Assembly: GCF_001194135.2 (NCBI RefSeq)
Contig: NC_068985.1
Coordinates: forward strand, 125,869,845-125,933,844
DNA: 64,000 nucleotides
Source of the DNA: Octopus bimaculoides
Lineage: Eukaryota
Reading direction: 5' to 3'
Shown here: in pieces, positions 1-64,000 of the stretch
Layout: every line of letters begins with the position of its first letter
Numbering within the stretch: position 1 is the stretch's first letter
Program-made: the position numbers and the translations under genes
Notes under the pieces: generated by a model
The model's input: only the letters and a program-made list of their open reading frames with translations
Database searches by the model: none
Told to the model about the DNA's origin: nothing

Positions 1-1721
1 CTTTAAGTTTTCTGTTGTGTTGAAGAAACTTGACGTAAGGAAGAGAATGTCGATATAAAAAAATAAGACAAAAAGAACACGACAATAATGAGAACAACCA
101 ACGACAAAAGAACGGGAACGGAAACAAAAAAAAAGAGACCCCCCCCCCCCCAACAGCAACAGAACATTTAAACAGTAACATTAATAACAACAAGAACAAG
201 CAGAATGAAGAACAAGGATAAAACGGATTGTAAGTAATAGCAAAATTGAAAATATAAGTGATTGAAATAAGAGTACAGAAAATAATATATTGATTATAAC
301 AAAAACGATAATAAAAAATATAATAGCAGCTGAACAATAGATGGCAGAGCAAACTTTAGATATAGCAACATGTAGCTACGTACATATATGCATACATACA
401 TTCAAGCATACATACAACAACACACACACACACAAACAAACATATATAAGCGCATACACACTTACACACACATATCATTTGATGTACAATGTACTACAAT
501 AAGAGCTAAAAAGAGTTTCAATCTCTAAGCTCATGGTTTGTTCTGTTTGAAAAATAGAACAATCCGCGTACTCAGAGCATAAAGGATTGTTTGGAGATAC
601 AAGGTACGTTATAAAAACCTACCTAACAACGTGTCTTCATGGCAAGAAACTATAAATAGTACTTATTTTAATACAATATATATTAAAACATATTTATATT
701 TCACACGTGGATGGCGTATGTGTTTGATGATTTTTAACAGAACAGTGAAACGCCTGTGTTAGAATGGGGGTAGCTGATGAAGGAAAATGTTCTCTATGTG
801 GCCTGTGTGTTTTCTGTACTCTGGTTATTATTTTTTTTTGTCTATGTTTTGATTGCAATGTCCTGTACCCAGATATGCACCTATATATACAGGTAGACGT
901 AAGTATGCACATACCTGTACGTATATATCAATATACTCATTTATTATTTGTTATATATATATATANNNNNNNNNNNNNNNNNNNNNNNNNNNNNNNNNNN
1001 NNNNNNNNNNNNNNNNNNNNNNNNNNNNNNNNNNNNNNNNNNNNNNNNNNNNNNNNNNNNNNNNNNNNNNNNNNNNNNNNNNNNNNNNNNNNNNNNNNNN
1101 NNNNNNNNNNNNNNNNNNNNNNNNNNNNNNNNNNNNNNNNNNNNNNNNNNNNNNNNNNNNNNNNNNNNNNNNNNNNNNNNNNNNNNNNNNNNNNNNNNNN
1201 NNNNNNNNNNNNNNNNNNNNNNNNNNNNNNNNNNNNNNNNNNNNNNNNNNNNNNNNNNNNNNNNNNNNNNNNNNNNNNNNNNNNNNNNNNNNNNNNNNNN
1301 NNNNNNNNNNNNNNNNNNNNNNNNNNNNNNNNNNNNNNNNNNNNNNNNNNNNNNNNNNNNNNNNNNNNNNNNNNNNNNNNNNNNNNNNNNNNNNNNNNNN
1401 NNNNNNNNNNNNNNNNNNNNNNNNNNNNNNNNNNNNNNNNNNNNNNNNNNNNNNNNNNNNNNNNNNNNNNNNNNNNNNNNNNNNNNNNNNNNNNNNNNNN
1501 NNNNNNNNNNNNNNNNNNNNNNNNNNNNNNNNNNNNNNNNNNNNNNNNNNNNNNNNNNNNNNNNNNNNNNNNNNNNNNNNNNNNNNNNNNNNNNNNNNNN
1601 NNNNNNNNNNNNNNNNNNNNNNNNNNNNNNNNNNNNNNNNNNNNNNNNNNNNNNNNNNNNNNNNNNNNNNNNNNNNNNNNNNNNNNNNNNNNNNNNNNNN
1701 NNNNNNNNNNNNNNNNNNNNN

Positions 1722-1754
<33 letters not shown>

Positions 1755-2879
1755 TACATAATGTATATTTGAATATATATGCGTGTGTGTGTGTATGTGT
1801 ATGTGAGTGCCTGCGCGCGCGCGTGTGTAATTTCATTTTTATGTTTCGAATTTCAATCATTAAACTGCAAGCAAACCATGTTACACTAGGTCACGTGAGG
1901 CTACACCAGACCACAAGGGGACACAACCATCAAATATTTTCGTTTATCTGTCGCAGTACTCTTTTAGTCAAGTAATCATTATACCGAGTACCACTTTTCC
2001 AACTGTTATGGAATGACAATGAAGGACGCAACACCTATCACAATGCCAGGTAAGCATTTAAAATCTTTCATGAACACATACACATATACACATGGTCTCA
2101 TACTCAGACTAATACATAAAATCATTTTCAAAAGGGTTTTTCAATCAAATATTTACTATTATCTATAGCTTTATATGTACTTCGAGATTCCAAAAAAGAG
2201 AGTTATTCCATGCTCTCTTGAATATTCATAAAATTCTCATTACGTCAAAAGCATATATATATATATATATATATATANNNNNNNNNNNNNNNNNNNNNNN
2301 NNNNNNNNNNNNNNNNNNNNNNNNNNNNNNNNNNNNNNNNNNNNNNNNNNNNNNNNNNNNNNNNNNNNNNNNNNNNNNNNNNNNNNNNNNNNNNNNNNNN
2401 NNNNNNNNNNNNNNNNNNNNNNNNNNNNNNNNNNNNNNNNNNNNNNNNNNNNNNNNNNNNNNNNNNNNNNNNNNNNNNNNNNNNNNNNNNNNNNNNNNNN
2501 NNNNNNNNNNNNNNNNNNNNNNNNNNNNNNNNNNNNNNNNNNNNNNNNNNNNNNNNNNNNNNNNNNNNNNNNNNNNNNNNNNNNNNNNNNNNNNNNNNNN
2601 NNNNNNNNNNNNNNNNNNNNNNNNNNNNNNNNNNNNNNNNNNNNNNNNNNNNNNATATATATATACATATATACATATATATATATAATTACCTAAATAC
2701 ATGCCTATATACATATGTACAAACACGCATACAACATATATAAATCAAGAAATTGAGAAGGGTGAGCAATGTTGCTGGAGGGTAAAACATAAAACGTTGC
2801 GTCTTTTCTTTTCCTGAAAATGGATTTTTCATGGCTTAGCAGGATTTTGGCTTTTACTGGTTTTTGTATTTTACTGTAC

Positions 2880-2999
2880 CTGGCGTGTACATCGACTACC
2901 CCACAGGCAACCTCGACACAACCCGGTGGTACAATGCCACCAAGTGCTAACCATGCTTGGTATTCAGCTGTTTTAATATCGCCTGTCTGGCGCTTCGAT
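2880..2999 (-). CDS. Cassette exon A: (R)SKR-QTGDIKTAEYQAWLALGGIVPPGCVEVACGVVDVHA, mature-peptide exon
   Basis: Acceptor ttttacctgtttacag|ATCGAAGCGC, donor GCCAG|gtacagtaaa; 120 nt, phase 2-2, open frame. Shares 18 identical residues over a 39-column hand alignment with exon B. Lies inside supplied ORF 2705..3076. Confidence 0.9.
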
Positions 3000-3600
3000 C
3001 TGTAAACAGGTAAAACAACACACAAATGGACATCAACAATAATGACAGAACAATTTGACACGTCGATAAGAAACAAACGTTATAAATACGAGAAGGAATG
3101 TGAAGGAAAAGTGCACATATCAACGAAAAAGGTAATGACAACAAAATAAAATCAATATTGCTTTTTGTAATAACATAACAATTATAATGTGACCAGCTAT
3201 ATGAAATGTGGGGTGTCATTGGATAAAGATAACTATAGAAGAGGCAATGGAGTTTTACTGGAATTGGAGGTGGTTGGTAAGGTAACACGATATTCCTTTA
3301 ACAAATGGTCAAAATATTTACTTAAATATTAATATATACATGCGCATATGTGTGTATGTGTGCGTAAAAGGGTCAAATATATACTTATACATTAATGTAT
3401 ATGTGTGTGTGCATATACTATTCATATGCATTAAATGATCTATGGAAATTGAACTCCGAGTCTGCTGTAATGTATATAGCCGTGTTAACTACAACACAAG
3501 AGTGATAACTTATTTAGCTACCTAAATCAGAAGTTTAACCAAGCCATATTAGCGGTTTATGAAGTGTGAACTTAGCCCACACAGTATGAAGGTAGAGTAC

Positions 3601-3642
<42 letters not shown>

Positions 3643-3899
3643 TGCGTGCGTGTGTATGTGTGTGGTGTGTGTGCGCGCGCAATATTTATGAATGAAATGG
3701 TACAAAAATTTGAACTGTAAAAATTGAATCTATCATTGCTACGTTGTTAATTATTGGTATAACACAAAACCCGAAAAAAATAGTAACATTGACCATTTAC
3801 TTAAGGATTTGAGGTGGGGAAGTCAGAAAGGGCTTTGGTTTAGGTCTTGACTAGGTAAAAGGATGGTGTATTTGGGGGTTGAACTAGAGCTTACTATAC

Positions 3900-4013
3900 C
3901 TCTTTTCAATATCAACTAACCCACACGCCACCTGGGTGCAGGTAATTTTTCTGGACAATGCCATCAGTGCCCGATACTCAGCCGCTCGCATATCAGCTAG
4001 CTGTCGTTTAGAT
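3900..4013 (-). CDS. Cassette exon B: (R)SKR-QLADMRAAEYRALMALSRKITCTQVACGLVDIEK, mature-peptide exon
   Basis: Acceptor cccctgcttacag|ATCTAAACGA, donor AAGAG|gtatagtaag; 114 nt, phase 2-2, open frame. Furin motif, N-terminal Gln, two Cys in C-x4-C; clear paralog of exon 2880-2999. Lies inside supplied ORF 3884..4066. Confidence 0.9.
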
Positions 4014-6767
4014 CTGTAAGCAGGGGTTGTAGAAATGCATGCATTACATAAGATGTTCTGTTGCATATTCTCTTGATATCATACATAGCATGAACACTTT
4101 TCAAAAATGTAATCCATACACCGAAATATATTTTTATGCCACAGCAAAACTGAATCCATTACTTTTCATATAACTTAAAGTGAAATTTTTATAGTTGCTA
4201 AACCTGGACCACTGCATAAATTAGCTTAACAGTCTGTGAGTTAAGTAGCATTTTCTACTTAGCAAATGGATACCATTTACTTAATTCATCAGCCCTGTTC
4301 TCCGTGCTAGTCAGTTAAGCAGACGCTGACGAGGGTGAGAGAGCTTGAAGCTCGTCTTGTTTCCTTGTCCGTGTTTGTTGATCGTTTGGTTGTATACACT
4401 CAAGGCTTATTCTGCACCTGATCCCAACATAATTTCAGCAAAACACATGACTGGAACTCTTAAAAGTATTTTAAAACGTTTTAACTATAATTACCCTTCG
4501 TGATACCAACTTCTTTCAAAATATGTTCAAATTTATACAAATCATGTGTGCTATAAATAGAGCAATTTGACTGAACACACTCTTTATTTTTTGTTTTGTC
4601 ACATACCCAGTTAGTTTTTCATTTGTCGTTAAAATCCGTATTGATCCATACATACTAACGATTTTTTTCTTTTTCTCTCGATACCTGAAATAGTTTTCGC
4701 TATTTAATTTCCAATAATAAGCTCTGATTCTTTCATTAACTAGCATTTCAAATTATTACATCTATATGTATGCATTCAAAGTATCTTAAAGTCGATAAGT
4801 TTCATTTCTGAGTTCTCTTAAGTTCAAATCTCATTGAGATCTACTTTGATTTTGTTCCTGATAAAATAAGTACATGTCAAACATTGCAGTAGATTAAATC
4901 AACACTGATACCATAAACCGTATGGCTTTAAGTTACAGTTGTTGGCAATTAGCCATTTACTGCCTCCCTAGTACTTAAGTTTACAACGCAGGCAAAACTC
5001 CATATAAATTTATGTTCGATTAGAAACTCGTATTTTACCTATACGATATGCATTGTATATGAGGCTTAAACATTTATTTTATCCCTCGGTTTGTAAACAT
5101 ACGTACATTCGCACATACATACATACATACATACACGCACATGTGTATATGTACATAAGTTTATATATCTGTATATATGTATGTATGTCTAGTAAGTTTG
5201 CTTTCTAATCACACTTCTCCTGTGTCTCAGGTACATTCAATCCTTTCGAAATTCCATAAACAGAAACTGTGTAGAAGCCGTCGGATGAACTGTATTTTTA
5301 AGGAGTGAACTTAATCCAACGACCGACTTGATTGGTTTTTCACTTTGTTGTATGCATTCGGCTTGCATTCACTAATGTCTAACAAAAAGGGCATGAACAT
5401 TGCTATTTCTCTTACGTAGACGTAACAAAATGTGAGCGGCTGATACGATACAATTATATGTATAATGTAAAAAAGTGAATTATTACAGGTATCTTTAAAG
5501 GGCTAATGATTTTGTTCACGGCCCGTATAAATAATGAGCTTCCCAGAGTGCCTACCAACAGAATAGCTTGCAAAAGTCAGTTAAACAAGCAGTAGTAGGT
5601 CGATCTGTAAGGAAAATACCTGTTTCACTTACGCTTACTCGACTTCGTGGGACGAGAGAGAGAAAGAGAAAGAGAGAGAGGAAGGGAGAGAGAGACGATG
5701 GGAAGACAGTGGCTTTCCCTCTACCGTACGTAATATTCCTAAATCTATGATCTATTTTGAGTTGCCTGGAACCTTTACTGAAAACGAGCACATGATAGTA
5801 TATGGTAGTCCATAGTCAAATGTATCCTTCATTGTACATGAAGATTCGGAGTCATACTTTTTAACACTGTTAAGCGAATTTGACCTGACCGGGTGCTCTG
5901 TCAGACTTGAAACTCATGATCGAGAGCCTACTTGCCTGATTTACAAAACCAAGTGTAATCAAATAAAATCAGTGGTATTGCAGTCCAAATACTCAATAGA
6001 AGGATGGTATTCGAACTGAACAAACAGACGATAAATGTGTGTGGGGGGGAGGCGCTTTGTAATTCCAATTCTACATATATACAATTATTAGTACTTTCTT
6101 CGTTTTTGAGAATTATTCTCCTTTAAGCTTTCCTGTAATTTCCGTTATGCAACACACAGTAAAAGCAGCATGTGTTTTAATGCCAGCGCAGAGATAATGC
6201 ATGGAAACCGTGAGGTGTCGGCATTCTCAGCCAATTGTAACATATACTATAGCCGACTTATACGTCATCTTCCTATGTGATAAATCAAGTGAGTTATTAA
6301 ATGTACGCAATTTCTGCTGGACTATGAATTAGCAGCTGTAATATTTAATCAATAAACAGTTATTTCTATTCCTAAGCATCGCAACATTCTTCAAGAGTCT
6401 AAGCACGGAGAATGTAAATTCATCTTCAGGTTATATTTTTTATTTAATATATTTAAATACCCCACTTATTACTCTAACAATGTTTGGCTAATTAAAACCA
6501 TAAAGATCTCAAAAAATTGCATCACTATGATCGATTTTGTCTGGATTGTATGAACTAGGATAAGCTCCAGATTTGATGCAGTGGCATTTATACTTTTAGT
6601 CATTCATAGCTGCATCGTATCATTGTAAGTAAATTTGAGTTTCCTGTTGTTTCTGTATCCTTTTATTGTTACTTAATTATGTTTATCAGCTAATTAAGTA
6701 CCATTGGAAAATATCAATACACAAGTGACAAAGAAAGTAAAATCTTCTTTCCAAATACAAAATCTTA

Positions 6768-6809
<42 letters not shown>

Positions 6810-7207
6810 TAAGATTTTGTATTTNNNNNNNNNNNNNNNNNNNNNNNNNNNNNNNNNNNNNNNNNNNNNNNNNNNNNNNNNNNNNNNNNNNNNNNNNNNN
6901 NNNNNNNNNNNNNNNNNNNNNNNNNNNNNNNNNNNNNNNNNNNNNNNNNNNNNNNNNNNNNNNNNNNNNNNNNNNNNNNNNNNNNNNNNNNNNNNNNNNN
7001 NNNNNNNNNNNNNNNNNNNNNNNNNNNNNNNNNNNNNNNNNNNNNNNNNNNNNNNNNNNNNNNNNNNNNNNNNNNNNNNNNNNNNNNNNNNNNNNNNNNN
7101 NNNNNNNNNNNNNNNNNNNNNNNNNNNNNNNNNNNNNNNNNNNNNNNNNNNNNNNNNNNNNNNNNNNNNNNNNNNNNNNNNNNNNNNNNNNNNNACATAT
7201 GTGTATG

Positions 7208-7254
<47 letters not shown>

Positions 7255-7501
7255 ATCTATATATTATGTGTATGTATATGTGTGTATGTATGTATGCATG
7301 TATGCATATATTATTGTGTCTGGAGAGAGTCATTCTCTTTTAGCGCTCTATTATTAAAATCTTCGTTCCGACCTGCCACCTTTTCAATAGTCATTGAGTG
7401 CGTTAAATAATGTCACCAAATGAGAATGACTCTCTTCAGACACACAACACACGAATTTACATAATGAATCTTGCAAGCCAAATCCAGAACGAAACACAGA
7501 C

Positions 7502-7557
<56 letters not shown>

Positions 7558-7560
7558 ACA

Positions 7561-8134
7561 TACAGGTGCAGTGAATAAAGTGTCGTCTAAATTTCGCAAA
7601 ATATAATAGATGTACTTATCAAAATTACATTAAAATATCTTGAAATACAAAAGAGTAAATTATTTCAATAAAATCGCCATTGACTTCAACCAGGGCCTCC
7701 AGACAACTTCGGAATCTCCTGCAACTCTTTTGGACAGTCTCGGCCTCTTTATTTAAGTTGGCGAATGCTGCCACAAGCCCTCAGTTCATCTTTGGTATTA
7801 AAAGGAGTTTTGTTGGTCTCTCGCTCAACTGCGTCCTACACATAATAATCAAGGGGGTTGCAGTCCGGGGAGTTAGGTGGCCAGATGTAAGGATGGTGTG
7901 GCCGCAGAAATTGTCGTACAACCATGACTGGGTTCTCCTACTTGTATGGCATAGTGTAGATTCCTGCTGCCAGACATAGGTTCTTCCATTAGCCACCCTC
8001 TTCATCCAGGTCAGCACACCTCCTCCAGGTACTTGATGTAGGCCTCCATGCTGAACCTGAGGCCGTGTGAGAAGATGAAAGATGCATAACGTCGTCATCA
8101 CTAGTATTCACTCCAAACACCATGATGTTGACGG
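7561..8134 (-). mobile_element. Tc1/mariner superfamily, maT (DD37D)-like transposon 3' fragment
   Basis: Frameshifted translation VNIMVFGV..., VWQQESTLCHTSRRTQSWLYDNFCGH..., DCNPLDYYV. The end tacaggtgcagtgaataaagtgtcgtctaaatt matches the reverse complement of the right end of the copy at 47108. Confidence 0.85.
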
Positions 8135-9140
8135 TGTACTCACTGCAAGCTATGGATACATGAGTGCAATGGAATCGCAAGAAGGTTTACCGAGAAAGAA
8201 GTCTTTGTGTGTGGCAGGTGTAAAATAAATAAATGCGCCCTTTTAAAGCCTAACCAGGCTCATGGACCCGGTTTCCCGGTTTCTATGGCGTATGGGTTCC
8301 CCAGCTGGACGGGACGCCAGTCCATCGCAGCGTTACTCATTTTTGCCAGCTGAGTGGACTGGAGCAACGTGAAATGAAGTGTTTTGCTCAAGAACACAAC
8401 GCGTCGCCAGGTCCAGGAATCGAAACCACAATCTTATGATCATGATGCTGACACCCTAACCACTAAGCCATGCGCCTCTACGTGTGGCAGGTGTGCAGGA
8501 AAAATAAAAACTGAGAGCATACAGTAAATGGATTCCTACCAACACTCAGGTTATCCTTAGAGGTGGTGGGTAGTTTCCGCTACCTAAGTTTTCAAATCTC
8601 AAGTGAGAGGGGATACTCTGAAAGTGTAGTTGCTTCAATTACAACCAGCTGGACAAAGTTCAGAGAGCTATTACCTTTTTTGTTAACAAAGAACCTCTCT
8701 CCGTCTCTCTGAGTGAAAGACATATTGTATGATATTTGAGCACGAACTGCTATGCTGTATCATAGTGAAACGTAGGCTGTGACTGCAGAGAACATGCAAA
8801 GAATTGACATAAATGAAGACAGTAAGCTCCGCTGTATGTGTAATGTCATTGTGCATGTAAGACAGAATGTAAATATGTTGAGATAAGAAATGGATATGAG
8901 GCATCAGATGTAGTGTGCAAGGCAGAAGACATGTGATGCGTCTAGATGAAAAAAACCTGCACAAAGCAATGCAGACCTTTAAATGTGGATGGAACTTGTG
9001 GAAGAGGGAAAGATGAGAGACGAAGTGTTGAAAATCGATCTTCAACTGTGCCTCGCAGAGGAAATGACAAAGGAGCGAGATGCTAAGTGATTTGTTGTGA
9101 TTGAGAAGATTCATCTATCTAAGCTAAGTAAAGTCGGTAC
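8135..9140 (+). mobile_element. RTE-clade LINE 3' fragment (decayed), interrupted by a SINE
   Basis: Broken translation CTHCKLWIH...EKEVFVCGRC, LEVVGSFRYL, WTKFRELLPFL, AMLYHSET*AVT, HVMRLDE, typical of the RTE RT C-terminal region; many stops. Confidence 0.8.
8222..8481 (-). mobile_element. tRNA-derived SINE with 13-bp target-site duplication
   Basis: Minus-strand head ggcgcatggcttagtggttagg...ggtttcgattcc (A and B boxes). TSD gtgtggcaggtgt at 8209-8221 and 8482-8494. Confidence 0.9.
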
Positions 9141-9509
9141 CATAAAGGCATGTTGTTTATGTCCATGCACCTACACACAGTCTTCCCTGACTGCTTCTAG
9201 CACCTCCCTCATTTCCCACCCACCGCCTGATGTATTTTCCTCCCCTATATCTTCCACTCTCGTTTCGCTCCCAGGCGGATCTAAGCCCTTTCAATGTGTC
9301 CCTGTTGAATCTTTTCCCAATAATATATCTTCCTAACGCATTCTCCCTCTATTTATGTCCACTCACTTCATTCCTTCGACATTCTACCTACTTTTGAAAA
9401 TTTACCTACCCATTTACCTCATCCAATCTTTGGCCCCACTTCACTTATATACACCTCTGTGTAATTTGAGTATTCCCCTTTGACTATCTTCTCCCCTTCT
9501 CTCTTCATT

Positions 9510-9545
<36 letters not shown>

Positions 9546-9599
9546 TCTCTCTCTCATCTCTCGCTCTCTATCCTCTCTTTCTTCTATCACTGTCCAACT

Positions 9600-9850
9600 G
9601 AGGTAGACATGCTTTTTTACTGCAAGACACTTATTTCTGTCCATCTGTACTCTAATCACTCTTCATCTAGCCCAAAGTCATCTGCCCCAATACTAATCTC
9701 CGCCTCAAGTTGAGGAGCCTTGTCTTGTAAGTTATTTGGTCTCCTCGCTGCTGTTAGTGCCACACAAAACGCACACAGTTCATTCTGTAAAGTGATTGGT
9801 GTTAGGAAGTGTAGCCAACCATGGAAGCTATGCCCAAGCAGACGGTCGAG
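9600..9850 (+). repeat. Non-coding interspersed repeat fragment (probably RTE/SINE-associated)
   Basis: gccttgtcttgtaagt...gtgccacacaaaacgcacacagttcattctgtaaagtgattggtgttaggaag resembles a common octopod repeat (recognition only). Confidence 0.4.
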
Positions 9851-10836
9851 CTTTGCTCAGTTTTCTGGTTTTAAATCACTTTTATTTATTCACAGCCATC
9901 TTTTTTCTCTACCTGTCTTATCTTCAACATCCCTATGAAATTGTGCATACATTTTTTCTTTGCCTATCTATTTTCGGATTCAATCGTTTTCAATTTCTAG
10001 TACAGTACTTAATCTTTGAAATCTTTCATCCTACACAAGCCTGACCTCTTACTTCTAATAATAGCGGTTCTGTGGCATTTTTACATACTATTATATGTTG
10101 TTTTCTTCTGCTATAATGCTGTGTTCGCATCCAATAAGTCCTCTTCCTCCTCTTTTTCTTGGTACATACAGTCTGTCTGTGTCACTTTTTGGGTAGAGTG
10201 TCCCATATCTAGTTAGCAACTTCTTTGTCTTTCTGTCTAAGCTGTTTAGTTCGTTTACTGTCCATGCGATTACCCCTGCTCCATATATAAGGAGTGAAAC
10301 CGCCCAGGTGTTGATAGCTTCAATCTTATTCCGTCCGTTTAATTTCGACTTAAGAATCAGTCTCAGTTTGCGCAAGTATTCCACCTGACTAACACACCAC
10401 ACTTTCTCTGTCCGAACTCCATTCTAATGTCAGCACTAAAAGTATACACCGTATCAACGAGGGAACTGACTTGTGCTTCATCTTTACCATAATGTTTGAG
10501 ATCATCTATGAATAACAAAAGGTTGACTTTTTGTTGACGGCTTTTGAATACACACCCAACTTTTGCTTTGCTCAGCATCAGTGTTAGTGGTATCAAGCAC
10601 AGTACAAAGATCAGTGAGGACAGGCAGTCCTCTTGGAAGATACCCCGCCTGATTTCCACTGTCCCTAAACTTCTTCCGTATGCTCTTAGGGCCGTCCTCA
10701 AATTCGCCATACTTTTTCCAAGTAATCGCTCAACATTCCATTATCCAAGAGTATGGGATCATATGCTTTACGATAGTCGGTTCATGACATGGCTAAGTTA
10801 CTTTTCCTCCTCTTGCAGTCTCTAAGTACAATAAAA
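9850..10836 (-). mobile_element. R4/Dong-like non-LTR retrotransposon fragment 1 (RT region, decayed)
   Basis: ORFs 10363..10710 and 10091..10402: GIFQEDCLSSLIFVLCLIPL, LLFIDDLKHY, MEFGQRKCG, KLRLILKSKLNGRNKIEAINTWAV, LYPKSDTDRLYVPRKRGGRGL. The 5' end abuts a (TAA)n array. Confidence 0.85.

Positions 10837-10900
<64 letters not shown>
10837..10900. repeat. (TAT/ATA)n trinucleotide array
   Basis: Direct reading. Confidence 0.97.
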
Positions 10901-11454
10901 GAGTGAGAAAGCAGTGCATGACATCAAACTGACACTGGGGTACAAATACATGAAGCCCATTATACCCATCATGACTACCCGTCTGATTAGGGTGCACCAG
11001 GCACATGCATCACCATCATATGTGCGTGACATCGTGATCTCATATCAAGATAAACAGCGCAGAATCTTGCAGGTGAAGTCCAGTTACAATGTTTTTCGGG
11101 TTGAGTAGCCTATCCCGCTCAAAAGATCCCTGAATAAGGTTCGTTTGAGGATGATGAACAAAACACCCATGTATCCAGAGGTGTATTATTCAAACCCCAA
11201 AGAATTCCTCTCAGCACATGGCTATGATGCTCCCCCACTACTTCTGCTTGTGATCAGAAATGCATATATTGTCAGCCACCAAGGGACATGCTCAACTGGT
11301 TAAGGTCAAACAACTGACAAGCAAATCTGTGGTATTAAGCAGAATATTTGTTGTAGCTCATCTTTCATACCAAGACAAAATGATGTACATGATAACACTT
11401 GCAATCAGTGAAGATCAAAAGCCATGAGAGCCACTGCCTGGTGTTGCACCAGGG

Positions 11455-11455
<1 letters not shown>
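10901..11455. mobile_element. 555-bp non-coding interspersed element bounded on both sides by (TAT)n
   Basis: Complex sequence sharply bounded by TAT arrays; no tRNA boxes, no TIRs, no credible ORF; perfect 7-bp hairpin cctggtg-ttg-caccagg at the right end. Confidence 0.6.
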
Positions 11456-11517
<62 letters not shown>

Positions 11518-11545
11518 TATTATTATAATTATTATGTTGTTGTTG
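11456..11545. repeat. (TAT)n array grading into (GTT)n
   Basis: Direct reading. Confidence 0.95.
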
Positions 11546-13866
<2,321 letters not shown>

Positions 13867-28943: not shown

Positions 28944-29221
28944 CACACACACACGCACGCACACACGCATACACACAATTATTTTTGTGATAAACATGCG
29001 CGCGCCGCGTGTATACCTATATCTATGCATATCGAGAACGTAACAGACTCACGCATACAGAGATAATTGTTTATATATGTACCTGCTTAAATGATTTAAA
29101 CTATGAAAATAATCACAGTGTGCGTGCGTATATACGCACGCACATCATACATATATACATGTATACATTCATATCTATATCTGTATCCATCTATCTAATA
29201 TATATATATATATATATATAT

Positions 29222-29262
<41 letters not shown>

Positions 29263-29282
29263 NNNNNNNNNNNNNNNNNNNN

Positions 29283-29333
<51 letters not shown>

Positions 29334-29839
29334 CATATATATATATATCGAGCGATATAATGAGTCACTGAGTCCTAGATCGATGGTAGGAGAAAAGAGA
29401 GATGCTACATCAATATCGCAAAATAAGTATTATATTAATGATAACTATCAATTATCAAACAGACAATATCGTAATGAAAGGGAAAATAAAGCTGTTTTAG
29501 ATTAGGGCTACATTTTAATAATTAAGAACAGCTAATAAATGTTTACTGTTGAACTATTATCGTGCGAGAAGTGTATGAATACATTGCGTTAATGTAGCAT
29601 CTGATTGCACTTTATTGTTGCCTTTTTGATATTTTTCTTATTCTCATTGAAGGAATGGTGGATAAGTGGAACAGATGGAGCGCTTGCCGAAAGGTCTTTT
29701 GGTACTTAAATACCTACGCTTACGATCTAAGTTCGAACAAATTCGATAAACTTTACCTTTCATTCTTCTGTGCTTCGTAAAATAAAGTAAAATAAAGTCA
29801 ATATCAACGTCAATAAACCTATTCCTCATAATAGAATTC

Positions 29840-29891
<52 letters not shown>

Positions 29892-32762
29892 NNNNNNNNN
29901 NNNNNNNNNNNNNNNNNNNNNNNNNNNNNNNNNNNNNNNNNNNNNNNNNNNNNNNNNNNNNNNNNNNNNNNNNNNNNNNNNNNNNNNNNNNNNNNNNNNN
30001 NNNNNNNNNNNNNNNNNNNNNNNNNNNNNNNNNNNNNNNNNNNNNNNNNNNNNNNNNNNNNNNNNNNNNNNNNNNNNNNNNNNNNNNNNNNNNNNNNNNN
30101 NNNNNNNNNNNNNNNNNNNNNNNNNNNNNNNNNNNNNNNNNNNNNNNNNNNNNNNNNNNNNNNNNNNNNNNNNNNNNNNNNNNNNNNNNNNNNNNNNNNN
30201 NNNNNNNNNNNNNNNNNNNNNNNNNNNNNNNNNNNNNTACATATATATATATATTCATAAATTGTTCCATTGTTGGTGGGATCTACATATTTATATTTCA
30301 CTGTACTATTTCTAGTGAAATATAAATATCCTTTAATATGCACAGGTTTTTTATTTGAACTGTTATTAGTTTCATCTTATGTATGCACGATGACCGGGCA
30401 ATCTTGTAACACCCACCGTGTTTTCCCAAGCAAGCTTTCAGACTCAGATATAAAACGGCTCAGCTTTTTGGAAACAAAACGAGAAAGGAAGCTGGTCTTT
30501 GAAAAAAAAAAACAAAAAAAAAACTGAAAGGATGCTGGTTATTGATTAAACACAAGGAAGGGCGAGAAGGAAGTGAAAGTAAAAAAAAAATGTGGAGCGA
30601 GAAAGAAGAGAAACGAATATTATGAGTTGCGTCCCTTCTGCCCGTTCGAATCAAAATTAATACTGTTGATTAAATTTGCCAGCCATATCGTGAAACCGAA
30701 AGCCAACTATATACCACATACAGTCAAGTGAACGATCCACGCTAAATGTTAACTGATCAAAGAGATGTTGGCTTTGTTCAGCCAAAAGACCTCATATCTT
30801 CTTTAGATATAAGACCTCTACTGACCTACTAAATTCCAAATCTGAAATCAGTTATTAAATGTAAGCATCTGGACAAATTTCTTTTATTAAACTGGAAAAA
30901 TTCCAACTTCTCCGAATCAACTATGCAGTGTCATAAGTTTTGACCGTCAACCTTATATATACTTCTATGTATATGCATGCATGCATGTATTCATACTTAC
31001 ATACATGTACATACACGCACGCACTCGCGCGCGCAAACACATATATCGACGGAGTTGTTAGAACGTCGGATACATTGCTTTGTGATAAAGGTTTCAGAAT
31101 TTAACATTGCCTCTCATTCTTTCGGGCTCATGTCTTGCATTGAAATCGATTGTACTGTTTCTTTATCACTTTGTCTTTTTGAAACAAATTAGCTATTTTC
31201 AGACCTGATGAGAGATCGTCCCCAATAGGTTTTAAAATAGGGCCCCAAACTAACTGTAAGCTACAAAGGCTCTCCTACGTCTCCACGAGTATTTGAAAAT
31301 TCAGTATAAGTGGGAAAACTGAAGATAAATTAAAATCGATATTTGTTATGATCATTATAATGCAACTTTCTCTAAACTCTTCAAGCCTATATACCAATAA
31401 TTAGCGAGCCAATGAGTGAGCCTTTGTAGTCTTCCAGTCTGCTAGAACTAACAGCCAAATTTATCTCAAGCCACTTATTCACGATATGGAGAAAAGGAGT
31501 CACGAGTGGTATTCCTTTGATCTTAGATCTGTTCTCTTAAGTTTGAACTCGACTACTCAGTAATAAAAATTATAACAAAAATAGATAATTTTGTGAATAT
31601 GTAAACATCCTTAATCCAGTGAACTGGGCCAAGGAGAACACAGTTATCATTCCTGGAAGAGAAGTATGAATATTCATGTCCACCATCTACGAATAAGTGA
31701 ATCCATGATCGTATAAGAAATTAGTATTTGATTTGTCATCGATTGACGCCGTTTTACAATTGTTAGTAAACCGAACTAATGGCCTTAAAATATCTGGTTT
31801 TCATTCTTTGTCTTATTCATGTTTCGCGTTCAACTCCCACTAATGTTAACTTAGAACTTCTTTCCTGCGGAGTTTCATATAATATGTTCCTGCAATACAT
31901 ATATACCTCTAAGCAGTCACAGCACTTGTAAGAAATCGTAGTTGAGCCTCATTCAAATTACACCTTATCGTACTAGAAACTTAAACTTTGAATGATGTGG
32001 CCCTAGATGTGCTGTACTTTGGAAGAGAGATAGGGTGCTCACAAATGGAAGGTTTTAAGGCTGATAAGGCCGATGTAAGACTAAACAATAAGAATTTGTA
32101 TAATACTCACTAGTTTTCTCCTTGTTCTTGTTGTGCACCGACAAGTCAGCCCTGGAGTAGCTAGTTTATTATCTAACATGTCGCGAAACAACGCAGACAT
32201 TCCCATATGAGCCAGATATCACCAAAAAGTGGGGATGGTCACAAATGGAATACCTCTGATGACATGTTTGCTCGATAAGAGTCGACCTTGGGCTGAACAG
32301 CGACAACAACGAGAGTGATGACAAAAACATGTTAGAGACACCGCTTCGCAATTATCGGTTAAATTCGATGACGATATACGATAGTGCAGGTTTAAAATCA
32401 AATGTAAAAAAACAAGAGAAGTGAAACGAAACAAATTGGCTGAAAATATATAACCAAAACTGAAAAAATACAAGGATGAAGGGAATAGCAAGGATAATAT
32501 AAAGAATATTTAGAAGTTGGTGGCACCAAATTCCGATAATTTACACAAATATTAACGTCATTGATTTTCTTCAAAAATTGAATCAACAATTTGAAGATTT
32601 AGAAGACATGATATAACGTTTCAAAAGATATTTTCCAGTTGTTTCTCTTTCTATTCGTTCTTGTTTACTTTGTTATTAGAGTAAAGACTAACACGCGCAC
32701 ACGCACACACATACGCATACACACATGCACACACACACACACACATATATATNNNNNNNNNN

Positions 32763-32804
<42 letters not shown>

Positions 32805-33227
32805 TATATATACAGCTATGTGTGCATCATACATAATATATGTTTATCGCGCAAGGCAAATTCACTGCAGTATCCTTCCTAGATAATTACTCTTACGTTT
32901 TGTGTGTGTGTGAGAACGGAAGTATGAAATTCAGAGAGACATTTAGTGAAATTTGCAGTATAGAACTACGCACACACACACACACACACAGACACGTGGT
33001 AAAGTCTTCTAATTTGTGGCGTCTAGGGTTTTTAATGCTATTTATTCTCATGCTTTCCTATTTACATATTCCCCTCCTTTCTGCAAGTTTCATTTTTCTC
33101 TTTTAAATATATATGTGTGCGTGCGTGCGTGTGTGCGTGTGTGAGCGCGTATCGTCAGTAGTTCACATGTCCGAAAAAGAAGCACACTTAAGTGTGTGTG
33201 TCTGCGTATTCTTTTCTTATTATATTT

Positions 33228-33395
33228 ATTTCACTCATTTGACTGCGGCCATGCTAGAGCACCGCCTTAGAGGATTTTTTTAGTTGAAGAAATCGACCCC
33301 ATGACTTATTCTTTGTAAGCCTAGTGCTTATTTTATCAATCTTTTGACGAACTGCTAACCTAAGGGGATGTAAACACACCAGCATCGGTTGTCAG
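33228..33395 (-). mobile_element. SINE 3' half
   Basis: Reverse complement of the gacaaccgatgctggtgtgtttac...gtcgattt...ggcggtgct.tagcatggccgcagtcaaatg tail. Confidence 0.8.
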
Positions 33396-33453
33396 AAACA
33401 TACATATACAGATACACACACACGCACACATACATACATACACACACACACGC

Positions 33454-33492
<39 letters not shown>

Positions 33493-34213
33493 NNNNNNNN
33501 NNNNNNNNNNNNNNNNNNNNNNNNNNNNNNNNNNNNNNNNNNNNNNNNNNNNNNNNNNNNNNNNNNNNNNNNNNNNNNNNNNNNNNNNNNNNNNNNNNNN
33601 NNNNNNNNNNNNNNNNNNNNNNNNNNNNNNNNNNNNNNNNNNNNNNNNNNNNNNNNNNNNNNNNNNNNNNNNNNNNNNNNNNNNNNNNNNNNNNNNNNNN
33701 NNNNNNNNNNNNNNNNNNNNNNNNNNNNNNNNNNNNNNNNNNNNNNNNNNNNNNNNNNNNNNNNNNNNNNNNNNNNNNNNNNNNNNNNNNNNNNNNNNNN
33801 NNNNNNNNNNNNNNNNNNNNNNNNNNNNNNNNNNNNNNNNNNNNNNNNNNNNNNNNNNNNNNNNNNNNNNNNNNNNNNNNNNNNNNNNNNNNNNNNNNNN
33901 NNNNNNNNNNNNNNNNNNNNNNNNNNNNNNNNNNNNNNNNNNNNNNNNNNNNNNNNNNNNNNNNNNNNNNNNNNNNNNNNNNNNNNNNNNNNNNNNNNNN
34001 NNNNNNNNNNNNNNNNNNNNNNNNNNNNNNNNNNNNNNNNNNNNNNNNNNNNATATATATATATATACATATTCCTGAACGATCTTTGTCGAATAAATCG
34101 ACACACAACATATTTTTCCTTTAAGCCTAACATACATTTTATCTTTCTCTTTTGCTGAACCGCTCAGTTACAGAGACGTAAACACAACAAAACCGGTTTT
34201 CAACCGGTGAAGC

Positions 34214-34276
<63 letters not shown>

Positions 34277-34626
34277 CGACGAGCTTCTTTCAGTTTCTGT
34301 ATTGTCTATTCGATATATTTGGAAATTTTGTTCGACACGGTACGTTTAACTTTGTAAGATTCATATTTTTCCCAACGATACTTTGACAAGGTATTTGCTT
34401 CGACTCTGAATTGAAATCGTATCGCAAACTTTACAGCGCGTACCTAGCTACATGGAGACAGTATCTACATGTATACATGGAAATATACACATGGTACGCT
34501 CACACGCATAAATACCACCATATTTCCCTATGTTTCATGGAGATAACAGTATTCGTACACATAACCTGAACGAATAGACATTCTCATATGCAATCTCTCT
34601 CTTCCCCTTTTAGTTACTTTCCTACG

Positions 34627-34693
<67 letters not shown>

Positions 34694-37212
34694 NNNNNNN
34701 NNNNNNNNNNNNNNNNNNNNNNNNNNNNNNNNNNNNNNNNNNNNNNNNNNNNNNNNNNNNNNNNNNNNNNNNNNNNNNNNNNNNNNNNNNNNNNNNNNNN
34801 NNNNNNNNNNNNNNNNNNNNNNNNNNNNNNNNNNNNNNNNNNNNNNNNNNNNNNNNNNNNNNNNNNNNNNNNNNNNNNNNNNNNNNNNNNNNNNNNNNNN
34901 NNNNNNNNNNNNNNNNNNNNNNNNNNNNNNNNNNNNNNNNNNNNNNNNNNNNNNNNNNNNNNNNNNNNNNNNNNNNNNNNNNNNNNNNNNNNNNNNNNNN
35001 NNNNNNNNNNNNNNNNNNNTATATATATATGTATATATATATAAATATATTCCTACTATCTTTGTCCATCCTAGTTTCTCATACAATGCATAATTTTCTG
35101 ACTTCTTCCATTTTCTTCAATGCTCTCTCTCTCTACTTTATACTACTCCCTACTCCTACTATCCCCAGTCGTCTTCATTATCTCCCCCTCTCTCTCTCTC
35201 TCTTTCTATCTTTCTTTGCCAATTCCTCTCTATCCCCATTCTATCATTTACTCATTCGTTCATTATCTTTCTCTCACTCTCTATTTATCTAATCTGATCC
35301 TTTTTTGAGGAGGAAGTCATAAATTTAAGTAAAATATTCTGTTTTCAAATGAAAACATGACATAAAATTGATTATCCAGAACTAGCAAATAAACAAATAA
35401 ACAGCGCTGTTTCTGTATGTCTAAAATAAATCTCTAATGGTATAATTCATTAAGTTTTATGTTACTTTTTTTTTTTTTTTCACGTTGCAGTCGATAGAAG
35501 CTTAAACTTTTACGCGAACATTTCAAAGAAGAGTTTAACCCTCGCGTGTTCTAAAGGCGACTCGGTTTCAATTTTGAAGTTGGAGTCGTTTAATTTCGCT
35601 TTCGCTACAAACTCTCTCTATAACGCATAAATACATTTGATCTAACTATCTAGGACAATTGCACGGCCTACTCTTTAGCTTTGGTTTCATGAGATTTATA
35701 GAGAGGAAAGATATAACACTTCCATTCTTGCCTAGAAAATACGACAGTTTGTGGCATGTATGGTCTCCGCGTGATATGGCATTTATTCCTCTCAGCTAGA
35801 TGAACTAATGCAATGGAGAAATAGTGTCTGTCATTTCCAACAATGTAATGATGATAATCCTCGCCAGGAATGAATGATTTAATCCACCATGGCTATTACT
35901 CTCATATGCCAAGAGGATTCACATTCAGAGCCTCCTTAGGTCAAGGGAAAGAAGATAACTATATGTCTGAGATAGACAACCATATCAGGAGTTGCTAAGA
36001 AAGTCAACAATGATAAATTCAAAACCTTTAAATACCCTATTCCCGCCTTGTAAGCCTGACGAATTGTCGTTGATTCTTTGTTGTGTTTATCCACCCTTCT
36101 TGAGTGGTAGTGTGTCTTGTCAAATTAGAGTGTTTTACTTATTCTCCACACACCAATGTAGGGTTGTCGGTTTAGACGCCGTTGGACCGACCATGAAACA
36201 AGCAGAAGTTTACATGGTTGCGACTGACACATAAGTTTCGATGTTATTTTATTCAGAATAAAACGCCAGAAATAGATTTTCACACATGATCTACAAAAGT
36301 AATGCAAAGATTATCTTCACTCAGCTGCCTGTTTCTATCTAAGTTTATTCAGGAAGTAGATCATATGCCTCTCCAAGGTCTCCTGTATAATTATTTGATA
36401 TCAGTGCAGCAAATAGACGCAATACTCCATTATTTTACTGTGCTTTTGCTGCTTTCAGTGGAGATTTAGAACTGTTAGCTTCACGAAAAGTGAGCAAAAA
36501 GAATTATAGAAAATAGAACGCAGCATGTAGATTAATATATTTTCTATAGACATAAAAACTCATTTCGTCTTAATGTGAAAGACTTCTTTGGGTATTCTTT
36601 TACATTTATGTAAAAGATGCAGTTTTCTACTGAGTATTATACAGTTCTGTATATTTAATTTAGTTATTCAATTGATGACATTTTGGTAGGTGTAACAAGT
36701 TAATAATTCCATTGACGATATCAACGGAAGTGAATAGTCTATAATTATCTTCAATGTTTTCCGTTGAAAAAATATGAAACATAAAATATTATTTATATTT
36801 TTTCCTCTAATTTTCTCCATTTTTGTTTTATGTTCCTAACTATAAAATTGCATTAGCTCACAGTAACAACGTTTATTCTATAGGTTAAAAATATACAATT
36901 TATCAACTTTATTAAACATTAAACTTCTCGGTAGATGTAACGAGATTGTATTTCCTCTGTAAATGTTAGATGAATGTGAAACATCCGAAATTATTTCCCT
37001 TACTTACAAATGAAAAAAAAATTATATTAGTCACTACCGGAAATGTCTTTTCCTCCAGGTATTTGATTTTTTAAAAAGTTTTTTAATGTTTCAAGAGTTA
37101 AGTAACTTGACCACAGACGTAGAACAGCGATAACGGTAGCATACACACCACCGGATCTTCCACTAGGAGTCTTTAATCTTCTTGATTTTGGGTAGCTGTA
37201 ATTCTCTGAAAC

Positions 37213-37519
37213 GTGGAGGCACATGGCCTAGTCGTTAGAGCAGCGGACTCGCGGTCGAGAGATCGCGGGTTCGAATCTCAGACCAGGCGATGTGTGTGTT
37301 TATGAGCGAAGCACCTAAGCTCCACGCGGCTCCGGCAGAAGGTAATGGCGAACTTCTGCTGACTCTTTCGCCACAACTTTCACTCATTCTCTCCTCCTGC
37401 ATCTTGCAGCCTGCATCGGACTGGCGTCCCGTCCAGGTGGAGAATCTATACGCCAAGGAAACCGTGAAACCGGCCCTTATGAGCCAGGCATGACTCGAAA
37501 AGGAACAAACAACAACAAC
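37213..37519 (+). mobile_element. tRNA-derived SINE, full length, with 13-bp TSD
   Basis: A box tggcctagtcgttag, B box ggttcgaatct, (AAC)n tail; TSD aattctctgaaac at 37200-37212 and 37520-37532. Confidence 0.92.
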
Positions 37520-39636
37520 AATTCTCTGAAACATTGTTGCACAATATCTCTACATATGCTTCTGCCAACTACTGTGAACTGCAGTCAGTTAGAAAACCGG
37601 TGTCTCTTGTCTGTCATTCTTTGAACCTTTATAAACAATTATTATATACAATCTTTATGTGAGATCATTAAAAGAATGATTCATGACTTAAGAGAAATTC
37701 TTTAACTTTTGCTAGTATTATATTCCAAAGAATTGTAAAGTACGGATAATTTCTTCAAAAGAGAATGCATCCATCAGAAATTGAAACAGCACCTCAAACA
37801 ACAACTCATGGTTTCTTCTATGTCAAACATATGTAAAGTAACTCCTTATTTTAGAAGAGATATTTTTATAAAGGTAAGTTCCGTACTTGCAAATTGATTT
37901 CATTTACTGTCTAAGTCAATTAGTTTGTTTTATGCAGTAATGCTCTTTTGATGCTTAAATAAACTCATTTCACTTCTTACATTAAGCGAGTTTTAGTACT
38001 AAACATTTTAAATATGGAAGGTCGGAAAAGCAAACGACATAAAAATCAAGTTTGTGAACCAACGATTAGTGTTCATTGGTGAAGGTTAAGACGAAGTGAT
38101 GTATGGTNNNNNNNNNNCTAATCCAAAAGACGTAAAATATATAGAGTTTATATGTGTTTTGTTGGAAAGTTTCCATGCATGACACCGCCAAACGCTTTGT
38201 TAATTGCAATCTAATAGAATTGAGAAACAGGTTCCATAATGATATATTTCAAAAATATTTTACGCCTTCAGAGAAGTGAAGGGGCTCAAATATAGTAAGA
38301 AAAATATAAGAATATGCATAATTACCAGTAGATAAACCACTATTTCCTTTACGCTAAATCACACGCCCCCTTATTTGCAGGATTGGCAAAATGATTAAAA
38401 TAAAATGTTCTATGGAATATCAATGATTATTGTTATTGTAACTTGATCATAAACTATTAAACTTGATCGTAAACTACTCTATTGTATCACATCGCTTGCA
38501 ATAATGTCTAACATTCCCTCCCAAGATCTTCATTAAAATAAAGCGTTATAGAAAACAATACCGTTTATTATGCCAGAATATAAAACATTTATTGCAAGAG
38601 ATATCAATCATCTTAAATGACAATGATTAAAGACTAAGCTTCAACTAAAAATCTTAAAGCTTGACCGTGGCATTTTCCTTTTCTCTACGCTGTGTGTTAC
38701 AACCCTTAGGCCAATGTAGATATAACATTGTAATCCTCATGATTTTCTCAAAAAAGAAAAAATCAAAATAAAAGTAAAAGTGGTATGAACTAAGAATGAA
38801 AATCATAGATATATTTTTTTCAGCTTGATGTGGTTTATGTTACTGTCTTTCTCTATTCGATTCGGAATAACAAGGTGATAGAAACAAAAAATATCTTACT
38901 GCGCAGACAATGTGTTGTTTTCTTAGATACGCCGCTAGGCCTATTTTAGTCCACTTACACTACGGTATCAATCAGTTGCCTCTTATTACTGCCTATGATC
39001 AAGTACCAGGACTACCGCAGAAAATGTTTTCATGTAGCTTTTCTCATTGCCATCATGAGGTATTGTCTATTCTCAGTAGGTTCAATACTATGAATCACTT
39101 TTTTGCTGTTCATGGTTAATCATAAGTATGTACGCCATTTATAAGATTGGAGCCACGCCTGAAGCAGTCACTGTGAGATTTGAACTCGGAACACTAAGAG
39201 CCAGAATAAATACGATAAAATGCATTGCCTGACACAGTAATGACTACGCCAGTTCAACACCCTAGCCTTGCATTTTTATTTATTGCTCGCGAAAGACTGA
39301 AAAGCAAATCGACTTCCGTGGGATATGAACTCGGAAAACAAAAAGTTGAAATAAAAACTCGAAATGTTTTTCGTTCGAGGTTCTTACATTTCTGCCACTT
39401 CGCCACCCGACTATTTCTAAGATAAGCCAAATTAGGACGGCCCTCTGCAGGCCCTATTAATAATTGAACTTCAGTATTACACCGGGCGGCGATAAGACGT
39501 CCCACAATTGTTCAGTGCCGAGTAAGGAACGTCAGCATAGTGGCTTAATCACTTGACAGGTGTGGTCCGGTCTTGTAAATTCGCAACGCCCCCACATACA
39601 CACACACTTCCGTAGGCGCTGCCGTTCAGCTTAAAA

Positions 39637-39898
39637 CTAGTAAAAGGTAAAGTTACCTTATCCAGTCATGCTGATTCATAAGGGCCAGTTTCCCGGTTTC
39701 CATGGCGTATATATTCTCCACATGGACGGGATGCCAGTCCGCCACAGGATTACTCCTTTTTGCTAGCTGAGTGGACTGGAGCAACGTGAAATGAAGTATT
39801 TTCCTCAAGAACATAATGCGTCGAGCGGTCCAGGAATCGAAACCACAATCTTACGATCACGAATCCAACACCATAATCAGTAAGCCACGCGCCTCCAC
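39637..39898 (-). mobile_element. tRNA-derived SINE with 11-bp TSD
   Basis: Same family as 8222-8481; TSD tcagcttaaaa at 39626-39636 and 39899-39909. Confidence 0.9.
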
Positions 39899-40707
39899 TC
39901 AGCTTAAAATTACTGACCTATAATTTCATTGACCAGTGTGTCATTCCTTATTTTTCATAAGAAGTTTGTGAATTTAAGGAGATTCTTATGCTGTGTCTTA
40001 GCAGGTCAAGTGATCGCACAGATGCTCATTCACATTACAGAAAGAAAGTGAAACCGACAAAAGCAGAAATATTCAGAGTGAGCGAGCGAGCGAGAGAAAG
40101 AAAGAGAGAGAGAAAGGAAGAGAGAGGCAGAAAGAATAGAGAAAAAGAAGAAAGAGCATATTGAAGGAGAAAAGTATAGAGAGAATATGAAATCAGAAAG
40201 ACAACGTGCTCACTAGTTATATTGCTATTGGGATGATATCTGAAATACTTGCGCTTGATACCTCCATAATTTTTCGAGATTATCTAATTGTAATGAACTA
40301 TCTCTTCGCTGACATTCAATAAACAATTAATCACACATGAGATATACATTCTTTATTACGGTATTGCTGCAATAACATAGTCAATAAAACTATGGTCTCT
40401 TAAGCTCCTTTTACATTAAGATTTGGAAGCTAACGGAAGTAATAGCTACTCTTGTCATTTCCTTCATACAAATGTTTGATTTCTCATTGCAGAATATACA
40501 TACATACATACATACATACATACATACATACGTATATATATATAAATATANNNNNNNNNNNNNNNNNNNNNNNNNNNNNNNNNNNNNNNNNNNNNNNNNN
40601 NNNNNNNNNNNNNNNNNNNNNNNNNNNNNNNNNNNNNNNNNNNNNNNNNNNNNNNNNNNNNNNNNNNNNNNNNNNNNNNNNNNNNNNNNNNNNNNNNNNN
40701 NNNNNNN

Positions 40708-40750
<43 letters not shown>

Positions 40751-41679
40751 ATATATTTGTGTGTGTGCATTTGTATGTTTATATACATCTACATATGTAC
40801 ACATTATGTGTTTATATTTAAATAAACGTGTTCGTGTGCTCACATACATACAATCATACATACACTGATACATACAATCATGTATACATAAATACGCACG
40901 TGCGTACGTACATACATACATACATACATACATACATACATACATACGTACGTACGTACGTACCTACGTACACTGCCGCCCCCACAATCACACAAATATA
41001 AATGTATTACATAAAGTGCCAACGTCGCAGAGAAAGTGATAAATTTGGGGTAAGATGACATCGGGAAGTGGTTCCAATTCCAAGCAAAATATTTCATACT
41101 ATTAATTCATAATAGTTAAAGGATTATGTACTACATGTGCGTGCGTGAGTGCGCTCGTATGTGCGGATATTCGTGCACGTGTTTGTATATGTGTGTGCAA
41201 ATGTATTTGACATGCCAAACATGCTTTACAGCTTATACTGTGCCCTTTATCGAATTGTCTAAAATATGATTAACTTAGCATAGAGAGTGACACAAGTTCA
41301 TTATAAATATTAGTAACATAGGCCCGTTACATCATGTTAGTCCGTGGGAGTGACGAGTATCAATTAGTCGGCCTAAGGATGACTGATGACACGCATTGTA
41401 ACTTTGTATAAAGCGTTGAAGAGTAACCTTCTCGATATAATACAAGTAAAAATGAAAGACCTTATCCTAAGTCATGAATTAATGGTTCATTCTTTTAATG
41501 ATTTCACATAAAGAATGTATGTAATAACTGTTTATAAATATAAAAAGACTGACAGGCAATAGAGACCGGTTTTCTAACTGAATGCGATTCACATTTGTCG
41601 ACAGAGACATATGTAGAGGTATTGTGTAACAATGCCTCAGAGAATCAACAACTCGTACGTTGTTTTTTTTTATCATGGA

Positions 41680-42135
41680 GTTTATTGGTTAAGGTGAATT
41701 GATGCGTGCTATCATATGTATAAGAATAGGTGCTGTTGGAGATGTCAATCTCATTCTCTCATTCGTGACCCATCTTCAATCCAGTTGCAAGATCAGGTCA
41801 AGACGAATGTGGACCGAGGCGGACGCAGTGGACAAGTAAGATACTTTACTTGCCTCATCTTGCTCTCTTCACTCCACAACGCGTTGCTACAGCCGCTTTC
41901 CTTTCCCTTGGACAGTGACGTTTTCTTCCACAGAATCCGCCGGATCCAGTTTTCACACGCGTAAGTCGACAAGCAATGACATGCAATGCGTTAATACACA
42001 TAGCTGGGACCTCACATGAGCTACAACTCCAAGTCCGAGAAAACCTGAAGAAATAGTGGCTAGGAAGTTGTTCCACACTCCTCAAAACCAGGGCCCCAAT
42101 ACTGGATGTAGTTTAGAGTCATACCTAGAACAGGG
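41680..42135 (-). repeat. Old interspersed repeat, possibly the 5' region of a LINE
   Basis: GC-richer complex block; minus start ggtatgactctaaactacatccag...gaggagtgtggaacaac resembles a common octopod repeat (recognition only); no intact ORF. Confidence 0.4.
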
Positions 42136-42489
42136 ATATACAGCAGTAACATCAACCCAGTACAAAAGTCAATAACATAGTCCCATTATTGTCATTATTA
42201 ACATAGACTCGTTATATAAACCAGTAACGATTACATATACCAGTAACATAGATTCGTTAAATCAAGGCATTATACACAAAGATATAACTGCCACCACTAA
42301 CAGATGAATGAAATCGACAGTTAAAGTCTTATATAGGCCTACAACAGAAGAATTAGCATGCCAGTCATTCATATTAGACAAACGTAGGTTACTATTCATG
42401 AAAACCATTTGCCCAAATAATTTGTCGGCACAGATTAATTATCGTTAGGTGTTACTCGACTATTGTTATCAATATATTGCATATTGCAA

Positions 42490-42885
42490 AAGCGGCGAGC
42501 TGGTAGAATCGTTAGCACGCTAGGCAAAATGCTTGGCGGCATTTCGTCCGTCTTTAGGTTCTTAGTTCAAATTCCACCAAAGTCGACTTTGCCTTTAATC
42601 CTTCCGGGGTCGATAAATTAAGTACCAGTTGAGTACTGGAATCGATGTAATCGACTTACTTCCTTCCTCGAAACTGCTGGTATTTTTTTCTTTCATTATT
42701 GCACTCACTTCAGTCATTTGATTGCGGCCATGCTGGAGCACGGCCTTAAAGTGTTTTAGTCGAAGGAATCGACCCCAGGACTTATTCTTTGTAAGCGTAG
42801 TACTTATTCTATCGATCTTTTATGCCGAATCGCTAATTATGGGGATGTAAACATACCAACATCGGTTGTCAAGCGATGGTTGGAG
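42490..42885. mobile_element. Two adjacent SINEs in opposite orientation (42490-42680 +, 42700-42885 -)
   Basis: The first matches the 20431 type; the second is the reverse complement of the 44396-type tail. Confidence 0.8.
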
Positions 42886-42950
42886 GACAAATACACACAC
42901 ATACACAGATAGATATAGATGTAGATATATATATATGTGTGTGTGTATGC

Positions 42951-43029
<79 letters not shown>

Positions 43030-43564
43030 TGAAAAGAGAGTTCAAACTGACATATGCTAATTTATTGGCATAATATTAATAATCCCTATAATTGTTTCGA
43101 TTTAAACTCAAAACCAATAACAAATTTTTTTAAATTCCTATTTTGAAAACATTTTGAGTAAAAATCTCATCAGGGTAAAGCAGAACAAAAATTACATATT
43201 AGAAGTATATNNNNNNNNNNNNNNNNNNNNNNNNNNNNNNNNNNNNNNNNNNNNNNNNNNNNNNNNNNNNNNNNNNNNNNNNNNNNNNNNNNNNNNNNNN
43301 NNNNNNNNNNNNNNNNNNNNNNNNNNNNNNNNNNNNNNNNNNNNNNNNNNNNNNNNNNNNNNNNNNNNNNNNNNNNNNNNNNNNNNNNNNNNNNNNNNNN
43401 NNNNNNNNNNNNNNNNNNNNNNNNNNNNNNNNNNNNNNNNNNNNNNNNNNNNNNNNNNNNNNNNNNNNNNNNNNNNNNNNNNNNNNNNNNNNNNNNNNNN
43501 NNNNNNNNNNNNNNNNNNNNNNNNNNNNNNNNNNNNNNNNNNNNNNNNNNNNNNNNNNNNNNNN

Positions 43565-43599
<35 letters not shown>

Positions 43600-59782: not shown

Positions 59783-60870
59783 ATATGTTTCTGTCTGCGT
59801 TTGTCCCCCAACATCGCTTGACAACCGATGCTGGTGTGTTTACGTCCCCGTAACTTAGCGGTTCGGCAAAAGAGACCGATAGAATAAGTACTAGGCTTCC
59901 AAAGAATAAGTCCTGGGGTCGATTTGCTCGACTAAAGGCGGTGCTCCAGCATGGCCACAGTCAAATGACTGAAACAAGTAAATGAGTAAATGAGTAAATG
60001 AGATACACACAAACATTCTTGCACTTCCTATCAGCTGTAAAAACCTACTAGATAACATTAGCAATAGAATTTCCAACCTCTCTTCCTCCGAAAAAAATTT
60101 CGATAAGGTAGTCCTTAGTAAAATAATGTCCAGATTACAGAGATCTCATCATTCCGAACCCGAACAAGAATCAAAGTTACAAATAGACCCAGGAAAATTA
60201 TATGGTTCACCCGCTTCTTTCTCTTTAAATGCTAGAACTAATGTAGGCAATACATTCTTGGTACTGATAGATTCTTATTTCCCCAATAGTCTTAGATATA
60301 GGCAAATTTTTAATAGTCGTTCAATGAAGGTGCCTACAGCTGCAAATCGTATACGAAAACCTTTACTTCACATTGGTCAACCCGGATTCTTAGTCTTGAC
60401 CGTAACTTCGGGATCCCAGTTACATACACACTAGGCCAGTCATGCATAGGTAGCTCAATTATCTACAACGCCGAAGTTGCCTCCGTTCTGCAAAGTAACG
60501 AAATCAAACCGACATATTGGATTGTGTAATAGTGACTTCAAAAAATATGCTTCAACTATCAGTCCTCTCCCAGATATGTTGACACGAAGAATAGCACAGA
60601 GCTCGCATGTTGGAAGAGTTGGAAGATGTCAATATACCATACACTGTTGAGAGGAACCTCGTAGAAAGATGAAGGACATATATCAACCGCTCAAAAATAT
60701 ACAAGATCTGTATGTTGAAACAAGGCATACCACCTAATGAGAACGAAGAAATATACCGTCTTCCTAACTTGAATTCGGAAATATTTACAAGATTTATACA
60801 TATCGTCAAATTTCTGTTGTCATACTACAGGACGCCTACCTCACCGGGTGAGATACACTGATAAACAAAC
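58803..60870 (+). mobile_element. Penelope-like retroelement fossil, RT followed by C-terminal GIY-YIG region, interrupted by microsatellite, gap and SINE
   Basis: Broken translation FTQVDIVDF, IMHARKTLLFS, KLFDVF, NIGLYRDDGLG (RT catalytic motif), FSLNARTNVGNTFLVLIDSYFP, KNSTELA...NIPYTV...LNSEIFTRFIH. Confidence 0.85.
59785..59995 (+). mobile_element. SINE 3' half, close to consensus, inserted in the Penelope-like fossil
   Basis: Nearly identical to the tail of 44396-44769; ends in (aatgagta)n. Confidence 0.85.
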
Positions 60871-61092
60871 TTTGGCCTTTAAATTAACTCTTCTAGTTGA
60901 AGATTTCGACATTCACTTTATGATATTTAATTCCTCAGTTAAAGCATTATACACTCAAACGTTAACGGTATTCTTACGTTCGGGTCTTACATTTAATAGA
61001 ACATAAACTAGTGTAGTCAATCTATCTATGTGCGTATGAATTTGTATGTGTGTGTGTGTGTTTGTGTTTGTGTTTGTGTGCGCGCGTGTGTT

Positions 61093-61160
<68 letters not shown>

Positions 61161-61182
61161 CGCGCGCGCGTGTATATGTGTG

Positions 61183-61983
61183 TACGAGGTCTGTTCCAGA
61201 AATTTAAAGACTTTCTTATGAGAGGCAGTTATAACTGTGCTAGAATTTTGAAATTTTAATATATCATTGCTATACATTTAATACGCTAATGCATCAACTT
61301 TTGCTTTTCCAGATTGAAGGAGACATATACACTGCTTGTTACAGCTGACCAGTTGGCAGAATGCATTCGAGATGTGTAAAAGTTTGGAAGCGCGCTACGA
61401 GTTTTGCGTTAAACTGGGCAAAAACGCTAAGAAGCTTATGAAATGCTCTAGACTGCTTAATCATTAACATATATTGGCCGAGCATCTGTTTTTCTCTGGC
61501 ACAAGCGGCCCGGCAAAGTAAGTCTACCGGAAAGCTCATCATGATCCCCCTTTTTGGTACTAAAGGCATCGTCTACATCCACTGGCTTCCCTCTGGTCAC
61601 ACTGTTCTCAAAATGATATTGAAATTTCGTTGCAAAAGGCCAAAAAACCTGTACCAGGGCAGCGCACAAGTCCACAATTCCATCTTGGTAACCAATTATT
61701 TGACACAAACTGTCCCTCACCATCCCTACATTTCAAATCTTGTCCTCTGACTTTTGGTTATACTCCAAGCTGATTGATATGATGAAGGGAGTTGTGACAA
61801 GGATCTTGCGCACCTTAACTATGGAGGACTCCCGAGGGGCCTTCACGAAGGGACCGAATTGCTACAAGAGATACAATGAAATCAGTGGATGCTACTTCGA
61901 AGGAAATTAGAGCCTTAAACCTCTTTGAAATTAATAAATGTCTTTCTTGAAAAAATCTCAAAACTACTGGAATACATCTTGTA
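61183..61983 (+). mobile_element. mariner-like transposon fossil, internally deleted, TA-bounded with imperfect TIRs
   Basis: Left tacgaggtctgttccaga versus right reverse complement tacaagatgtattccagt; remnants EFCVKLGKNA, ASVFLWHKR, FGTKGIVYIHWLPSGHTV, HHPYISNLVL*(D)FWL (cf. HPPYSPDLAP-DFWL). Confidence 0.8.
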
Positions 61984-62393
61984 ACGTAACAGATTTTTCC
62001 GTCTTGTTTTATATTATATTATATTATAACATATCATATTACATTAAATTATGTTATGAGATATTCTATTATATTGTACCATATTATATTATATATGCAT
62101 GTGCACATGTGTTTGATTGTAAGGGAAGGTATAATATATTAATATTTACTCCGAAACTTTCAAAAAGTTTTCACAAAGAAAAGTTTCCATGTAACTGTCA
62201 GAATTTCCTGTAAAAAATCAATAAATCTGTTAGTCTACTGAAAACAACTGGGTGATGATTCATTGTAATGTTCAATTGTTTTGTATATAACTTTACATGA
62301 AATTAACATTCACGTACATACAACTGCACACACACACACATACACACACACACACACACACTCACACACACACATATATATATGTATGTATGT

Positions 62394-62427
<34 letters not shown>

Positions 62428-63170
62428 ATATNNNNNNNNNNNNNNNNNNNNNNNNNNNNNNNNNNNNNNNNNNNNNNNNNNNNNNNNNNNNNNNNNNNNN
62501 NNNNNNNNNNNNNNNNNNNNNNNNNNNNNNNNNNNNNNNNNNNNNNNNNNNNNNNNNNNNNNNNNNNNNNNNNNNNNNNNNNNNNNNNNNNNNNNNNNNN
62601 NNNNNNNNNNNNNNNNNNNNNNNNNNNNNNNNNNNNNNNNNNNNNNNNNNNNNNNNNNNNNNNNNNNNNNNNNNNNNNNNNNNNNNNNNNNNNNNNNNNN
62701 NNNNNNNNNNNNNNNNNNNNNNNNNNNNNNNNNNNNNNNNNNNNNNNNNNNNNNNNNNNNNNNNNNNNNNNNNNNNNNNNNNNNNNNNNNNNNNNNNNNN
62801 NNNNNNNNNNNNNNNNNNNNNNNNNNNNNNNNNNNNNNNNNNNNNNNNNNNNNNNNNNNNNNNNNNNNNNNNNNNNNNNNNNNNNNNNNNNNNNNNNNNN
62901 NNNNNNNNNNNNNNNNNNNNNNNNNNNNNNNNNNNNNNNNNNNNNNNNNNNNNNNNNNNNNNNNNNNNNNNNNNNNNNNNNNNNNNNNNNNNNNNNNNNN
63001 NNNNNNNNNNNNNNNNNNNNNNNNNNNNNNNNNNNNNNNNNNNNNNNNNNNNNNNNNNNNNNNNNNNNNNNNNNNNNNNNNNNNNNNNNNNNNNNNNNNN
63101 NNNNNNNNNNNNNNNNNNNNNNNNNNNNNNNNNNNNNNNNNNNNNNNNNNNNNNNNNNNNNNTGTGTGTG

Positions 63171-63209
<39 letters not shown>

Positions 63210-63607
63210 AGAACATTTATTCGTGACGAAATATGTAATGCTTCTATTGTATTGTATGAACTTATTGTTTCATATAAAGTAGACTCTATTACATTGAGTT
63301 TTCTGTTCTTTTATACGATAATAGGGTCGTTCTCTCAAAATCTAGTTTCTTTATATAATTTTTTTATATATGTTTTGCTCTAGTAGATATTTGTCCTTAA
63401 ATTTAAATCAGTTCTCTCGCCTATGTATTTCTGATAAGATTTTTTAATATCTGTATATTACTTCCATTAGAAATATTCCTGGAAAATGGTACACCATACT
63501 CTTCCTTTTGCTTTTTTTCTCTCTGCTACACTCAGTCATTCACTTGATATTGCATATAACACAGACACAGGCACTCGCGAGTCTACACGTGCACACTCAG
63601 AAATTTA

Positions 63608-63631
63608 TAGATAGATAGATAGATAGATAGG

Positions 63632-63687
<56 letters not shown>

Positions 63688-63702
63688 GAGATAGATAGAC
63701 AA

Positions 63703-63756
<54 letters not shown>

Positions 63757-63784
63757 CGATAGATAGATAGATAGATAGATACAG

Positions 63785-63857
<73 letters not shown>
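63608..63857. repeat. (GATA)n tetranucleotide array
   Basis: Direct reading. Other (GATA)n, (TA)n, (CA)n, (GA)n and (TACA)n arrays occur throughout the window. Confidence 0.97.
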
Positions 63858-64000
63858 TACATTCATACATGCTTATATATAACATAAATATCTATGAATA
63901 TACGTATTTTTTATATATGTATTTCATATATATGCATATATATGGATATATATGTATATACATCTATATATATGTACATATATATATATATATATATATA

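What the first reader, a model, noticed from the sequence alone, without database searches (positions are those of the whole stretch)
2880..4013. Peptides resemble invertebrate PTH-like (iPTH/PXXXamide) hormones but carry a disulfide ring and lack the Pro
From memory, arthropod PTH-like peptides are 35-40 aa, follow an RxKR site, start with a D-x-R-x-AE-x-x-x-L-x-AL helix and end G-x-G-x-VDPxxx-amide. Both cassettes match the helix, the length and the G-x-VD tail, but have VAC-G in a C-x4-C ring and VD-V/I in place of VD-P. They may be a cyclised molluscan paralog (an S-amide type if the next exon supplies Ser-Gly) and candidate ligands for orphan class B (secretin/PTH-receptor-like) GPCRs. 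The family call is recall-based inference.
Basis: partly seen in the sequence, partly recalled or inferred. Interest (0 to 1): 0.7.

Follow-up and report, generated by a model that had tools for sequence, protein, structure and literature searches.

The report
Known octopus QSamide (PTH-like) peptide exons

Summary
On the minus strand, 4013..3900 (cassette A) and 2999..2880 (cassette B) are two phase-2/phase-2 exons with conserved splice signals. They encode QLADMRAAEYRALMALSRKITCTQVACGLVDIEK(S) and QTGDIKTAEYQAWLALGGIVPPGCVEVACGVVDVHA(S).

The window is 100% identical to O. bimaculoides chromosome CM046605.1. Both peptides appear verbatim as "Octopus bimaculoides transcript 1/2" in Table S1 of Xie et al. 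2020, the iPTH paper. Cassette B is also in RefSeq LOC106873782.

The gene has a signal-peptide exon (window 14266..14178), cassettes A and B, a third canonical PXXXamide/iPTH-type cassette, and a last exon. The last two lie 4.2 and 15.8 kb beyond the window.

A QSamide HMM built without cephalopods scores 47-59 bits on the cassettes. A profile-profile comparison of QSamide and iPTH/PXXXamide peptides gives P = 2e-7.

The family (QSamide/QSGamide) and its alternative splicing with PXXXamide exons are already described in oyster, Lottia, annelids and brachiopods. Only the receptor pairing is still untested in lophotrochozoans. Verdict: interpretation supported, already known, low interest.

The parts
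14178..14266 (-). Coding part of exon 1: MTRHILILSIVGMVLVSLVNARYIPEEEL plus the split-codon bases AG. By inspection this is a signal peptide plus a short spacer. The donor is AG|GTAAGT. The ATG is directly preceded by TTTCAG.
   Evidence: tblastn with the published precursor N-terminus. Sequence, ATG and donor were read directly. It is identical to exon 1 of RefSeq LOC106873782, P0003.
3900..4013 (-). Cassette A, 114 nt, phase 2/2. It encodes (R)SKR | QLADMRAAEYRALMALSRKITCTQVACGLVDIEK plus AG. When spliced to the last exon it gives a 35-aa peptide that starts with Gln, has a CTQVAC ring and ends ...EKS-GKKKR (Ser-amide).
   Evidence: It equals 'O. bimaculoides transcript 1' in PMC7224569 Table S1. 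It is present in O. sinensis RefSeq models P0001/P0002. The QSamide HMM scores it at 47.4 bits. It is 97.4% identical to O. sinensis, against 83-93% for the flanking introns.
2880..2999 (-). Cassette B, 120 nt, phase 2/2. It encodes (R)SKR | QTGDIKTAEYQAWLALGGIVPPGCVEVACGVVDVHA plus AG. When spliced to the last exon it gives a 37-aa peptide with a CVEVAC ring that ends ...HAS-GKKKR (Ser-amide). When spliced to cassette 3 it ends ...HAS-VKR, with no amidation signal.
   Evidence: It equals 'transcript 2' in PMC7224569 Table S1. It is in RefSeq O. bimaculoides LOC106873782 (P0003) and an O. vulgaris model (P0004). The QSamide HMM scores it at 58.7 bits. It is 100% identical in DNA to O. sinensis, 76% identical to the Sepia transcript-2 peptide and 66% to Aplysia QSamide.
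3000..3899 (-). Intron between cassettes A and B. It contains microsatellites and shows no coding signal.
   Evidence: It is 82.8% identical to O. sinensis, with many indels.
4014..14177 (-). Intron 1, about 10.2 kb. It carries decayed reverse-transcriptase fragments and two assembly gaps.
   Evidence: Exon mapping. Pfam RVT_1 hits at 13021-13734 and 10363-10710.
1..2879 (-). Start of the intron downstream of cassette B. The gene runs off the window here. Cassette 3 (the PXXXamide/iPTH type, VKRTSSDQRIAELKALLAMSRVVGHGQIDVDA+I) and the last exon (GKKKRSDISSDDIRRSILAQKLIQFAAERLAKTE*) lie 4.2 kb and 15.8 kb beyond window position 1.
   Evidence: No match to either exon in the window. Both were found in the chromosome-level locus L001, at 22468-22566 and 34066-34171. 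The window is 100% identical to L001, with window position p equal to L001 position 18267-p.

Best explanation
The region holds two of the three alternatively spliced peptide cassettes of the single-copy Octopus bimaculoides QSamide/PXXXamide (invertebrate PTH-like, iPTH) prohormone gene, RefSeq LOC106873782.

Shown here:
- The gene is made of a signal-peptide exon, cassette A, cassette B, cassette 3 and a common C-terminal exon.
- All three cassettes are phase-2/phase-2 and a multiple of 3 nt long, so any subset splices in frame.
- The split codon at each junction sets the processing sites. AG|A gives Arg, which completes R-SKR ahead of a QS-type cassette. AG|T gives Ser followed by Gly-KKKR when a QS cassette joins the last exon.

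Inferred from standard prohormone processing:
- The signal peptide is removed.
- A furin/PC-type convertase cleaves after RSKR and within GKKKR.
- Carboxypeptidase trims the basic residues and PAM converts the C-terminal Gly into an amide.
- The N-terminal Gln may cyclise to pyroglutamate, and the two Cys form a C-x4-C disulfide ring.
- The products would be 35-aa and 37-aa peptides with an N-terminal amphipathic helix (D-x-R/K-x-AEY-x-A-x-x-AL), a C-terminal ring, and ...G-h-VD-h-x-x-Ser-NH2.

Splice choice therefore decides whether the cell secretes a cyclic S-amide peptide (A or B), the linear iPTH-type peptide (cassette 3), or a non-amidated QS-like peptide together with the linear one, as in the RefSeq isoform B+3.

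The most likely target is a PTH-receptor-type class B GPCR. That is inferred from the Tribolium iPTH/iPTHR pairing and from orthology, and I put it at about 0.55. It has not been shown for any QS-type peptide.
For: - Exact sequence identity with the published transcripts 1 and 2 (PMC7224569 Table S1).
- Database gene models in three Octopus species carry the cassettes in several combinations: A+last, A+3+last, B+last, B+3+last, and A+B+3 in a paralogous model.
- The window is 100% identical to CM046605.1, and the full exon map with canonical AG/GT sites and a common phase was read from L001.
- The same five-exon layout exists in O. sinensis.
- The cassette exons are 97.4% and 100% identical between the two species, against 83-93% for the flanking introns. 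That is 3 differences in 234 exon positions, against roughly 6.5% substitutions in introns.
- A QSamide HMM built without cephalopods gives E 1.8e-13 and 5e-17, with 0 of 1000 shuffles reaching the score.
- Links to iPTH/PXXXamide: HMM E 1.6e-4 for cassette A; hhalign 93.5% probability, P 2.4e-7.
- The oyster QSamide3/PXXXamide gene shows the same alternative-exon design, and the paper reports all the mature oyster QSamide/PXXXamide peptides except Cragi-QSamide2 detected by mass spectrometry (PMC8398477).
- Thiel et al. 2021 equate QSGamide with iPTH orthologs.
Against: - Splicing is supported only by published or RefSeq transcript models.
- Cassette B alone is not significant against iPTH profiles (E 0.7-1.1).
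- The AlphaFold model of the precursor is low-confidence (pLDDT 52). It supports only helix propensity over the N-terminal half of the peptide and says nothing about the ring.
- Pfam has no model that matches.
- The receptor pairing is untested in any lophotrochozoan. No later deorphanisation was found in the held library.
Confidence: 0.95

Rival explanations
1. The cassettes are genuine QS-type peptides, but they signal through a receptor other than the PTHR-type class B GPCR. Examples would be a different class B cluster or a rhodopsin-type receptor. Alternatively they modulate or antagonise the receptor of the linear cassette-3 peptide rather than activating it.
For: The C-terminal half differs strongly from iPTH: a disulfide ring replaces the G-h-G/AHG segment, there is no Pro, and the end is Ser-amide. 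Cassette B does not significantly match iPTH profiles. The pairing is explicitly described as assumed and unproven (PMC8557429). Xie et al. raise the possibility of further PTH-receptor ligands only for Tribolium.
Against: The peptides share one gene with the canonical iPTH-type exon, with the same exon phase. The conserved N-terminal D-x-R-x-AE-x-x-x-L-x-AL helix is the most conserved part of iPTH. The profile-profile alignment runs end to end. The authors of PMC8557429 consider the pairing likely.
Confidence: 0.3
2. The cassettes are remnants or exons of a glycine N-methyltransferase-like (class I SAM methyltransferase) gene. Cassette B resembles the GNMT segment RTAEYKAWL...GC...DVACGTG that leads into SAM-binding motif I.
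For: phmmer of cassette B against PDB sequences lists only GNMT chains, E 0.4-0.9.
Against: The E-values are not significant, and cassette A has no such hit. The GxGxG motif is absent: VACGVVDV against VACGTGVDS. No other GNMT-like exon exists in the window. The exons are spliced into a 102-137 aa secretory precursor with dibasic sites.
Confidence: 0.01
3. The cassettes are non-functional duplicated pseudo-exons, or gene-model artefacts, that are not translated into secreted peptides. Only the canonical cassette 3 would be used.
For: No octopus expression or peptide data were examined here. One UniRef model (P0006) skips all cassettes.
Against: The reading frames are open, and the splice sites and phases are intact in both O. 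bimaculoides and O. sinensis. The exons are much more conserved than the introns, and cassette B is 100% identical at DNA level. Cassette B is 76% identical to the Sepia peptide across a deep cephalopod split. Orthologous QSamides were detected by mass spectrometry in oyster.
Confidence: 0.03

Closest known systems
QSamide / QSGamide neuropeptides (first described in Platynereis dumerilii; also Lottia, Aplysia, Crassostrea, Patinopecten, Lingula, Phoronis; 'Samide' in Sepia officinalis)
   Same: A dibasic site followed by Gln. An N-terminal helix of the form x-A/G-D-x-K/R-x-x-E-Y/L. A Pro/Gly-rich linker. The motif G-C-x-x-h-A/G-C-G-h-h-D-h-x-x-S-G-basic. A length of 35-38 aa. Cassette B is 76% identical to the Sepia peptide and 66% to Aplysia QSamide. 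The HMM built without cephalopods scores 47-59 bits.
   Different: Nothing essential differs; these are members of the family. Cassette A is a more divergent second copy, seen here only in Octopus species. Its best non-octopus identity is about 50-53%, and it has a 2-residue shorter linker.
PXXXamide / insect parathyroid hormone (iPTH; Sepia officinalis PXXXamide, Tribolium castaneum iPTH; Xie et al. 2020)
   Same: The same gene, since cassette 3 is the canonical type. The same exon phase. The same D-x-R-x-AE-x-x-x-L-x-AL N-terminal helix, the same G-x-VD motif near the C-terminus, and the same Gly + basic amidation signal. HMM E 1.6e-4 for cassette A; profile-profile P 2.4e-7.
   Different: The QS type has a C-x4-C ring where iPTH has ...V-A-H/Y-G or G-F-G. 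It has no Pro at position -4, ends in Ser-amide, and starts with Gln rather than S/T-S-D. Only iPTH has a demonstrated receptor: Tc-iPTHR1 with EC50 63 nM and Tc-iPTHR2 with EC50 413 nM.
Crassostrea gigas QSamide3/PXXXamide gene (Réalis-Doyelle et al. 2021, PMC8398477)
   Same: One gene with tandem peptide-coding exons. These are differentially spliced to give transcripts encoding a QSamide, a PXXXamide, or a QS-like peptide plus a PXXXamide. The order is QS-type exon(s) upstream of PXXX-type exon(s).
   Different: Octopus has two QS-type cassettes and one PXXX-type cassette in the gene. Oyster has one QS-type and two PXXX-type cassettes in the corresponding gene, plus separate QSamide1/2 genes.
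Vertebrate PTH / PTHrP / TIP39
   Same: Proposed functional analogy only. These are helical peptides of about 34-40 aa that are ligands of PTHR-type class B GPCRs.
   Different: There is no detectable sequence homology. Xie et al. report below 12% identity between iPTH and human PTH, PTHrP and TIP39. Vertebrate PTH has no disulfide ring and is not amidated (my own knowledge). Pfam gives no hit for the octopus precursors.

Membership tests
QSamide/QSGamide neuropeptide family | Significant match to a family profile built without the query lineage | tested here: met
   The HMM was built from 9 non-cephalopod published peptides with cleavage sites trimmed. Cassette A scores 47.4 bits (E 1.8e-13) and cassette B 58.7 bits (E 5e-17). 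None of 1000 shuffles reached these scores. They are the only two hits in the window's six-frame translation.
QSamide/QSGamide neuropeptide family | Two Cys spaced C-x4-C, followed by G-h-h-D | tested here: met
   CTQVACGLVDI in A and CVEVACGVVDV in B. The same columns are invariant in the family alignment. Disulfide formation itself was not tested.
QSamide/QSGamide neuropeptide family | C-terminal Ser followed by Gly + basic residues (Ser-amide) | tested here: met
   The cassette ends in AG and the last exon starts T GGC AAG AAA AAA CGT, giving S-G-K-K-K-R. This was read from L001, because the last exon lies outside the window. It agrees with the published transcripts and with models P0002/P0004.
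QSamide/QSGamide neuropeptide family | Secretory precursor: N-terminal signal peptide and a dibasic or furin-type site directly before the peptide | tested here: met
   Exon 1 encodes MTRHILILSIVGMVLVSLVNA|RY..., with a hydrophobic core judged by inspection; no signal-peptide predictor was available. R-S-K-R|Q is formed across the exon 1/cassette junction.
QSamide/QSGamide neuropeptide family | Mature, amidated, disulfide-bonded peptide present in tissue | not testable with these tools
   This needs peptidomics. Oyster orthologs are reported as detected by mass spectrometry (PMC8398477).
PXXXamide / iPTH family | Encoded by the iPTH/PXXXamide prohormone gene (shared signal peptide and C-terminal exon) | tested here: met
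   The same gene holds the canonical cassette TSSDQRIAELKALLAMSRVVGHGQIDVDAI-GKKKR. That cassette scores 48 bits on the PXXXamide HMM and 30 bits on the arthropod-only HMM.
PXXXamide / iPTH family | Significant sequence match to an iPTH/PXXXamide profile | tested here: inconclusive
   Cassette A: 18.7 bits, E 1.6e-4 on the full profile, and E 0.003 on the arthropod-only profile. Cassette B: 7.1 bits, E 0.7, and E 1.1 on the arthropod-only profile. Family-level profile-profile comparison: 93.5% probability, P 2.4e-7.
PXXXamide / iPTH family | Pro at position -4 from the amidated C-terminus (the name-giving feature) | tested here: not met
   ...VDIEKS and ...VDVHAS have no Pro. Xie et al. note that this Pro is only mildly conserved. 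The octopus canonical cassette also lacks it (IDVDAI).
PXXXamide / iPTH family | Conserved N-terminal S-D (SDQRLAEL) motif | tested here: inconclusive
   A has L-A-D-M-R-A-AE-Y and B has T-G-D-I-K-T-AE-Y. The Asp and the AE are kept, but the Ser is replaced by Ala or Gly.
PXXXamide / iPTH family | Activates a PTHR-type class B GPCR | not testable with these tools
   This is shown only for Tribolium iPTH. It is stated as unproven for lophotrochozoan QSGamides.
Glycine N-methyltransferase / class I SAM methyltransferase | SAM-binding motif I (h-h-D/E-h-G-x-G-x-G) and the rest of the Rossmann-fold exons | tested here: not met
   VACGVVDV lacks the GxG. There are no further GNMT-like exons in the window. 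The E-values are 0.4-0.9.

The most novel reading that the evidence does not exclude
Splice choice in this one gene may switch the animal between pharmacologically distinct hormones. The cyclic Ser-amide peptides (A, B) and the linear iPTH-type peptide (cassette 3) would be selective for different class B receptor paralogs, or would act as an agonist/antagonist pair on the same PTHR-type receptor. The octopod-restricted cassette A would then be a recently evolved third ligand. Nothing here excludes this, and no QS-type peptide has yet been paired with a receptor in the literature I could search.
Probability: 0.25. Interest if true: 0.5.

Novelty: already known. Interest (0 to 1): 0.12.

Why it matters
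As a discovery it adds nothing. The octopus isoforms, the QSamide family, its orthology to iPTH/PXXXamide and the alternative-exon architecture are all in print (PMC7224569 Table S1, PMC8398477, PMC8557429).

Its residual value is threefold:
- It is a clean, base-exact annotation of a gene that public gene models represent inconsistently. One UniRef model skips all cassettes, and the RefSeq model has only B+3.
- It illustrates how a split codon at the splice junction creates both the furin site (AG|A = Arg) and the amidated Ser (AG|T = Ser-Gly).
- It points to an open experimental question: whether QS-type cyclic peptides activate lophotrochozoan PTH-receptor orthologs.

Tried and rejected
- PDB sequence search and Pfam scan with the bare 38-40 aa cassettes gave nothing for A. 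For B they gave only non-significant GNMT hits. I followed the GNMT lead with a tblastn probe and rejected it: no other exons, and no GxGxG motif.
- The search for homologous proteins with cassette B alone returned 'no candidate', although a database protein (P0003) contains it verbatim. This is a sensitivity limit of the word index for short queries. The full-length isoform query worked.
- A search of the window for cassette 3 and the last exon found neither. Both lie outside the window, as shown in L001.
- Pfam on the full precursors gave no family, so the UniRef label 'CRF domain-containing' for P0006 was not reproduced.
- AlphaFold2 on the precursor with a 5-sequence alignment gave pLDDT 52 and pTM 0.22, so the ring region is uninterpretable. 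I did not run a fold search because the model is too poor.
- Literature searches for a later receptor deorphanisation of QSamide/QSGamide, or for an octopus-specific study, found nothing beyond the 2020-2021 papers.
- I did not use the single large profile search (search of protein representatives), because the identity was already settled.

Full report
**1. What is in the sequence**

The window is eukaryotic: 35% GC, 27 assembly gaps and abundant microsatellites. The finding's two "cassettes" are on the minus strand.

Read as exons, cassette A is 4013..3900 (114 nt) and cassette B is 2999..2880 (120 nt).

Both exons are preceded by CCTGYTTACAG| and followed by |GTAYAGTAA. Both start with the third base of a split codon and end with the first two bases (AG) of another.

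A DNA alignment of the two copies with 120-nt flanks shows similarity only across the exon and the splice signals. tblastn finds no further copy in the 64 kb. The two copies are about 50% identical as protein (E 2e-10).

The peptides are:
- (R)SKR|QLADMRAAEYRALMALSRKITCTQVACGLVDIEK
- (R)SKR|QTGDIKTAEYQAWLALGGIVPPGCVEVACGVVDVHA

**2. A false lead**

A search of PDB sequences with cassette B returned only glycine N-methyltransferase chains, with RTAEYKAWL...GC...DVACGT aligned at E 0.4-0.9. This raised the possibility of methyltransferase exons.

Four observations rule it out:
- Cassette A gave nothing.
- Pfam gave nothing.
- A GNMT probe found no other exon in the window.
- The SAM-binding GxGxG motif is missing.

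I treat this resemblance as chance.

**3. Identification**

The literature search for "PXXXamide" led to Xie et al. 2020 (PMC7224569). Its Table S1 lists three O. bimaculoides iPTH transcripts.

- Transcript 1 contains cassette A verbatim.
- Transcript 2 contains cassette B verbatim.
- Both are preceded by MTRHIL...ARYIPEEEL and followed by SGKKKRSDISSDDIRRSILAQKLIQFAAERLAKTE.
- Transcript 3 carries a canonical PXXXamide/iPTH-type peptide instead.

The protein database gave independent confirmation. A query made of exon 1, cassette A and the published C-terminus returned the following:

| Hit | Source | Composition |
|---|---|---|
| P0003 | RefSeq O. bimaculoides LOC106873782 | exon 1 + B + cassette 3 + last exon |
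| P0001 | O. sinensis | A + 3 |
| P0002 | O. sinensis | A only |
| P0004 | O. vulgaris | B only |
| P0005 | O. vulgaris, second model | A + B + 3 in tandem |
| P0006 | UniRef | all cassettes skipped |

**4. Gene structure**

The locus of P0003 (L001, from CM046605.1 of GCA_001194135.2) is 100% identical to the window. Window position p equals L001 position 18267-p.

| Exon | L001 coordinates | Window coordinates |
|---|---|---|
| Exon 1 (coding part) | 4001-4089 | 14266..14178 |
| Cassette A | 14254-14367 | 4013..3900 |
| Cassette B | 15268-15387 | 2999..2880 |
| Cassette 3 (99 nt) | 22468-22566 | 4.2 kb beyond the window edge |
| Last exon | 34066-34171 | 15.8 kb beyond the window edge |

All junctions are canonical AG/GT. 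All three cassettes are phase 2/2 and multiples of three in length, so every combination translates in frame.

The junction codons do real work:
- Exon 1 or a QS cassette ends in AG.
- AG|A gives Arg, which completes R-SKR before a QS cassette.
- AG|C gives Ser before cassette 3.
- AG|T gives Ser before GKKKR of the last exon.

If a QS cassette is instead spliced to cassette 3, as in the RefSeq isoform, it ends ...AS-VKR without a Gly, so it would not be amidated.

**5. Family tests**

I built HMMs from the published sequences and scored the window's six-frame translation.

The QS-type profile without cephalopods picked out only the two cassettes. With cleavage sites trimmed:

| Profile | Cassette A | Cassette B |
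|---|---|---|
| QS-type, no cephalopods | 47.4 bits, E 1.8e-13 | 58.7 bits, E 5e-17 |
| iPTH/PXXXamide | 18.7 bits, E 1.6e-4 | 7.1 bits, E 0.7 |
| iPTH, arthropods only | E 0.003 | E 1.1 |

None of 1000 shuffles reached the QS-type scores.

Profile-profile comparison of QS-type against PXXXamide-type peptides gives 93.5% probability (P 2.4e-7) over the full length. QS-type against arthropod iPTH gives 64% (P 6.7e-5). The alignment puts aCG-VD-(I/V) on a(H/Y)G-VD-P.

Cassette B is the ortholog of the Sepia transcript-2 peptide (76% identity) and is close to Aplysia QSamide (66%). Cassette A is a divergent second copy, found here only in Octopus species.

**6. Constraint**

O. sinensis has the same five-exon layout.

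Between the two species, cassette A is 97.4% identical and cassette B 100% identical at DNA level. The adjacent introns are 83-93% identical. That is 3 differences in 234 exon positions, against roughly 6.5% substitutions plus many indels in the introns. This pattern is consistent with purifying selection on both cassettes.

**7. What is already known**

- The oyster paper (PMC8398477) describes QSamide and PXXXamide as related families. It describes a QSamide3/PXXXamide gene whose differential splicing yields either peptide type, and it reports most of the mature peptides as detected by mass spectrometry.
- Thiel et al. 2021 (PMC8557429) state that the lophotrochozoan iPTH/PXXXamide orthologs of Xie et al. 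had been published earlier as QSGamides. [quoted passage not shown]
- De Oliveira et al. 2019 mention the Sepia "Samide" and "PXXXamide" families.
- I found no later deorphanisation or octopus-specific study in the held library.

**8. Mechanism**

Shown here: the exon architecture, the in-frame modularity, the processing motifs, family membership and cross-species constraint.

Inferred from general prohormone biology:
- Signal-peptide removal.
- Convertase cleavage at RSKR and GKKKR.
- Carboxypeptidase and PAM action giving Ser-NH2.
- Possible pyroglutamate at the N-terminus.
- A Cys-Cys ring.

Inferred from orthology only: signalling through a PTHR-type class B GPCR.

The AlphaFold model (pLDDT 52) supports no more than helix propensity across EEEL...RALMALS.

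**9. Verdict**

The cassettes are alternative exons rather than a paralogous gene. The cyclic type is lophotrochozoan-wide rather than molluscan. It already has names: QSamide, QSGamide or Samide.

Novelty: already known. Interest is low. The only open point is the receptor pharmacology of the cyclic versus the linear products.

Noticed in passing
window 13021-13734 (-) and 10363-10710 (-): Intron 1 of the gene contains decayed reverse-transcriptase ORF fragments. They match Pfam RVT_1 at E 1.2e-10 and 1.9e-4, so they are remnants of non-LTR or other retroelements in the same orientation as the gene.
   Followed up: partly
window 14267-14275 (-), directly upstream of the ATG at 14266: The start codon of exon 1 is immediately preceded by a good splice-acceptor-like sequence (TTTGATTTCAG|ATG). 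The gene therefore probably has an upstream non-coding 5'UTR exon, which may lie further into the window above 14.3 kb.
   Followed up: no
window 2880-2999 (-), cassette B: There is a chance resemblance to glycine N-methyltransferase: TAEYQAWL..GC..VACG against RTAEYKAWL..GC..DVACGTG, E 0.4 against PDB. It could mislead automated annotation of the isolated exon.
   Followed up: yes
P0006 (UniRef, O. bimaculoides, 64 aa = exon 1 + last exon): One public gene model skips all three peptide cassettes and is named 'Corticotropin-releasing factor domain-containing protein'. Pfam gives no hit for it here. The conserved C-terminal exon (…DIRRSILAQKLIQFAAERLAKTE) might itself be a helical peptide worth a look.
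   Followed up: partly
P0005 (O. vulgaris) and P0002 (O. sinensis LOC118761766, on a 48 kb contig): O. vulgaris has a second, diverged model with A-, B- and PXXX-type cassettes read in tandem (…VDIDK-RSKR-QTGDVK…INAS-GKR-TSSDQRIAEL…) and a different C-terminus. O. sinensis has a second locus on a small contig. These may be paralogs or haplotigs; this was not resolved.
   Followed up: no
PMC7224569 Table S1 versus window 14266-14178 and L001 22468-22566: The published octopus sequences, as held in text form, differ from the genome by two missing residues: MTRHILISIV against MTRHILILSIV, and RIAEKALL against RIAELKALL. These are probably transcription or PDF-extraction errors rather than polymorphism.
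   Followed up: partly
PMC7224569 Table S1, Zootermopsis nevadensis transcript 2: A termite iPTH gene also has an alternative exon encoding a Gln-initiated, two-Cys peptide: RDKR-QTDVFVKQYITQLNRRQAVTIIVPCAGLNTTSCG-RRRR. This hints that a cyclic alternative cassette may predate the lophotrochozoan/ecdysozoan split.
   Followed up: no
tool behaviour: The word-indexed protein search returned no candidate for the 40-aa cassette B, even though database protein P0003 contains it exactly. Negative results with short peptide queries in that tool should not be read as absence.
   Followed up: yes
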